This document shows positions 1 to 64,000 of a stretch of DNA of 64,000 nt, piece after piece. A program made the translations under genes and the position numbers. Position 1 is the stretch's first letter. The number at the start of each line of letters is the position of its first letter. Source of the DNA: Bacillota bacterium (GTDB lineage Bacteria; Bacillota; Ch66; Ch109). The stretch is taken from the NCBI GenBank assembly GCA_050952625.1, contig JBMNLH010000001.1, positions 288,001 to 352,000 of the forward strand, given 5' to 3'. The notes below the pieces were generated by a model. It was not told the DNA's origin. It did no database searches and saw only the letters and a list, made by a program, of their open reading frames with translations.

Positions 1-1
1 A

Positions 2-346
2 CCGGATTCCCGCGAGATGGCCGTTCAAATGTTATCGCGTCTTAGTGGACAACAACATCAAGTGCTGACCGGGGTGGCCTTGGTCGATAGCCAAAGCGGA
101 CAAGCGTTAAGCGAGGTCGAATCGACTTTGGTCCAGTTTCGAACCTTGACTTTAGAAGAAATCACCGCCTATGTCAAGACGGGTGAACCGCTGGATAAGG
201 CCGGAGCTTACGGCATTCAAGAAAAAGGAGCAATCCTGGTCGAGCGAATTGAAGGCTGTTATTTCAATGTGGTTGGTTTGCCGCTGGCCCGGCTGGTCCG
301 GATGTTAAAGGAGATGGGCGTTGAGGTTCATCAGAGTTGGCACTAA
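2..346 (+). CDS. maf: Maf family nucleotide pyrophosphatase, 5'-truncated by the window edge
   Basis: C-terminal Maf motifs EPLDKAGAYGIQ and GCYFNVVGLP; conserved position before radC-mreB. Confidence 0.93.
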   Translation, partial: PDSREMAVQMLSRLSGQQHQVLTGVALVDSQSGQALSEVESTLVQFRTLTLEEITAYVKTGEPLDKAGAYGIQEKGAILVERIEGCYFNVVGLPLARLVRMLKEMGVEVHQSWH

Positions 347-449
347 TTACAAGCTCGGGCTTTAACTCGTAATTTTTGATGTTCTGATAGTGCTGTCAAG
401 CAGGATAGAGGTCTACTCTAAAATACTCTCGGTCGGAGGATCCCCGTTA

Positions 450-1151
450 ATGCTGAAAGATACCGAATACCATTATACTATTAAGGACCTGCCGGCAGAC
501 AGTCGACCGCGCGAACGCATAACTTTGCAGGGCGCAGCTTCGTTATCCAATACAGAACTACTAGCAATCTTGTTGCGGACCGGCACTCCGGAATACACTG
601 CTTTGGAGTTAGCCGGCCAGATTTTGGCGCATCCCGGGGGACTACGTTACTTAGCGGAAGCCACGCCAGAGGAATTAAGGCGACACAAAGGGATTGGACT
701 GGCTAAAGTGGCCCAAATCAAAGCTGCGCTTGAACTGGGGAAAAGATTAGTATCCCTGAGCCCGGAAGTGCGACCAGTGATTAAGTGCCCCGAAGATGTG
801 GCTCACTTAGTTATGGAAGAGATGCGTTTCCTGGATCGAGAACACTTTCGGGCCTTGTGTTTGAATACTAAAAATCAGGTGTTAGGGGTAGAGACAATTT
901 CGATCGGGAGTCTTAGTTCTTCTTTGGTGCATCCTCGGGAACTTTTTAAGACTGCGATTGGGAAAAGTGCGGCTAATCTGATTTTGGTGCATAACCACCC
1001 CAGTGGCGACCCAACGCCCAGCCGGGAAGATATTGAGGTAACCCGGCGATTAGTGGAGGTAGGTAAGTTAATTGGCATTGAGGTACTTGACCATGTAGTG
1101 ATCGGTGATACCCGGTTTGTCAGTTTAAAAGAGCAGGCACTGATCCCTTAA
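450..1151 (+). CDS. radC: RadC (JAB domain) protein
   Basis: RPRER, ELLAILL, HPRELF and HNHPSGDPTPSREDI motifs; start moved to ATG 450 after GGAGGA. Confidence 0.93.
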   Translation: MLKDTEYHYTIKDLPADSRPRERITLQGAASLSNTELLAILLRTGTPEYTALELAGQILAHPGGLRYLAEATPEELRRHKGIGLAKVAQIKAALELGKRLVSLSPEVRPVIKCPEDVAHLVMEEMRFLDREHFRALCLNTKNQVLGVETISIGSLSSSLVHPRELFKTAIGKSAANLILVHNHPSGDPTPSREDIEVTRRLVEVGKLIGIEVLDHVVIGDTRFVSLKEQALIP

Positions 1152-1256
1152 TCGGTAATTTGATGGTTTATATTTCTAGCACAGCGGGAGTGGCTAAGCA
1201 TTGATAGTTTTGTACCAGTTCCTATATAATTAGGCTTTAGGAAGGGGTATTATAAT

Positions 1257-2279
1257 ATGCTTTTTGCAAAAGATCTGGGTATCGATTTGGGTACTGCCAA
1301 TACTTTGGTACATCTAAAAGGGAAAGGAATTGTCGTGCGGGAGCCATCCGTGGTGGCCATTCAGCGTGATACCAAACAAGTGCTGGCAGTTGGTGAAGAA
1401 GCCAAAGAAATGATTGGCCGAACACCAGGCAATATTATTGCCATTCGTCCCATGAAAGATGGAGTTATCGCTGATTTTGATACGACACAGGCCATGTTAA
1501 GGCATTTTATCACCAAGGTTTTGAAGCGGCATAGCTTCCTGGTTCGGCCCAGGGTAATCATTAGTGTTCCTTCCGGGGTAACCGCCGTTGAAGAGCGAGC
1601 CGTTAGAGAAGCAGCTATGTCGGCCAGTGCCAAAGAGGCTTATTTAATTGAGGAGCCCATGGCGGCGGCTATTGGGGCTGGTCTGCCAGTCCATGAACCG
1701 ACGGGTAACATGATCGTCGATATTGGCGGAGGCACAACTGAGGTGGCCGTGATCTCTCTGGGGGGGATTGTTAACAGCAAGTCGATTCGGACCGCCGGTG
1801 ATGAGATGGACGATTCGATTATTCAACATTTGAAAAAATACTATAATTTACTGATCGGGGAACGAACCGCGGAGTCCATAAAAATTCAAATCGGATCAGC
1901 AATTTGGGATGGTCAGCCAGCTGATTATGAGGTGCGGGGACGGGATCTTGTCTCTGGCTTGCCGAAGACGGTTAGTGTAACCTCGGAAGAGATTCAGAAG
2001 GCTTTAGCTGATCCGGTCAATCAGATTGTGGACGGAATTAAGATTTGTCTGGAAAGGACACCGCCAGAACTGGCGGCTGACATTATGGATCGGGGGATAG
2101 TTTTGGCTGGAGGCGGCTCTTTGCTAAAAGGATTAGATAGCCTTGTTAGTGAGGAGACCGGCATGCCGGTCCATATTGCCGAGGAGGCTTTATCTGCAGT
2201 AGCCCTGGGAACCGGCAAAGTCCTTGAAAACATTGAAGTGTTAAAGCGGGTCCTTATTTCGCCCAAAAAGTTTTCCTAA
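1257..2279 (+). CDS. mreB: Rod shape-determining actin MreB
   Basis: [21 protein letters not shown] and DIGGGTTE motifs. Confidence 0.97.
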
Positions 2280-2303
2280 AATGATTTGAGATGTTGGGGG
2301 TGG

Positions 2304-3158
2304 ATGGTCTTGCCCCGATGGTTTTCCCGCTCCATTCTGGGAACAGTTGTTGTTGTGGTAATCATAATGCTGATAATGCGGGTTACGTCTGTCGAAAGGA
2401 CCGGGCTTACAGCACTGGAAAGAGCGATTCGGGATGGATTTGCTCCAATTCAGGGTGGATTAACTATCTTTATGGATGGAGTTCGCGGGATTACGGGGTA
2501 TTTTGACGAAGTAGATCGTCTCATAGCCGATAATGATAATTTGCGGCAACAAATTAGTATGTTGCAGTGGGAGAATAACCAGTTGCTTGAAGCCAAGCAA
2601 GAGGTTGTCCGACTGCAGGGTTTGCTGGCCTTTAAGGAGGAAAACCCTCAGTATGAATTATTAAGTGCTTCCGTAATTGCGCGCAGTCCAAGTAATTGGT
2701 ACAGTAATTTAGTTTTAAATCGAGGGACCGATGATGGAGTAGCGAAAAATATGGTAGTGATTACTCCTGAAGGGCTCATTGGTCGGGTCATGACTGTTAG
2801 CCGTCATAGTGCTGAGGTTCTGCTAATCACCGACCGGGAAGGACCGGTAGGTTCTGTGGTGTTGCTTCAGGATAGTCGTATCCCTGGTATTGTTGAGGGT
2901 GTAGGCGATGGGACAGACACCCTGATTATGAAGCATATTCCTTACGACGCTCTGGTAGAGCCTGGTCAGTATGTGGTAACCTCTGGTCTGGGAGATATTT
3001 TTCCGACTGGCATTCGAATTGGACAGGTATCAATGGTTGATCGTGAGGCTGAGCCTAGTGGCTTGCAGAAATATGCCATTATCGAACCAAGCGTAGACTT
3101 TGATCGATTGGAAGAGGTATTTATAATTTTAAACGGTGCTCCAGTTGTTAGTGAATAA
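2304..3158 (+). CDS. mreC: Rod shape-determining protein MreC
   Basis: N-terminal TM helix, coiled coil, GLIGRV and VVTSGLGDIFP motifs; follows mreB. Start approximate (2304 or 2310). Confidence 0.93.
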   Translation: MVLPRWFSRSILGTVVVVVIIMLIMRVTSVERTGLTALERAIRDGFAPIQGGLTIFMDGVRGITGYFDEVDRLIADNDNLRQQISMLQWENNQLLEAKQEVVRLQGLLAFKEENPQYELLSASVIARSPSNWYSNLVLNRGTDDGVAKNMVVITPEGLIGRVMTVSRHSAEVLLITDREGPVGSVVLLQDSRIPGIVEGVGDGTDTLIMKHIPYDALVEPGQYVVTSGLGDIFPTGIRIGQVSMVDREAEPSGLQKYAIIEPSVDFDRLEEVFIILNGAPVVSE

Positions 3159-3184
3159 CATGGTAAGATTAGGAGATTCAAATT

Positions 3185-3676
3185 GTGCGCCGATATGGAA
3201 TCATCGCCTTATTATTGTTAGGCAGTTTATTGCTTCAGTCAACGTTGATAGGCGTACTCCCACTTAAAATTAAACCAGATCTAGTCTTGATCCTGGTGAT
3301 TTTTTTTGCGTTGTTCAACGGAGTGCGGGGTGGAACAGTCTTTGGGGCGGTAGCCGGATTGTTGCAGGATTTGCTCCGGGGAAGATTAGTTGGCATGAAC
3401 TTGCTAGCTTTAGCCATTACCGGTTACCTTACCGGGTGGTTAGCTAACAAAGTCTTTAAAGAAAATATTTTTGTTCCCCTGGTGGTTGTTTTTGTGTTTA
3501 CTATATTGCACGGTTTGTTAATGGTGCTGTTTACTAAGTTTGCCGGCATTGACTTTTCCTGCTTCACTGCCTTGCGCATCGGCCTGATCGAAGCTTTGTA
3601 TAATACATTTTTAGTTCCTCTGTTTTATGGTAAATTTCTTATTTCTAGTACGCGAGGTAGCCTTAAGCCTGATTAA
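3185..3676 (+). CDS. mreD: Rod shape-determining protein MreD
   Basis: Hydrophobic 163 aa with KPDLVL and GLLQD motifs; operon position. Confidence 0.92.
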   Translation: MRRYGIIALLLLGSLLLQSTLIGVLPLKIKPDLVLILVIFFALFNGVRGGTVFGAVAGLLQDLLRGRLVGMNLLALAITGYLTGWLANKVFKENIFVPLVVVFVFTILHGLLMVLFTKFAGIDFSCFTALRIGLIEALYNTFLVPLFYGKFLISSTRGSLKPD

Positions 3677-3679
3677 GCG

Positions 3680-3890
3680 AAACATAAAATATGAAACGAA
3701 AAATGTAAACGAGAAACACAAAATAAAAACGTGAAACGAAAAACACAAAGCGTAAAACAAAAAACGCAAAAGTGAACGCAAAACGTAAAACCCGATTATA
3801 GACCTTTACGCCTTACCCCTTACACCTCACACCTCACGTTTTACGACTTGCGTCTAACATCCAACGTCCAATGTCCAATGTCTAACATCT
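3680..3890. repeat. Degenerate heptamer tandem arrays (AAACGYR, CCTYACR, YRTCYAA)
   Basis: Visible 7-nt periodicity, e.g. ccttacg/ccttacc/ccttaca/cctcaca/cctcacg and cgtctaa/catccaa/cgtccaa/tgtccaa/tgtctaa. Confidence 0.75.
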
Positions 3891-3905
3891 AGACAGGGTG
3901 GTAAT

Positions 3906-6242
3906 ATGAAAACCAAGCAAGTGGAAGATCGCCTAAGAATTTACTGGCTAATCGTCGTCGGCATCTTTGTGATCATTTTGGTGCGGTTGTTTATGCTGCA
4001 GGTCGTTGAGGCCAGTGCTTACCGCACCCAATCCGAGGAGAACCGGGTTCGGATAATTCCCATCCAAGCCCCACGTGGCGAAATATTAGACCGTAATGGA
4101 GTTGTGTTGGCTAAAAACAAACAAGTCTTTTCAGTTACCTTGGACCAAAGCGGGGGAACTATCCCCGATGCAGTGATCAATCGGCTAGCGGAAATACTAG
4201 GATTAACCTATCCAGAGATAACGCCGGCTTCAATTCAAGAACAGATTAAGCAACATCAAGGACGTCGGTACGAACCGATCTTAATTAAGCGGGACATTGA
4301 TATGACCATGATTACCCGGCTTGAAGAAGCCCGGCGTGATTTACCCGGCGTAAATATCGAAGTTGAACCAATTCGGGACTATCCCTTATCTCAGGAGAAT
4401 GGCGGCCCTTTAGCCGGTCATTTGTTGGGATTTGTCCGCGAAATCAATGCGGATGAATTAAATCAACGCAACCAGCAAGCTGAAGAGGGTGGTTATTACC
4501 AACCGGGCGACCTGATTGGCAAAGATGGTCTGGAAAAGGTTTACGAAGAATACCTTCGAGGCTTAGACGGTGCCCGTCAGGTTGAGGTTAATACCTATAA
4601 TCGGCCAATTTCCGAATTGACGACAGTATCGGCTACGCCCGGGAATAGCCTGGTCCTTACTCTGGATGCCAAATTGCAGCAGACTCTGGAAAACAGTCTG
4701 GATGAGACTTTACTGGCGATGCAACAGCAGGGGAAGGAAAAGGCTAAGGCTGGGGCGGCGGTCGTGATTGACGTTAAGACCGGGGCTATTTTAGCGATGG
4801 CCAGTCGGCCTTACCTGAACCCCAATGATTTTGTCGGTTCGATGTCCCAAGACATGGTTGATTTTTATTACCGTTCGCAACCCGCTGCGGCGATTAACCG
4901 AGCAATTGCGGGTGTGTATCCACCCGGGTCAACTTTTAAACCGATTACGGCGCTGGCCGCTTTGGAATCACAGGCCGTAAAACCGCAGCAAAGATTGATT
5001 AGCTGTGCCGGGTATTATCCGGTGAAACCATTTATTGGCTGTACCGGTGCCCACGGACCAATGAACCTTTATACGGGAATGGCAAAATCATGCAATACCT
5101 ATTTCCAAGAGGCCGGCCGGCTGGCCGGACCGGAACGGATGGTGATGGTTGGCCAGCAATTTGGTTTGGGGGGCCGGACCGGGATTGATCTGCCGGGTGA
5201 ATCCCAGGGGTTATTACCTAATCCGCAATGGAAAAGGGAGTTAAATGCCGCTATTCTAGAAAAACGGTATCAAAAACGTTTCGAGGAACTGGAACAAAAA
5301 TACGCCGACCTGCTGGCCCAAGCGCCGGATGAGAAGACGTATAACGACTTGTTAAAAAAGAAGGAACGAGAACGAAAGCAGCAGCAAGCTCTTTACGACA
5401 TTGACTATCGCTTTGCGACCTCCTGGCAACCTTATGATACCTTTAATATGTCAATTGGTCAGGGCAATAATAACTATACCCCCCTGCAGCTGGCCAATTA
5501 TGTGGCTACCCTGGCTAATGGCGGGCAGCATTATAAGCCCTATCTAGTGGACCGCATTGTCTCTCCGCAAGGGAAAACTGTTCGGCAGTTTGGACCGACT
5601 CTCTTGAATCAGGTAGCGATTTCCCCGGAGAATCTAGATGCGGTAAAAACAGCAATGGCCGCGGTTATGCAACCAGGAGGGACTGCTTGGTCGCTTTTCC
5701 GTGATTTTCCAGACACGATTCAGGTAGCCGGTAAAACTGGCACTGCTCAAACCGGGCGGCTGGGCGATGATAAAAACAAAGATTTTCACGGCGTATTTGT
5801 TGCTTTTGCCCCGGTAGATAATCCTCAGATTGCTTTTGCCGGGATAGTCGAGTACGGCGGACATGGCAGTACTTCATCCGGTTATGTTTGCCGAGCGGTA
5901 TTTCAAGAATACTTTGGCCTGAATCAGCAGCCAGAAACAGGGGTGCCGGTCAATCGAGAAGTAACTTTGCCAGAGGATCGGTCACCGGTGGAGATTGATT
6001 CTCCTGGAACTGAATCAGATAATCAATCAGCAAACGATGTAAATAGCGAATCACAAAACGAGTCGGAAAACGACCGGCCGAACGAATCAGAAGACGAATC
6101 CGACATACAGAATGAAGTCGAAAACGAGCCGGAAAAACCATCGCCCGGTTCAACTGACGACGAGACCGGTGAATCATCAAGTAACTCAGCGGACCAGGCG
6201 GACTCAAAACCACCTTCCTCTGGATCTGAAACCGGGCCGTAA
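3906..6242 (+). CDS. mrdA: Class B penicillin-binding protein 2
   Basis: PRGEILDRNG, PGSTFK (SxxK), SCN (SxN) and KTGTAQ motifs; lies between mreD and minC. Confidence 0.95.
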   Translation: MKTKQVEDRLRIYWLIVVGIFVIILVRLFMLQVVEASAYRTQSEENRVRIIPIQAPRGEILDRNGVVLAKNKQVFSVTLDQSGGTIPDAVINRLAEILGLTYPEITPASIQEQIKQHQGRRYEPILIKRDIDMTMITRLEEARRDLPGVNIEVEPIRDYPLSQENGGPLAGHLLGFVREINADELNQRNQQAEEGGYYQPGDLIGKDGLEKVYEEYLRGLDGARQVEVNTYNRPISELTTVSATPGNSLVLTLDAKLQQTLENSLDETLLAMQQQGKEKAKAGAAVVIDVKTGAILAMASRPYLNPNDFVGSMSQDMVDFYYRSQPAAAINRAIAGVYPPGSTFKPITALAALESQAVKPQQRLISCAGYYPVKPFIGCTGAHGPMNLYTGMAKSCNTYFQEAGRLAGPERMVMVGQQFGLGGRTGIDLPGESQGLLPNPQWKRELNAAILEKRYQKRFEELEQKYADLLAQAPDEKTYNDLLKKKERERKQQQALYDIDYRFATSWQPYDTFNMSIGQGNNNYTPLQLANYVATLANGGQHYKPYLVDRIVSPQGKTVRQFGPTLLNQVAISPENLDAVKTAMAAVMQPGGTAWSLFRDFPDTIQVAGKTGTAQTGRLGDDKNKDFHGVFVAFAPVDNPQIAFAGIVEYGGHGSTSSGYVCRAVFQEYFGLNQQPETGVPVNREVTLPEDRSPVEIDSPGTESDNQSANDVNSESQNESENDRPNESEDESDIQNEVENEPEKPSPGSTDDETGESSSNSADQADSKPPSSGSETGP

Positions 6243-6342
6243 TCGGGGGCGAGCCGTTGGTCCTGAGACCTGAAAATGCTGAAAAATGAAGATTGATTAA
6301 GAAATTGCGAGGAAAAAAGCCCTCGTTTTTTCTTTGGAAATG

Positions 6343-6369
6343 GAAGGAATTAAAGAGTAAATGTAGAAT
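6343..6369 (+). promoter_or_regulatory. Putative sigma-H promoter upstream of minC
   Basis: AGGA(6345-6348)-17 nt-GAAT(6366-6369) matches the sigma-H consensus; minCD has a sigma-H promoter in B. subtilis. Confidence 0.55.
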
Positions 6370-6423
6370 TTGTACTCACGGAACGGTGAATTGCAATTTG
6401 AATTTGGGGGTTGCTGGCAGTCC

Positions 6424-7437
6424 ATGAAGAAGGAGGACATCGTAATCAAGGGAACCAAGCAGGGTATCGTGGTTTCTCTGGATAGTTCTTCAGGATTAGA
6501 GGAACTATTAGGTGAACTGCGAATTCGTTTACAGGATTCTAAGATTAAAGATTTACACGATGGCGGACAAGTTATTCTGGATTTGGGTAGTAGGGATGTC
6601 TCACAGGTAGATTTTTCAACACTTGAATCAATAATTTCAGAAAACGGTCTATTCTTAAAACGGATAATTTCTCGTCCGGATCTACCGACTACCCAATTGG
6701 ACACCAGAAACACTGCCAAAACAAAAACTGGTTCCTCGGGAGGCAAGAATAGTAAGGCGAAGAGTGCTTCTAAAAAGGACCAGGCCAAAGGAAATTCTAG
6801 CTCGCGAAAAGGGACTTCCGTAGCGGAGGTGATTCAGATAAATAGCTCGGTTAATAAGTCGAAGCCTGAAGAGAATTTATCTGGGCCACCGCTGCAGACG
6901 CCGGCGGATAGTAATATGCCAGATCTTCTCGATCTTTCAGACTTTTCCGGGCATGCGGAATCAGCGGCAGCTATAGAACAAGACACGGCAACAACGCAGC
7001 GGGAGAAAAACGAGGGGTTGGTAAATGGCGATAACTTTTCGGTAGATAGTACGACCGAGTCTAGAGGACCTAAAGAAGAAGTAAGGGATATTTTTAGGCA
7101 GGCGATTAACCAGCCGGATACCGTCTTGGTTCAGCGATCACTGCGATCTGGCCAAAGTATTCAGTATCCCGGTAATGTTGTCGTCATGGGTGATGTTAAC
7201 CCAGGGGCTGAAGTAATTGCGAGCGGCAACATTGTGGTTATGGGGTCGTTTCGGGGAGTCGCCCATGCTGGGGCAACCGGGGATGAATCGGCGACAATTA
7301 CCGCTTTTCGACTCAGACCAACTCAGCTTAGGATTGCCGGTCATATTACCCGTCCCCCGGATGGTGAACCGGCTGGACCAGATGTTCCCGAGACCGCTCG
7401 AATTCGGGACGGGATTGTGGTCATTGAAAGATATTAA
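6424..7437 (+). CDS. minC: Septum site-determining protein MinC with long internal linker
   Basis: IVIKGTKQG N-terminus; C-terminal beta-helix SLRSGQ...GDVNPGAEV...GVAHAG; start ATG 6424. Confidence 0.93.
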   Translation: MKKEDIVIKGTKQGIVVSLDSSSGLEELLGELRIRLQDSKIKDLHDGGQVILDLGSRDVSQVDFSTLESIISENGLFLKRIISRPDLPTTQLDTRNTAKTKTGSSGGKNSKAKSASKKDQAKGNSSSRKGTSVAEVIQINSSVNKSKPEENLSGPPLQTPADSNMPDLLDLSDFSGHAESAAAIEQDTATTQREKNEGLVNGDNFSVDSTTESRGPKEEVRDIFRQAINQPDTVLVQRSLRSGQSIQYPGNVVVMGDVNPGAEVIASGNIVVMGSFRGVAHAGATGDESATITAFRLRPTQLRIAGHITRPPDGEPAGPDVPETARIRDGIVVIERY

Positions 7438-7466
7438 GTCTTAGAAAGCATTGAGGAGGAAACAGA

Positions 7467-8267
7467 ATGGGAGAAGTTGTGGTCATTACTTCTGGTAAAG
7501 GAGGAGTGGGGAAGACCACTGCAACTGCCAACATTGGGACGGCTTTAGCAATGATGGGAAAAAAAGTGGCCCTAGTTGATACAGATATCGGCTTACGCAA
7601 ACTTGATTTGGTGTTGGGGTTGGAAAATCGGATTGTTTTCCATTTGGTCGATGTTACCAGTGGAAACTGTCGACTAAAGCAAGCATTAATCCGGGACAAG
7701 CGTCTGGATGGGTTATATTTTCTACCAGCAGCCCAGACTCGCGATAAAACCGCGGTAATTCCAGAACAGATGCAGGAATTATGTCTAGAACTAAAACGCG
7801 AGTTTGATTATGTGTTAATTGATTGCCCGGCCGGCATTGAACAAGGTTTTAAAAACGCCGTCGCTGGTGCTGATCAGGCCTTAGTTGTTACCAATCCAGA
7901 AATTTCAGCGGTTCGAGACGCGGACCGAATTATTGGTCTGCTGGAATCATCTGAGATCAAAAATTCCCGTTTAATTGTCAACCGTATTCGGCCACAGATG
8001 GTCAAACGAGGGAATATGCTGGATGTAAATGACATTTTGGATAACCTAAGAATTGACCTGATTGGTATAGTGCCGGAGGATGAATCCATCCTTATCTCAA
8101 CTAATAAGGGAGAACCCGCGGTTTATAACTCCTCGTCTAAAGCAGGAGAGGCATTCCGTAATATCGCCAGGCGGTTAACCGGGGAGGAGATTCCTTTTTT
8201 GAATCTGGAAGCCAGCGAGGGCTGGGGTTGGATTAGACGGCTTTTCGGTCTTAGACACGCAAGATAA
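7467..8267 (+). CDS. minD: Septum site-determining ATPase MinD
   Basis: Deviant Walker A SGKGGVGKTT; DCPAGIEQGF; C-terminal amphipathic helix. Confidence 0.97.
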   Translation: MGEVVVITSGKGGVGKTTATANIGTALAMMGKKVALVDTDIGLRKLDLVLGLENRIVFHLVDVTSGNCRLKQALIRDKRLDGLYFLPAAQTRDKTAVIPEQMQELCLELKREFDYVLIDCPAGIEQGFKNAVAGADQALVVTNPEISAVRDADRIIGLLESSEIKNSRLIVNRIRPQMVKRGNMLDVNDILDNLRIDLIGIVPEDESILISTNKGEPAVYNSSSKAGEAFRNIARRLTGEEIPFLNLEASEGWGWIRRLFGLRHAR

Positions 8268-8303
8268 CCCTGGCTGACAGTATTCGAAAGGGGGGGAGGG
8301 TTC

Positions 8304-8603
8304 TTGCTTGAGTTTTTATTACGTTTTTTCGGAAGGGATTCAACTTCCAGCAGTAAGAATATCGCTAAGGAACGTTTGCGTTTGGTTTTAGTACATGACC
8401 GGATAAATGTATCACCTCAACTACTCGAATCCCTTAAGGAAGATCTGATTAGAGTTATCTCGCATTACATGGAGATTGATGAGAGTTCGCTGGAAGTAAG
8501 TCTAAACAACGTCGATGATAGTTCGGTCGCCTTGGTGGCCAATATTCCAGTTTTAAAAATGAAGCGAATTACCCGGGAATCCACGATGTATCAGGAAGGA
8601 TGA
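8304..8603 (+). CDS. minE: Cell division topological specificity factor MinE
   Basis: AKERLRLVLVHDR and LVANIP motifs. Confidence 0.95.
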   Translation: MLEFLLRFFGRDSTSSSKNIAKERLRLVLVHDRINVSPQLLESLKEDLIRVISHYMEIDESSLEVSLNNVDDSSVALVANIPVLKMKRITRESTMYQEG

Positions 8604-8680
8604 CTACTAGACTATCGGTCATCCCTGGTCTATAATTTAAGGGAATTAAAGTGGGGATATAGTCCGGGGGTAATAAAAAA

Positions 8681-9820
8681 TTGATTAGCCGTAAATTGTT
8701 AAAGAATCTAGACGTGCCCTTTATTATTGCGGTGGTACTTGTTCTAATCATGGGTATCCTGATTTTGAGCAGTGCCACCTTAAATGTTAATACAGACCAA
8801 TGGTTTTATGTAAAAAAACAAATAGTGGGGATTACCCTAGGCCTTATTTGCTTGAGTTTTGTACTAATTTTTGATTATGGGATATTCTTGCGTTATGCCA
8901 ACTACATCTATGGCTTTAATCTGTTTTTGTTAACCGCTGTTTTGGTAACTGGAAGAACTGCCAAGGGGGCGCAGTCCTGGCTTGACTTAGGCCCTCTTGG
9001 TGGTATTCAGCCCTCCGAGCTAGCCAAGGTTATGGTAATTATAACGCTAGCCGCTTTTTTGGTAAAACGCCAGGATAATCTAGATAGTTTGCGCGGTTTA
9101 ATCCCAGTCTTTGTCCATGTGGGAATTCCGCTAGTTTTAATCATGCTGGAGCCTGATTTAGGAACCTCCTTGGTGTTTATTGCCATCACTTTTGGGATGT
9201 TGTTTATTGCTGGGGCCCGGTCCAGCCTGCTTCTGAAGATTCTGGGAAGTGGTGCGCTGGTAATAGCCCTTGCTTTAATCGCCCACTTTAAGTTTGGCTT
9301 GCCTTTGCCGCTAGAGGATTACCAACTTAAGCGATTAATTGTCTTTATCAACCCTTACCTGGACGGACGTGGGGGCCGGGGAGCTGGCTGGCATGTTATC
9401 CAGTCCCTGGTGGCGGTTGGTTCCGGCGGATTTTGGGGAAAGGGTCTATTTAATGGTACCCAAGTGCAGGGCAACTTCCTGCCTGAACACCATACTGACT
9501 TTATTTTCTCAGTGGTCGGCGAAGAATTGGGCTTTATCGGAACAACCTTCTTGCTGGCTATCTACTTTACGCTACTATACCGGGCCATACGAATCGCCTT
9601 AAAAGCTCGGGATAGCTTTGGGACCTTGATTGCGATTGGCATAGCTTCAATGTGGGGTTTCCACATTCTTGAGAATGTCGGCATGTCGATTGGGATCATG
9701 CCGATCACCGGTATTCCCCTGCCCTTTCTAAGCTACGGAGGCAGTTCGATGCTGGCGAACCTGATTTCTGTAGGTCTCCTGCTTAACATTAACCTAAGAA
9801 GGGAAAAGATTCTTTTTTAG
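8681..9820 (+). CDS. rodA: SEDS family peptidoglycan polymerase RodA
   Basis: QPSELAK, EPDLGT, PEHHTDFIF and PFLSYGGSS motifs. Confidence 0.95.
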   Translation: MISRKLLKNLDVPFIIAVVLVLIMGILILSSATLNVNTDQWFYVKKQIVGITLGLICLSFVLIFDYGIFLRYANYIYGFNLFLLTAVLVTGRTAKGAQSWLDLGPLGGIQPSELAKVMVIITLAAFLVKRQDNLDSLRGLIPVFVHVGIPLVLIMLEPDLGTSLVFIAITFGMLFIAGARSSLLLKILGSGALVIALALIAHFKFGLPLPLEDYQLKRLIVFINPYLDGRGGRGAGWHVIQSLVAVGSGGFWGKGLFNGTQVQGNFLPEHHTDFIFSVVGEELGFIGTTFLLAIYFTLLYRAIRIALKARDSFGTLIAIGIASMWGFHILENVGMSIGIMPITGIPLPFLSYGGSSMLANLISVGLLLNINLRREKILF

Positions 9821-9903
9821 AGGTAATAATTCCCTCGTCGCTGACGTAATATTTACCAGGTATAAGCCGTCGTTGGTTTGGTGTTACGCAGCAGGAGGGT
9901 GTT

Positions 9904-10662
9904 ATGAGCTCAAAAAAAGATTATAACTTGGAAGATAATTATTTACCGCCAGTTACACCGCGAAAAACCGGTCCGCCGATGCCGCTATGGTTTTGTGGGA
10001 GTTGGTTGTGGCGGGGGTTAATCTGTCTAATTTTATTGGTGGTTATCCTAAGTGCGCAGCAAGGTGTTTTACCTGGTTCGAAAGGAATTCGGGCGGTTGT
10101 CAATTATACCTTCACCACTAATTATGATCTTACTCCCTGGTTGCAAAAATTTGCCGGGATAGCGTTTTCAGGCGATTCATTATTACCGGTCCAAGTTGGG
10201 GTTCCCTGGATAGATCCCAAAATTTCCTCTAATCAACCAGAGAATCAGTCGGACCCTTCTTCAGCCCAGTCATCGTACCGCTTTATTTATCCCGTTGCTT
10301 CTGGACGAATAGTTAGTAAGTTTAATCCGCAAGGAACTGGTGGTGACCCGGCCTATTTTAGTGGAGGTATTACCATTGAGACCGATCCAAAACAGCCGGT
10401 GCGGGCCGGCTATCCTGGTCGGGTAGTTTCTGTTACCGGGGACCAAAAATTTGGCTATACGGTTCAGTTGGACCACGGACAAGGGGTAATTTCTCTTACG
10501 ACTGGTTGTGCTGAAGTAATGGTCAAGCCCGGTGACCAATTAACCGCCGGGCAGATTATCGGACAGATGAGTTCGAATGTCACGGAACAACCGCAGCTTT
10601 ATTTTGAGGTCAGGGTTCAGGGGCGACCCGTGGATCCTTTAAGCTTTATTTTGGCGGATTAA
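9904..10662 (+). CDS. Membrane-anchored M23/LytM-fold protein, SpoIVFA-like, probably non-catalytic
   Basis: TM helix plus M23 fold (V(K)PGDQLTAGQIIG, LYFEVR...PVDP) without the HxxxD/HxH zinc ligands; occupies the spoIVFA position after rodA. Confidence 0.7.
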   Translation: MSSKKDYNLEDNYLPPVTPRKTGPPMPLWFCGSWLWRGLICLILLVVILSAQQGVLPGSKGIRAVVNYTFTTNYDLTPWLQKFAGIAFSGDSLLPVQVGVPWIDPKISSNQPENQSDPSSAQSSYRFIYPVASGRIVSKFNPQGTGGDPAYFSGGITIETDPKQPVRAGYPGRVVSVTGDQKFGYTVQLDHGQGVISLTTGCAEVMVKPGDQLTAGQIIGQMSSNVTEQPQLYFEVRVQGRPVDPLSFILAD

Positions 10663-10684
10663 AGTATGTGACAGAGAAATAGTC

Positions 10685-11058
10685 TGCGCTTGTGTTATAA
10701 CTCGGTCAGCAGGCTAAACTGGGAACGAACCTCGTCGGCTTCGGGCCGGCCTCAAACTCGCCCTGCGGGCTCAGACAGGTGATGCCTGCTGATCCTCAGC
10801 CTCCTCCGTTCTCTGATGTAAGTCGCCAATCGCTGACCTCCGTTATAACACTGCGCGATGGATTTTTATATTACTTGCGCTTGTGTTATAACTCGGTCAG
10901 CAAGCTAAACTGGGAACGAACCTCGTCGGCTTCGGGCCGGCCTCAAACTCGCCCTGCGGGCTCAGACAGGTGATGCCTGCTGATCCTCAGCCTCCTCCGT
11001 TCTCTGATGTAAACCGCCAATCGCTGACCTTCGTTATAACACTGCGCGATGGATTTTT
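10685..11058. repeat. Two head-to-tail copies of a ~191-bp palindromic element (family A)
   Basis: Units begin at 10685 and 10876 and differ at only a few positions; each has terminal arms GTGTTATAAC...GTTATAACAC. Confidence 0.95.
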
Positions 11059-11155
11059 CATGGTCCGATGTCTGATAGTGCTATCAGGCGCATCGAGTTC
11101 TACTTTCTAGTACCGGGGGATAAAAGCTGCGGATAGCTAAACAATGCACCTATTG

Positions 11156-11191
11156 AAACTGGGTTCTTGTGAGAGGATCCGGTTTTTTTTT
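11156..11191 (+). terminator. Intrinsic terminator
   Basis: aaactgggttct/aggatccggttt stem followed by a T run. Confidence 0.7.
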
Positions 11192-11303
11192 AACACGATT
11201 TCTCCTGCTTAAAGGGTCGACCATTATGATTTTTTGCGTTGGTTTACAATCTGTGGTATATTTTATTCAAGTTTTTATAGATATCGCGAGGAGGCCTAAA
11301 TTA

Positions 11304-13232
11304 TTGAAAATTCCCTTGCCGGTTTTAGATAGGATTTTGCCGCGGGTGAAACGCCCCGGTCGCTATGTGGGCGGTGAATTAAACGCCGTTTATAAAGATT
11401 GGAACCAAGTCAAGGTCCGGATGGCTTTTGCCTTCCCGGATGTGTATGAGGTGGGAATGTCTCACCTAGGTTTGCGGATTCTTTATGGTTTAGTTAATCA
11501 ACGCGAAGATTGGCTAATGGAAAGAGTCTTCGCCCCTTGGCCGGATATGGAGCAAGAACTGCGCGAGCACGGATTGCCCCTTTTTTCTCTGGAATCCCGT
11601 CGGGCACTGGTAGACTTTGAGGTGGTTGGCTTTACCTTGCAGTATGAAATGAGTTATACCAACCTGCTGAATATTCTAGATTTAGGGCAAATCCCCCTTC
11701 GAAGTCGGCACCGGACCGCAGAGCATCCGCTGGTTATTGCCGGAGGTCCAGGAGCCCTTAATCCGGAACCGCTGGCTGATTTTATTGATGCCTTTGTGCT
11801 GGGCGAAGGCGAGCAAGTATTACTGGAGATTCTAGAAATCGTTGAACGTTACCGTCAGGGATTAAGTAAAGAAAGCGGGCCTAAATATAAGGACCGGCTG
11901 GCCTTGCTGCGTGAGCTAGCCCGGGTACCGGGAGTTTATGTGCCTTCATTATACGAAGTTGCTTATCGCGAAGATGGAACGATTATCCGGATTGGGCCGC
12001 GGGAAGCCGGGATCCCGCGACAGGTGCAGCGTCGGGCCATTGCTGATTTGGATCAGGCTTATTTTCCGACCGCGCCCATTGTCCCCAACATTGAAGTGGT
12101 CCATGACCGAATCATGCTAGAGGTGTTTCGGGGTTGCCAGCGAGGGTGCCGGTTTTGCCAGGCGGGAATGATCTACCGACCAACGCGAGAAAGGTCGGTC
12201 TCTACGCTGGTGCAGCAAACAGAGGAATTAGTCAGGAACACCGGTTATGATGAAATTTCCCTAACCTCGCTTAGCACTGGTGACTACGGGGAAATACAAG
12301 AACTGGTCCGCCGTCTGCTGCAAAAGTATCAGGACCAGGGGGTCGCTGTTTCTTTACCGTCTTTGCGGATTGATTCATTTTCGGTGGGTCTGGCTAAAGA
12401 GGTGCAAAAGGGTCGTAAAACTGGGTTGACCTTTGCCCCAGAGGCCGGAACCCAGAGGTTGCGGGATGTAATCAATAAAGGAGTGACCGAGGACGACCTT
12501 TTTGCCGCAGCCGGGGCGGCGTTTGAAGAGGGCTGGTCATCTTTAAAACTTTACTTTATGATTGGATTACCGACAGAAGAAATGACAGACCTGGATGGGA
12601 TCGTTGCCCTGGCTCGGCGAGTTGCTGATCTGGGTACTGCCGCTGCCCGGCGGGGACGGTTTAAGAAGCGGGTCCAGGTGACGGTTAGCGTTTCTAATTT
12701 TGTGCCCAAGGCGCACACTCCCTTTCAGTGGGAAGGTCAGCATCCGATTGAGGAGTTAAAAGCAAAACAGGAGTACCTGCGGCAAAGACTACGGGACAAA
12801 CGGATAAGTTATAACTGGCATGAGGCGGAGCTGAGTTTCTGGGAGGCAGTCATTGCCAGAGGAGACCGGCGGTTGGGACCGGCTTTGGAAAAAGCCTGGC
12901 AGAAGGGCTGTCGTTTCGATGGCTGGAGCGAATACTTCCAGCCAGAAAAGTGGCGAGAGGCCTTGGCGGAAACGGGGCTTAATCCGGAGTTTTACGCTAA
13001 CCGCCAAATACCGCTTACGGATACCCTGCCCTGGGATCACTTGAGTTCTGGGGTAACGCGGGATTTTCTGGTTGATGAATATCAGGCAGCGAAGAGTGGG
13101 ATCACCACCGAGGATTGTCGACTGGCGGGTTGTACGACCTGCGGGGTCTGCGCGGCCTTGGGGGTTGACTTGAATTTAACCAGTTTGGAAAGGGACGGGT
13201 CTGGAAATGTATCGGTATCGGATAGAATATAG
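11304..13232 (+). CDS. TIGR03960-type B12-binding radical SAM protein
   Basis: RGCQRGCRFCQAG CxxxCxxC motif, PGRYVGGELN, APEAGTQRLR, C-terminal CxxxxCxxCGVC; TTG start after GAGGAGG. Confidence 0.9.
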   Translation: MKIPLPVLDRILPRVKRPGRYVGGELNAVYKDWNQVKVRMAFAFPDVYEVGMSHLGLRILYGLVNQREDWLMERVFAPWPDMEQELREHGLPLFSLESRRALVDFEVVGFTLQYEMSYTNLLNILDLGQIPLRSRHRTAEHPLVIAGGPGALNPEPLADFIDAFVLGEGEQVLLEILEIVERYRQGLSKESGPKYKDRLALLRELARVPGVYVPSLYEVAYREDGTIIRIGPREAGIPRQVQRRAIADLDQAYFPTAPIVPNIEVVHDRIMLEVFRGCQRGCRFCQAGMIYRPTRERSVSTLVQQTEELVRNTGYDEISLTSLSTGDYGEIQELVRRLLQKYQDQGVAVSLPSLRIDSFSVGLAKEVQKGRKTGLTFAPEAGTQRLRDVINKGVTEDDLFAAAGAAFEEGWSSLKLYFMIGLPTEEMTDLDGIVALARRVADLGTAAARRGRFKKRVQVTVSVSNFVPKAHTPFQWEGQHPIEELKAKQEYLRQRLRDKRISYNWHEAELSFWEAVIARGDRRLGPALEKAWQKGCRFDGWSEYFQPEKWREALAETGLNPEFYANRQIPLTDTLPWDHLSSGVTRDFLVDEYQAAKSGITTEDCRLAGCTTCGVCAALGVDLNLTSLERDGSGNVSVSDRI

Positions 13233-13920
13233 TAAACAGGGACCAATGGCCTATATTTCCCATCTGGATTTAACCCGGACCTTTGAACGGGCCGCCAGAC
13301 GGGCGGGATTGCCAGTTGCCCTTTCCCAGGGTTACCATCCTCACTATAAGTTTTCTTTTGGTTCGGTTTTGCCGGTTGGAATGGAGGGAGAAAGGGAATA
13401 CCTGGATATGGAACTAAATGGTCAGTCTGCGCCGGCCGAGATAGGCCAGACCTTACAGCAGCAGATGCCGCTTGGTTTAAAGATTCGCCAGGTTCGAATG
13501 GTACCACTAGAAGCACCATCCTTAATGGCCTTAATTGATATCGCTCGCTACGCGATAACGGCTCAGCTTTGTCCGGTTGCGGGAATTCTATCTTCGGCTG
13601 AATTTACCCAAAGCCTGGCTCAGGCCCTGGCCCGGGAATCCTGGCCAATCGTTCGTTCCAGTGTTAAGGGGACCCGCGAGATCGAAGCCCGAGACTCGGT
13701 GATTCAATTAGATTTGACCTGGCAAAACCAGTTGGTGCAGGGCGATATCTGGTTAAGACTCAACGCATCCAAGGCAATCCGGCCGATTGAAGTGATGGAA
13801 TCTCTGGAGTGCTATGGCGGACTAATTTGGGATAAAAATAATCTGCGAATTCGGCGGACCGGCCTATTTGTCAGCCGGGAAGGTCGATATCTATCGCCAA
13901 TGGACGTAATTACCCGGTAA
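13207..13920 (+). CDS. TIGR03936-type radical SAM-associated protein (DUF2344)
   Basis: YSKQG...YISHLDLTRTFERA...SQGYHPH motif; overlaps the 3' end of the radical SAM gene. Confidence 0.88.
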   Translation: MYRYRIEYSKQGPMAYISHLDLTRTFERAARRAGLPVALSQGYHPHYKFSFGSVLPVGMEGEREYLDMELNGQSAPAEIGQTLQQQMPLGLKIRQVRMVPLEAPSLMALIDIARYAITAQLCPVAGILSSAEFTQSLAQALARESWPIVRSSVKGTREIEARDSVIQLDLTWQNQLVQGDIWLRLNASKAIRPIEVMESLECYGGLIWDKNNLRIRRTGLFVSREGRYLSPMDVITR

Positions 13921-13930
13921 TAGCTGCCGG

Positions 13931-13998
13931 GATCACTTGTTCAGCTTCGTTGTAGTTCAAGGCTTCAGCTGGCGACGCTGCTTTACCTGAAGTTTTAC
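13931..13998. repeat. Dispersed intergenic repeat family C (CTTCAG...CTGAAG hairpin)
   Basis: Reverse-complement match to 49200-49270; related copy at 31370-31470. Confidence 0.7.
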
Positions 13999-14081
13999 CA
14001 AGATGAACTCCATTTATAGTAGTGGGAGTCTGATAATTACGATAACAGCCGTTAGTTACTGTAGGCGAGGAGGTGAGATTT

Positions 14082-15798
14082 ATGGTTAAGGATATCTTAG
14101 TTCAGGCATCCGGAGGAGAAACACAGGTTGCCGTATTGGAAAACCGCCAGCTAGTCGAGATCTATCTAGAAAGGGACACGGAACAACGCTTGGTTGGCAA
14201 CATTTATAAGGGTCGGATCGAAAACGTGCTGCCCGGGATGCAGGCTGCTTTTGTCAATATCGGGTTAGATAAAAATGCCTTTCTTTATGTTGAGGATGTT
14301 ACCGGGGCCAGGACCTTAAAAGAAGTCCAGGAGGGACAAGAACCAAATGCAAATATCCCCCACCCCCATCATACTTCGATCGATGAATTAGTTAAAGAGG
14401 GACAGGAAATTCTCGTCCAGGTGGTTAAGGAACCGATAGGTACCAAAGGGGCCCCGGGTCACGACCCACATTACTTTACCCGGACGACATCTGGTCCTGA
14501 TGCCGACCATGGATTATATTGGGATTTCCCGACGGATTGATCATGAACGGGAAAGAGAGAGACTGCGGAACCTGGCGGAGACTGTCAAGGCTCCCGGGAT
14601 GGGTTTAATTGTTCGGACCGTCGCTGAGGGGGTAGGTGAGGACCCTCTCCAGCATGAAGCTAGAGCCCTGGCCAGATTATGGGAAAAAATTTTGTTTCGG
14701 AGTAGGTTTGCTAGTGCCCCCTCGTTAATTCACCGTGATTTAGAACTTGTGCAGCGGATTATGCGGGATCTGTTTACCGAAGAGGTTAACCGGATGATTG
14801 TTAATTCCCGGTGGGTTTACGACAAAATTTTGGACGTGCTGGAACTAGATGAGCGGCAGGTAAGGCTGAGGCAGCGGATTAGTTATGAGCCAGTTGATTT
14901 ATTTGAAAGATTCAGCGTTGAATTGGAAATAGAAAAGGCCTTGAAACGGAAGGTTTGGTTAAAATCGGGCGGATACTTAGTTATTGATCAGATGGAAGCC
15001 CTTACAGCCGTTGATGTGAATACTGGCAAATACGTTGGCAGTATTAACCTGGCTGATACAGTATTAAAAACTAATTTGGAAGCGGCCAGTGAAATTGCCC
15101 GTCAGCTTCGCTTGCGAAATATCGGTGGCATTATTATTATTGATTTTATTGATATGGAGAGTATCCAAGATCAATCCCGAGTGCTGTCCGTGTTAGAGGA
15201 AGAGCTGAAAAAGGATAAAACACGGGCCAAGATTTTAGGCTTAACTCAGCTAGGGCTGGTGGAAATGACCCGGAAGAAGGTACAGCAGGGTCTGGACAGT
15301 TTGCTCCAGCGGTCCTGTCCTTATTGTGAAGGTAAAGGAAAGGTTCTCTCAGAAGAGACGGTTAGTCTTCGGGCCCAAAAACGTCTAATGTCCCTAGCGA
15401 CCAAAAGTGATGCCCCAGCTTTTCTGCTTGAAGCGCATCCAAGCGTCGCTTCCATGCTCATTGGGGCTAGCGGCAACCATTTGCGGCAGATGGAGGAAGC
15501 GGTCAACAAGCAGCTAATCATCAAGGGTCGAGACGACTTGCATTTAGAACATGTTCAAATCAAGAGTCTTTACGGGCGTCAGGAAATTGAGGAGCTAGCC
15601 GTGCCGGTTAAGGTCGGTCAGATTTTAGAGGTCCGGATTGAGGAGGCCCATATCGTTAACGGATATGATGGAATTGCCCGGCTCAATGGTTACGTTTTAG
15701 ATGTGGAGGGGGCCGGCGGTCACGTTGGCGAGGTCGTTCGAATAGAAGTAACCCGGGTCTTTAGGACCTATGCCCGGGCCCGGTTGCTGGAGCATTAG
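14082..15798 (+). CDS. rng: Rne/Rng family ribonuclease, interrupted by a +1 frameshift at ~14452-14455
   Basis: GNIYKGRI...PGMQAAFV in ORF1; DVNTGKY and RLRNIGGIIIIDFIDM in ORF2. Deleting one C of GCCCCGG restores KGARVTTHITLPGRHLVLMP. Confidence 0.88.
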
Positions 15799-15972
15799 TG
15801 ACGTTCGTGTTTTAAAGCGGTAAGCCGGCTAGACCGGGAACGAACCTCGTCGGCTTCGGGCAGGGCAGCAAACTCGCCCTGCGGACTCAAGCAGTGATGA
15901 CTGCTGATCCTCAGCCGCTTTTGTTCTCTGATGTAAACCTCTAATCGCTGACTTCCGTTATCACAAAAGCGG
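15799..15972. repeat. Diverged single copy of family A element
   Basis: Shares gggaacgaacctcgtcggcttcggg...aaactcgccctgcgg...ctgctgatcctcagcc...gttctctgatgtaaacc with 10685-11058. Confidence 0.9.
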
Positions 15973-16074
15973 CATAGTGTAAAATTGTTGTAGGAAAAAA
16001 GAAACAAGAGACTACTCTTTTTGGTAAAATAAAGTCAACCTAAAACCAAAATTACCGAAGGAGTGTTCTCGTGG

Positions 16075-16103
16075 TTGACAGAATAGCCGTTCTGTGTTAA
16101 AGT
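16075..16103 (+). promoter_or_regulatory. Sigma-A promoter of rplU operon
   Basis: TTGACA(16075-16080)-17-TAAAGT(16098-16103) with an extended -10 TG. Confidence 0.7.
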
Positions 16104-16113
16104 TAATGTCTGC

Positions 16114-16195
16114 AGGTAGGAAATGTCCTACCCCAACCGCCCGATTCGGGTTGCAAAAGCCGTAAGGCTTACCTAGGAATCGGCGAGTCTAGGGC
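16114..16195 (+). ncRNA. Probable L21 leader RNA (cis-regulatory)
   Basis: Structured 5' UTR of rplU with hairpins and the GGCGAGUC motif just before the SD, as in Firmicute L21 leaders. Confidence 0.55.
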
Positions 16196-16208
16196 AGGGA
16201 GGTGCAAA

Positions 16209-16520
16209 ATGTACGCGATTATTGAAACTGGTGGTAAGCAGTATCGGGTTCAGGAAGGTGATGTCCTGAAAGTCGAGAAGCTGGATGTGGTTGAGGGAGA
16301 AACCGTTAACCTGGATAAGGTGCTAGCCCTCAAAAAAGGCGAAGAGCTGATTATGGGTTCTCCGTTGGTGGAGGGAGCTCGAGTGGTCGCTCAAGTGTTG
16401 GAGCATGGCCGAGGCAAGAAGATTATCGTCTTCAAGTACAAGCCTAAGAAAAACTACCGCCGGAAACAGGGGCATCGACAACCTTATACTCAGTTGCGGA
16501 TCGAAAAGATCGAGGGCTAG
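16209..16520 (+). CDS. rplU: 50S ribosomal protein L21
   Basis: [14 protein letters not shown]...GHRQPYT. Confidence 0.98.
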
Positions 16521-16529
16521 ATATCGTCT

Positions 16530-16868
16530 ATGGTTAAGGTTAAGATATCGACTACCTCTAATGGGGAAATTGTCAGCTTTGAGGTCAAGGGACACGCGAA
16601 TTACGCTGAACACGGGCAGGATATTGTCTGTGCCGGGGTTTCTGCAGTTGTCCAGACCGCCATTCTAGGTTTGGAGCATTTCCTGGATGGTGCTCCCGCA
16701 GTTATTATTCGAGAAGGTTATTTAAAATGTTCTTTACCCGGGGCCTTAACCCTCGAAGAAAGTGCCCGGGCTGCCGTGGTTCTGAAAACAATGGCTCTGG
16801 GAATTGAGATGACTGCCCGGAGTTATCCCAAAAACCTGCAACTGGTCTGGCAGATAGTTGCAGATTAA
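16530..16868 (+). CDS. prp: Ribosomal-processing cysteine protease Prp (YsxB)
   Basis: GHANY...GQDIVCAGVS motif; lies between rplU and rpmA. Confidence 0.92.
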   Translation: MVKVKISTTSNGEIVSFEVKGHANYAEHGQDIVCAGVSAVVQTAILGLEHFLDGAPAVIIREGYLKCSLPGALTLEESARAAVVLKTMALGIEMTARSYPKNLQLVWQIVAD

Positions 16869-16970
16869 TTTGGTTCTTAAGCTTGGCCTTATCATTTTGT
16901 TTCGCCAGATATACAAGATATAAATGTAATGTAAATGTAGGATTATACTTTATTCAAGGAGGTGTGATCC

Positions 16971-17270
16971 GTGATCCTGCAAAAAATTGAGCTTCAGTTG
17001 TTTGCCCATAAAAAGGGAGTTGGTAGTTCTCGCAATGGTCGAGACAGTAACCCCAAAATGCTCGGGGTGAAGCGGTCCGATGGCCAATTTGTTACGGCTG
17101 GTAATATCATTGTTCGGCAACGAGGTACCCGAATTCATCCGGGCAACAATGTCGCTATCGGCAGAGATGATACCCTTTATGCTCTAACCGATGGCATCGT
17201 TCGGTTTGAACGGAAGAGCCGTGATAAAAAGAAGGTTAGTGTCTATAATGAATCGGCTCTGGTAATGTAA
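16971..17270 (+). CDS. rpmA: 50S ribosomal protein L27 with Prp-cleaved N-terminal extension
   Basis: LQLF|[15 protein letters not shown]. Confidence 0.98.
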
Positions 17271-17316
17271 CGTTAACAATAACGTTTAACTTTCGTTATA
17301 AACAACCCGATATTGC

Positions 17317-17346
17317 ACCCCCCTGGAGTCGCCAGGGGGGTTCGTT
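17317..17346 (+). terminator. Probable terminator after rpmA
   Basis: acccccctgg/ccaggggggt hairpin followed by T-rich sequence. Confidence 0.6.
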
Positions 17347-17417
17347 GTATCCTAATTATACCAAAAACATGGTCGCACGGTTTATAATGAAGGTTAGCGA
17401 TTGGCGAGCTGTATCTT

Positions 17418-17454
17418 ATTAGTTTATGTCATTAGTTTATGTTATTAGTTTATG
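17418..17454. repeat. 13-bp tandem repeat x3 (ATTAGTTTATGTY)
   Basis: Units at 17418, 17431 and 17444. Confidence 0.8.
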
Positions 17455-17520
17455 CCGGTTGAGCCTGCCAACGAGTAAAAACTGCATCGCTAATTATCAG
17501 AGTATAAAGGTGGGATAATA

Positions 17521-18108
17521 ATGGAGAATGGCCCGGAAACCGTTGAATGTGTTCCTATTTCTGAACTAATCTATCTTATGCGAACACAGCGTCATGACTT
17601 TATTAATCATTTACAGGTAATAATGGGTTACTTGCAATTGAATAAGGTAGATATGGCGATAAAATATATCAAGCATACCAGTGGAGAACTGCAGGAAGCC
17701 GGTCGATTAATGCAGACAGCTTGGCCTGAATTACCGGTTATCTTGATGTTAAAGAACAGACGGGTCAAGGAAGAGCTGGGCGAAGTCAAAGTTGCTTTAC
17801 ATAATGTGGATAAAATTGACAAAAAGCCACCGATAGAATTGACCGAAGTTATTGGGGAAATTTACGAGATAATCTGCCGGCAAATGGCCAACTGTCCGCT
17901 TGAAGGACAACAGCTATCAGTGGATATTGACGAAACAAACGGGACTTATGTGCTGCATTTTACCTGGCCTCAAGGCGAGAAAGTCTTTGATAAGATCGGG
18001 TTTCTAACTGATCCAGTCGTGGAAGAGGCCCGTAAGAGTTTCCCAAAGGTTGAGTTGTTTGAGCAGGGAGAAGAGTTGAGGCTGTCGATGTATTTGCCAG
18101 TTAAGTAA
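17521..18108 (+). CDS. spo0B: Spo0B-like sporulation phosphotransferase
   Basis: RTQRHDFINHLQVIMGYLQL helix with the phospho-accepting His; conserved position between rpmA and obg. Confidence 0.8.
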   Translation: MENGPETVECVPISELIYLMRTQRHDFINHLQVIMGYLQLNKVDMAIKYIKHTSGELQEAGRLMQTAWPELPVILMLKNRRVKEELGEVKVALHNVDKIDKKPPIELTEVIGEIYEIICRQMANCPLEGQQLSVDIDETNGTYVLHFTWPQGEKVFDKIGFLTDPVVEEARKSFPKVELFEQGEELRLSMYLPVK

Positions 18109-18120
18109 TGTCCGGATTAT

Positions 18121-18165
18121 ATTTTTATAGGTGCTTGTGTCCTTGGGGGCATGGGTGGTTAATAG
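18121..18165. repeat. Half copy of intergenic repeat family B
   Basis: ttgtgtccttgggggcatgggtggttaatag nearly identical to 30557-30586. Confidence 0.75.
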
Positions 18166-18180
18166 CAAATTCAGATATAG

Positions 18181-19473
<1,293 letters not shown>

Positions 19474-19681
19474 GATATTAAGGGCAAGGGACCATTTCTG
19501 GCATAATCAGAAAGTATAAGTGGACTTTCTGATTATCAGTAAGGGCAACTAGGGCTTCCGCCGGTGCCTAAGGCTTGGCGCAAGCCAAGTTTTCTTTATC
19601 CTGGCGAGGTAGAAACAATTCCATCTAACGTCGAACTAACGTCGAACGTTAACCTCTAATATCTAGATGAGGGTGGTTTTG

Positions 19682-20815
19682 GTGAATCGGGAACAGTTTA
19701 AAGCAGTAATTAGTGGTGCTAAACGAGTCGTAATTAAGGTCGGAACCAGTTCGCTGACTTATCCCACCGGCAAACTTAATCTTTCCCGACTGGAGAAGCT
19801 GGCACGGGAGATATCAGATATCCGTAATCAGGGTCGAGAAGTGATCCTGGTCTCATCTGGAGCGGTGGGGGCCGGTTTAGGCAAACTAGGTTTCAGTCGA
19901 CGGCCAAAAACAATTCCAGAGAAGCAGGCGGCTGCCGCAGTTGGCCAGGGCATTCTGATGCATATCTATGAAAAACTTTTTTCTGAGTACAGCCAGGTGG
20001 TCGCCCAGGTGCTGCTCACTCGGTTTGACCTGATGGATCGGCGGTGTTATCTTAACGCGCGAAATGCGCTGAGCACTTTACTTAGTTTTGGGGTTATTCC
20101 CATCGTGAACGAGAATGATACGATTACTGTAGAAGGGTTGCAATTTGGGGATAATGATACTCTTTCAGCACTGGTCGCCGGCTTAGTAGATGCGGACCTG
20201 TTGATTATTCTTTCAGATATTGACGGTGTGTATACAGCAGACCCACGGGAAGACAGTCAGGCGGTCCTGCTGCCGGTGATTGAGGAGGTCAGTGAAGAGA
20301 TTGAGCGATTAGCCGGTGGAACTGGTTCGGAAATGGCTTCCGGAGGAATGGTGACCAAGATACAGGCCGCCCGAATGGCGGGCAGTTCTGGAATGTATCT
20401 GGTTATCGCTAACAGTCAGGAAGACCAGGTCATTCGACGGATCCTCGCCGGTGAGTCTCTAGGAACATTATTTGTGCCTCGCGAACATAAATTGGATGCG
20501 CGTCAGCGTTGGATTGCTTTTGGTTCTACCCTGCGGGGGAGCGTGTTTTTGGATGCCGGGGCGGTTGAGGCTTTGCAGCTGAGAGGTAAAAGCTTATTAC
20601 CAAGCGGCATTAGCCGCGTCGAAGGAGTTTTTGAAGCCGGCCAGGTGATCAGTATTAAGTCAGCTGAAGGATTGGAAATAGCCCGCGGCATTGTTAATTA
20701 TTCTTCCGGGGCGATTGAGCGGATTAAAGGCCGAAAAACCGCAGAGATTGAGAAAGTCCTGGGTTATAAGGAGTTTGATGAGGTCGTTCACCGAAACAAC
20801 TTGATCTTGGTTTAA
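19682..20815 (+). CDS. proB: Glutamate 5-kinase
   Basis: VIKVGTSSL, NENDT, FGDNDTL and SGGMVTK motifs plus a PUA domain; start could be 19667 or 19682. Confidence 0.95.
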   Translation: MNREQFKAVISGAKRVVIKVGTSSLTYPTGKLNLSRLEKLAREISDIRNQGREVILVSSGAVGAGLGKLGFSRRPKTIPEKQAAAAVGQGILMHIYEKLFSEYSQVVAQVLLTRFDLMDRRCYLNARNALSTLLSFGVIPIVNENDTITVEGLQFGDNDTLSALVAGLVDADLLIILSDIDGVYTADPREDSQAVLLPVIEEVSEEIERLAGGTGSEMASGGMVTKIQAARMAGSSGMYLVIANSQEDQVIRRILAGESLGTLFVPREHKLDARQRWIAFGSTLRGSVFLDAGAVEALQLRGKSLLPSGISRVEGVFEAGQVISIKSAEGLEIARGIVNYSSGAIERIKGRKTAEIEKVLGYKEFDEVVHRNNLILV

Positions 20816-20887
20816 TGGGTGAGGTGTGAGGTGTGAGGTGTGAGGCTATCGGTTCGCGTCTAACGTCACATGGGAGCAGGATCAATT

Positions 20888-21604
20888 ATGGATCTAAGTC
20901 ATCAGGTTAGTCGGGCTATTGCCATCAATCGAGATAAACAACTAGAGACAGTGCAGGCCTGCCGGACGGGGGACCACCAACATAAATACCGTTTGGGTAT
21001 TATGGGAGGGACTTTTGATCCGATTCATTATGGCCATTTGGTTACTGCCGAAACAAGTCGGTGGAAGTTTGGCTTGGATAAAGTAGTGTTCATGCCAACC
21101 GGTCAGCCGCCCCATAAACCGGATCGAATCATTTCCGCCGCAGAGCACCGTTACCGGATGAGTTTATTAGCGACTTTTAATAATGCTTATTTTTTGGTTT
21201 CTCGTCTCGAAATTGACCGGCCTGGCTATTCTTATACGATCGATACTGTCAAAGAGATTTTGCGCCAGGTGGGTCCGCACGTTGACCTGTTCTTTATTAC
21301 TGGGGCCGATGCGGTGCTGGAAATTTTAAGTTGGAAAAATGTTCAGGAACTCGTGGAACTATGTACTTTTATTGCGGCTAATCGTCCCGGGTTTGACTTA
21401 AGTGAGCCCAGTCTCAGCGGCCAACAGCCAAAAAGTTTGATTCAGCAAATTAAAACCATTGAGGTTCCTTCGCTGGCCATTTCTTCAACAGAAATACGGC
21501 ACCGAATTATTGCCGGCCATTCGATACGGTATCTGCTTCCAGAATCAGTGGAAGAGTATATTAAACGGCATCAATTATACCGAGACGGTATAAACATTGA
21601 TTGA
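20888..21604 (+). CDS. nadD: Nicotinate-nucleotide adenylyltransferase
   Basis: GGTFDPIHYGH, SYTIDT and ISSTEIR motifs. Confidence 0.95.
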   Translation: MDLSHQVSRAIAINRDKQLETVQACRTGDHQHKYRLGIMGGTFDPIHYGHLVTAETSRWKFGLDKVVFMPTGQPPHKPDRIISAAEHRYRMSLLATFNNAYFLVSRLEIDRPGYSYTIDTVKEILRQVGPHVDLFFITGADAVLEILSWKNVQELVELCTFIAANRPGFDLSEPSLSGQQPKSLIQQIKTIEVPSLAISSTEIRHRIIAGHSIRYLLPESVEEYIKRHQLYRDGINID

Positions 21605-21669
21605 TCGCGCATACTACCTAGTGAAGTTTTCAGTTTAGATTATCAAGTTAAGTTTGCGAGGTGAAGTTT

Positions 21670-21930
21670 TTGGTGAGGACTCTTTATGTAGGAAATCTCC
21701 CCTGGGCGACCCGGGCAGAGGATCTCATTAACGCTTTTTCGACTCATGGTCAGGTAATTAGCGGACGAGTCATTTCTGACCGAGAAACTGGGCGTTCTCG
21801 TGGTTTCGGTTTTGTAGAAGTGGCGGATGAAGACGCTGAACGAATGATCGAAAGCATGAACGGAACTGAGTTGAACGGACGGATTATCACCGTCAATGAG
21901 GCTAAGCCCAAACAACAGGAAATACAATAG
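21670..21930 (+). CDS. RRM (RNP-1) RNA-binding protein
   Basis: RNP-2 LYVGNL and RNP-1 RGFGFVE; start approximate. Confidence 0.92.
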   Translation: MVRTLYVGNLPWATRAEDLINAFSTHGQVISGRVISDRETGRSRGFGFVEVADEDAERMIESMNGTELNGRIITVNEAKPKQQEIQ

Positions 21931-21997
21931 GATAAGCGATTCAGTCAATAGTCAATTAATATCCCATGGTATAAACGGAAACTGAAAAAATATATAG

Positions 21998-22037
21998 AAA
22001 AACCTCCTTCGATCCCCTGAATCGATAGAGGTTTTTT
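21998..22037 (+). terminator. Intrinsic terminator after RRM gene
   Basis: aaaaacctc...gaggtttttt hairpin with a T tail. Confidence 0.6.
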
Positions 22038-22122
22038 CGTTTTCAGAGCAACTCTCTCTTTGTTCCAGTCTAGCCTGCTGACCAGTTAAAACCTGAGCGT
22101 TAGGGTTTTATATTAGTAGATT

Positions 22123-22155
22123 ACCCGGGACGGTTAACCTGTCCCCGTGTCCCAC
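22123..22155. repeat. Short GGGAC/GTCCC palindromic repeat (family D)
   Basis: Matches the reverse complement of 62311-62340. Confidence 0.6.
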
Positions 22156-22293
22156 ACGACTAACTTGTTTTCAAAAAACTGCTTGAGTCAAAGATGAACT
22201 TTAGGTACCATTGAACTGTCCTAAGGCAAGAAACGAGAACTATTATAATTAGAAAGATGGCTCGATCGAGAACCGCTAAAGAGGGATGCTCTA

Positions 22294-22878
22294 GTGAATT
22301 TTGACCAATTGCTGCCCATATTAACCCAAAAACTTCCTCCGCGACGTTTAAGCCATTCTCTAGGCGTTGCCGAGACGGCTGTCGGCTTAGCCAAGCAGTA
22401 TGGAGGCAGAGTTGAGACTGCTAGAATGGCTGGCTTGCTGCACGATTATGCCCGAGACCTGCCCTCCGATACTCTGTTAGAGGTAGCCGAACAAGCTGGT
22501 TTAATTACTTGTTCGGTCGAAAGACTGATGCCGGATTTGTTGCACGGGCCAGTGGCGGCTTGGCTTATACCTCGGGAACTGGGAATTAAGGATTCAGAAG
22601 TATTAAGGGCGATCGCTTTGCACACCTTGGGAGCCGAGGAGATGGCTTTGCTGGACAAAATTATCTACATTGCCGATGCTATTGAGCCGGGCCGGAAATA
22701 TCCGGGAGTGGAATACCTGCGGCAGTTAGTCAAGGTTGACCTTGATCAGGCTTTGCTCGCTGGTTATAATCAAACAATTAAATACTGTCTTGACCGAAAT
22801 TACCTGTTACATCCGCGAACGATCTTGGCGCGAAATACACTCGTGCAGATATTATATTCCAGGGTAAGTTCAGACTAA
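22294..22878 (+). CDS. yqeK: HD-domain Ap4A hydrolase YqeK
   Basis: RRLSHSLGV, GLLHDYAR, LLHGP and IADAIEPGR motifs; nadD-rsfS neighbourhood. Confidence 0.92.
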   Translation: MNFDQLLPILTQKLPPRRLSHSLGVAETAVGLAKQYGGRVETARMAGLLHDYARDLPSDTLLEVAEQAGLITCSVERLMPDLLHGPVAAWLIPRELGIKDSEVLRAIALHTLGAEEMALLDKIIYIADAIEPGRKYPGVEYLRQLVKVDLDQALLAGYNQTIKYCLDRNYLLHPRTILARNTLVQILYSRVSSD

Positions 22879-22946
22879 TTCTGGTTAAAGCCTGGATTTC
22901 GTGGTAAAATATATATAGAAAGTTTAATTTAAAGGAGGAGCCATTA

Positions 22947-23324
22947 TTGAATGATTCCATTCAACTAGTCCAATGGATAGCCGAGGCTGCTGGTGAGCAG
23001 AAGGCTTTTGATCTGGTGACTTTGGATCTGCGTGGGGTATCTTTGATTGCTGATTATTTTGTCATCTGCAGCGGGAGATCAACCGTCCAGGTAAAAGCCA
23101 TCGCCGAACATATTGAGAAATTCCTGGAGGATAAGGGGATCCGGGTTTTGCACAGGGAAGGGAAGCGAGAGGGGCAGTGGCTGCTTTTGGACTATGGCTC
23201 GGTAGTGGTTCACGTGTTTCGGGAAGAAGAACGTCGGTTTTATGGTCTGGAACGCCTGTGGGCTGATGCAAGATTAGTCGAAGATCCTAAAGAGGATAAA
23301 GGGTTGACATTTGTCGGACCGTAA
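22947..23324 (+). CDS. rsfS: Ribosome silencing factor RsfS
   Basis: DYFVICSG and WLLLDYGSVVVHVF...RRFYGLERLW motifs. Confidence 0.95.
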   Translation: MNDSIQLVQWIAEAAGEQKAFDLVTLDLRGVSLIADYFVICSGRSTVQVKAIAEHIEKFLEDKGIRVLHREGKREGQWLLLDYGSVVVHVFREEERRFYGLERLWADARLVEDPKEDKGLTFVGP

Positions 23325-23332
23325 CTTATAAT
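23304..23332 (+). promoter_or_regulatory. Consensus sigma-A promoter driving the T-box/tRNA/leuS transcript
   Basis: TTGACA(23304-23309)-17 bp-TATAAT(23327-23332). Confidence 0.9.
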
Positions 23333-23523
23333 AAACTCCGTCGACAAGATAAAAGCCTTGAACCGGAGTAGTAGACTAGTAGGTTTTCAGCAGAGAGCTG
23401 TTGGTGGGTGAAAAACAGTAAGCCGCTAGCCGAAACTCGCCGGGGAGCTGCGTTGGTGAATGATTAATCAACGACGGATATCCACCGTTATGGGATGTTA
23501 AAGCTGGGTAAAACACATAAAGT

Positions 23524-23598
23524 GGGGCTGTGGCGCAGAGGGAGCGCGCCTCCTTGGCATGGAGGAGGTCACGGGTTCAAGTCCCGTCAGCTCCACCA
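23524..23598 (+). tRNA. tRNA-Ala(GGC), nested inside the T-box
   Basis: Full cloverleaf: acceptor GGGGCTG/CAGCTCC with G3:U70, D arm GCGC/GCGC, anticodon stem CCTCC/GGAGG with GGC at 23556-58, T arm ACGGG-TTCAAGT-CCCGT, encoded ACCA. Confidence 0.97.
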
Positions 23599-23645
23599 TT
23601 TACTATTTAGTGTTTTATCAATGAGGGTGGTACCGCGGGAATGAC

Positions 23646-23680
23646 AACCTCTCGTCCCTTTGAGGATGAGAGGTTTTTTT
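23646..23680 (+). terminator. T-box attenuator terminator
   Basis: aacctctcgtcc/ggatgagaggtt stem plus T7; overlaps the 3' strand of the antiterminator. Confidence 0.92.
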
Positions 23681-23706
23681 GATTTTTCCGGAAGGAGAGA
23701 TGCTCA

Positions 23707-26193
23707 ATGAAGGACCGTTATGTTTTTTCAGAAGTGGAAGCATACTGGCAAAAGAAATGGGCTGACGAGGGTTTTTACCAAGTAACGGAAGATCCCAATA
23801 AGCCAAAGTATTATAACCTGGAAATGTTTCCTTATCCATCGGGCAATCTACATATGGGTCATGTGCGCAACTACGCCATTGGTGATGTAGTAGCCCGATT
23901 TAAGACGATGCAAGGGTACAATGTCTTGCACCCAATGGGCTGGGATGCTTTTGGTCTGCCGGCAGAAAACGCGGCGATCAAAAATCAGACTCATCCCTTT
24001 AAATGGACCGCGTCAAATATCGCTAACATGCGGCGGCAGTTAAAAGAAATGGGAATAAGTTATGACTGGGATCGTGAGATTGCTTCCTGTTACCCGGATT
24101 ATTATCGCTGGACCCAGTGGCTGTTTTTGCGGCTATATGAAAAGGGACTGGCATACCGGAAGGAAGCTGCGGTCAACTGGTGCCCTTCCTGTGCGACGGT
24201 TTTAGCTAATGAGCAAGTTATCGATGGGGCCTGCGAACGCTGTGAGAGCATTGTCGAGAAAAAGAAGCTGGAACAGTGGTTTTTTAAGATTACTGACTAC
24301 GCGGAACGGCTGCTGCGGGATTTAGAGACCCTGCCTGGCTGGCCGGATAAAGTTAAGACTATGCAGACGAACTGGATTGGCCGCAGTGAAGGGGTAGAAT
24401 TTAGTTTTACCGTCGCCAATAGTGACCAGAAAATACCGGTCTTTACTACTCGACACGATACCGTTTTTGGCGTGACATATGTGGTCCTAGCTCCGGAGCA
24501 TCCTTTGGTTGAAGAATTAACCAAGGGGACCGCTTATGAAAAGCCGGTTCAGGAATTCATCAAGCGGATGGCACACATGAACGAGATAACCCGGACCTCC
24601 GCGGAATTAGAAAAAGAGGGGATGCTGATCGGGGCCCAGGCGATCAATCCAATGACAGGCGAAGCGGTCCCGATCTTAATTGCCAACTATGTTTTAATGG
24701 AGTATGGAACGGGTGCCGTTATGGGGGTACCGGCCCATGATGAGCGGGACTTTGAGTTTGCCCGTAAGTATGACCTGCCAATTCGCGTCGTGATTCAACC
24801 GGCTGGTCAGGAATTAAGTGTTGAGACAATGGAGCAGGCTTACACCGGCGAAGGAATTATGGTTAATTCTGGACGTTTCAACGGCCTGCCTAACGAGGAA
24901 GGCAAAAAAGCCATTGCTGATGATATGGAAGCGCGAGGAATCGGCAGCCGGCAGATCAATTACCGGCTGCGGGATTGGCTGATTTCGCGGCAGCGTTATT
25001 GGGGAGCACCGATTCCGATTATTTACTGCGAGCAATGTGGTCCAAAGCCAGTCCCGGATCAGGATCTGCCGGTTATCTTACCGACTGATGTGGAGTTCAA
25101 GGGAGGCGGCGGCAATCCGCTGGTGGAGTCGCCGACCTTTGTCGCGACTGTTTGCCCTGAATGTGGGAGCCCGGCGCGTCGGGAAACTGATACCATGGAT
25201 ACCTTTGTCTGTTCATCCTGGTATTTTATGCGGTTTACCAGTCCCCATTCTGATCAAGCACCCTTTGCTTCAGAGCATGTAGATTACTGGATGAATGTGG
25301 ATCAGTACATCGGGGGAGTAGAACACGCCATTTTACACTTGATGTACGCTCGGTTTTTCACTAAAGTTCTGTATGATTTTGGCTTGGTGAAAGTACAGGA
25401 ACCATTTCAAAATCTCCTGACGCAAGGTATGGTGCTTAAGGATGGAGCAAAAATGTCCAAATCTAAAGGCAATGTGGTTAGTCCAGAGGAGATTATCAGC
25501 ACCTATGGGGCAGATACGGCTCGGTTGTTTATCTTGTTTGCTTCACCGCCGGAGAAAGACTTGGAGTGGAGCGATCAGGGGGTTGAAGGCAGTTATCGTT
25601 TTCTTAACCGGGTCTGGCGTCTGGTTGCCGGTTATGCGGATCAAGTGACCGGGATCGTAGTGCCGAAGCCATTCCCAGCCGTGAGTGGGGCGGAACGGGA
25701 ACTAAGACGCTGGACCCACTACGCCCTGCGTAAGGTCACCCAAGATATTGAAACCCGATTTAACTTTAATACCGCCATCAGTGCCATCATGGAACTGGTC
25801 AACGCTCTCTACCATTACCAGGCCCGGGTTGCTCCAGAGCAACAAGACCTGCAAGTGGTGAAAGAGGGCTTGGAATCTTTAATTTTGCTGCTGGCTCCCT
25901 TTACACCGCACATTGCTGAGGAACTGTGGAGTGCGATCGGACATCCGGACAGCGTTCACCTTCAGTCGTGGCCAATCTATGATGAAGCAGCCCTGGTGGA
26001 GGATGAAGTAACGGTGGTCATCCAGGTGAACGGCCGGGTGCGGGAAAAAGTCCAGGTGCCAGCCGGTTTGACGAGCCAAGCCTTGCAAGAGCAGGTGCTG
26101 GCAATGGAACGGGTTAAAAAACTATACCAGGACAAACAGCTTATCAAAGTAGTAGCTATTCCAGATAAACTGGTTAGCCTAGTGATTAAATGA
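23707..26193 (+). CDS. leuS: Leucine--tRNA ligase
   Basis: [13 protein letters not shown] (HIGH), CP1 editing motif [17 protein letters not shown]. Confidence 0.98.
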
Positions 26194-26225
26194 GTCAACT
26201 AAATGGGTTATCCATATTTAACATC

Positions 26226-26300
26226 AGACGGAAAGAAGTCTCCCGCCTTTAAGCTGCCTTGCTCGCAAAGCGAGAGCGAAGGCGGGAGATGAATGGTCGT
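26226..26300. repeat. TCTCCCGCCT...AGGCGGGAGATGA hairpin, resembling an IS200/IS605 end remnant
   Basis: Same arms at 59895-59950; no transposase ORF nearby. Confidence 0.5.
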
Positions 26301-26393
26301 TTGTTTCATAATTTCATTTGTTGTACTATACTATTATGATGTATTATGATGATACAATCAGGCTATTGATCCTGATAAACATTTTAGCCAACC

Positions 26394-26425
26394 AGCCTGT
26401 CCTGTTTCGAGGACAGGTTTTTGTT
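26394..26425 (+). terminator. Intrinsic terminator downstream of leuS
   Basis: gcctgtcct/aggacaggt hairpin plus T run. Confidence 0.65.
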
Positions 26426-26586
26426 GTCTAGGATTCAAGTGGGAGTCTTGTTATTCGATGAATCAATTAGCTAAATTTTGGAACAATTATTTATGGGATA
26501 CCGACGACTTGCTTTTACCCATTTAGCATGCTAAGATATTACCAATTTTGGGAGTAGGATTATCAGTAAGGCAGGAGGTCTTATGG

Positions 26587-27225
26587 ATGAGGCATTCACC
26601 AGAGGTAGCCCGTTACGAACAAATAGCCCTGGACATAGCGGGTCGAATTGTTCGAAAAGAATATAAGGAAGGCGACAAACTGTTTGGACGGTCTACCCTG
26701 GCGGGTAAATACAATGTCTCGCCAGAAACGGTCCGACGGGCAGTGGCCTTATTGCAGACAACCGGGATAGTGGATCCGCAACCCGGGCGAGGAATAATTA
26801 TTTGTTCCCGTCAGGCAGCAGAAGTCTTCCTGCGGGAATTTGAGAGCCGCCGGGTATTAGAAGACCTACAGGAACGGATTTCTAATTTGCTGGTCGAAAG
26901 AAGAAAGTTGGATCAAATTCTGGAGGAAGAACTTAACCAACTGGTTAACTTTACTTTTAAGAGCAATTCCAGGCTCCAGCAGATTGAAGAAATCGAGGTG
27001 CCCGATGACTCGGAACTAGTGGGGAAAAGCTTGGAATCTCTTCGCTTTCGAACGATTACTGGGGCCACGGTTTTGGCTTTAGAAAGAGGCGGGGAAGAAA
27101 TTTTTTCACCCGACAGCGGAATACCCATTGAGGCTGGGGACCTTTTGGTTTTCGTAGGAACTCCAGAAGCTAAGGAAAGGGTCCGTAAGTTGTTTGGGGA
27201 AAAATCGACAAAAAAGGACGTTTAA
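26587..27225 (+). CDS. GntR wHTH + RCK_C (TrkA-C) regulator, BusR-like
   Basis: YEQIALDIA...GRSTLAGKYNVSPETVRRAV N-terminus, coiled coil, C-terminal ELVGKSL...GATVLAL...GDLLVF; ATG 26587 after GGAGG. Confidence 0.85.
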   Translation: MRHSPEVARYEQIALDIAGRIVRKEYKEGDKLFGRSTLAGKYNVSPETVRRAVALLQTTGIVDPQPGRGIIICSRQAAEVFLREFESRRVLEDLQERISNLLVERRKLDQILEEELNQLVNFTFKSNSRLQQIEEIEVPDDSELVGKSLESLRFRTITGATVLALERGGEEIFSPDSGIPIEAGDLLVFVGTPEAKERVRKLFGEKSTKKDV

Positions 27226-27238
27226 TTAGGCCTTAGAT

Positions 27239-27266
27239 GCAGGAATTTTGATGTGTTATGTAGAAT
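27239..27266 (+). promoter_or_regulatory. Putative sigma-H promoter upstream of Moco/Wco leader
   Basis: gcAGGAatt...gtaGAAT with 18 nt between AGGA and GAAT. Confidence 0.4.
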
Positions 27267-27434
27267 CTAAACTATGTAGAACAATTGGTTAAAATCAATC
27301 TTATGTAGATTTAATCTTAGATTTAAATCTTATGTATTTTTAATGGAGCATATCCTTTTAATATTTCTTTTAATATTCAGTATTAGAATTTATAATTGAG
27401 GTTAACCAGGAATTAACCGAATTTCAATTGCATA

Positions 27435-27539
27435 AAGTGCTCCGAGCCGGACTGCCCTAAGGTATGAACTATGGCTGTCGGCCGATAGGGTGCATCGGGA
27501 AACGGATGTGCCTCCCTTTTTGGAAAGGAGCCGGTGCTT
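27435..27539 (+). ncRNA. Moco-family riboswitch, apparently the P3-less tungsten (Wco/Tuco) variant
   Basis: CUCCGAG...CCUAAG...UAUGG...AGGGU...GAAAC...GCCUCCC...GGAAAGGAG consensus; only ~4 nt between P2 and P4; upstream of tupABC. Confidence 0.88.
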
Positions 27540-27903
27540 CATCAAGTCAGAGAAGCCCATCTTTCGGTAAACGTCAATAACTGAAAGCAGGCAGATAATT
27601 CAGTTTGTGTTTTGGTGCAGCACTTTTAACAATTCTCGGCAGTTTAGATGTGGGCTGTAATTGGTAACTTTCCAAAAACGGTCCATTTTATTTTGTCCAA
27701 TTTAAATGGATTTAGTTAGAACGGGGATCGGCCCAGCTTTAATCAGATTGGAGGTGGATAACAAACTTGTAGGCTTGTTAGCCACTTATTACTCAACCCT
27801 TGAGCTAGGGAAGTGTACTATATCAATAGGATAAATTAAAGCGGGTAACTAAGTAATATTTAAAATAATTTTTATGTAGACCAAAATTGTCTAACTAAGG
27901 AGA

Positions 27904-28818
27904 GTGAACTCTTTGTTCAAAAAGCAACGTTTTGTCGGGCTTTTAGTCTTGGTTTTAATTTTAGGGCTAATCGCCGGCTGTTCGGGGAGTAATCCAGCAC
28001 CGGCCCCCGATAATACACCCCCACCAGTATCAGAGAAAAAAGACGTTATCTTAGCGTCCACTACCAGCACCCTTGATACCGGCTTGCTTGACGTCTTAAA
28101 GCCAAAGTTTGAAGAGCAGACGGGTTATATTTTGAAACCGATCGGGGTTGGATCTGGCGCAGCCTTGAAGATGGGCGAAAATGGAGAGGCGGATGCCTTG
28201 CTAGTCCATGCCCCGAAGGATGAAGAAAAACTGGTCGAACAAGGGGTTGTGAACAATCGGCAGTTAGTCATGCACAATGATTTCATTTTTGTTGGCCCGG
28301 AAAAGGATCCTGCCGGGATCAAAGGGAATAAATCCGCAGTCGATGCGCTGAAGAAGATTGCCGAAAGCAAGAGCCTCTTTGTCTCGCGGGGAGATGAGTC
28401 CGGCACCCACAAAATGGAGAAAAATCTGTGGACTGAAGCTGGCATCCAGCCAAGCGGCTCCTGGTACCAACAGGCTGCCACTGGTATGGCGGCAACCTTG
28501 AAAATTGCCTCGGAAAAACAAGGCTACACCCTGACCGACCGGGGAACCTATTTGGCACAAAAAGGCAACCTCAGTCTAGTGCCAATGGTCGAAGGAGACA
28601 AGGTATTACTTAACATTTACCACGTGATGCAGGTCAACCCAGACAAGTTTTCCGATGAGATAAAAGCCAGGATGAATCCAGCGGGGGCGAAGGCTTTTGT
28701 CGAATTTATGGTTTCACCGGATGTGCAAAAGATCATTGAGACTTATGGCGTCGATAAATACGGCGAACCACTGTTCTTCCCGGATGCCGGCAAAAACGAA
28801 GCTGATTTGGGGAAGTAG
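27904..28818 (+). CDS. tupA: Tungstate ABC transporter substrate-binding lipoprotein
   Basis: Lipobox IAGC, ASTTSTLDTGLL (TTTS-like), VHAP, HNDF and SRGDESGTH motifs. Confidence 0.9.
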   Translation: MNSLFKKQRFVGLLVLVLILGLIAGCSGSNPAPAPDNTPPPVSEKKDVILASTTSTLDTGLLDVLKPKFEEQTGYILKPIGVGSGAALKMGENGEADALLVHAPKDEEKLVEQGVVNNRQLVMHNDFIFVGPEKDPAGIKGNKSAVDALKKIAESKSLFVSRGDESGTHKMEKNLWTEAGIQPSGSWYQQAATGMAATLKIASEKQGYTLTDRGTYLAQKGNLSLVPMVEGDKVLLNIYHVMQVNPDKFSDEIKARMNPAGAKAFVEFMVSPDVQKIIETYGVDKYGEPLFFPDAGKNEADLGK

Positions 28819-28903
28819 TTTGGCAAATTGGGATAGCTTTTAACTTGAAGGACTATTCATTTGATGTTGTTTACTTAAATTAGACCTGGAGGTTGGAGCC
28901 GGC

Positions 28904-29599
28904 TTGGAGATGATTTACGAGGGTCTGGTTAAGGCCATTGAACTGATGCTCATGCTAGACCCTCAAGTGTTAGAGATTTCCTGGTTAACCTTAAAAGTTT
29001 CTGGAACTGCTACTTTTGTGAGTGTGCTATTAGGAGTCCCCTTGGGAACTTACTTGGCTTTGGCTGATTTTCCTGGTCGCCGGGTTATCGTGAGCATCGT
29101 TAATTTTGGTATGGGTTTGCCGCCAGTGGTAGTTGGCTTATGGGTAAGCATTTTTCTCTGGCGGAGCGGTCCCTTCGGGTCTTTGGGGATAATCTATACC
29201 CCGGCCGCGATGATTATCGCGCAGGCTATCATTGCGGCCCCAGTGGTGACCAGTTTTACTTTAGCCACAATGCAGCAGACTAGTTATAAACTGCGGCTGC
29301 AAATCTTAGCCCTTGGGGCAAATCGGTTTCAATTGCTCTGGTACCTGTTACGTGAAGCTCGCCTTGGGTTGCTTTCCGCGATTATCGCCGGGTTTGGGGC
29401 CGTTGTCTCTGAGGTAGGGGCATCGATGATGGTCGGCGGTAACATTTTAGGCGAGACCAGAGTTTTGACCACGGCAACTGTGATGGAGGTTAATAAGGGC
29501 AATTTTGAACTGGCGATAGCTTTAAGTCTCGTTCTGCTAGGTCTAGCCTACGGTGTAACCCTAATACTGACATTGATCCAGCAGAGGAGAACAGCATGA
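28904..29599 (+). CDS. tupB: Tungstate ABC transporter permease
   Basis: GLPPVVVGL and SEVGASMMVGGNI...TRVLTT motifs. Confidence 0.9.
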   Translation: MEMIYEGLVKAIELMLMLDPQVLEISWLTLKVSGTATFVSVLLGVPLGTYLALADFPGRRVIVSIVNFGMGLPPVVVGLWVSIFLWRSGPFGSLGIIYTPAAMIIAQAIIAAPVVTSFTLATMQQTSYKLRLQILALGANRFQLLWYLLREARLGLLSAIIAGFGAVVSEVGASMMVGGNILGETRVLTTATVMEVNKGNFELAIALSLVLLGLAYGVTLILTLIQQRRTA

Positions 29600-30297
29600 T
29601 TGAAAAGATTCTCAAGGGGTATAATTTGCAGATAATTCTGCCAAAACAAAAGAAAACGATTTTAAATATTCCCGAGTTTCATTTGGATTCTGGCGAAATT
29701 CTAGCTTTAGTTGGCCCGAATGGGGCCGGCAAGAGCACTTTGATTAAGGTGCTGGCTTTGCTTAGTTTTCCTTCACCCGAAGGGTATATCGAGTTTCGAG
29801 GGGAAAGAGTCACCAAGCATCAGGTGCTGAGCCTGAGACGCCGGATGGCGGTGGTATTTCAAGAGCCGTTACTGTTGGATACAACTGTCTTTGAGAATGT
29901 GGCGGTCGGTTTAAAGATTCGCGGGGTTTCGGCCCAGTCAATCAAACCGCGGGTTAATGAATGGCTGGAACGGCTAGGGATAGCCCATTTAGCCCGCCGT
30001 TCTTCCCGCTATCTCTCCGGCGGCGAGGCCCAAAGAGTCAGTTTGGCACGAGCCTTTGTCTTGGAGCCTGAGGTTTTGTTTTTAGACGAACCTTTTTCTT
30101 CATTAGATACACCGACTCGAGTTTTGCTGATTAAGGAGCTAAAAGAGTTGCTCCTTGCCACTAAAGTCTCGACAGTAATGGTAAGTCATAATTACGCGGA
30201 GGTACAATCCCTGGCCGATCGGGTTCTGGTAATGCAGGATGGCCAGGTAATTAATCAGGGGAAACCGGATAGCATTTTTACGCAGCCCCTCTTTTAA
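29596..30297 (+). CDS. tupC: Tungstate ABC transporter ATP-binding protein
   Basis: GPNGAGKST, LSGGEAQR and FLDEPF motifs; operon context. Confidence 0.85.
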   Translation: MIEKILKGYNLQIILPKQKKTILNIPEFHLDSGEILALVGPNGAGKSTLIKVLALLSFPSPEGYIEFRGERVTKHQVLSLRRRMAVVFQEPLLLDTTVFENVAVGLKIRGVSAQSIKPRVNEWLERLGIAHLARRSSRYLSGGEAQRVSLARAFVLEPEVLFLDEPFSSLDTPTRVLLIKELKELLLATKVSTVMVSHNYAEVQSLADRVLVMQDGQVINQGKPDSIFTQPLF

Positions 30298-30492
30298 AAC
30301 CAAATCCCAACCCTTTTCTTCCCCCTGTTATGGGGGTTTTTTATTTCCGTAGCCTATTCACTAGGTTAATAAAACAACTGAACACTACTTTAAAGTAGTT
30401 ATATATTGTTATAAATAAGTTATTTTTTTCAACTCATTTTGGAGGATTTTGTAATCTCTCGTCGTATTTAAGTTTATCAGGGATGAGTAAAC

Positions 30493-30586
30493 CTACTAAC
30501 CGCTCATGCCCTCCAGGCGTACCCACTAATGAAAACGGACAGCTTTTTGTCGGGGGTTGTGTCCTTGGGGCATGGGTGGTTAGTAG
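30493..30586. repeat. Full inverted-repeat copy of family B element
   Basis: ctactaaccgctcatgccct ... ggggcatgggtggttagtag arms. Confidence 0.8.
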
Positions 30587-30646
30587 TAAATTAAAGGTAA
30601 TCGGGACATAAAGGTGACTAAGTGTAGTTGAAATGGGAGCGAAAGC

Positions 30647-31360
30647 ATGTTTTCGATTGAACGCCGTTATCAGGTTCTAATTCTGCTTCTTTTGGCCGGG
30701 CTTTTATTCGGGGGTGGGGTTAAGTACGCCCAACACTTCCTAAATCCGTCTGGGACAGTCGTAATTGAGGCTAACGGATTGACCGGCAACCAAGCAATGC
30801 AGACTAGTTCATCTAGCAGCGATTCGGTTTCTGCCGGTAAATCGGTCACTACGGGGGATCCAGAATTGGTACCCTCCTTAATTTATGTTCATGTAGTGGG
30901 GGCAGTGGAGAAACCTGGTTACTATCAATTGCTTGCCGGGGCTAGAGTTTTTGAGGCTGTAGAAAAAGCGATTCCTCTGCCTGAGGCAGATCTTCAGGCG
31001 ATTAATTTAGCGCAGATTTTATCGGACGAGCAACAGGTCTATGTTCCGAAAGCAGGCGAGTTTGCTGCGGGAGTGCCGGTTGGAGTAAGCGGTGGAACAG
31101 GAGTAAGCAGTGCTACAGCCCTAAATGCGTCAAGCAGTTTCGGGACTGCCGGGGGTTCAGCCGGCAAAGTTAATCTAAATACTGCTTCGGTTCAAGAGCT
31201 GGATGCTCAATTACCCGGGATTGGTCCAACCCTGGCCCAGCGTATTGTGGATTATCGGCAGCAACATGGCGGGTTTCGCAGCATCGAAGATATAAAAAAC
31301 GTCAGCGGCATTGGCGAAAAACGGTACGCCGAGCTTAAGGATCGGCTAACGGTTCATTAA
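30647..31360 (+). CDS. comEA: Competence DNA-binding protein ComEA
   Basis: TM anchor, SLBB domain (VHVVGAVEKPG) and HhH (VNLNTAS...LPGIGPTLAQRIVDYR...VSGIG). Confidence 0.93.
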   Translation: MFSIERRYQVLILLLLAGLLFGGGVKYAQHFLNPSGTVVIEANGLTGNQAMQTSSSSSDSVSAGKSVTTGDPELVPSLIYVHVVGAVEKPGYYQLLAGARVFEAVEKAIPLPEADLQAINLAQILSDEQQVYVPKAGEFAAGVPVGVSGGTGVSSATALNASSSFGTAGGSAGKVNLNTASVQELDAQLPGIGPTLAQRIVDYRQQHGGFRSIEDIKNVSGIGEKRYAELKDRLTVH

Positions 31361-31369
31361 GACGAGTGC

Positions 31370-31470
31370 TCCTTTGGTCACCTGAACATTGAGGCTTCAG
31401 ATGGAGAATTTACTTGACCCGAGGTTTAGACAAGGTAACCCCGCTTATAGAAGTGGGGGTCTTTTATTCA
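31370..31470. repeat. Family C repeat copy with CCCCGCTT-ATAG-AAGTGGGG hairpin
   Basis: aggcttcagatggaga shared with 13931-13998 and the reverse complement of 49200-49270. Confidence 0.6.
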
Positions 31471-31598
31471 GATAAAACCTGAGCCCTCCATAAGGAGCGG
31501 TATGGGAAAGAAAAAACTTTTATAATTATTTCATTAAATGAATCTAATTAAGGCCTATAGAATATCGTTCAAACTGTTTTAAAAAATTTGTTGAGGCG

Positions 31599-34040
31599 AT
31601 GCACGTGGCCAACCCTATGGTACTGATTACTTTCGCCTTTATCCTGGGCATTATTCTCGGCCAGTATTTGAACGGACCGCCTTGGGCTTTCGGTATCCCG
31701 GCCTTAATCGCCGGCGTAATCACACTTGTGAAAATTAAGCAAAGATCTAAATTCTCAACCGAAGTCCTATTACTGTTCGCAGTTAGCTTAGGGGCTTTTT
31801 GGCTGAGTTTAGCCCAGGGACCTGGCTCTCAATTAGCCCAGCAGACTGGGACCTACTTGGATTTGACTGGTCGGGTGGCTGAGGAGGGGCGGGTCTATGA
31901 AAATCGGGAAACCTATCTGCTGCAGGTCCAAGAATTGCTTTTGCCGGAGGGTAATCAGGTAGCGTTAAGCGAGCCGGTTTTATTGACCATTTATCTTGAT
32001 CGCCTGGCTGAGTCTCAGCCGGTAACCGTGGGAGCTTCCCCCAGTTTGGCATATGGCGATGTATTGCGGGTTCACGGGCAATTGGAATTACCTAAAGGAC
32101 CCCGGAATCCAGGAGAATTCGATTACCGAGCTTATCTGCTCCGACGGGGTGTTCATACTCAAATTGCGGTATATCCTAGTGATGTAGTACGGTTAACGTC
32201 CGGACAGGGAAACCCGATGTTGCGGTGGGTGCTTAGTCTAAAATCCCGAGTCAAGCAGGAGATGGTCCAGGTTATACCGCCGGAACAAACGAAAATTCTG
32301 CAGGCTCTGCTATTCGGCGATCAGACTGGCTTATCTCCAGAAGATCGGGAGCAATACCAGCGGACTGGTCTAATCCATATTTTTTCTGTGTCTGGCTTTC
32401 ACGTCGGCTTTGTCCTGCTGTTTGCCTTATTTCTGGGTCAAATCGCTAGACTTTCTCCTAAAGGACAATTCTGGCTGGCCCTGGCGGTGATGTTCTTTTT
32501 TGCCGCCCTGGCCGGTTTTCAAACCCCAGTAATGCGGGCGACGATCATGGCCGTAATTGGCCTGGCGGGGCATCTCTGGCGTCGAGAACAAGACCTGGTC
32601 AATAGCCTGGCGGTTGCCGCTCTGGTTCTGCTTCTGTGGAATCCCCAGTGGCTGTTTGAGGCCGGGTTTCAGCTTTCTTTTTTGGCCACCTGGGGGATTG
32701 TCTACCTTTACCCACGGTTGGACGCCCAGATGACGCGCTGGGCTGCTTGGCGCGGTCTGGTGCTGGTGCCCTTGTGCGCTCAACTGGCGGTAATTCCCTT
32801 GGTCGCCTATTACTTCAATCAGGTTTCGGTTATCAGTCTGGTGAGCAATGTGCTGCTGGCTGGTTTAGTTGGCGTCGTGATCCTGATGGCTTTTTTTGCT
32901 TTCCTCCTGGTCTTCATTTTTCCTTTAGCTGGCCAAACTCTATTTTTGGCGGATGGAGCTCTGATTGGTTTGGTTACCAAGTTGGTAACATTTTTAAGTT
33001 TAGTACCCGGAGCAGCTTTTTATATCGGAACGCCATCAATCTGGCTCATGCTTAGTTATTATTTTTTATTGGTTGCCTGGGGAGAAGGCTGGTTAAAACC
33101 AGCGTGGTATCGAGTGCGCGATTACGCCGTTTTTTATTTTAGCCGCTTCAGCCGTTCTAAATTAGTACCCCCAGTTTGTTTGATATTAGTGGTCGGCTTA
33201 GCGGCCGGTTGGTACTTCAGGCCGGCGGCTCCTCTCCGCGTAGTCTTTTTGGATGTGGGACAGGGAGATAGCATCTTGATTGAAACCCCAGCCGGTAAGA
33301 GAATTTTAGTGGATGGCGGCGGCAACCCGGCATTCACCCCGGTTCAGAGCGCCTTCGATGTCGGCCGCCAGGTGGTGGTGCCCTATCTGCGTCGGGAAGG
33401 GATAGATAAACTGGATGTCGTAGTAAATACGCATCCGGATAGCGATCATCTCCAGGGGTTGTCAGCAGTTCTGGAGGCAATACCGGTTTCCTTGGTCCTG
33501 AGTGCTCCAGTTGAGGAGACCTCAGCCCTCTGGCAGGAGTTTTATCAACAGGCCCAGGCTTTAGGGGTGCCCGTAGTGGGGGCTAAGCGGGGCATGTCGT
33601 TAAACCTTGACCCGGCTGTCTTGATCGAGGTACTGCACCCGGGAACGCTCCTTGCCGGTACCCGCAGCGATGTTAATAACAATTCCGTGGTCCTGCGAAT
33701 CAAGCACGGTCAAAACGCTCTGCTTTTAACCGGTGATCTGGAAGCCGAGGGAATGCAGGACCTGCGTCAGGCCGGGGTGGAACTGCGCAGTCAGGTCTAT
33801 AAGGTACCGCATCATGGGAGCCGGTATTCGCTGGACCCTCAGTTTTTCGCCGCGGTTGATCCTCAGGTAACCGTGATCAGTGTAGGAAAAAACAATTTCG
33901 GTCACCCGGACCCGGCTGTCCTGGAAGCCTGTCAGGAGGGAGCCCGGCCTTTGTTTCGAACCGATCAGCACGGCGCGATAACCGTGGAAAGTGATGGGCA
34001 ACGGCTGAAAGTAATGCCGTTTATACGAACTCAGGATTAA
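31599..34040 (+). CDS. comEC: DNA internalization competence protein ComEC/Rec2
   Basis: NPGEFDY, HIFSVSGFHV and GFQLSF motifs; beta-lactamase-fold DVGQGD, THPDSDH and VPHHGS. Confidence 0.95.
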   Translation: MHVANPMVLITFAFILGIILGQYLNGPPWAFGIPALIAGVITLVKIKQRSKFSTEVLLLFAVSLGAFWLSLAQGPGSQLAQQTGTYLDLTGRVAEEGRVYENRETYLLQVQELLLPEGNQVALSEPVLLTIYLDRLAESQPVTVGASPSLAYGDVLRVHGQLELPKGPRNPGEFDYRAYLLRRGVHTQIAVYPSDVVRLTSGQGNPMLRWVLSLKSRVKQEMVQVIPPEQTKILQALLFGDQTGLSPEDREQYQRTGLIHIFSVSGFHVGFVLLFALFLGQIARLSPKGQFWLALAVMFFFAALAGFQTPVMRATIMAVIGLAGHLWRREQDLVNSLAVAALVLLLWNPQWLFEAGFQLSFLATWGIVYLYPRLDAQMTRWAAWRGLVLVPLCAQLAVIPLVAYYFNQVSVISLVSNVLLAGLVGVVILMAFFAFLLVFIFPLAGQTLFLADGALIGLVTKLVTFLSLVPGAAFYIGTPSIWLMLSYYFLLVAWGEGWLKPAWYRVRDYAVFYFSRFSRSKLVPPVCLILVVGLAAGWYFRPAAPLRVVFLDVGQGDSILIETPAGKRILVDGGGNPAFTPVQSAFDVGRQVVVPYLRREGIDKLDVVVNTHPDSDHLQGLSAVLEAIPVSLVLSAPVEETSALWQEFYQQAQALGVPVVGAKRGMSLNLDPAVLIEVLHPGTLLAGTRSDVNNNSVVLRIKHGQNALLLTGDLEAEGMQDLRQAGVELRSQVYKVPHHGSRYSLDPQFFAAVDPQVTVISVGKNNFGHPDPAVLEACQEGARPLFRTDQHGAITVESDGQRLKVMPFIRTQD

Positions 34041-34066
34041 CCACAAAAATAATGTAGCCAAAAGGA

Positions 34067-34092
34067 AGCCGGGATTAACAGGAACCCCGGCT
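34067..34092. terminator. Hairpin between convergent comEC and BKACE genes
   Basis: agccggg/cccggct stem. Confidence 0.5.
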
Positions 34093-34113
34093 GTTGCTTG
34101 ACTTGCTTAGTCT

Positions 34114-35127
34114 TTATTTGGTTGGTAGACCGATCATCTGGCGGTATTCGTTGGGGGTAGCCAAGTCGCGTCCCAGGAGTTCGACCAACTGCTTAAAGCT
34201 TTTGAAATGCTCTGCGTTATTAGTTATCTTGTCGTTGCGATGCGGCCACTTCCAGACGGTGTCCTCCATCCCAACTCGGATATGCAGTCCCAGCAGGACT
34301 GCGAAGGTTGCCAGGTAGCTAGAGGCTCGACCCGCGGCACAGACGATGATGACTGATTTGTCGTCGATTTCCATGATTCGATTATACATGTGCATCAAGC
34401 CCTCGACCATGGCCTTGGGATTCTGCATGGGGCTGCCGCCTGGGAGAGTGGGTAAAATAATCCAGTGGTAGGGTTTCTGCAAGAGACCAGTTTTGATCAG
34501 GTAGCGATCAGCGTTGTCAATATCCCCGTCGGAGTAAATGGCAATTTGGGGTTTACAGCCTAATTCTTGAACAATCCGCGTTTTTTCAATCATGACATGC
34601 GGCGGCTTGACGAATAAGGTATCACCACAGTAGGCAGCCACCGTATTAATAGGAGTAACATCCAACAGCTTGTCCTTCAATACCTCAAGCATATTCGCCC
34701 ATTCGCCGTCCAGGAACGGAACCATGCACCCGTCGAATACTGTTTGAGGGAACTCTTTTTTCAGGGGATCGATGACACGGTGGAATAATTCTGGATCCAA
34801 AACGTTGTAGCCGTCTTTATCACGGACGTGGATGTGGACGATCGGCGAACCCGCCAGGCAAGCTTCGCGGGCTGATTGATAAATTTCATCCGGCGTCTGC
34901 GGGTGGCTGGGATTTCCCCGTTTGCTGTAAAAAGCACCGGTAATGGTGGTCGAAATCGCGATTTTCTGGGGGATGTTCCAGGCTGGCTGAACTTCGATCC
35001 CTGTGGCATACGCAGTGTTGACCGGATCGACGATTTCTGGCAATCCGTAAGGAATCCAAATCGTCTTGAATTCTTCTTTTTTCTTCCACTCATCAATATA
35101 GGCCCAGTTAACCTTATCCACTGTCAT
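34114..35127 (-). CDS. BKACE / DUF849 beta-keto acid cleavage enzyme (Kce-like)
   Basis: ISTTITGA...PSHPQTPDEI...AGSPIVHIHVRD and GLHIRVGMED motifs; SD GGAGGTG. Confidence 0.9.
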   Translation of the reverse strand: MTVDKVNWAYIDEWKKKEEFKTIWIPYGLPEIVDPVNTAYATGIEVQPAWNIPQKIAISTTITGAFYSKRGNPSHPQTPDEIYQSAREACLAGSPIVHIHVRDKDGYNVLDPELFHRVIDPLKKEFPQTVFDGCMVPFLDGEWANMLEVLKDKLLDVTPINTVAAYCGDTLFVKPPHVMIEKTRIVQELGCKPQIAIYSDGDIDNADRYLIKTGLLQKPYHWIILPTLPGGSPMQNPKAMVEGLMHMYNRIMEIDDKSVIIVCAAGRASSYLATFAVLLGLHIRVGMEDTVWKWPHRNDKITNNAEHFKSFKQLVELLGRDLATPNEYRQMIGLPTK

Positions 35128-35185
35128 TTCGACACCTCCATTATATTATATAGTTTTTGTGAAAGACAATGAGATTAATAATGAA

Positions 35186-35332
35186 CGCGACCTGCCTAAC
35201 GGGATCAAGCATTTTTAGGCCTGGAAGTATGGCCTTGGTTTCTTCTTTGGCGTAGTCAATAGTATAACTGCCTAGTTAATTCTGCAATTAGATCCCGTCA
35301 TGATGGCTCCTTTTTCTTTAAAGGTTTTCCGT
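35186..35332 (-). pseudogene. Decayed N-terminal fragment of a short-chain dehydrogenase/reductase
   Basis: Minus-strand translation FKEKGAIMTGSNCRIN*AV then, after a frameshift, TIDYAKEETKAILPGLKM; resembles the SDR start KVAIVTGxxxGIGxAxAxxFAKEGAKV. G-rich SD upstream, start degraded to ACG. Confidence 0.55.
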
Positions 35333-35435
35333 ATCTTCCCCCCTTTTTGTAAATGATTTTGGGACAAGCCCAGCTCAGCATATAGTAGTCAATTCAATTA
35401 TAAGTGGCATTTAAAATCTAACGCTGTTTAAGATG

Positions 35436-35540
35436 TACTTAATATTTAAGTATTACTTATATATTAAGACAAATTTAAGTGGGAGTCAACACTTTTTCCG
35501 GTTAATCTGATATATTTATATCTAGCCTTAATGTTTAAGG
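35436..35540. promoter_or_regulatory. Divergent promoter region with three CTTAW-N3-TTAAG palindromes (candidate XRE operators)
   Basis: TACTTAA-TAT-TTAAGTA 35436-52, CTTAT-ATA-TTAAG 35456-68, CCTTAA-TGT-TTAAGG 35526-40; minus-strand TTGACT(35489-84)-17-TAATAT(35466-61). Confidence 0.6.
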
Positions 35541-35685
35541 GAGTAGTGAAAACGGATAACCCTAGGAGAATAGGTATTTACGCGAGGCACATTTTTTGCT
35601 ATCTTTATTAAATTAAAGGCCTAACTTAGTAGTAATAATAAAGATAGATTTGATTTTTAGTTATTATAAAATTGGAGTTGATTTG

Positions 35686-36261
35686 ATGAGCAAAAATGAA
35701 AACCTCTGGACGTTGGGACATAAATTGAATAATTTTCGACTGAAAAAAGGTTACACTTTGCAGGAGGTAGCAGACGCCCTAGGGATTACCGCCTCTTTCT
35801 TAAGCATGGTCGAAAATGGCCGAAGCGGAATCGGCTTTTCCAAATTGCAAAAACTACTGGCCTTTTACGGCTTAACCCTTGCGGACCTGGCGGATAAGGA
35901 AGATCAGCATGGGAGAGTGGTTAAACTCAGTCAAGCGGCGGTCTTGGGTTACGAAATTGAAGGCGTTGAAGCACGTTTGCTAGTGGACCGCAGGAATAAC
36001 TATAATATCGAACCGATTTATTTTCGAGTCCAGCCGGGTGCCAGTATTGGGTATATGCAACATCAAGGTGAAGAGTTCGGTTTTGTCGTTGAAGGCATGT
36101 TTGAGGTGTCACTTATTGACCTTGAAACTGGTAATGAAGAAAAATATATATTAGAAAAAGGAGATACAATTTATTATCCTAGCACTGTCCAGCACAAGTG
36201 GACGAATGTTTTTAGCAAAATTTCCATATTCTTAGCAGCCGTGACTCCACCAACTTTTTAA
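35686..36261 (+). CDS. XRE HTH + cupin transcriptional regulator
   Basis: RLKKGYTLQEVA...SFLSMVENG HTH; cupin HQGEEFGFV...GDTIYY...H; likely start ATG 35686 after GGAG. Confidence 0.9.
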   Translation: MSKNENLWTLGHKLNNFRLKKGYTLQEVADALGITASFLSMVENGRSGIGFSKLQKLLAFYGLTLADLADKEDQHGRVVKLSQAAVLGYEIEGVEARLLVDRRNNYNIEPIYFRVQPGASIGYMQHQGEEFGFVVEGMFEVSLIDLETGNEEKYILEKGDTIYYPSTVQHKWTNVFSKISIFLAAVTPPTF

Positions 36262-36327
36262 TCAGACATTTGAAAGCAGCTAGGGTATTGCTTAGCCTTT
36301 AACCCTTTGCGTTAGAAAAAAGGACAG

Positions 36328-37510
36328 GTGTCAGTTAAGATGGAACGACCAGCTTCCAGTCGAAATAAAAAAAGCAGCGGAACCAATGAGGCCAATTCGG
36401 CCCAGGTGCTGGAGCAAATAAAACGGCGGCAGTTTCGCCCGGTGTACCTGTTTTTTGGCCCGGAAAGATACTTGCTGGATGAATTGGCAGCCGCCTTGAA
36501 AGTAGCCTTAGCCGATGAGGTTAATGCCGGGTTTGATTACGATCTGCTGGATGGAGAAACTTCTTCCCTATCAGCCGTATTAAACCTGGCCAATACTCCA
36601 CCTTGGCTGGCGGAAAGGCGGCTGGTGCTGGTGAAAAATGCGCCTTGGTTTAGGGGGAATAAAAAAAGCAAAGCAGACAACGAAGAAACGGACTCAGCCT
36701 CACCATCAACGTTCGTTGAACCAGCGGGAACCGGGGCTTCAACTAAACGGAAAGCAGCCGAAGGGAAGGATAGTGGTGAGGAGGCGGCCTTCCTGAACTA
36801 TTTAAAAGAACCCAATCCCACCACGGTACTGGTCATGTTGACTGCCGGAGAGGTTGACCGCCGGCGCAAGTTGTTTCGCACCTTGGTTTCAACCGGCACT
36901 GCGGTTGAATGTCGAGAACTGAACGACCGGGAGCGCCGTCCATGGTTAGATCCGTCAAGCCAGGGCTATGGGATTGACTTTAGAATCGGCGGCCCTTGAC
37001 TATTTAATCACCTTTGGCGGAAAAAGCTTGTATGGCTTAATAAATGAACTGGAAAAAATCCGCTTATTTCTCGGGCCAGGGGAAACCAAGGTTTCTCTGG
37101 CCGTTGTTCAGGAGTTATGTTCGAGGAGTGTGGAGGACCGGATCTTTGATATTATGCAGGCCTTTACCGAAAAAAATGCTCCCTTGGCCTTAAGTCGAAT
37201 CCGAGAATTGATTGAAGCCGGCACGCAGCCGCAGCGGATTTTTTTCCTGCTGGTCCGGCATTACCGGATCATGCTGCGGGCTAGGTCCTTGTTGGACCAA
37301 GCTTACTCCGATCAGGAGCTGGCCTCTCGGCTGCAGGTTGACTATCGCCTGGTTTATAAATATATGCGGGAAGCGCGCGGCTTTTCTGAGGCGGAATTGA
37401 CCCAAGGCTTGAAGCAGATGTTGGAGATCGATGTCGCCTTGAAAACTAGTGAAGGAAGCCCTGGCATGTGGCTGGAACTGCTGGTGGCCAAGGCTATGAA
37501 CCGGGGCTAA
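36328..37510 (+). CDS. holA: DNA polymerase III delta subunit, interrupted by a +1 frameshift at ~36948-36949
   Basis: PVYLFFGPERYL, P(W)LAERRLVLVK, NELEKI and IFDI motifs, ending DVALKT. Removing one base in TGGTTAGATCCGT joins WL to IRQARAMGLTLE. Confidence 0.88.
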
Positions 37511-37612
37511 TTGATCAGACTAAAGTATTGAATCGTCACCTTGTTAGTCTCTAGGTGGCCGTTGACTTTTTCGACTTTTTTGCTGATTTTCAGTAGGAAA
37601 ACGGCTTTAATT

Positions 37613-37644
37613 TCATGATCAGAGAATATCATGATCAGAGAATA
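37613..37644. repeat. 16-bp perfect tandem duplication TCATGATCAGAGAATA
   Basis: Copies at 37613 and 37629. Confidence 0.8.
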
Positions 37645-37715
37645 TAATATTACCAGTAATTCTGATGATACTGACCCGGTAAAACAGAAAACTTGCTAAT
37701 TTTTTCAGAAAACTA

Positions 37716-37744
37716 TTGAGCGCATGGTAACAAAATGTTATATT
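37716..37744 (+). promoter_or_regulatory. Putative sigma-A promoter for the riboswitch-pil operon
   Basis: TTGAGC-17-TATATT with extended -10 TG. Confidence 0.5.
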
Positions 37745-37767
37745 ATTTTATATCAAAAAAAGCTTAA

Positions 37768-37850
37768 TATCGACAAAGGCAAACTTTCCGAAAGGAAAGG
37801 GCGCAAAACCACGGGCCTTCTGGATAAACCATGGCAGCCGGGTTGCCTTA
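37768..37850 (+). ncRNA. c-di-GMP-I (GEMM) riboswitch
   Basis: GGCAAAC-TTTCC-GAAA-GGAAA-GGGCGCAAAACC-ACGGGCCT...ATGGCAGCCGGGTTGCC consensus. Confidence 0.92.
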
Positions 37851-37860
37851 GGAGAAAGTT

Positions 37861-37897
37861 ATCCCAAGCTACCGATTAAGGTAATTTGGGATTTTTT
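37861..37897 (+). terminator. Riboswitch expression-platform terminator
   Basis: atcccaagctacc/ggtaatttgggat stem plus T run. Confidence 0.75.
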
Positions 37898-38102
37898 AAT
37901 TAAGATGTGATTGTAGTCACAGACGATCTACATACGTCGCTTCTATTTCAAGCCCGCCTGCATTCAAGATTTTCAGACTTCACCCAAAAACACAAACAGT
38001 CCGCAGGGTGCTTATGCGTAGTATCCATCATTTAACATGGCGAAGGCTGACCGAACAAAACGCAAGGCATTAAACTCTTAAGATTGTGAGCGAGCTCACA
38101 TA

Positions 38103-38861
38103 ATGACAACCTTAAATTTGCTAGTTTTTATCCTGGGGATTTGCGTTGGTAGTTTTCTAAATGTTTGCATTTTTCGCATTCCAGCTGGCAAGTCAGTCAT
38201 GTTCCCATCCTCTTATTGTTATAGCTGTGGTCATAAGCTGGGTTTGCTTGATCTAGTGCCGGTCCTCAATTATTTTTATTTGCGCCGAAAGTGCCGTTGG
38301 TGCGGGGCCGCTTTTACCTGGCAATACCCACTGATTGAATTCATAACCGGGCTTTTGTTTCTCTTGATCTGGCACCGCTATGGTTACTCGTGGGAAACGT
38401 TGACTGGCTGGGTTTTTATTTCCATTTTGATTATTGCGACTGTCATTGATCTAAAGCACCTGATTATCCCAGATAAAGTCACCCTGACCGGGCTTGTCCT
38501 TGGTTTACCGCTAATCGCTCTCCAATCCTGGGCTTCACTAAAAATGGGGATTGTCGCCTTATTAGCTGCTGGCTTTTTGTTCTGGACGATTGTCGTGGTT
38601 TCACGGGGAGGGATGGGCGGCGGTGATGTTAAATTGGCCGCGCTGATGGGACTTTATTTGGGTCCGGTCAATGTCAGCATCGCTCTGTTTCTGGCCTTTT
38701 TAGCCGGTGGAATAGTCGCGATAGTCCTGCTGGCTACAAAACTAAAGAGCCGCAAAGACGTCATTCCTTTTGGCCCTTACCTGGCCTTGGGCGGTCTGAT
38801 TGCGTTTCTTTGGGGTAGTAATATTTGGCACTGGTATTTGGGTTTAAGTGGATTGAATTAG
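38103..38861 (+). CDS. pilD: Type IV prepilin peptidase (A24, PilD/ComC-like)
   Basis: GSFLNVCIFRIP, two CxxC pairs, IDL...IIPD, GMGGGDVKL and IPFGPYL motifs. Confidence 0.93.
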   Translation: MTTLNLLVFILGICVGSFLNVCIFRIPAGKSVMFPSSYCYSCGHKLGLLDLVPVLNYFYLRRKCRWCGAAFTWQYPLIEFITGLLFLLIWHRYGYSWETLTGWVFISILIIATVIDLKHLIIPDKVTLTGLVLGLPLIALQSWASLKMGIVALLAAGFLFWTIVVVSRGGMGGGDVKLAALMGLYLGPVNVSIALFLAFLAGGIVAIVLLATKLKSRKDVIPFGPYLALGGLIAFLWGSNIWHWYLGLSGLN

Positions 38862-39109
38862 GAGGCTGGGGTGCGAAGATTATAGTCTTGGAGGGCAAGG
38901 GGTCAGTCGAAAGTCATCGGGAAAGGAATAAAGAATATAACTATTATGGAGAAATCGATAACGTAAATCTAATTAATTTTGCAAAAAGTACCGATAAATT
39001 AACTGGGTATAAGTACGATTACAGCCCATTATAAGCATGGTAAAGTATGTGCCTATAAAGGGTGATTGGCATAATTGCTTTATTTTTATGTTTCGAGGTA
39101 GGATGCTAA

Positions 39110-40054
39110 ATGAATCTTTTTAACCGTCCTAAATTATATCTAGATTTTCAGGATTCAATAATCAGGGTGGTCCAGGGCAATCTTAACGGGAATAAGGTCA
39201 GGGTCGATGGCTTTGCCTCTCTAGAATTAACCAAATCCCTTAGTTTTCGGCAGGATGAGGCAGAAAACCGCGAACTCGGAGCGGTTTTAACCGATTTTCT
39301 GAAAGTACATGGCTTGTCAGCCTCGCGAGCACTGGTTAATCTTAATCAAGAGGGAATTATCATCCGCACCGCGGTAGTACCGGCGATGAAAACTAAAGTA
39401 TTAACCGAATTTTTGCATAAAGAGATAAATGAGTTTCTGCCAGTTGACCTGAACGAGTATAATTATGATTATCGGATAATTCGCATGTATCAGGATGAGA
39501 GTGATCACCAGCAGTATTTTGAGCTGTTGCTAGCCGCTGTTCCCCGAAATACTATTCAACGAATTGTCCACATCCTTGAAGAAACTGATCTTTATATCTC
39601 GGCGATTGACATTCTGCCCAACTCTCTGTTGCGCCTTTTTTCCCAGGCAACATATAACGAGGGAGTAGCCGTACTAGAGGTTGGGGATGATGGAACACGA
39701 ATCATGGCTGTTAGAGGACAGATCCCTCTTTTTTATGCGGATATTCCTTTTCGGTTATCAAATGAGGAGCAAGATTTTATTCAACTCTTTGAAGAAACCA
39801 GGGGGTATTTAAATTATTTTGCGTCCCGTCACCAGGGGCGGCAGGTAGAGGGTGTGTTTGTTTTAGGAAAGTTAGCTCAGAGTGACCTCGCGATTAGACA
39901 GATTTTTCAAGAAGTTTGGGGAGTACCGGTAATGACTCAGGTTAACGACCTGGTTCAGTTAGAATACCAGGGAAAAATGGGCAGCCAATTTGCTAAAGTA
40001 GCCGCTATGTACGCCGCCAATCTAGGCTTGATGTTAAGGAAGGATGGCCATTGA
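39110..40054 (+). CDS. pilM: Type IV pilus assembly protein PilM-like
   Basis: IIRTAVVP...EINEFLPVDLNEYNYDY, LLAAVP, IDILPNSL and ANLGLMLR motifs. Confidence 0.8.
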   Translation: MNLFNRPKLYLDFQDSIIRVVQGNLNGNKVRVDGFASLELTKSLSFRQDEAENRELGAVLTDFLKVHGLSASRALVNLNQEGIIIRTAVVPAMKTKVLTEFLHKEINEFLPVDLNEYNYDYRIIRMYQDESDHQQYFELLLAAVPRNTIQRIVHILEETDLYISAIDILPNSLLRLFSQATYNEGVAVLEVGDDGTRIMAVRGQIPLFYADIPFRLSNEEQDFIQLFEETRGYLNYFASRHQGRQVEGVFVLGKLAQSDLAIRQIFQEVWGVPVMTQVNDLVQLEYQGKMGSQFAKVAAMYAANLGLMLRKDGH

Positions 40055-40701
40055 AAACACCAACCAAGGAACTAAACTTTTTGCCGGCAGAGATAATTCT
40101 GCAGCGAATGCGGACCCGGACGATTCTTGTTTTTACTTTACTCGCAACTTTAGGCGTAGCTTTTCTTGGTATGGCCGCCTACACCCCAATCTATCTAGGA
40201 AAGATGTATCAGGTCAAAATAGATCATTACCAAGCACAGTATGCTACATTAGAGGCAGCACTTCCCTACTATAATCAGTTGCAGAGCCTTGAGACTCAGT
40301 ATCAGCAAAGCCAGAAGGTGATTAGAACTCTCGAGGGCCAGCGTAAACCTATTGTCCAGATTATCAATCAAATCAGCAGCGTTCTCCCGCCCGGGGTTCG
40401 GGTTACGAAGATGGAAGTCGATGTTGCTGCTGGGGTGTCTTTAGAGGTACAAACACCAGGCCCGACCGATACGGCCCGCTTAATTGTGGGGTTGCGCAAT
40501 CTCGGACTTTTTGAACAGGTCGAACCAAAAGAGGTTACTCTGCAGGATAGACCCGGGACTGTGAAATTGCAGTTGCCTTTTAAGGGGGTGGCCTCAAATA
40601 ATGCCAGCCAAGAATCAACTGATTCAGCCGCGCTAGAAGGAGAGAACCTGGATAGTGAACTCTTTACCAAGCTTCTTGAAGAATTGCCAAAGTCTCAGTA
40701 G
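40051..40701 (+). CDS. pilN: PilN-like protein
   Basis: ELNFLP (INLLP-like) motif, TM helix, coiled coil, LPPGVRVT; overlaps the pilM stop. Confidence 0.8.
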   Translation: MKTPTKELNFLPAEIILQRMRTRTILVFTLLATLGVAFLGMAAYTPIYLGKMYQVKIDHYQAQYATLEAALPYYNQLQSLETQYQQSQKVIRTLEGQRKPIVQIINQISSVLPPGVRVTKMEVDVAAGVSLEVQTPGPTDTARLIVGLRNLGLFEQVEPKEVTLQDRPGTVKLQLPFKGVASNNASQESTDSAALEGENLDSELFTKLLEELPKSQ

Positions 40702-41827
40702 GCGAGAAAAGGTATTACTAGTCGTTTTTTTGGTGCTGGTCGGGAGTTACCTTCTTTATACTTTCTACTTTAAAACCCAGATTGCTGAGTTAAAGGGGCT
40801 TCAGGCTGAGCTTGACCGGGCGCGAAATAAAATGACTATAGCTTTGGCCCAAGGCTGGGACAACATTCCGCAAATCGAGACGCAAATTCGCGAGGTCAAA
40901 CAGCAGCAAGAAGCACTTTATTCAATTGTCCCGCCAGTTAAAGATACCCCCGGCTTGTTGGAGGAAATCTATCAATTAACGACTGAATATAATCTCCTCG
41001 TCCCTAAACCAATCAGCTTTAGTGATTTGCAAAAGTATGACCATTATGCTGCTTATACGATCAATATTAGTGTTAAAGGTCGAAGACAGGCTGTCTATCT
41101 ATTTATTCAAGATCTGGAAACTTTGAATCGTTTGATAGAAGTAAAGAAATCAACTTTACAGGCCGAATCATCAGGTTATCTTACGGGTGATTTGGAATTA
41201 GCAGTCTATGTCCTGGAAAAGATTAACCCGGATCCGAGCAATTATCCCTTTATGGATTTTGAAAGGGATCACCGAGAACCGTATGAAATATTTCAGGTCA
41301 TTTCGAACAAGCAAGCAGCGGTTGGTAATCCGCTAGATGAGGTCCCACTGCCTAAAGAACCGAATGACTTACCAGGCTCTTTGAAGCCAGCAGCAAAACA
41401 AGATAACCAAACCCCAATTCAAGAGAAACTCACAGCTAATCAGGACCAAAACGAGAAACAAAGCCCCGGCAATTTGATTACTGAAGAGAGTAGTGGGAGT
41501 AACGTATCTGCCGGAGAAATCTACCAAGTAGTGGCGGGGGATACCTTAAGGGTGATTTCTGAGAAACTTTTTGGCACCCCTAATCATTGGTCAATCCTGG
41601 CGGAGGTTAATCATTTATCGCCGCCGTATGCTCTGGAAATCGGTCAGGAGATTCGGTTGCCGGACAATATCTATACAGTCCAGCCAGGCGATACCCTATA
41701 TTCAATAGCCCTTAAAATCTACGGCGCAAATCAGCACTGGAAGGATATCGCGGAGTTAAATAATATGGCTTTCCCGTATTTACTTGCAACCGGACAAAAA
41801 TTAATACTACCTGAACTCGATACCTGA
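40655..41827 (+). CDS. PilO-like protein fused to two C-terminal LysM domains
   Basis: LSRREKVLL TM start, coiled coil and FIQDLETLNRLI (PilO/GspM-like); LysM repeats YQVVAGDTL...GQEIRLP and YTVQPGDTLYSIA...GQKLILP. Confidence 0.8.
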   Translation: MNSLPSFLKNCQSLSRREKVLLVVFLVLVGSYLLYTFYFKTQIAELKGLQAELDRARNKMTIALAQGWDNIPQIETQIREVKQQQEALYSIVPPVKDTPGLLEEIYQLTTEYNLLVPKPISFSDLQKYDHYAAYTINISVKGRRQAVYLFIQDLETLNRLIEVKKSTLQAESSGYLTGDLELAVYVLEKINPDPSNYPFMDFERDHREPYEIFQVISNKQAAVGNPLDEVPLPKEPNDLPGSLKPAAKQDNQTPIQEKLTANQDQNEKQSPGNLITEESSGSNVSAGEIYQVVAGDTLRVISEKLFGTPNHWSILAEVNHLSPPYALEIGQEIRLPDNIYTVQPGDTLYSIALKIYGANQHWKDIAELNNMAFPYLLATGQKLILPELDT

Positions 41828-41882
41828 ATTAAACAATAGCCAGGACAAGTAATTATTAATTCTAATCTGTATTTATTTTTCT

Positions 41883-41980
41883 TATCAACCATCCATGCCC
41901 GTTCCTATGGAAATAGTGGACAAGGCACAACCACCAAGGAAATAACACAAACAACAATAAACGTGTTATATATTTACTAA
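41883..41980. repeat. Family B repeat (reverse arm) with ATAACAC/GTGTTAT extension
   Basis: Closely parallels 61213-61293. Confidence 0.65.
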
Positions 41981-41985
41981 ACGTA

Positions 41986-42021
41986 AAAACGACACGCCTT
42001 AAACTAAACTGGCGTGTCGTT
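41986..42021. terminator. Bidirectional terminator between pil operon and rpsT
   Basis: aacgacacgcc/ggcgtgtcgtt stem. Confidence 0.7.
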
Positions 42022-42079
42022 CATATTCGTTCATATTCTTTAGATTAATACGTCCAGAGAAAGCCCAAACATCTTCTGC

Positions 42080-42373
42080 TTAGGCTTCGTTAGTTTCTGC
42101 TCTTTGGCCTAGACTGGCGTTTAGTTTTTTAGCCAGCTTGGATTTTTTACGGGCAACGGCATTTCGATGGATTAAACCTTTTTGAGCAGCACGATCTAGG
42201 AGACTAATAGCTTTAGTAAACCCGCTTTGGATTTGTTCCGGGGCGGAATCAGCAGCAATAGCTGCATTAAATTTCTTGATCGTTGTTTTTATAGTCGATC
42301 GAGCAGCAGCGTTTTTCGCTGCTCTCTTCCGAGAAATCTCGACTCTTTTCTTGGCGGACTTGATATTTGGCAC
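42080..42373 (-). CDS. rpsT: 30S ribosomal protein S20
   Basis: PNIKSAKKR...KGLIHRNAVARKKS; GTG start after GGAGGTG. Confidence 0.97.
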   Translation of the reverse strand: MPNIKSAKKRVEISRKRAAKNAAARSTIKTTIKKFNAAIAADSAPEQIQSGFTKAISLLDRAAQKGLIHRNAVARKKSKLAKKLNASLGQRAETNEA

Positions 42374-42545
42374 GAGGCTCACCTCCTTCGGTCCAAGACC
42401 GGTACCAATGCTACCTGAGTTAACAAAAAATATATTAGCACGTACATAGGGAAAATGCAAGCAAAAATGTCAATGGTATAGACTAAACGCCAATGGGAAA
42501 AGCTATTATCGCCGTTAGTCATACGGGACAAGGAGGTGAGAAAGA

Positions 42546-42890
42546 ATGAATAATAAAAGTCTTCTCGGCACGATTATTCGTTTTGTAGTATCCGCGGTTG
42601 TTCTTTTGTTAGTCGGCTGGTTTCTTCCTGGGATTCGGGTCGCTGGGTTTACCGGAGCTCTGGCAGCCGCGATCGTCATCGCTATTTTAGGTTATATTGC
42701 GGAAACTCTACTCGGCAAAAATATTTCCCCCAGAAGTCGTGGAATAGTCGGTTTTGTTACCGCGGCGATTGTTATTTACCTGGCTCAGTTTATTATCCCC
42801 AATATGCTTTCTGTATCCTTGCTGGGGGCTTTGCTGGCTGCCCTGGTAATTGGTCTAATCGATGCTTTTGTGCCTACGGAACTGCGTTAA
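42546..42890 (+). CDS. 4-TM membrane protein, YvlD/DUF360 ('phage holin family') type
   Basis: Small hydrophobic protein with LPGIRVAGFTGAL; strong SD AGGAGGTGA. Confidence 0.7.
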   Translation: MNNKSLLGTIIRFVVSAVVLLLVGWFLPGIRVAGFTGALAAAIVIAILGYIAETLLGKNISPRSRGIVGFVTAAIVIYLAQFIIPNMLSVSLLGALLAALVIGLIDAFVPTELR

Positions 42891-43040
42891 TTACAGCAGA
42901 AACATTGTAGGATAATATAAAATTTAATATAAATAACATCTTAATGAAACGACCCTCACTTAGCTTAAGCGGGGGTTGTTTTATAGCTGGTTTTTGCTAG
43001 ATGTTTGGTTCTTTGAAATCATAAACCATCTTGGTAATTG

Positions 43041-43069
43041 TCATACCCCTCATCTTGTGGGCATAGAAT
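43041..43069 (+). promoter_or_regulatory. Putative sigma-E promoter of spoIIP
   Basis: TCATA-16 nt-CATAGAAT matches the mother-cell sigma-E consensus. Confidence 0.6.
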
Positions 43070-43112
43070 TGGATAGTCAGGAGTAATATTCTAATACTGT
43101 GCACCAGGGGGG

Positions 43113-44225
43113 ATGACCTTGAAATTTCAAATATTCGCTTTAAGGGTCCGCTCCCGTACCCGGTGGCAACCCTTTAGGCTGGTTTTAGTCATTCTGCTAA
43201 TTCTCGTCCTAACTATGCTTTTATTATATCGGCAAACAACGGAAATATCCTTACCAGTAGATAACGGCTGGATTGTCCAGCTCCCTGAATCCTTGCTGCA
43301 AGAGACATTATCTCAAGGCATGCCTTATATTTCAGATCAACAGCAGGGTCTTGCGTCTCGGGGTTCGAGTCGGCTTAATGATTGGTGGACAAGATACGCT
43401 CATGCCGGCACAGATCCTCGGGCGATGATGCTTCTCGAAATGGGTTGGTTGGCGACTTTAGAAAGGACAGGCCGAGAATTAATCATGGTACCAGCCAATG
43501 CAACCCCAACTGAGCCGGGTTTGGCAGATAAGCCTATTGATTCTGCGGATGCCGATCGGTTTAATGGTTTAGAAACCGAACCAGGGGATTCGGCCTCGGG
43601 CAAAATAGGACAAGATAAACTTGGAGAACCCTTGATCGCCCTATATAATACCCATAATGCCGAAACCTACATTCCCACTGACGGAAAAGCGAAAGTAGAG
43701 GGAGAAAATGGCGGGGTAGCCCAAGTTGCTCAAACCTTAAAACAAACCTTAGAGAATGAGTATGGCATTCCCACTGTTTATGTGGATACAATTCATGACT
43801 ATCCCGATTGGAGCAGGTCCTACGTCAATTCCGCTAAGACGGTCAGGGCTTTACTGGAACAATATCCGCATCTAAAGATTTTGGCCGATATTCACCGGGA
43901 CTCCTTAAATGTGGAAGATGCCTTAACCAAAAAGGTTAATGGACTAGACACGGCTCGAATTCTTTTCGTTGTTGGCAGTGATCAGCGAATGGCCCATCCC
44001 AATTGGCGTCAAAACTTAGCCTTAGCGCAGCAAATTGCTGATAGTCTAGAGACTTTGTACCCGGGTGTGTGCCGGGGAGTTAGGGTGCAGGCCGGGACCT
44101 ATAATCAGCACTTGAATCCAGGAGTAATTCTGGTAGAGATAGGTAATGATCAAAACTCCTTGGACGAGGCTAAGAGAGCCGTTCGGCTTTTGGCCGAGGC
44201 GATTAGCCAGGTAATAAAAAAGTAA
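43113..44225 (+). CDS. spoIIP: Stage II sporulation autolysin SpoIIP
   Basis: YNTHNAETY, SYVNS, DIHRDS and YNQHL...LVEIG motifs. Confidence 0.92.
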   Translation: MTLKFQIFALRVRSRTRWQPFRLVLVILLILVLTMLLLYRQTTEISLPVDNGWIVQLPESLLQETLSQGMPYISDQQQGLASRGSSRLNDWWTRYAHAGTDPRAMMLLEMGWLATLERTGRELIMVPANATPTEPGLADKPIDSADADRFNGLETEPGDSASGKIGQDKLGEPLIALYNTHNAETYIPTDGKAKVEGENGGVAQVAQTLKQTLENEYGIPTVYVDTIHDYPDWSRSYVNSAKTVRALLEQYPHLKILADIHRDSLNVEDALTKKVNGLDTARILFVVGSDQRMAHPNWRQNLALAQQIADSLETLYPGVCRGVRVQAGTYNQHLNPGVILVEIGNDQNSLDEAKRAVRLLAEAISQVIKK

Positions 44226-44329
44226 TTTGAATTATTATCTTTATCGCTGCGACTGAACATGCTATATTTATTTGAATGACCTAAACTTATTGGTCATCAG
44301 ATATTTGTAGGTAAAGAAGGTCTTATTAA

Positions 44330-45904
44330 ATGTCCCAGACTGGTACCCGGGTGGTCAAAGCAGCCGGATTCTTGATGATCACCATGGTTGTTTCCCGATT
44401 GTTGGGCTATGTGCGAGACGTAGTTATTTATACCCGTTTTGGGCAGAACAGTTATACTGATGCCTATAACGCCGCTTTTTCGATTCCCGATTTCCTGTAT
44501 ATGCTGCTGGTCGGGGGAGCTTTAAGTTCCGCTTTTATCCCGGTTTTCTCAAGTTACCTGGCGACGGACAAGCCGGAAGAAGGTTGGCGGGTGGCTTCTA
44601 TTATATTTAACACCGTCATGGTGCTGATGCTGGTCGGAATTGGCATTGGCTTAATCTTCACGCCCCAACTGGTTTATCTGCTGGTTCCCAAACTATCGCC
44701 AGCTGCTATTGAACTGACCATCACTCTAACCCGGATCATGTTTGCCCAGACTTTTTTTATGGCCATGAATGGGATAGCCATGGGCATTTTGAACTCCCAC
44801 AAGCACTTTACCAGTCCGGCTATTGGCAGTGTTCTTTATAATCTAGCGATCATTGTGGTGGGCTGGCTGCTCTCGTTGCGCTGGGGAATCATGGGGTTTT
44901 CCGTGGGTGTGGTTACCGGGGCCATCCTAAATTTTGCGGTCCAAGTACCAGCCCTGGTTCGACTAGGCCTACGCTATGAATTCAGTTTTGATCTGTCTCA
45001 TCCGGGAGTAAGACGGATTTTGGAATTAATGCTGCCGGTTTTAATTGGCTTATCAGTTACTCAATTTAACCTGTTTGTGACGCAAAACCTAGCCTCTGGC
45101 TTGCCTGAAGGAATGATATCCGCCTTGCGCACTGCTCAGCGCCTGATGCAAGTGCCAATCGGCGTTTTTGGAATTGCCGTCGCTGTCGCGGTCTTTCCGA
45201 CCCTGTCGGAGCAGGCAGCCCGCAAAGAGACTAAGGATTTTATGCAGACCATGTCACTCGGGATCAGGACCGTAATTTTTTTAACCCTGCCGGCTGCCGT
45301 TGGTTTAATTGCTTTGCGCGTCCCGATTGTCCAGGCTCTGTTTGAACAGGGAAACTTTGATCACTTCGATACCCTAGCGACTGCCGAAGCCTTGCTCTAC
45401 TTTTCCCTAGGCCTTTTCGGCTATTCCGCTATTCAGGTCTTAAATCGGGTGTTTTACTCAATTCAAGATACCCGGACCCCCGTGACGGCAGGCGTTATCA
45501 CTATCGTACTGAATATTATTCTTAGTTTTGTTCTAATAAACTACCTGGGACACGGCGGTCTAGCTTTGGCTTATTCAATTGCCGGTATCTTTAATATGGC
45601 GGTTTTGCTAGTTATGGCAAAGGTTCGTTTGGGAAATATTGGCGGACGCTTAATGCTCGCTTCATTTATCAGAACTCTGACCGCCTCGTTGATCATGGGG
45701 GTGGCAGCTAGTTTAACGGTTATCTGGCTGCAGCCTCTGCTAGCATTTCACCCCAAGCTAAACCAGTTCATCACCGTGCTCGCTGGCGTGGGAGTGGGTG
45801 TGCTGGTCTTTGGCGGATTAAGCCTGCTGTTTAAAATGGAAGAAGCCCAAATGGTGGTTAGCATCCTGCGCCGGCGGTTTGGCCGCCGAGCCAAGCCCGC
45901 CTAA
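44330..45904 (+). CDS. murJ: Lipid II flippase MurJ (MviN)
   Basis: SRLLGYVRD...DAYNAAFSIPD...GALSSAFIPVF and QDTRTP motifs. Confidence 0.93.
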   Translation: MSQTGTRVVKAAGFLMITMVVSRLLGYVRDVVIYTRFGQNSYTDAYNAAFSIPDFLYMLLVGGALSSAFIPVFSSYLATDKPEEGWRVASIIFNTVMVLMLVGIGIGLIFTPQLVYLLVPKLSPAAIELTITLTRIMFAQTFFMAMNGIAMGILNSHKHFTSPAIGSVLYNLAIIVVGWLLSLRWGIMGFSVGVVTGAILNFAVQVPALVRLGLRYEFSFDLSHPGVRRILELMLPVLIGLSVTQFNLFVTQNLASGLPEGMISALRTAQRLMQVPIGVFGIAVAVAVFPTLSEQAARKETKDFMQTMSLGIRTVIFLTLPAAVGLIALRVPIVQALFEQGNFDHFDTLATAEALLYFSLGLFGYSAIQVLNRVFYSIQDTRTPVTAGVITIVLNIILSFVLINYLGHGGLALAYSIAGIFNMAVLLVMAKVRLGNIGGRLMLASFIRTLTASLIMGVAASLTVIWLQPLLAFHPKLNQFITVLAGVGVGVLVFGGLSLLFKMEEAQMVVSILRRRFGRRAKPA

Positions 45905-45996
45905 AAGATAGAAATACTCGGAGTGATCCCATCCGCTAAGCATCCCTAACATGATGGTGCTGGATTTTACTGAAGATCGGCGATTGACGATCCGCA

Positions 45997-46155
45997 TCAT
46001 TCCTCATCATAATCTTCTGAATTGCGGTGGTTGGCCCACTGTTCCATCCCAAATTCAGGTCCTGGAAATTCTTCCTTAATGTACCCTTCCTTTTTTTCGT
46101 TTATCGCACCGGGTTTTTTGCCAGCCCCGGGGATAAAATTTCGGAAAAAGCCCAT
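45997..46155 (-). CDS. Unannotated 52-aa hypothetical small protein
   Basis: Perfect SD AAAGGAGG 7 nt before ATG; open frame MGFFRNFIPGAGKKPGAINEKKEGYIKEEFPGPEFGMEQWANHRNSEDYDEE; below the size range of the ORF track. Confidence 0.65.
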   Translation of the reverse strand: MGFFRNFIPGAGKKPGAINEKKEGYIKEEFPGPEFGMEQWANHRNSEDYDEE

Positions 46156-46430
46156 TGTTAAGCCTCCTTTACCCTTTGTTTTAATACTTTTAGTATTTGC
46201 GATTTACCGGTTAATATAGCCTTAGAAAAAATAAGATATCAACTCCGACTTCATTCTGAGCAGAGCGAAGAATCCTTAACCTATTAGTGGATAGCCTGCA
46301 TTTTTCTCTTGATTCGATCAAAATGAGAATAAAATAAAAACAAAGTACCCCCTCTTAATAAAGTGGGGGCTTTGGAATCGGGTGAAAAGCCGGGCAGTAA
46401 ACCAACCTGTCCCCCTGTCTCTACCTGTCC

Positions 46431-46847
46431 CTAGAGGTGTTTTCCAGTCGAAGTAATGGTTAGCTTGCCGTGCTTGATTCCTTTCATGCTAATCAGGCGG
46501 GAGGCAATCTGGCGGGAGGCGGAGGCTGAACCTTTAAGGACCAGGACCTCCAAACAGTTATGGTGATCCAGGTGGACATGCAAGGTGGAGACAATCAACG
46601 GGTGATAATCGTGTTGGATATCATTTAACAGCTGCAGCAGATTGTTGCTGTGATGATCGTAGATCAAGGTTACTGTTCCCACCACTTCGCTGTCATCTGA
46701 TTCCCATTCCTCTTCGACCAGGTGATCACGGATCAAATCACGCAAGGCTTCTGATCGGCTAGGATAGCCTTTTTCTTTGATCAAGCGGTCAAACTTTTCT
46801 AAGAGCAGTTGATTGATCGATACTCCGAAACGGACCAGATCCTCCAT
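46431..46847 (-). CDS. nikR: Nickel-responsive regulator NikR
   Basis: RHH VRFGVSI...SRSEALRDLIR; YDHH and HVHLDHHNCLE motifs. Confidence 0.96.
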   Translation of the reverse strand: MEDLVRFGVSINQLLLEKFDRLIKEKGYPSRSEALRDLIRDHLVEEEWESDDSEVVGTVTLIYDHHSNNLLQLLNDIQHDYHPLIVSTLHVHLDHHNCLEVLVLKGSASASRQIASRLISMKGIKHGKLTITSTGKHL

Positions 46848-47011
46848 TCGAACACTCTCCTTTGCAGATTTTTTATCATTTATTATGTTAGGCGTAAGGT
46901 GTTAGGAGTGAGGTGCCTTACGGCCCACGCTTAACGTTTAACTTAACAGTTTCATTATAAACCGTTATACCACTATGCACACTTTCTAAAGATAAAAAAA
47001 CCATGACTGAG

Positions 47012-47227
47012 TGCTGACCGAGTTAAAACACAAGTGCCTAACAATAAAATATCCGCCGCGCAGTGTTTTAACGGAGGTGAGCGATTGGCGGTTTACATCA
47101 GGGAACGGAGTAGGCTGAGGATCAGCAGGCATCACTGTTTGAGCCCGCAGGGCGAGTTTGATGTCTGCCCGAAGCCGACGAGGTTCGTTCCTAGTCTAGC
47201 CTGCTAACCGAGTTAAAACACAAGCAC
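47012..47227 (-). repeat. Family A element in reverse orientation plus the start of a second tandem unit
   Basis: Full unit 47058-47227; agttaaaacacaag repeated at 47021 and 47211 (190-bp period). Confidence 0.92.
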
Positions 47228-47350
47228 CTACCAGTCCGGCATTGCTTATGTTACCGATTAACTGTAAAATAAATAAGTTAATGAAACGATAATTAGCTTA
47301 GGCATAATGATAAGCTGGGACAATAATGAACAACAGGGGAAGGAGATTGT

Positions 47351-49156
47351 ATGACCAGTATACCCCAGGATAGAATCCGAAATTTTTGTATCATCGCGCA
47401 TATTGACCACGGAAAATCAACCTTAGCAGACCGAATTTTAGAGTTTACCGGGGCCCTTTCCGAACGGGAAATGGTGGAGCAGGTTTTAGATCAGATGGAC
47501 CTGGAACGAGAGCGGGGAATCACCATTAAGCTCACAGCGGTTCGCCTGATTTATCGGGCGCGGGATGGGCAAGACTATATGTTAAATTTGATTGATACCC
47601 CCGGTCACGTTGACTTTACTTATGAGGTTTCACGCAGTCTCGCCGCCTGTGAGGGAGCGATTTTAGTGGTGGATGCCTCCCAGGGGATTGAAGCCCAGAC
47701 CCTGGCCAATGTCTATCTGGCGATTGAGAATAATCTAGAGATCGTCCCGGTGATTAATAAAATTGACCTGCCCAGTGCTGAGCCGGAACGGGTTAAACAG
47801 GAAATTGAAGAGGTCATTGGCTTGGATTCCAGCGAGGCTATCCTAGCTTCTGCTAAGTCCGGGCTCGGGATTGAGGACATCCTGGAGGCTGTAGTGCAAA
47901 AAATTCCTCCGCCTCGGGGAGAAACGGCGCAACCGCTTCGGGCACTCATTTTTGATTCTAACTTTAATGCCTATAAAGGAGTTATTTCCTATGTGCGGGT
48001 GGTTGATGGCCAGCTTGCTAAGGGAATGGAAATAAAGATGATGTCAACCGGTCGGGTCTTTGAAGTCACTGAGGTGGGGGTCTTTAATCCAGCCTTAAAG
48101 GTGGTTGACCGGCTGACTGTGGGTGAAGTCGGTTATGTGGCAGCGAGCGTAAAGAACGTCAAAGATACCCGGGTAGGTGATACCATCACCTCGGCGCAGA
48201 ACCCGGCCCCGGCCCCGTTGCCTGGTTACCGAGAGGCAGCCTCGATGGTTTATTGCGGTCTGTACCCGGTAGAAGCGGCTAATTATACCGATTTGCGGGA
48301 TGCCCTGGAAAAATTAAAACTGAACGATGCCTCCCTGCGTTACGAACCAGAGACCTCGGCCGCTCTTGGGTTCGGCTTTCGCTGCGGCTTTTTGGGTTTG
48401 CTCCATATGGAAATTGTCCAGGAACGGTTGGAACGGGAGTATGGCTTGGCCTTGATCACCACCGCCCCGAGTGTGGTTTACCGCGTGACCAAAAGTGATG
48501 GGGAAGTGGCCTTGATTGATAACCCGGCTTTTTGGCCGGCCACTACTCAGATCGAGCGGATTGAGGAGCCGTTTGTCAAGGCCACGATTATGGTGCCGAC
48601 TGATTTTGTTGGGGCGATCATGGAACTGGCTCAGGAAAAACGCGGGGTTTTCTTAAACATGGAGTATGTCTCGGCTTCGCGAGTCATGATCACTTATGAA
48701 CTGCCGTTGAGCGAAATAATCTATGACTTTTTCGACCAACTTAAATCGCGGACCCGAGGCTATGCCTCACTGGACTACGAACTGGTGGGTTATCGGGAGT
48801 CGGAACTGGTAAAACTGGATATCCTGGTAAATGCCGAACCAGTCGATGCCCTCTCCTTTATTGTCCACCGGGATCGGGCTCAGCAACGCGGCCGCAGCTT
48901 AGTCGAAAAACTGCGGGGACTGATTCCTCGGCAGCTTTTTGACGTTCCTATTCAAGCAGCGATTGGCAACAAGATCATTGCCCGGGAAAATATTCGAGCC
49001 CGGCGGAAAGATGTGCTGGCTAAGTGCTACGGCGGGGATATAACCCGAAAACGTAAACTGCTGGAAAAACAGAAAGAGGGCAAAAAGAGGATGAAGCAGG
49101 TGGGGAATATTGAGATCCCCCAGGAAGCCTTTATGGCGGTGTTAAAAGTGGAATAA
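47351..49156 (+). CDS. lepA: Elongation factor 4
   Basis: [22 protein letters not shown] and [18 protein letters not shown] motifs. Confidence 0.98.
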
Positions 49157-49199
49157 GATGCGTGAGGCAAAAACGTGTTTTTAGAAGCGGGTCGCATAG

Positions 49200-49270
49200 T
49201 TTAAACTTCAGGTGGGGCAGAGTCTCCATCTGAAGCCTTGATGTTTAGCGAAGCTGACCTAGTTCACAAT
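49200..49270. repeat. Family C repeat copy
   Basis: cttcaggtggggcagagtctccatctgaag hairpin; reverse complement of 13931-13998. Confidence 0.7.
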
Positions 49271-49500
49271 TAGGCTTAATGTTTATAAAAACGGTGTTAT
49301 TTGAGATAAAAGACCTTTGGGGATAATTTATATCCTTAAGAGGTCTTGTTACTTTTTATAGAAATTTTAATTGTTGTGACTATAGGTCAGGATAACTCTG
49401 AACTAATTTACAGAAAAAGGCATAGCCGCGAAAAAGCTTGGAAATAGTCGAAATAATGAGAACGTCCTGCAACTTGCAGTTCTATATTGAGTTGTCTACG

Positions 49501-49529
49501 TTGACAGGGTTTTTTGGTTTCGGTAAACT
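49501..49529 (+). promoter_or_regulatory. Sigma-A promoter of opuA operon
   Basis: TTGACA-17-TAAACT. Confidence 0.7.
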
Positions 49530-49636
49530 GTAAAATAATGTGGATACAATCGGTTTTATGATATTCACTCAATTATTAGTTATTACAGACATCTGTTACC
49601 TATTTATTACTAACTTACCAGGGAAGATAAAAGATC

Positions 49637-50860
49637 ATGAATAAAATTTCAGTTAAAAACTTAACTAAAATATACGGCAGCCATCCTGACCGGGCGTTGG
49701 CCTTGCTTTATAAAGGTTTAAGCAATGAGGAGATTAGGAAACAAACCCGGCAGGTAGTGGGGGTCAAAAACATTGATTTTTCCGTAGCCGCTGGGGAAAG
49801 CTTTGTAATCATGGGTCTTTCCGGCAGTGGCAAATCTACGCTTTTAAGATGCATTAACTGTTTGATTAAGGCTACTACCGGCGAGATTTTAATTGATGGA
49901 GAAGACATCACCCAAATGTCTTCCAAGCAATTAACCCAGGTGCGTCGCGAAAAAATGGCAATGGTTTTTCAGCGTTTTGCTCTGTTGCCGCATCGGACTA
50001 TCCTGGATAATGTGGCTTATGGGCTAGAAGTAGGTAGTGTTCCTAAACTGAAACGGTATGAACAGGCTATGCAGGCCCTGGAAATGGTGGGTCTTAAAGG
50101 ATGGGAAGATTATCGGCCGAATAACCTGAGTGGTGGTATGCAGCAACGAGTCGGGATAGCCCGGGCTCTAGCCACAAATCCCGATATTCTTTTAATGGAT
50201 GAGCCCTTTAGTGCCCTTGACCCGCTTATTCGCCAGGAAATGCAGGATGAGTTAATGGAACTGCAGAAAAAACTCCAAAAAACAATAATTTTTATTACCC
50301 ATGACCTAGATGAGGCCTTAAAAATCGGGGACCGGATTGCGCTAATGAAGGATGGGGTAATTGTTCAAATGGGGACACCAGAGGATATATTATTATCACC
50401 GGCCACCGAATACGTGGCTCGTTTTGTGGAAAACGTTGACCGCTCCAAGGCCTTGACGGCAGCGACCGTGATGGTCAAACCAAGGTCTGTTGTTTACCCG
50501 AAGGATGGGCCGATGACGGCCCTGCGGGTAATGGAGAAACACGGGATGTCGACCCTGTTTGTAACAGATCGAGTTGGCAAAATGATTGGTTATATCCGGG
50601 CTGAAGATGCTTCTGAAGAAGCCGGCCGCGGAGAGAGACAACTAGATGCGATTATTCAGCGGGATATGCCGCTGGCAGCCCCGGATACCCCGCTGTGTGA
50701 CTTGTTAGAAGTTCTGGCGCACACCAAGGTGCCGGTAGCAGTTGTGGATGAACAGGAGATTTTAAAGGGAGTTTTGGTCAGAGGGTCAGTAATCGCTGGT
50801 CTGGCTGGTGGAGGAGGAGAGATTAAGCTTGAATCAGATACCTCGCATTCCAATAGGTGA
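49637..50860 (+). CDS. opuAA: Glycine betaine/proline ABC transporter ATPase with CBS domains
   Basis: MGLSGSGKST, LSGGMQQRVG and DEPFSALDPLIR motifs; C-terminal CBS pair. Confidence 0.93.
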   Translation: MNKISVKNLTKIYGSHPDRALALLYKGLSNEEIRKQTRQVVGVKNIDFSVAAGESFVIMGLSGSGKSTLLRCINCLIKATTGEILIDGEDITQMSSKQLTQVRREKMAMVFQRFALLPHRTILDNVAYGLEVGSVPKLKRYEQAMQALEMVGLKGWEDYRPNNLSGGMQQRVGIARALATNPDILLMDEPFSALDPLIRQEMQDELMELQKKLQKTIIFITHDLDEALKIGDRIALMKDGVIVQMGTPEDILLSPATEYVARFVENVDRSKALTAATVMVKPRSVVYPKDGPMTALRVMEKHGMSTLFVTDRVGKMIGYIRAEDASEEAGRGERQLDAIIQRDMPLAAPDTPLCDLLEVLAHTKVPVAVVDEQEILKGVLVRGSVIAGLAGGGGEIKLESDTSHSNR

Positions 50861-51671
50861 ATGGATAGATAACGGAATCCAATACCTGGTAGACGTAGGT
50901 AGCGGCCTAACTGAAGAGATATCTGATTTTCTATTGGACGTTCTTTCCTGGCTGCAAAATCTTTTGCTGTCTATTCCCCCGGAACTGTTTTTAGTGATCA
51001 TCGCCCTGCTTGCTTGGCGGTTAGTGAATAAGCAAGTCGCTATTTTTTCGGTGGCGGGGTTATTTTTAATTTATAATATGCAGCTCTGGCCACCGGCCAT
51101 GTTGACCCTGTCCATGGTCTTGGCTTCCGTGCTGTTGTGTATTGTGATCGGGCTTCCACTGGGAGTACTAGCGGCTAAAAGTGATATGGCCTACCGGATA
51201 ATCATGCCGATTCTAGACTTTATGCAAACTTTACCGGCTTTTGTCTACCTTTTACCGGCGATTTTCTTTTTTGGCATTGGGGTGGTTCCGGCGATTATTG
51301 CCACGTTGATTTTTTCAATGCCACCGGTAATCAGGCTGACTAACCTGGGAATAAGGCAGGTGCCTGAAGAACTGGTTGAATTGGGCAGTTCTTTTGGCTC
51401 AACCTTTTTACAGATGTTAGTCAAGATCGAATTGCCTCTGGCTAGACCCACTATCATGGCTGGGATCAACCAGTGCATCATGTTATCTCTTTCTATGGTG
51501 GTTATAGCTGCCATGATTGGGGCTGGAGGTCTGGGGGGTGAGGTCTGGCGAGGAATTCAGAGAATGGAGATCGGCCTGGGTTTTGAAGCCGGGTTAGCCA
51601 TCGTTATTATGGCGATTGTTTTGGATCGCATCACCCAGAATATGGGAAAAACTAATAAGGACGGAGGATGA
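50829..51671 (+). CDS. opuAB: Glycine betaine ABC transporter permease
   Basis: LDFMQTLPAFVYLLP and MAGINQ...LSMVVIAAMIGAGGLG motifs. Confidence 0.93.
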   Translation: MNQIPRIPIGEWIDNGIQYLVDVGSGLTEEISDFLLDVLSWLQNLLLSIPPELFLVIIALLAWRLVNKQVAIFSVAGLFLIYNMQLWPPAMLTLSMVLASVLLCIVIGLPLGVLAAKSDMAYRIIMPILDFMQTLPAFVYLLPAIFFFGIGVVPAIIATLIFSMPPVIRLTNLGIRQVPEELVELGSSFGSTFLQMLVKIELPLARPTIMAGINQCIMLSLSMVVIAAMIGAGGLGGEVWRGIQRMEIGLGFEAGLAIVIMAIVLDRITQNMGKTNKDGG

Positions 51672-51680
51672 TAAAGGAAA

Positions 51681-52580
51681 ATGTTAAAAAACAAAAAAGT
51701 AGTGCTGTTAATCGCTGCCCTTTTAACCGTTGCTTTTCTGGTTGTGGGGTGTGGCGGCCAGACACCTTCGGCTCCGGATAACGCCGCCGAGAAGGGAAAA
51801 GTTAAGATTTTGTATGTGGAATGGGCTTGTGCCACGGCCACTTCTCATGTGTTAGCTGATGTTCTGGAGAGAAAGATGGGCTATGAGGTAGAACTGGTTC
51901 CACTCGCAGCCTCGGCGATGTATCAGGGACTAGCCACTGGCGATGGGGATGCCCTCTTTTGTTGTTGGCTGCCGGTAACTCACGGTGATTATATGAAAAA
52001 CGTCGGTGATCAGGTAGAAAACCTGGGAACCAATATGGAAGGGGCGAAAATCGGTCTAGTTGTTCCCAAATATGTTACAATTAACTCTATTGAGGAAATG
52101 AATGGCGTCAAGGATAAATTTGGCGGCAAGATCATTGGGATTGATCCCGGAGCCGGCATTATGAAATGTACAGAAGCTGCCCTCAAAGATTACAACCTGG
52201 ACTATACCCTAGTCGAAGGCAGTGACGCCACCATGGTCGCGGCCTTGAAAAAGGCTTATGATAATCAGGAGTGGATCGCCGTAACTGGCTGGACTCCGCA
52301 CTGGAAATTCGCCAGCTGGGATTTAAAATACCTGGATGACCCCAAGAAGTCTTATGGTGAGGCAGAACACATTGATACGGTTGTTCGCAAAGGCTTGAAA
52401 ACAGATATGCCAGAAGTCTACGAACTCTTTGATAACTTTAACTGGACCTCTGACGATTTAAGCAAAGCCATGATTATCGCTGAAGAAGAGGGCCAAACCA
52501 GTAAAACTGGGGCCACTAAGTGGGTAGACCAGAATCAAGAACTGGTGAATAGTTGGTTGCCTGAAAAATATCGGAGTTAA
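51681..52580 (+). CDS. opuAC: Glycine betaine-binding lipoprotein
   Basis: Lipobox VVGC; WLPVTH, GIDPGAG and WTPHW motifs. Confidence 0.93.
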   Translation: MLKNKKVVLLIAALLTVAFLVVGCGGQTPSAPDNAAEKGKVKILYVEWACATATSHVLADVLERKMGYEVELVPLAASAMYQGLATGDGDALFCCWLPVTHGDYMKNVGDQVENLGTNMEGAKIGLVVPKYVTINSIEEMNGVKDKFGGKIIGIDPGAGIMKCTEAALKDYNLDYTLVEGSDATMVAALKKAYDNQEWIAVTGWTPHWKFASWDLKYLDDPKKSYGEAEHIDTVVRKGLKTDMPEVYELFDNFNWTSDDLSKAMIIAEEEGQTSKTGATKWVDQNQELVNSWLPEKYRS

Positions 52581-52741
52581 TGTCTGCTAACGACGTTGGA
52601 CATTAAATATAATGATGATTGAAAATGACCCCCTGGAATGGCCAGTTCAGGGGGTTATGTATGTCTGATGTCTTATTTTTGGAGTGGGAACGGTGTATGG
52701 TAAGATAAAGCGAGCAGAGTGATCAATCGGAGGAGTTTTTA

Positions 52742-54091
52742 TTGAGCGAGCAGCGTCGGACCGAGAATAAAAAGGCAAAGGAAAATCAGCGCGGAACTCT
52801 GGCCGTGTATCTGCATATTCCCTTTTGTCTCCAGAAGTGTCTTTATTGTGATTTTTACTCGCTCCCCCTGGGAGAGCTGGGTGCTGAATTAGTAACGGGT
52901 TTTCGGACAGCGGTTATTCAAGAATTACAGACCTACTTGAATTTTTTTCAATCAATTAGGGGGGAGCGGCCACGGCTTGTATCGTTGTATTTTGGGGGTG
53001 GAACCCCGACCTGTTTGCCGGCTGAATTGCTCGTTGGCCTAATCGAACGGGTGCTCAAGGGGTTTGGGGTGAAAGCCAGCGGGGACGAAGTAGGACTTGA
53101 AGTAACGGTTGAAGCCAACCCGGGCACGCTTGACTTAAAAAAGTTACAGGCCTTAAAGGAGGTTGGGGTTAACCGACTGTCGATTGGGGCTCAGACGTTT
53201 GATCCCGGTTTGCTTCGGCGCATCGGCAGGCGACATACCGCAGTAGAAGTGGTTGAGGCGGTTAACCTGGCCCGGCAGGCCGGCTTTCAAAACTTAAATT
53301 TGGACCTGATCTACGGGCTGCCCGGTCAGACGCTGGAAAACTGGCGGACGACCGTGGAGAAAGCACTGGCTTTGCGGCCGGAACACCTAGCTGCTTATAG
53401 TTTAAAAGTTGAACCAGGAACACCCTTTTATGAACTCCAGCAAAGAGGAAAATTAGCTTTACCTGGGGAAGAGGTCGAGGCGGATATGTTTGAGTGGCTC
53501 AGCGAACGACTGCCAGCGGCCGGCTATCAGCACTATGAGATTTCCAATTTTGCCCGACCCGGTTATACGTCGATCCATAATCAGGTGTACTGGCACAACC
53601 AGGAATATTTGGGACTGGGACCGGCAGCCCACTCTTGTTTGCGGGGAATCCAGCCGGCTGAGGTTTGGGGACAAACCGCAGGATCAAACTTTATTAATGA
53701 AGCAAGCCATCAATTAACGACAAAATTAGCCTCCGGTGCGCCGCCAGGGGTTAAGCATGAGACAGCACCGCTATTTCGGTTTAGTAACCAAGCCAATCTT
53801 CAGCAATACCTTCAACGCGTAAGTCAAGGCCAGTCGCCGGTAGATTATTTGGAAGCAATTGGTCAACAATTGGAGCGGGCAGAGACAGTGTTTTTAGGAC
53901 TAAGGCTGCTGGAAGGGATTAGTCGTTCGGAATTTGCTGAACGGTTTGGGGTAACAGTAGAGGAAGCATACCCGGGAGTGATTAAGAAACTGAAGCAACG
54001 AGGACTTCTTCAAGACGAGGGGGAGCGACTCGCCCTGACCGCTAGAGCTATCCTCATCGCGAATGAGGTATTCCTGGAGTTTCTTCCTTAA
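52742..54091 (+). CDS. hemW: Radical SAM heme chaperone HemW (HemN-like)
   Basis: YLHIPFCLQKCLYCDF, GGGTPT and HYEISNF...HNQVYW motifs; lepA-hrcA synteny. Confidence 0.92.
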   Translation: MSEQRRTENKKAKENQRGTLAVYLHIPFCLQKCLYCDFYSLPLGELGAELVTGFRTAVIQELQTYLNFFQSIRGERPRLVSLYFGGGTPTCLPAELLVGLIERVLKGFGVKASGDEVGLEVTVEANPGTLDLKKLQALKEVGVNRLSIGAQTFDPGLLRRIGRRHTAVEVVEAVNLARQAGFQNLNLDLIYGLPGQTLENWRTTVEKALALRPEHLAAYSLKVEPGTPFYELQQRGKLALPGEEVEADMFEWLSERLPAAGYQHYEISNFARPGYTSIHNQVYWHNQEYLGLGPAAHSCLRGIQPAEVWGQTAGSNFINEASHQLTTKLASGAPPGVKHETAPLFRFSNQANLQQYLQRVSQGQSPVDYLEAIGQQLERAETVFLGLRLLEGISRSEFAERFGVTVEEAYPGVIKKLKQRGLLQDEGERLALTARAILIANEVFLEFLP

Positions 54092-54303
54092 AAACCAATT
54101 CGCCAACAAAATCGGCAACCTGTCCAGGAAATAGTGGTGGTTGAGTCTGACTGCCTTACTTTTTAATCAATCTTACTGTTTGTCTGAGTTTAAGTTTGAC
54201 TCGGAATTGTTCGTCTATGATCCCGAACATATAACTATTTTTGCTCCCATGTGCAATCCATGCGTCTTATTATCGCTAAAGTTGACCGCTATGCTTCGTT
54301 GAC

Positions 54304-54373
54304 TTGACAAAGACAGCAAGCGGTGGTAATTTTTTAGCTAGAAGCTTTAGCACTCAACCCACAAGAGTGCTAA
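54304..54373 (+). promoter_or_regulatory. Sigma-A promoter and CIRCE operator
   Basis: TTGACA 54304-09; perfect CIRCE TTAGCACTC-N9-GAGTGCTAA at 54347-54373. Confidence 0.95.
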
Positions 54374-54388
54374 CAAAGATAAGGGGGG

Positions 54389-55444
54389 GTGCCGGTGGGA
54401 ATCGACGAACGGAAGCAACGGGTACTGGAAGCGATTATTAAGGATTATGTGGCGACTGCTGAACCAGTGGGATCACGAACCATTGCCCGAAAGTATAATC
54501 TGGGAGTGAGTCCGGCTACCATCCGTAATGAAATGGCTGACCTGGAGGAAATGGGGTTGATTGAGCAACCGCACACCTCAGCTGGCCGGATTCCTTCTCA
54601 ATTGGGGTATCGGTACTATGTAGACTGCCTGATGGAAGTCTATAGCTTATCGGAAGCAGAAGAAACCTTAGTTCGTAGTATGTTCTTAGAAAAGATGGGT
54701 GACCTGGAACAAGTTATTCAGGAAACCAGCAAGCTTCTCTCTCGGTTTACCAACTATACCGCAATCATCCTCGGCCCCACACCGGTAGGAGGAAAACTGA
54801 GACAGGTAGAATTAATACCACTTCAGGAACAGTTGGTTCTACTGGTCGTTGTGATGGATTCAGGAGTAGTTTTGCATAAAATGCTGGAATTGCCAGAGCC
54901 AGTCGCCTCCGAAGATCTGCACCATATATCTCAGGTGTTTAATTCCAAATTGCGGGGGATTATGCTGGATAATATGCGGCGAACCCTGCTGCAGGAGCTT
55001 TATGACGAGTTGCAGCATCAAAAACAGATTCTCCGCTTGGCCCTTGATGTTTTAGACCATTACCAGCAGGCTCCGCAATGGGAGAAACCCTATCTGGGCA
55101 AAGTTTATCTGGGCGGCGTTATTAATATACTCAACCAGCCGGAATTTCGGAATTTCGATAAAATTCGACGGATACTCAGCGTTTTAGAAGAAGAGAGTGA
55201 ACTTAGAGAGCTGTTAACCGATAGTAATGAAACTGGGATTACGGTTCGAATTGGGGCCGAAAATCGGCGAGAAGAATTTCAGGACTGCAGTTTAATTACG
55301 GTTACGTATGATGTAAATGGTAAAGCTATAGGTCGAGTAGGTTTGTTGGGACCCACGCGAATGGAATATCCCAAGGCGACTAGTATTTTGGAATATGTAG
55401 CTCTAATTTTATCAGAAGCACTTCAGGGCTACTATAGCCGGTAG
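54389..55444 (+). CDS. hrcA: Heat-inducible transcription repressor HrcA
   Basis: EPVGSRT...SPATIRNEM...QPHTSAGRIP and GPTRMEY motifs. Confidence 0.97.
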   Translation: MPVGIDERKQRVLEAIIKDYVATAEPVGSRTIARKYNLGVSPATIRNEMADLEEMGLIEQPHTSAGRIPSQLGYRYYVDCLMEVYSLSEAEETLVRSMFLEKMGDLEQVIQETSKLLSRFTNYTAIILGPTPVGGKLRQVELIPLQEQLVLLVVVMDSGVVLHKMLELPEPVASEDLHHISQVFNSKLRGIMLDNMRRTLLQELYDELQHQKQILRLALDVLDHYQQAPQWEKPYLGKVYLGGVINILNQPEFRNFDKIRRILSVLEEESELRELLTDSNETGITVRIGAENRREEFQDCSLITVTYDVNGKAIGRVGLLGPTRMEYPKATSILEYVALILSEALQGYYSR

Positions 55445-55540
55445 TCGCCTCATGTCGCTTAGCATAACCATCTAACAAATGTGATCATGATCGCGCTTGA
55501 CCGAGTATCACCCAAGCGCAGATGATAAAAGGAGGCCCTT

Positions 55541-57100
55541 TTGTTGAGTTCCAAACAATCGAGTAGTGGAGTTGAGAACGGAGAAAAGCTTACTGCTCTA
55601 GCCACCAATTCCAATGCGATTCGGGCAGTCGCCGCAGCCGTAGAAGGAACAATTGGCCCCAAAGGTTTGGATACCATGCTGGTTGATCAGTTTGGCGATG
55701 TAGTAATTACCAATGATGGGGTTACTATTTTGAATCTTATGGAAGTTAATCATCCGGCGGCCCGGTTATTGATCAAGATCGCCCGAGCCCAGCAGGAAGA
55801 AGTCGGCGATGGCACCACCACTGCCACGATCCTGGCTGAGGGTCTGGTGACCGAAGGGGTTAACCAAGTTGCTCGAGGGGTACCGGTCGCTCGGGTGATT
55901 GAAGGATTAAGGTTTGGTACCGGCAGGGCCTTGCAGATCTTGAAAGAAAAAGCTCTGCCAGTAAAGGGCCCCGAGGATCCCCGGTTACGTCAGGTGGCCC
56001 TGATTGCCGGCCGAGGTCATGCTGATTTGGCGGATTTAGTAGTTGAAGCCATTAAGCTGATCGGGCCGGAAAAACTGTCCGACCCGGCTTTTAAGCTGGC
56101 AGATACCATTGTCGCCCGCGAATCAGTCCACAATGAGGCATTTTTAGGAGTAATCCTGAATAAAGGCCGGCTGAATCGACAGATGCCCCGAGAGATTGAC
56201 GGGGTCAAGGTTCTGATTATTGACGATGCTCTAGAGCCGGAAGAATTTGAAGAGGAGGCCCTGGCGACCGAAACTGGGGTGGCTCGCTATCTAGCATTGA
56301 GGGAAGAATTTAAACAAAACGTCGAAAAGATTGTCTCCCTCGGAGTCAACTTGGTGCTGGTAGATCGGGGAGTTGATGATCTGGCGGAAGAAATCTTGAC
56401 CGAAGCCGGGATCATGGTTTTACATCGGGTATCTTTCAAAGAATTACGAAAAGCAGCTGAATTGACCGGGGCGAGAATGATTAAACGAACTGGCTTGAAG
56501 CGAAACCCGGCCGACTTGGCCCGGCTACTGGGTCAAGCTGACCAGGCTTTCGAAGACGAACGGTTGGATCAGGTGCGAATCCTGGGCGGGGGTGGAAAAC
56601 CCCTGGCAACCATAGTCGTCGGGGCCGCTACTCGGGAGATTGTCGGAGAACGGGAGCGGATGGCCAAAGATGCAGCGGCAGCGGCACAGGCAGCCTTAAA
56701 GGGCGGCTTGGTTCCCGGTGGGGGAGCCATTGAACTGGCTTTAGCCAGTCAAGTAGCACTAGCCCGGTCTGAGGTTCGGGGAATGGCCGCTTACGGGATA
56801 GACTGTCTGGCAGAAGCCTTAAAGCGTCCGTTTTCGCAAATTATCAGCAACGCTGGGTTTAATCCGTTAGAAAAACTCGGTGATGTTATGGCCGCACAGG
56901 CTGAGATGCAAAGGGATTCTTTGGCCATCGACTGTGACACCGGCGAGGTTAAGGACATGTTTGAGCTAGGTGTTTTAGACCCGGCCTTAGTCAAATTTTA
57001 TGCCCTAAGGGCGGCGGTTGAGGTGGCAGAGGCAATTCTGCGCATTGATACCATCATTAAAAAGCGGGAAAGGGCTATGCCGGAGAACAATTATAGTTAA
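55541..57100 (+). CDS. Archaeal-like (group III) TCP-1/cpn60 chaperonin
   Basis: TIGPKGLDTMLVD, TNDGVTIL, HPAA, GDGTTT, GGGAIE and ILRIDTII are thermosome-type; no groES in the operon. Confidence 0.9.
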   Translation: MLSSKQSSSGVENGEKLTALATNSNAIRAVAAAVEGTIGPKGLDTMLVDQFGDVVITNDGVTILNLMEVNHPAARLLIKIARAQQEEVGDGTTTATILAEGLVTEGVNQVARGVPVARVIEGLRFGTGRALQILKEKALPVKGPEDPRLRQVALIAGRGHADLADLVVEAIKLIGPEKLSDPAFKLADTIVARESVHNEAFLGVILNKGRLNRQMPREIDGVKVLIIDDALEPEEFEEEALATETGVARYLALREEFKQNVEKIVSLGVNLVLVDRGVDDLAEEILTEAGIMVLHRVSFKELRKAAELTGARMIKRTGLKRNPADLARLLGQADQAFEDERLDQVRILGGGGKPLATIVVGAATREIVGERERMAKDAAAAAQAALKGGLVPGGGAIELALASQVALARSEVRGMAAYGIDCLAEALKRPFSQIISNAGFNPLEKLGDVMAAQAEMQRDSLAIDCDTGEVKDMFELGVLDPALVKFYALRAAVEVAEAILRIDTIIKKRERAMPENNYS

Positions 57101-57248
57101 CCATCAGGGCCAATCATATTACTTAGTTTATCAATGCTTTTATAACTTAGAGCGGACCATCACGTCGTCAGGCGGTACAAATAAAGAATGAAAATTAATG
57201 AATAACGAGCGTAGAGAATAAAATCAGCGCACATAAGAAGGTGATCAG

Positions 57249-57863
57249 ATGTCCAAGGAACAAATAACACACACTGAGCCTGAACAGAATTTAGAAACTG
57301 ATCAGCACCAGCCTGCAGTGGAAACCAATGGGCCAAACCCGGCCTCAGATGAGGCAGTGATTGAAGAAATACCAGCGGAGGAATTGATTCAGCGATTAAC
57401 ACAGGCCCTAGAACAAACCCAGTTAAAAGCGGAGAATTACTACCGTAAACTGTTGCGGATGGAAGCTGACTTCGATAACTTTCGGCGAAGAACCCGCGAA
57501 GAAAAGGAACAGCTGCAGCTTATGGCAGCCGAAAAAGTAATAACTGATCTGCTTCCCGTTTTGGATAACATGGAGCGAGGTCTGGCCGCAGCTGAGCAGA
57601 CCTGCGATTTTGAGAGTTTGCGGTCAGGCTTGCAATTGGTGTATCGAGGATTACAAGAAATACTTAAGCGAGAAGGCTTGGAAGCAATTGAGGCCGTGGG
57701 TCAGCAGTTTGATCCTAATTACCACGAAGCGATGCTGCGCGTCCCGTTAGCTGAAGGTCAGTCGGATAATACGGTTACTGAGGAATTCCAACGGGGATAT
57801 AAACTAAAAGGCAAGGTTATCCGACCGGCTCGGGTAGCGGTCGCCCGGGATATTGAAGAATAA
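57249..57863 (+). CDS. grpE: Nucleotide exchange factor GrpE
   Basis: ADFDNFRRR, FDPNYHEA and GYKL...IRPARV motifs. Confidence 0.96.
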   Translation: MSKEQITHTEPEQNLETDQHQPAVETNGPNPASDEAVIEEIPAEELIQRLTQALEQTQLKAENYYRKLLRMEADFDNFRRRTREEKEQLQLMAAEKVITDLLPVLDNMERGLAAAEQTCDFESLRSGLQLVYRGLQEILKREGLEAIEAVGQQFDPNYHEAMLRVPLAEGQSDNTVTEEFQRGYKLKGKVIRPARVAVARDIEE

Positions 57864-58017
57864 GGAAGTTTTTATTACAACATCAAAATTGTTATTCAAT
57901 CCGCACCAATAGGTATAACCAGCGTTGAAAACCACTAGTTTATGGTCATTCTGAACAGAGTGAGGAATCTAGCTATTTTTTGATATAAAATTTATGCTAA
58001 GTATGGAGGGGATAGAT

Positions 58018-59865
58018 TTGGCAAGATTAGTCGGGATTGATCTAGGTACTACCAACTCATGCGTGGCGGTAATCGAGGGGGGTCAGCCTACCGTCATTCC
58101 AAATCGGGAAGGAGGGCGTATTACTCCTTCAGTCGTTGGGTTTGCTAAAGACGGCGAACGTCTAGTGGGTCAAATCGCTAAACGACAAGCGGTGACGAAT
58201 CCTGAGCGGACGATTATGTCGATTAAACGATATATGGGGACCGATCACAAGGTTAAGATTGATAATAAAGACTATAAACCGCAAGAGATTTCAGCGATGA
58301 TTCTGCAGAAAATTAAAGCCGATGCCGAAGCTTATCTAGGTCAACCGGTAACACAAGCTGTAATTACGGTACCGGCTTACTTTACGGATAGTCAACGCCA
58401 GGCCACCAAAGATGCCGGCACGATTGCTGGCCTTGAGGTCCTGCGGATTATTAATGAGCCAACCGCCGCCGCTTTGGCGTACGGTTTAGATAAACAAGAA
58501 CAGGATCATACTATCCTGGTTTATGACTTAGGCGGAGGAACCTTTGACGTTTCTATTCTGGAACTGGGCGGCGGGGTATTTGAAGTTAAAGCCACCAGCG
58601 GGAACAATCGCCTGGGTGGGGATGACTTTGACAAACGGATTATGGACTGGGCGATAGCTGAGTTTAAAAAAGAAACCGGCATTGACCTGAGCAAGGATAA
58701 AATGGCCTTGCAGCGGTTGCGGGAAGCAGCGGAAAAGGCTAAGATTGAGTTATCTACAGTTGTGACGGCAAATATTAATCTGCCTTTTATTACCGCCACA
58801 GCCGAGGGACCGCAGCACCTCGATCTGACTTTGACCCGTGCCAAATTTGAAGATTTAATTCGTGATCTGGTGGAATTAACGGTTGGGCCGATGAAGCAGG
58901 CCTTAGCGGATGCCAAATTGCAACCAAAAGATATTAATCGGGTTATTTTGGTGGGTGGTTCAACCCGAGTTCCTCTAGTCGAAAAGACGGTCAAAGATTT
59001 AACCGGCAAAGAGCCCTATAAAGGGATCAACCCGGATGAAGTGGTGGCCATGGGAGCTGCCATTCAGGCAGAAGTCGTTTCCGGCAAGGGCCCGGGAGAC
59101 ATTGTGTTGCTCGATGTTACTCCGCTCTCTCTGGGGATTGAAACCCTAGGCGGGATTTTTACCCGTTTGATTGAGCGGAACACAACCATTCCGGTAGAAA
59201 AGAAACAGGTTTTCTCCACCGCCGCTGATATGCAGACCAGTGTGGAAATTCATGTCTTGCAGGGCGAACGGAAGATGGCGGCGGATAATAAAACCCTGGG
59301 CCGGTTTATTCTGGACGGGATTCCGCCGGCTCCTAGAGGGGTGCCGCAAATTGAGGTCATGTTTGATATCGACGTCAACGGGATTGTCCATGTTTCTGCT
59401 AAGGACCTCGGGACCGGTAAGGAGCAGAAGGTCACCATTACCGGCAGTACCGGTTTAACCAGTGATGAAATCGAAAGAATGCGTCAGGCGGCGGAGGAGC
59501 ACGAAGAAGAGGATAAGAGACGGTTTGAGGAAGCCGAGGCCCGGAATAATGCGGATTCTCTGGTTTACCAGACGGAAAAAACCTTGAAAGAAATGGAAGG
59601 CAAGGGTGATCCAGCGGAACGGGAAAAGATCGAGCAGGCGAAAGATCGGTTAAAAGAAAACCTGGCTAATAAGACCGTTGAGGAAATTAAGCAACAGAGC
59701 GAGGAATTGACCAACCTGCTTTATGCTTTCACCTCCAAGATATATCAAGAGACAGCTGGCCAGCCGGGGGCTGAGGGAACCGAGACAACCGGTGAAGCCT
59801 CACGAGAAGATGTCGTCGATGCTGATTATACGATGGTCGATGAGGATAAAAAAGATAACAAATAG
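58018..59865 (+). CDS. dnaK: Chaperone DnaK
   Basis: [23 protein letters not shown] and GVPQIEV motifs; TTG start after GGAGG. Confidence 0.98.
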
Positions 59866-59894
59866 ATGCGCAGCTAAGCTTAATTTGAGTGATC

Positions 59895-59950
59895 GGAGGT
59901 CTCCCGCCTCAGCATCTTGCCCACTAAGCGAGCGAGGCGGGAGATGAGGT
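59895..59950. repeat. Second TCTCCCGCCT...AGGCGGGAGATGA hairpin
   Basis: Same arms as 26226-26300. Confidence 0.5.
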
Positions 59951-60010
59951 GCCTGAATTGACGGCTTACGGCTGTATAATCTAATCGTTTGAACTCAGAG
60001 GAGCGGTGGG

Positions 60011-61207
60011 ATGAGTAAACGTGATTATTATGAGGTACTGGGAGTTAACCGGGGAGCCAGCGAGGCAGAATTGAAAAAAGCCTATCGCAAGTTAGCTCTG
60101 CAGTATCACCCGGACCGGAATAAAGATGACCCCAAGGCTGGAGAAAAATTTAAAGAAATAAATGAAGCTTACGAGGTTTTAAGTGACGCCCAAAAAAGGG
60201 CCACCTATGACCAGTTCGGCCATGCTGCTTTTGATCAGACTGGCGGGGCCTCGCCAGGCGGGGGCTTTGGCGGTTTTGGCGGGTTTGGTGATCCTTTTGA
60301 AATTTTTGAAAGCTTCTTTGGCGGTGCTTTTGGGGGCGGCTTTGGGGGCGGTCGGCAACGAAGCGGTCCCCAAGTGGGGGCAGATTTAAGGCTTGACCTG
60401 GAGATAACCCTGGAGGAAGCTTTTGCCGGAGTGGAAAAAGAAGTAGATATTCCTCGGGCCGAGGAGTGTCAGGAATGTCACGGCTCCGGGGCTGCTCCCG
60501 GCACGCAGCGCATTAGGTGTTCAGCCTGCCAGGGAACCGGGCAGATTAAAACAATCCAGAATACAGTCTTGGGACGGTTTCAGTCGGTTCGGGCCTGTTC
60601 CCAATGCGGCGGAGAAGGCACTGTGGTGGAAAAACCTTGTCCAGAGTGTCGGGGGCAGGGGAAAGTACGGCGAGTTCGTAAAATTAAGGTCCGGATTCCG
60701 GCTGGGATTGATAATGACGCTCGCTTAAGGATGAGTGGTGAAGGTGAAGCCGGGGACCGAGGCGGACCGCCGGGTGACCTTTATGTTTTTATTTATGTCA
60801 AGCCTCACCGGTTATTTAAACGCCAGCGGGATGATCTCGGTTCAGAAATTTCGATTAATATGGTCCAGGCAGCTTTAGGGACATCCATCGAGGTCCCGAC
60901 CCTAGATGGCACAGCGGTTCTAAAGATTCCTGAAGGAACTCAGTCCGGCTCGATCTTTCGTTTAAGGGGTAAAGGAATGCCTCGCTTGCGCGGCAATGGC
61001 CGAGGCGACCTGCATGTTCAGGTGGCGGTAAAAACACCGACTCGGCTTACCTCAGAACAAAAAGAGTTATTGCGCCAGTTAGGGAAAACCATGGGCTTGG
61101 AGTCAGCCGAGAATTCAACAGTAGTCTTTTCTGAGGGAACCAGGGAAAAAGAGAGAGATAAAGATAAGGGCTTTTTCGAGAAGGTTAGGGATGCCTTTAT
61201 TGGTTAA
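60011..61207 (+). CDS. dnaJ: Chaperone DnaJ
   Basis: J domain with HPD, G/F-rich region and four CxxCxGxG repeats. Confidence 0.98.
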
Positions 61208-61212
61208 ATCAA

Positions 61213-61293
61213 TACTATCCACCCCTGCCCGCTAGGCACAACCACCAATCAAAATAACACAAACAGCAATAGATGTGTTATTTACTTACTAAT
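61213..61293. repeat. Family B repeat (reverse arm) with extension
   Basis: ccacccctgccc...ggcacaaccaccaa...ataacacaaacagcaatagatgtgttat parallels 41883-41980. Confidence 0.65.
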
Positions 61294-61343
61294 CTTATTT
61301 CCTGGGTATAATAGTCCGGAGGCCGTTAAGGAGAGGTGCAGCA

Positions 61344-62330
61344 GTGATCTGGCAGGAAATAAAAATCATGACGACTCACGCGGCGGCGGATGCAGTGGCG
61401 AATTTATTCCATGAAATGGGCTTTGGAGGAGTTGTCATTGAAGATCCTCAGTTGGTTGAACGGTACACCCATTCAGCCGGTTGGGATTGTTACGAATTGT
61501 CACCCGAGGTTCTCCAGGGTGATCATGTTACGGTTAAGGGATATATCCCTCTAACAGATAAGCCGAGTGAGGAGATAAACGAGGAACCCCCTAGACTGAC
61601 AGTGCTGCGGCAGCGTCTGGTGCAACTCTGGGCGATGTTTGAAGGTGAAGATGGCCAGGTTTCTTTGGGTCGGATAGATGAGGATGATTGGGCTCAGGCC
61701 TGGAAGAAATATTATCACCCAGTCAAGATCTCCGATAAGATTGTCATTAAGCCTTCCTGGGAAACCTACCCGGCGGCCCCAGATCAAATCGTTATTGATC
61801 TGGATCCAGGAATGGCTTTTGGCACCGGCACTCACCCGACAACAGTCCATTGTCTGAAAGCTTTAGAACGGAATATTAGGGGCGGAGAGTTAGTCGCTGA
61901 CGTGGGAACTGGTTCAGGGATTTTAGCGATTGCCGCCGCTAAACTAGGGGCAGCTGAGGTGCTGGCCGTTGATCTTGATCAGCTAGCCACCTCAATCGCT
62001 GCGGAAAACATCCGGCTCAATGGAGTAGCGGACCGGGTGCGCGTCTTGACCGGGGACCTGCTGGAACCCTTGGCAGACCGGCAAGGTTTTGATTTAATTG
62101 TCGGTAACCTAGTCGCTCCGATCGTGCGGCGGCTGGGTCCGTCAGCGTGGGAGAAACTAAAGCCGGGCGGGTTGTTTATTGGAGCGGGGATTATTCAGGG
62201 ACGATTGTCGGAAGTGCTGGAGGAATTAACCGGTATTGGATTTGAACTGGTAGAAATCACCGATGAAGGTGAATGGTCAACCGTCGTTGTTTCTCGACCG
62301 GGACCCGGACCGGACACGGAGACACGTTAA
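61344..62330 (+). CDS. prmA: Ribosomal protein L11 methyltransferase
   Basis: DPGMAFGTGTHPTT and DVGTGSGIL motifs. Confidence 0.96.
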   Translation: MIWQEIKIMTTHAAADAVANLFHEMGFGGVVIEDPQLVERYTHSAGWDCYELSPEVLQGDHVTVKGYIPLTDKPSEEINEEPPRLTVLRQRLVQLWAMFEGEDGQVSLGRIDEDDWAQAWKKYYHPVKISDKIVIKPSWETYPAAPDQIVIDLDPGMAFGTGTHPTTVHCLKALERNIRGGELVADVGTGSGILAIAAAKLGAAEVLAVDLDQLATSIAAENIRLNGVADRVRVLTGDLLEPLADRQGFDLIVGNLVAPIVRRLGPSAWEKLKPGGLFIGAGIIQGRLSEVLEELTGIGFELVEITDEGEWSTVVVSRPGPGPDTETR

Positions 62331-62481
62331 CTGTCCCGGTAGGTACGCCTGAGTGACAAGAAGACCCGGTTTATTTTCCAAGTAATATGAATTAGCAAGT
62401 GATATGAATTGGATTGTAAGGCGTGGGACGTGCCTCGTACTCACACCTAACGTCTAACGTTTATCATTGAAGGAGTCCCCA

Positions 62482-63255
62482 ATGAACAGGTTTCATGTCC
62501 CCCCGGAACGGATCCGACACGGAGAGGCGGTTATTGAAGGAGCGGTAGCCCGGCATATCTCTCGGGTGTTGCGTTTTAATCCCGGTGATCAAATCCGGAT
62601 TTTTGACGGGAAAGGCCATGAGTACTTAGCCCGCATTCGGGAGATCAGCGGTCAGCGGATCATCGTTGCCCTGGAAAACGCATTAAATGATTTAACTTCA
62701 AAAAACCGGCCGGCTGGCGAGCCCCCTCTCCAAGTGGTTTTGTGTCAGGGTATACCTAAAGGAGAGAAAATGGAGTTTATTTTCCAGAAAGGAACCGAAT
62801 TGGGAGCGGTTCGATTTATCCCCTTATTGACAGAAAGGACCGTGGTGCGTCTGGAGGCGGCCCGGGCTGATAATCGACGTCTGAGGTGGCAGCGGGTAGC
62901 GACTGAGGCAGCCCGGCAGTGTCAGCGGCAGATGATCCCGCAAGTCGATTCGGTTCAGTCTCTAAGTCAGGCCTTGACCCTGGTGCCTTCCGAGGCGGTG
63001 GGCTTAATCCCTTGGGAGGACGAAACCGCGACGACCTTAAAGGATTTAATCCGGCAGATGCCGGAGGCCCCTCCGCAAGTTTGGGTATTCATTGGCCCGG
63101 AAGGCGGCTTTTCCGCGGCAGAAATAACCCAGGCTAGACAGGCTGGTTTGATCCCGGTATCGTTAGGGCCTCGAATCTTACGCACAGAAACAGCCGGACT
63201 GGCCGTACTGACCATGCTGCTGTATGCCTGGGGAGATTTGGGCGGTGAGGGGTAA
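62482..63255 (+). CDS. rsmE: 16S rRNA m3U1498 methyltransferase
   Basis: HISRVLR, IGPEGGF and SLGPRILRTETA motifs; ATG 62482 after AAGGAG. Confidence 0.96.
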   Translation: MNRFHVPPERIRHGEAVIEGAVARHISRVLRFNPGDQIRIFDGKGHEYLARIREISGQRIIVALENALNDLTSKNRPAGEPPLQVVLCQGIPKGEKMEFIFQKGTELGAVRFIPLLTERTVVRLEAARADNRRLRWQRVATEAARQCQRQMIPQVDSVQSLSQALTLVPSEAVGLIPWEDETATTLKDLIRQMPEAPPQVWVFIGPEGGFSAAEITQARQAGLIPVSLGPRILRTETAGLAVLTMLLYAWGDLGGEG

Positions 63256-63304
63256 GCGGTAAGGCGTGAGGCGTGAAGTGTGAAGTATTAGGAGACATGC
63301 ACAA

Positions 63305-64000
63305 GTGTTTGAAAGAAAAACGGTTGCAGCCCATACCCTGGGTTGTAAGGTCAACCAACATGAAACAGAGACCATTCTGGAACTTTTTCGGCAGCAGGGA
63401 TATCAGGTGGTCGATTTTGCCGGCGAGGCAGATGTCTACTTGATTAACACCTGTACCGTCACTCACCTAGGGGACCGCAAATCCCGCCAAATAATTCGTC
63501 GAGCCACCCGTCAGAACCCACACGCCTTGGTTGTTGTGACTGGCTGCTACGCTCAAAGAGCCCCGGAAGAGATCGCAGAACTGCCCGGGGTCGACTTAAT
63601 TGTCGGTAATCAAGAGCGCGGACAGATTGTCGGGCTAGTAGAAAAGCTGGCTGGCAAGAAAGGTAATATTGAAAAGCACCCAAGCGATCTTGAGGCAAAT
63701 CAACCTTTAGCTCGGACTCCAGTCAAACTGGTTAATAACATGCAGTTGGTCCGATCCTTTGAGGAATTACCATTAGTCATAACAAGAGGCCGAACCCGGG
63801 CCATGGTCAAAGTAGAGGATGGCTGCAACCAGTATTGTTCTTACTGCATTGTTCCTTATACTCGAGGACCGGTCCGGAGCCGGCCAGCAGAACGAGTGGT
63901 GGCGGAGATCGCGCAGTTGGTGGAGGCCGGGTTTCAGGAAATTGTCCTGACCGGGATTCACACCTCCGCCTACGGCTTAGAATGGCGGCAGGGCAAAACA
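63305..64000 (+). CDS. mtaB: tRNA methylthiotransferase MtaB, 3'-truncated by the window edge
   Basis: Read by hand from GTG 63305: TLGCKVNQHE, NTCTVT, VTGCYAQ, GCNQYCSYCIVP; follows rsmE. Confidence 0.93.
   Translation, partial: MFERKTVAAHTLGCKVNQHETETILELFRQQGYQVVDFAGEADVYLINTCTVTHLGDRKSRQIIRRATRQNPHALVVVTGCYAQRAPEEIAELPGVDLIVGNQERGQIVGLVEKLAGKKGNIEKHPSDLEANQPLARTPVKLVNNMQLVRSFEELPLVITRGRTRAMVKVEDGCNQYCSYCIVPYTRGPVRSRPAERVVAEIAQLVEAGFQEIVLTGIHTSAYGLEWRQGKT

What the first reader, a model, noticed from the sequence alone, without database searches (positions are those of the whole stretch)
23354..23680. A complete tRNA-Ala(GGC) gene is nested inside the leuS Leu T-box riboswitch
Seen: a consensus sigma-A promoter leads into Stem I (Leu specifier CUC), Stem II and IIA/B, then a Stem III whose 10-bp closing helix (GGTAAAACAC 23507-16 / GTGTTTTATC 23610-19) encloses an intact 75-nt tRNA-Ala with G3:U70 and encoded CCA. 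The T-box antiterminator and terminator follow. Established: T-boxes sense a cognate uncharged tRNA in trans, and Stem III is the variable-length part of the leader. Inference: the leader is bifunctional. Attenuated transcripts would be recycled as pre-tRNA-Ala, so this tRNA is made whatever the Leu status. Excision by RNase P and 3' nucleases would also cut Stem I away from the antiterminator and leuS mRNA, which could time the switch or give leuS mRNA a new 5' end. The flanks look adapted to hold the tRNA rather than disrupted by it. I cannot confirm from here whether this arrangement is already published.
Basis: partly seen in the sequence, partly recalled or inferred. Interest (0 to 1): 0.88.

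Follow-up and report, generated by a model that had tools for sequence, protein, structure and literature searches.

The report
tRNA-Ala gene inside leuS T-box riboswitch
A complete alanine tRNA gene sits inside one stem of the riboswitch that controls the leucyl-tRNA synthetase gene, and the same nested arrangement is kept in many distantly related bacteria, so one transcript appears to serve both as a regulator and as a tRNA precursor.

Summary
Rfam's T-box model matches window 23349-23662 at 124.2 bits (cut-off 93), with a 95-nt insertion in the Stem III loop. ARAGORN and Rfam call that insertion tRNA-Ala(GGC), 23524-23598.

It is not a local oddity. Of those 120 loci, 117 carry tRNA-Ala(GGC) at the match and 116 have leuS downstream. 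They include Bacillota and Chloroflexota records.

- **tRNA constraint:** over 126 distinct sequences all four tRNA stems are 100% paired with compensatory changes, and G3:U70 is invariant. All 7 tested Stem III base pairs covary.
- **Sole copy in relatives:** in 14 of 14 other genomes tested the nested gene is the only tRNA-Ala(GGC). The window's own genome has a second copy.
- **No internal promoter:** no sigma-70-like promoter lies within 120 nt upstream of the tRNA in 118 loci.

Most likely the tRNA is transcribed from the leader promoter, upstream of the terminator, and is cut out by RNase P and 3' nucleases. Processing itself is not shown; the RNA data are weak. Eight literature searches found no description.

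The parts
23304..23332 (+). Sigma-70-type promoter of the leader: TTGACA, 17-nt spacer, TATAAT. It overlaps the 3' end of rsfS.
   Evidence: 12 of 12 matches and the only + strand hit in 23000-23900; in 118 related loci, promoter-like sites cluster at the equivalent position, 181-220 nt upstream of the tRNA.
23349..23506 (+). T-box 5' part: Stem I (K-turn, specifier loop, distal AGAGA and GGUG motifs), Stem II, the Stem IIA/B pseudoknot with CCGUUA, and the purine linker before Stem III.
   Evidence: cmscan alignment to RF00230, model positions 1 to about 165.
23436..23438 (+). Specifier codon CUC (Leu), in the context GAA-A-CUC-G.
   Evidence: a GAA(A)CUC-purine motif in 110 of 124 related leaders. 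The genome encodes tRNA-Leu(GAG) with A73-CCA.
23507..23516 (+). Stem III 5' strand (GGTAAAACAC).
   Evidence: covariation of the seven base-proximal pairs.
23524..23598 (+). Nested tRNA-Ala(GGC) gene: anticodon 23556-23558, G3:U70, A73 at 23595, encoded CCA at 23596-23598.
   Evidence: ARAGORN. (Rfam tRNA, 67.2 bits); all 21 stem pairs are paired in 126 of 126 sequences.
23610..23619 (+). Stem III 3' strand (GTGTTTTATC), followed by the conserved AA.
23620..23662 (+). T-box antiterminator: core GGGTGGTACCGCG at 23625-23637, with UGGU at 23628-23631 to pair with the ACCA end of tRNA-Leu.
   Evidence: alignment, model positions 186-219; tRNA-Leu(GAG) ends in ACCA.
23646..23682 (+). Intrinsic terminator: 12-pair hairpin at 23646-23675 plus a T run. 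Its 5' arm overlaps the 3' strand of the antiterminator.
23707..26193 (+). leuS (leucyl-tRNA synthetase, 828 aa), the regulated gene.
   Evidence: Pfam LeuRS editing domain, E 1.4e-77, plus class I synthetase and anticodon-binding domains.

Best explanation
The leuS leader is a composite RNA gene. A canonical transcriptional T-box riboswitch specific for tRNA-Leu(GAG) carries a complete, functional tRNA-Ala(GGC) gene in the apical part of Stem III, which is the variable hairpin of the discriminator domain.

Shown by anatomy and comparison:
- The tRNA lies between the tRNA-Leu-binding 5' domain and the antiterminator/terminator, on a covarying Stem III stalk that keeps the conserved RRRxG and AA flanks.
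- It keeps every tRNA-Ala hallmark.
- In most carriers it is the only tRNA-Ala(GGC) gene.

Inferred:
- One strong promoter upstream of Stem I transcribes both. Because the tRNA precedes the terminator, every leader transcript, terminated or read through, is a pre-tRNA-Ala.
- RNase P cuts at 23523/23524. The 3' side is matured by an endonucleolytic cut in the A/U-rich trailer plus trimming, or by RNase Z and CCA addition in the lineages without an encoded CCA.
- leuS is therefore expressed by tRNA-Leu-gated read-through from what is in effect a tRNA gene promoter.
- Only about 85 nt separate the tRNA 3' end from the end of the terminator T run. The termination decision is therefore probably taken before excision.
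- Excision then severs Stem I, II and IIA/B from the mRNA. The leuS message is left with a new 5' end just upstream of the terminator hairpin, much as nuclease cleavage does in the Bacillus subtilis thrS leader.
For: **Overlapping full-length hits**
- T-box and tRNA hits overlap in the window.
- In the relatives first fetched, 11 of 20 loci have the same overlap at the T-box gathering score.
- Among named loci, 6 of 19 do so at the gathering score.
- All 8 of 8 Chloroflexota and Coprothermobacterota loci re-examined in E-value mode have full-length T-box matches of 55-91.5 bits enclosing the tRNA.

**Specific association**
117 of 120 loci have tRNA-Ala(GGC) and 116 of 120 have leuS downstream.
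- A wider pattern that allows any tRNA T-loop matched 74 of 401 genomes of the phylum. Of its 76 matches, 75 end in the Ala-type CTCCA. The reversed control pattern matched none.

**Functional-tRNA constraint**
- G3:U70 and A73 are present in 133 of 133 loci.
- Over 126 distinct rows all 21 stem pairs are paired in every row, and 12 of them show compensatory changes.
- 19 of 133 genes lack an encoded CCA. Those genes only make sense if they are processed as tRNA precursors.

**Sole source**
- The nested gene is the only match to a tRNA-Ala(GGC) pattern in 14 of 14 other carrier genomes, three of them single-contig. The pattern recovered both ARAGORN-called copies in the own genome.

**No separate promoter**
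- In 118 distinct 260-nt upstream regions, promoter-like sites (10 or more of 12) cluster 181-220 nt upstream of the tRNA (47 loci). None lies within 120 nt of it.
- In 7 loci a tRNA-Ala(CGC) gene lies just upstream on the same strand. In the 3 of those checked with cmscan it ends 9-11 nt before the T-box start, so the T-box 5' domain is there a spacer inside a tRNA operon.

**Stem III is real**
- All 7 base-proximal pairs show changes on both sides, and 84.8% of cells are paired.
- RRRxG-like pentamers precede the helix, and AA follows it in 85 of 92 loci. This matches the published discriminator motif (PMC7583486, passages).

**Machinery and RNA**
- An RNase P RNA gene is present in the genome, 318.5 bits.
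- One RNA-library contig of a 94%-identical strain spans 23250-23638, that is the leader, the tRNA and the T-box core.
Against: - No direct evidence of transcription start, cleavage or a mature tRNA from this locus. The only RNA data are Logan contigs of metatranscriptomes, which cannot show ends and may contain DNA.
- In those data the exact-identity contigs cover only 23287-23504, 23365-23508 and 23261-23465. One of them starts upstream of the promoter, inside rsfS, so read-through from rsfS or DNA carry-over cannot be excluded.
- The window's own genome has a second, canonical tRNA-Ala(GGC) at C6:27461-27536. The nested copy need not be essential here.
- The nested tRNA of this family has an atypical D-arm: a GCGC stem and a 7-nt loop.
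- The promoter scan covers sigma-70-type consensus only.
- The sole-copy test used a sequence pattern, not a tRNA finder, on genomes other than G000.
- The order of events (decision first, excision later) and any effect on leuS mRNA stability are inference.
- T-box scores of most Chloroflexota loci are below Rfam's gathering score.
Confidence: 0.75

Rival explanations
1. The tRNA-shaped domain is chiefly a structural or regulatory module of the riboswitch. It would be retained in the leader, for example to stabilise Stem III or to recruit a tRNA-binding protein, rather than serving as a source of mature tRNA-Ala.
For: Stem III is an integral part of the discriminator domain, and lineage-specific insertions of unknown function occur in every T-box domain (PMC7583486, passages). 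The window's genome has another tRNA-Ala(GGC). Exact-identity RNA contigs were not seen running into the tRNA.
Against: The anticodon GGC, G3:U70 and A73 are invariant, and every cloverleaf pair is kept in 126 distinct sequences. A mere scaffold would not need these. It is the only tRNA-Ala(GGC) in 14 of 14 other carriers. 19 of 133 genes lack a CCA, so cis-pairing of ACCA with the T-box bulge is not conserved.
Confidence: 0.08
2. The tRNA has its own unrecognised promoter inside the leader. It would then be an independent gene that merely overlaps the riboswitch.
For: Only a sigma-70 consensus scan was run. Other promoter types are not covered.
Against: No promoter-like site lies within 120 nt upstream of the tRNA in 118 loci, against a clear peak upstream of Stem I. 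The upstream 120 nt are conserved T-box elements. Any such transcript would still run into the antiterminator and terminator.
Confidence: 0.07
3. Excision is fast and co-transcriptional, and is itself regulatory. RNase P cleavage would separate the tRNA-Leu-bound Stem I from the nascent antiterminator. It would act as a timer, or the Stem III helix would hold the two halves together as a split riboswitch.
For: The geometry permits it, because the tRNA lies between the two tRNA-Leu contact domains. The closing helix in the window is long: 10 pairs, or 14 with one bulge in the predicted fold. Two exact-identity RNA contigs from different studies stop at 23504 and 23508, just before the tRNA. That is a weak hint only.
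Against: Only about 85 nt lie between the tRNA 3' end and the end of the terminator, so little time is available; this is an inference. Across loci the contiguous closing helix has a median of 6 pairs. A long clamp is therefore not a conserved feature.
Confidence: 0.1
4. The nesting is an assembly artefact or a chance resemblance.
For: None found.
Against: The same architecture is present in 133 loci from independent assemblies, including single-contig genomes, and it shows covariation.
Confidence: 0.005

Closest known systems
Canonical transcriptional T-box riboswitches of aminoacyl-tRNA synthetase genes (Rfam RF00230; Bacillus subtilis tyrS and glyQS types)
   Same: Stem I with a specifier codon, Stem II and the IIA/B pseudoknot, Stem III flanked by RRRxG and AA, a T-box bulge UGGN, and competing antiterminator and terminator (PMC7583486 passages).
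   Different: Stem III normally ends in a short loop, 4 positions in the Rfam model. Here it carries a 95-nt insert that is a complete tRNA gene of a different amino-acid identity (Ala) from the ligand (Leu).
Lineage-specific insertions in T-boxes, such as stem Sa of staphylococcal glyS T-boxes
   Same: Extra structured RNA is inserted in the discriminator region and is lineage-specific (PMC9177973 and PMC4574755, seen as search listings and abstract starts only; PMC7583486 passages).
   Different: Those inserts are simple stems thought to contact the ligand tRNA or antibiotics. They are not genes for another RNA.
Nuclease processing of T-box leaders: Bacillus subtilis thrS and thrZ (RNase J1/Y upstream of the leader terminator), and the Staphylococcus aureus met leader (RNase III in the terminator)
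   Same: The leader is cut away from the mRNA close to the terminator, which affects what 5' end the message has (PMC3997798 passages; PMC7913692 abstract).
   Different: There the cut is made by general mRNA nucleases at ordinary sites. Here the presumed cuts are dictated by an embedded tRNA (RNase P and tRNA 3' maturation), and they also yield a useful product.
tRNA genes co-transcribed with other RNAs and released by RNase P: rRNA operon spacer tRNAs, the Escherichia coli tufB tRNA-mRNA operon, mitochondrial 'tRNA punctuation'
   Same: A tRNA embedded in a longer precursor serves both as a product and as a processing signal.
   Different: In those cases the tRNA lies between functional units. 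Here it lies inside a helix of a working riboswitch domain.

Membership tests
T-box leader (RF00230) | Full-length match to the covariance model at or above the gathering score | tested here: met
   124.2 bits against 93, model 1-219, E 4.3e-27.
T-box leader (RF00230) | Specifier loop codon that matches the amino acid of the regulated gene, followed by a purine | tested here: met
   CUC at 23436-23438 followed by G. The downstream gene is leuS. The CUC motif is in 110 of 124 related leaders.
T-box leader (RF00230) | Stem III flanked by 5'-RRRxG and AA-3' (discriminator domain) | tested here: met
   In the window the flanks are AGCUG (the third base is C, not a purine) and AA. Across loci the preceding pentamers are gagtg, gagcg, aagcg and aagtg, and AA follows in 85 of 92. 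The motif is as described in PMC7583486.
T-box leader (RF00230) | T-box bulge UGGN complementary to the NCCA end of the cognate tRNA | tested here: met
   UGGU at 23628-23631. The genome's tRNA-Leu(GAG) ends in ACCA.
T-box leader (RF00230) | Mutually exclusive antiterminator and intrinsic terminator | tested here: met
   The terminator at 23646-23675 plus T run shares its 5' arm with the 3' strand of the antiterminator in the cmscan alignment.
T-box leader (RF00230) | Read-through induced by uncharged cognate tRNA | not testable with these tools
   Needs in vitro transcription or reporter assays.
tRNA-Ala | Cloverleaf recognised by tRNA finders and kept by covariation | tested here: met
   21 of 21 stem pairs are 100% paired over 126 sequences, and 12 show compensatory changes.
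tRNA-Ala | G3:U70 identity pair, A73 discriminator, alanine anticodon | tested here: met
   G3:U70 and A73 in 133 of 133 loci. Anticodon GGC in all ARAGORN calls of nested copies.
tRNA-Ala | Produced as a mature, aminoacylated tRNA | not testable with these tools
   Only contig-level metatranscriptome data were available. Indirect support: it is the sole tRNA-Ala(GGC) in 14 of 14 other carriers.
tRNA co-transcribed with an mRNA and released by RNase P | A single promoter for the tRNA and the downstream gene | tested here: inconclusive
   No sigma-70-like site within 120 nt upstream of the tRNA in 118 loci, with a peak upstream of Stem I. No transcription start data.
tRNA co-transcribed with an mRNA and released by RNase P | Demonstrated endonucleolytic release | not testable with these tools
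   The RNase P RNA gene is present. Cleavage was not assayed.

The most novel reading that the evidence does not exclude
The leuS T-box of a large part of Bacillota and Chloroflexota would be an obligate dual-purpose precursor of ancient origin.

- The cell's only tRNA-Ala(GGC) is made from riboswitch leader transcripts, so leuS is expressed by tRNA-Leu-gated read-through from a tRNA promoter.
- Excision of the tRNA by RNase P and 3' nucleases splits the discriminator domain.
- That split sets the 5' end and lifetime of leuS mRNA, or leaves a two-piece riboswitch held together by Stem III.
- In some Chloroflexota the T-box 5' domain is literally the spacer between two tRNA-Ala genes. This suggests that a T-box and a tRNA operon fused early in the history of these phyla.
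Probability: 0.35. Interest if true: 0.9.

Novelty: new variant of a known kind. Interest (0 to 1): 0.82.

Why it matters
T-box riboswitches bind tRNA in trans. None is described, in what I could search, as containing a tRNA gene. This arrangement would matter in five ways.

- **Tolerance of Stem III:** the apex of Stem III in the discriminator domain accepts a whole folded RNA domain.
- **Coupled supply:** in many bacteria the supply of one tRNA isoacceptor is tied to the promoter of a synthetase gene for another amino acid.
- **Efficient termination:** a promoter busy enough to supply a tRNA also drives leuS, so the riboswitch must terminate very efficiently.
- **A natural test case:** it pits co-transcriptional RNA processing against a co-transcriptional regulatory decision.
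- **Annotation:** overlapping tRNA and T-box calls in these lineages are real. They should not be resolved by deleting one of them.

Tried and rejected
- **Free duplex folding of the two flanks.** Cognate pairs had a mean of -13.19 kcal/mol and non-cognate pairs -9.84. Only 21 of 127 cognates fell below the 5th percentile of non-cognates. The method was too noisy, because it often paired GUGG with the CCA end, so I dropped it as a test.
- **Unanchored 7-mer complementarity test (one search was the same script with a bug).** 7 of 7 pairs occurred in 50 of 123 cognates against 267 of 2441 non-cognates. Background was too high. Six loci with short flanks were dropped: L038, L082, L108, L111, L153 and L155.
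- **Anchored contiguous-stack test.** 6 or more Watson-Crick pairs occurred in 68 of 126 cognates against 100 of 1600 non-cognates. This is useful but understates helices with bulges; 34 loci scored under 5 pairs. The formal count on alignment A1 replaces these tests.
- **First specifier regex.** It assumed one spacer base after GAA and found Leu codons in only 9 of 124 loci. After I read the sequences, the corrected motif gave 110 of 124.
- **Cis-pairing of the nested tRNA's ACCA with the T-box UGGU.** Rejected because 19 of 133 genes lack a CCA and the tRNA sits on top of the Stem III stalk.
- **RNA evidence.** All runs are kept as contigs. Parts of the stretch without cover, including the terminator and the start of leuS, say nothing. 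High depth over the tRNA comes from other organisms' tRNAs, since the loose ends differ.
- **Closed or unavailable sources.** Vitreschak et al. 2008 and Gutierrez-Preciado et al. 2009 are not held, so whether they mention the arrangement is unknown. No supplements were consulted.
- **Claim of 'not in print'.** It rests on searches, and on passages of PMC7778990, PMC2494555 and PMC7583486.
- **Not attempted.** No LeuRS tree was built, so single origin against transfer is not tested.
Full report
**1. What is in the window**

The gene order is a cytidylyltransferase-like gene (20870-21604), an HD-domain gene (22294-22878), rsfS (22947-23324) and leuS (23707-26193). The 382-nt gap before leuS holds the following.
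- A promoter with 12 of 12 consensus matches at 23304-23332.
- A full-length T-box leader at 23349-23662: RF00230, 124.2 bits against a gathering score of 93.
- A terminator hairpin of 12 pairs at 23646-23675, followed by a T run.

In the cmscan alignment every T-box element is in place. These are the Stem I K-turn, AGAGA and the distal GGUG loop, the specifier GAA-A-CUC-G, Stem II, the IIA/B pseudoknot with CCGUUA, Stem III, and the core GGGUGGUACCGCG. The one departure is the Stem III loop, which has 95 nt where the model has 4.

That insert is called tRNA-Ala(GGC) by ARAGORN at 23524-23598 and by Rfam's tRNA model at 67.2 bits. It has G3:U70, A73 and an encoded CCA.

In the predicted fold of 23500-23625 it appears together with the cloverleaf, at z = -4.93 with 0 of 200 shuffles folding as well. 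It also appears in the fold of the whole leader.

The genome encodes tRNA-Leu(GAG) ending in ACCA. That end matches both the CUC specifier and the UGGU of the T-box bulge.

**2. Is it the only tRNA-Ala(GGC)?**

Not in this genome. ARAGORN finds 54 tRNA genes in the 9 contigs. They include a second tRNA-Ala(GGC) at C6:27461-27536, which has a canonical D-arm and lies in an intergenic region of its own.

None of the other 13 T-box matches in the genome overlaps a tRNA call.

**3. The arrangement is widespread and specific**

A DNA search in 60 relatives gave full-length matches in four genomes of the same family. It also gave matches spanning the tRNA plus the antiterminator in many other families.
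- cmscan found a T-box at or above the gathering score that encloses a tRNA in 11 of 20 of those loci.
- Every nested tRNA was Ala(GGC).

I then scanned one genome per species (genome contigs) for a tRNA T-loop and an Ala-type acceptor end, followed within 10-40 nt by GGTGGTACCGCG. Of these 120 loci:
- 117 have an ARAGORN tRNA-Ala(GGC) at the match. In the other three the match lies at the end of the locus.
- 116 have a leuS homologue downstream on the same strand. The other four are L060, L106, L118 and L164.

The record titles include these groups.
- Bacillota: Syntrophomonadaceae, Thermosyntropha lipolytica, Desulfofundulus thermosubterraneus, Desulfitispora alkaliphila, Peptococcaceae and Thermacetogeniaceae.
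- Many Chloroflexota: Thermomicrobiales, Sphaerobacter, Limnocylindria, Anaerolineae, Caldilineae and Chloroflexia.
- One Coprothermobacterota MAG.

A few MAGs carry other phylum labels, which may be binning errors.

At Rfam's gathering score only 6 of 19 named loci have the T-box call. In E-value mode all 8 of 8 re-examined Chloroflexota and Coprothermobacterota loci have a full-length (1-219) T-box match enclosing the tRNA. These scores are 55-91.5 bits, E at most 2.4e-9, and so are below the curated cut-off.

A looser pattern allows any tRNA T-loop. It matched 74 of 401 genomes sampled from the window's phylum, and 71 of the 362 high-quality ones.
- Of its 76 matches, 75 end in the Ala-type CTCCA and one is not a tRNA.
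- The reversed control pattern matched none.
- Families are mostly all-or-none: 10/10, 6/6 and 4/4 against 0/8, 0/9, 0/11 and 0/10.
- The pattern is strict and misses known carriers such as G003 and G034, so these counts are lower bounds.

I saw no other tRNA species nested in a T-box.

**4. The nested gene behaves as a real tRNA**

Among the 137 tRNA-Ala(GGC) calls in loci L015-L164, 133 are followed within 80 nt by a T-box core. The four exceptions are as follows.
- L028 and L034 are stand-alone genes.
- L043 has a variant core.
- L020 has a degenerate core.

All 133 have G3:U70 and A73. 114 encode CCA and 19 do not. There are 69 distinct tRNA sequences.

I aligned 126 distinct sequences, from 45 nt upstream of the tRNA to 14 nt past the start of the GTGG motif of the T-box core (alignment A1). 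The pair counts on it are as follows.
- All 21 cloverleaf pairs are standard pairs in every sequence, and 12 show changes on both sides.
- Overall 96.9% of cells are paired, against 41-50% when partners are slid by 1-3 columns. None of 500 shuffles reaches the observed value.

A pattern for tRNA-Ala(GGC) recovers both copies in the own genome. It finds the nested gene as the only tRNA-like match in 14 of 14 other carriers: G025, G057 and G013, which are single contigs, plus G002-G005, G031, G052, G034, G015, G035, G019 and G032. G013 has two further matches that are plainly not tRNAs.

Among 5 non-carriers, three have a stand-alone tRNA-Ala(GGC) and two have none.

**5. The flanks are Stem III of the discriminator domain**

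In A1 the seven base-proximal pairs all show changes on both sides, and 84.8% of cells are paired. The second pair, for example, is A-U 48, G-C 39 and G-U 14.

The five bases before the helix are mostly GAGUG, GAGCG, AAGCG or AAGUG. AA follows the helix in 85 of the 92 loci with a clear helix. This is the RRRxG-Stem III-AA motif described for the T-box discriminator (PMC7583486, passages).

Linkers between the helix and the tRNA are short. The median is 6 nt on the 5' side and 9 nt after the discriminator base.

The specifier is CUC almost throughout: 110 of 124 loci by motif, and the rest are variants that also contain CUC.

**6. Transcription**

In 118 distinct 260-nt upstream regions, sigma-70-like sites with at least 10 of 12 matches fall 181-220 nt upstream of the tRNA in 47 loci. 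None lies in the last 120 nt. Shuffled sequences give 0.12 loci per bin.

In 7 loci (L076, L089, L099, L102, L116, L124, L142) a tRNA-Ala(CGC) gene lies on the same strand, 183-357 nt upstream of the nested tRNA. In the three that I also ran through cmscan, it ends 9-11 nt before the T-box model begins. This leaves no room for a promoter. There the T-box 5' domain is the spacer between two tRNA genes.

The own genome has a type A RNase P RNA gene.

**7. RNA data**

Metatranscriptome runs from digesters and bioreactors hold parts of the stretch, but only as assembled contigs. Laid on 23250-23850, they show the following.
- Exact-identity contigs cover 23287-23504 (X1), 23365-23508 (X2) and 23261-23465 (X3).
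- One contig of a 94%-identical strain (X4) spans 23250-23638.

The last is compatible with an unprocessed precursor. The stops at 23504 and 23508 in two studies are compatible with a trimmed 5' cleavage product. Contigs cannot show ends, and DNA carry-over is possible. I treat this as a weak hint only.

**8. Reading**

Three points are shown by anatomy and comparison.
- The arrangement is conserved.
- It combines a working-looking Leu T-box with a working-looking tRNA-Ala(GGC).
- The tRNA lies upstream of the terminator and has no promoter of its own.

Inferred: every leader transcript is a pre-tRNA-Ala, and RNase P plus 3' maturation release the tRNA. The 3' side would use an endonucleolytic cut and trimming where CCA is encoded, and RNase Z with CCA addition where it is not. 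The tRNA is thus made regardless of leucine status, while leuS is made by tRNA-Leu-gated read-through.

More speculative: the decision precedes excision, because only about 85 nt remain to be transcribed. Excision would then leave leuS mRNA starting just upstream of the terminator hairpin. This is the configuration produced by RNase J1/Y cleavage in the Bacillus subtilis thrS and thrZ leaders (PMC3997798, passages). The Staphylococcus aureus met leader, by contrast, is released by RNase III (PMC7913692, abstract).

**9. Novelty**

Eight full-text searches returned no paper describing a tRNA gene inside a T-box. I also read passages of the TBDB paper, of Wels et al. 2008 and of a 2020 review.
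- No paper in the library holds 'leuS leader' or 'leuS T-box' together with a tRNA-Ala gene term.
- Two comparative papers that might mention it are not held.

I therefore rate it a new variant of a known kind, with the caveat that prior mention in unread literature cannot be excluded.

Noticed in passing
L076, L089, L099, L102, L116, L124, L142 (e.g. L099:841-916 and L099:927-1267): In these Chloroflexota-labelled loci a tRNA-Ala(CGC) gene lies on the same strand directly upstream of the T-box leader. In L089, L099 and L116 the gap is 9-11 nt. The T-box 5' domain is thus the spacer between two tRNA-Ala genes.
   Followed up: partly
G000:C6:27461-27536 (outside the window): A second, canonical-looking tRNA-Ala(GGC) is in the window's own genome. 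It resembles the stand-alone copy of a same-order genome that lacks the nested arrangement (G006). Relatives of the same family have only the nested copy.
   Followed up: partly
L020 (G001:C186, same genus as the window): The identical nested-type tRNA is followed by a degenerate T-box core. The conserved GGTACCGCG part is missing, although a terminator-like hairpin remains. There is no leuS match on this 2058-base contig. It could be a decayed copy or a poor assembly; that genome is 78% complete.
   Followed up: partly
34 of the 120 loci L045-L164, e.g. L064, L108, L113, L127, L161; L065, L095; L078, L121: Between the T-box and leuS lie 600-3500 nt with an extra ORF. In several it carries an HALHYGSSVFEGIRAY-type motif that I recall from branched-chain aminotransferases. 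Others look like a small acetyltransferase-like protein or a roughly 565-aa AMP-binding-type enzyme. None was checked against Pfam.
   Followed up: no
window 37769-37851, 27428-27546, 16125-16200: Other Rfam hits at gathering score: a c-di-GMP-I-GGC riboswitch (71.4 bits), a Moco/tungsten riboswitch (65.9 bits) and an L21 leader (36.8 bits, just at its cut-off of 36).
   Followed up: no
L043 (G027:C47): A tRNA-Ala(GGC) is followed by a variant T-box-like core (GGGTGGAACTCG) whose bulge would read UGGA rather than UGGU.
   Followed up: no
window 23504-23508: Exact-identity contigs from two RNA libraries of different studies stop 16-20 nt upstream of the tRNA 5' end. One of them starts at 23287, upstream of the promoter and inside rsfS.
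   Followed up: no
L051, L052, L071, L105, L107 (record titles): Contigs with the arrangement are labelled Acidiferrales, proteobacterium, Methylocystaceae, actinobacterium and Proteobacteria. The LeuRS of L071 is 71% identical to the window's, which suggests that at least some of these are mis-binned contigs.
   Followed up: no
L033:1238-1322: A group II intron domain hit lies beside a tRNA-Ala(CGC) in a same-order genome.
   Followed up: no
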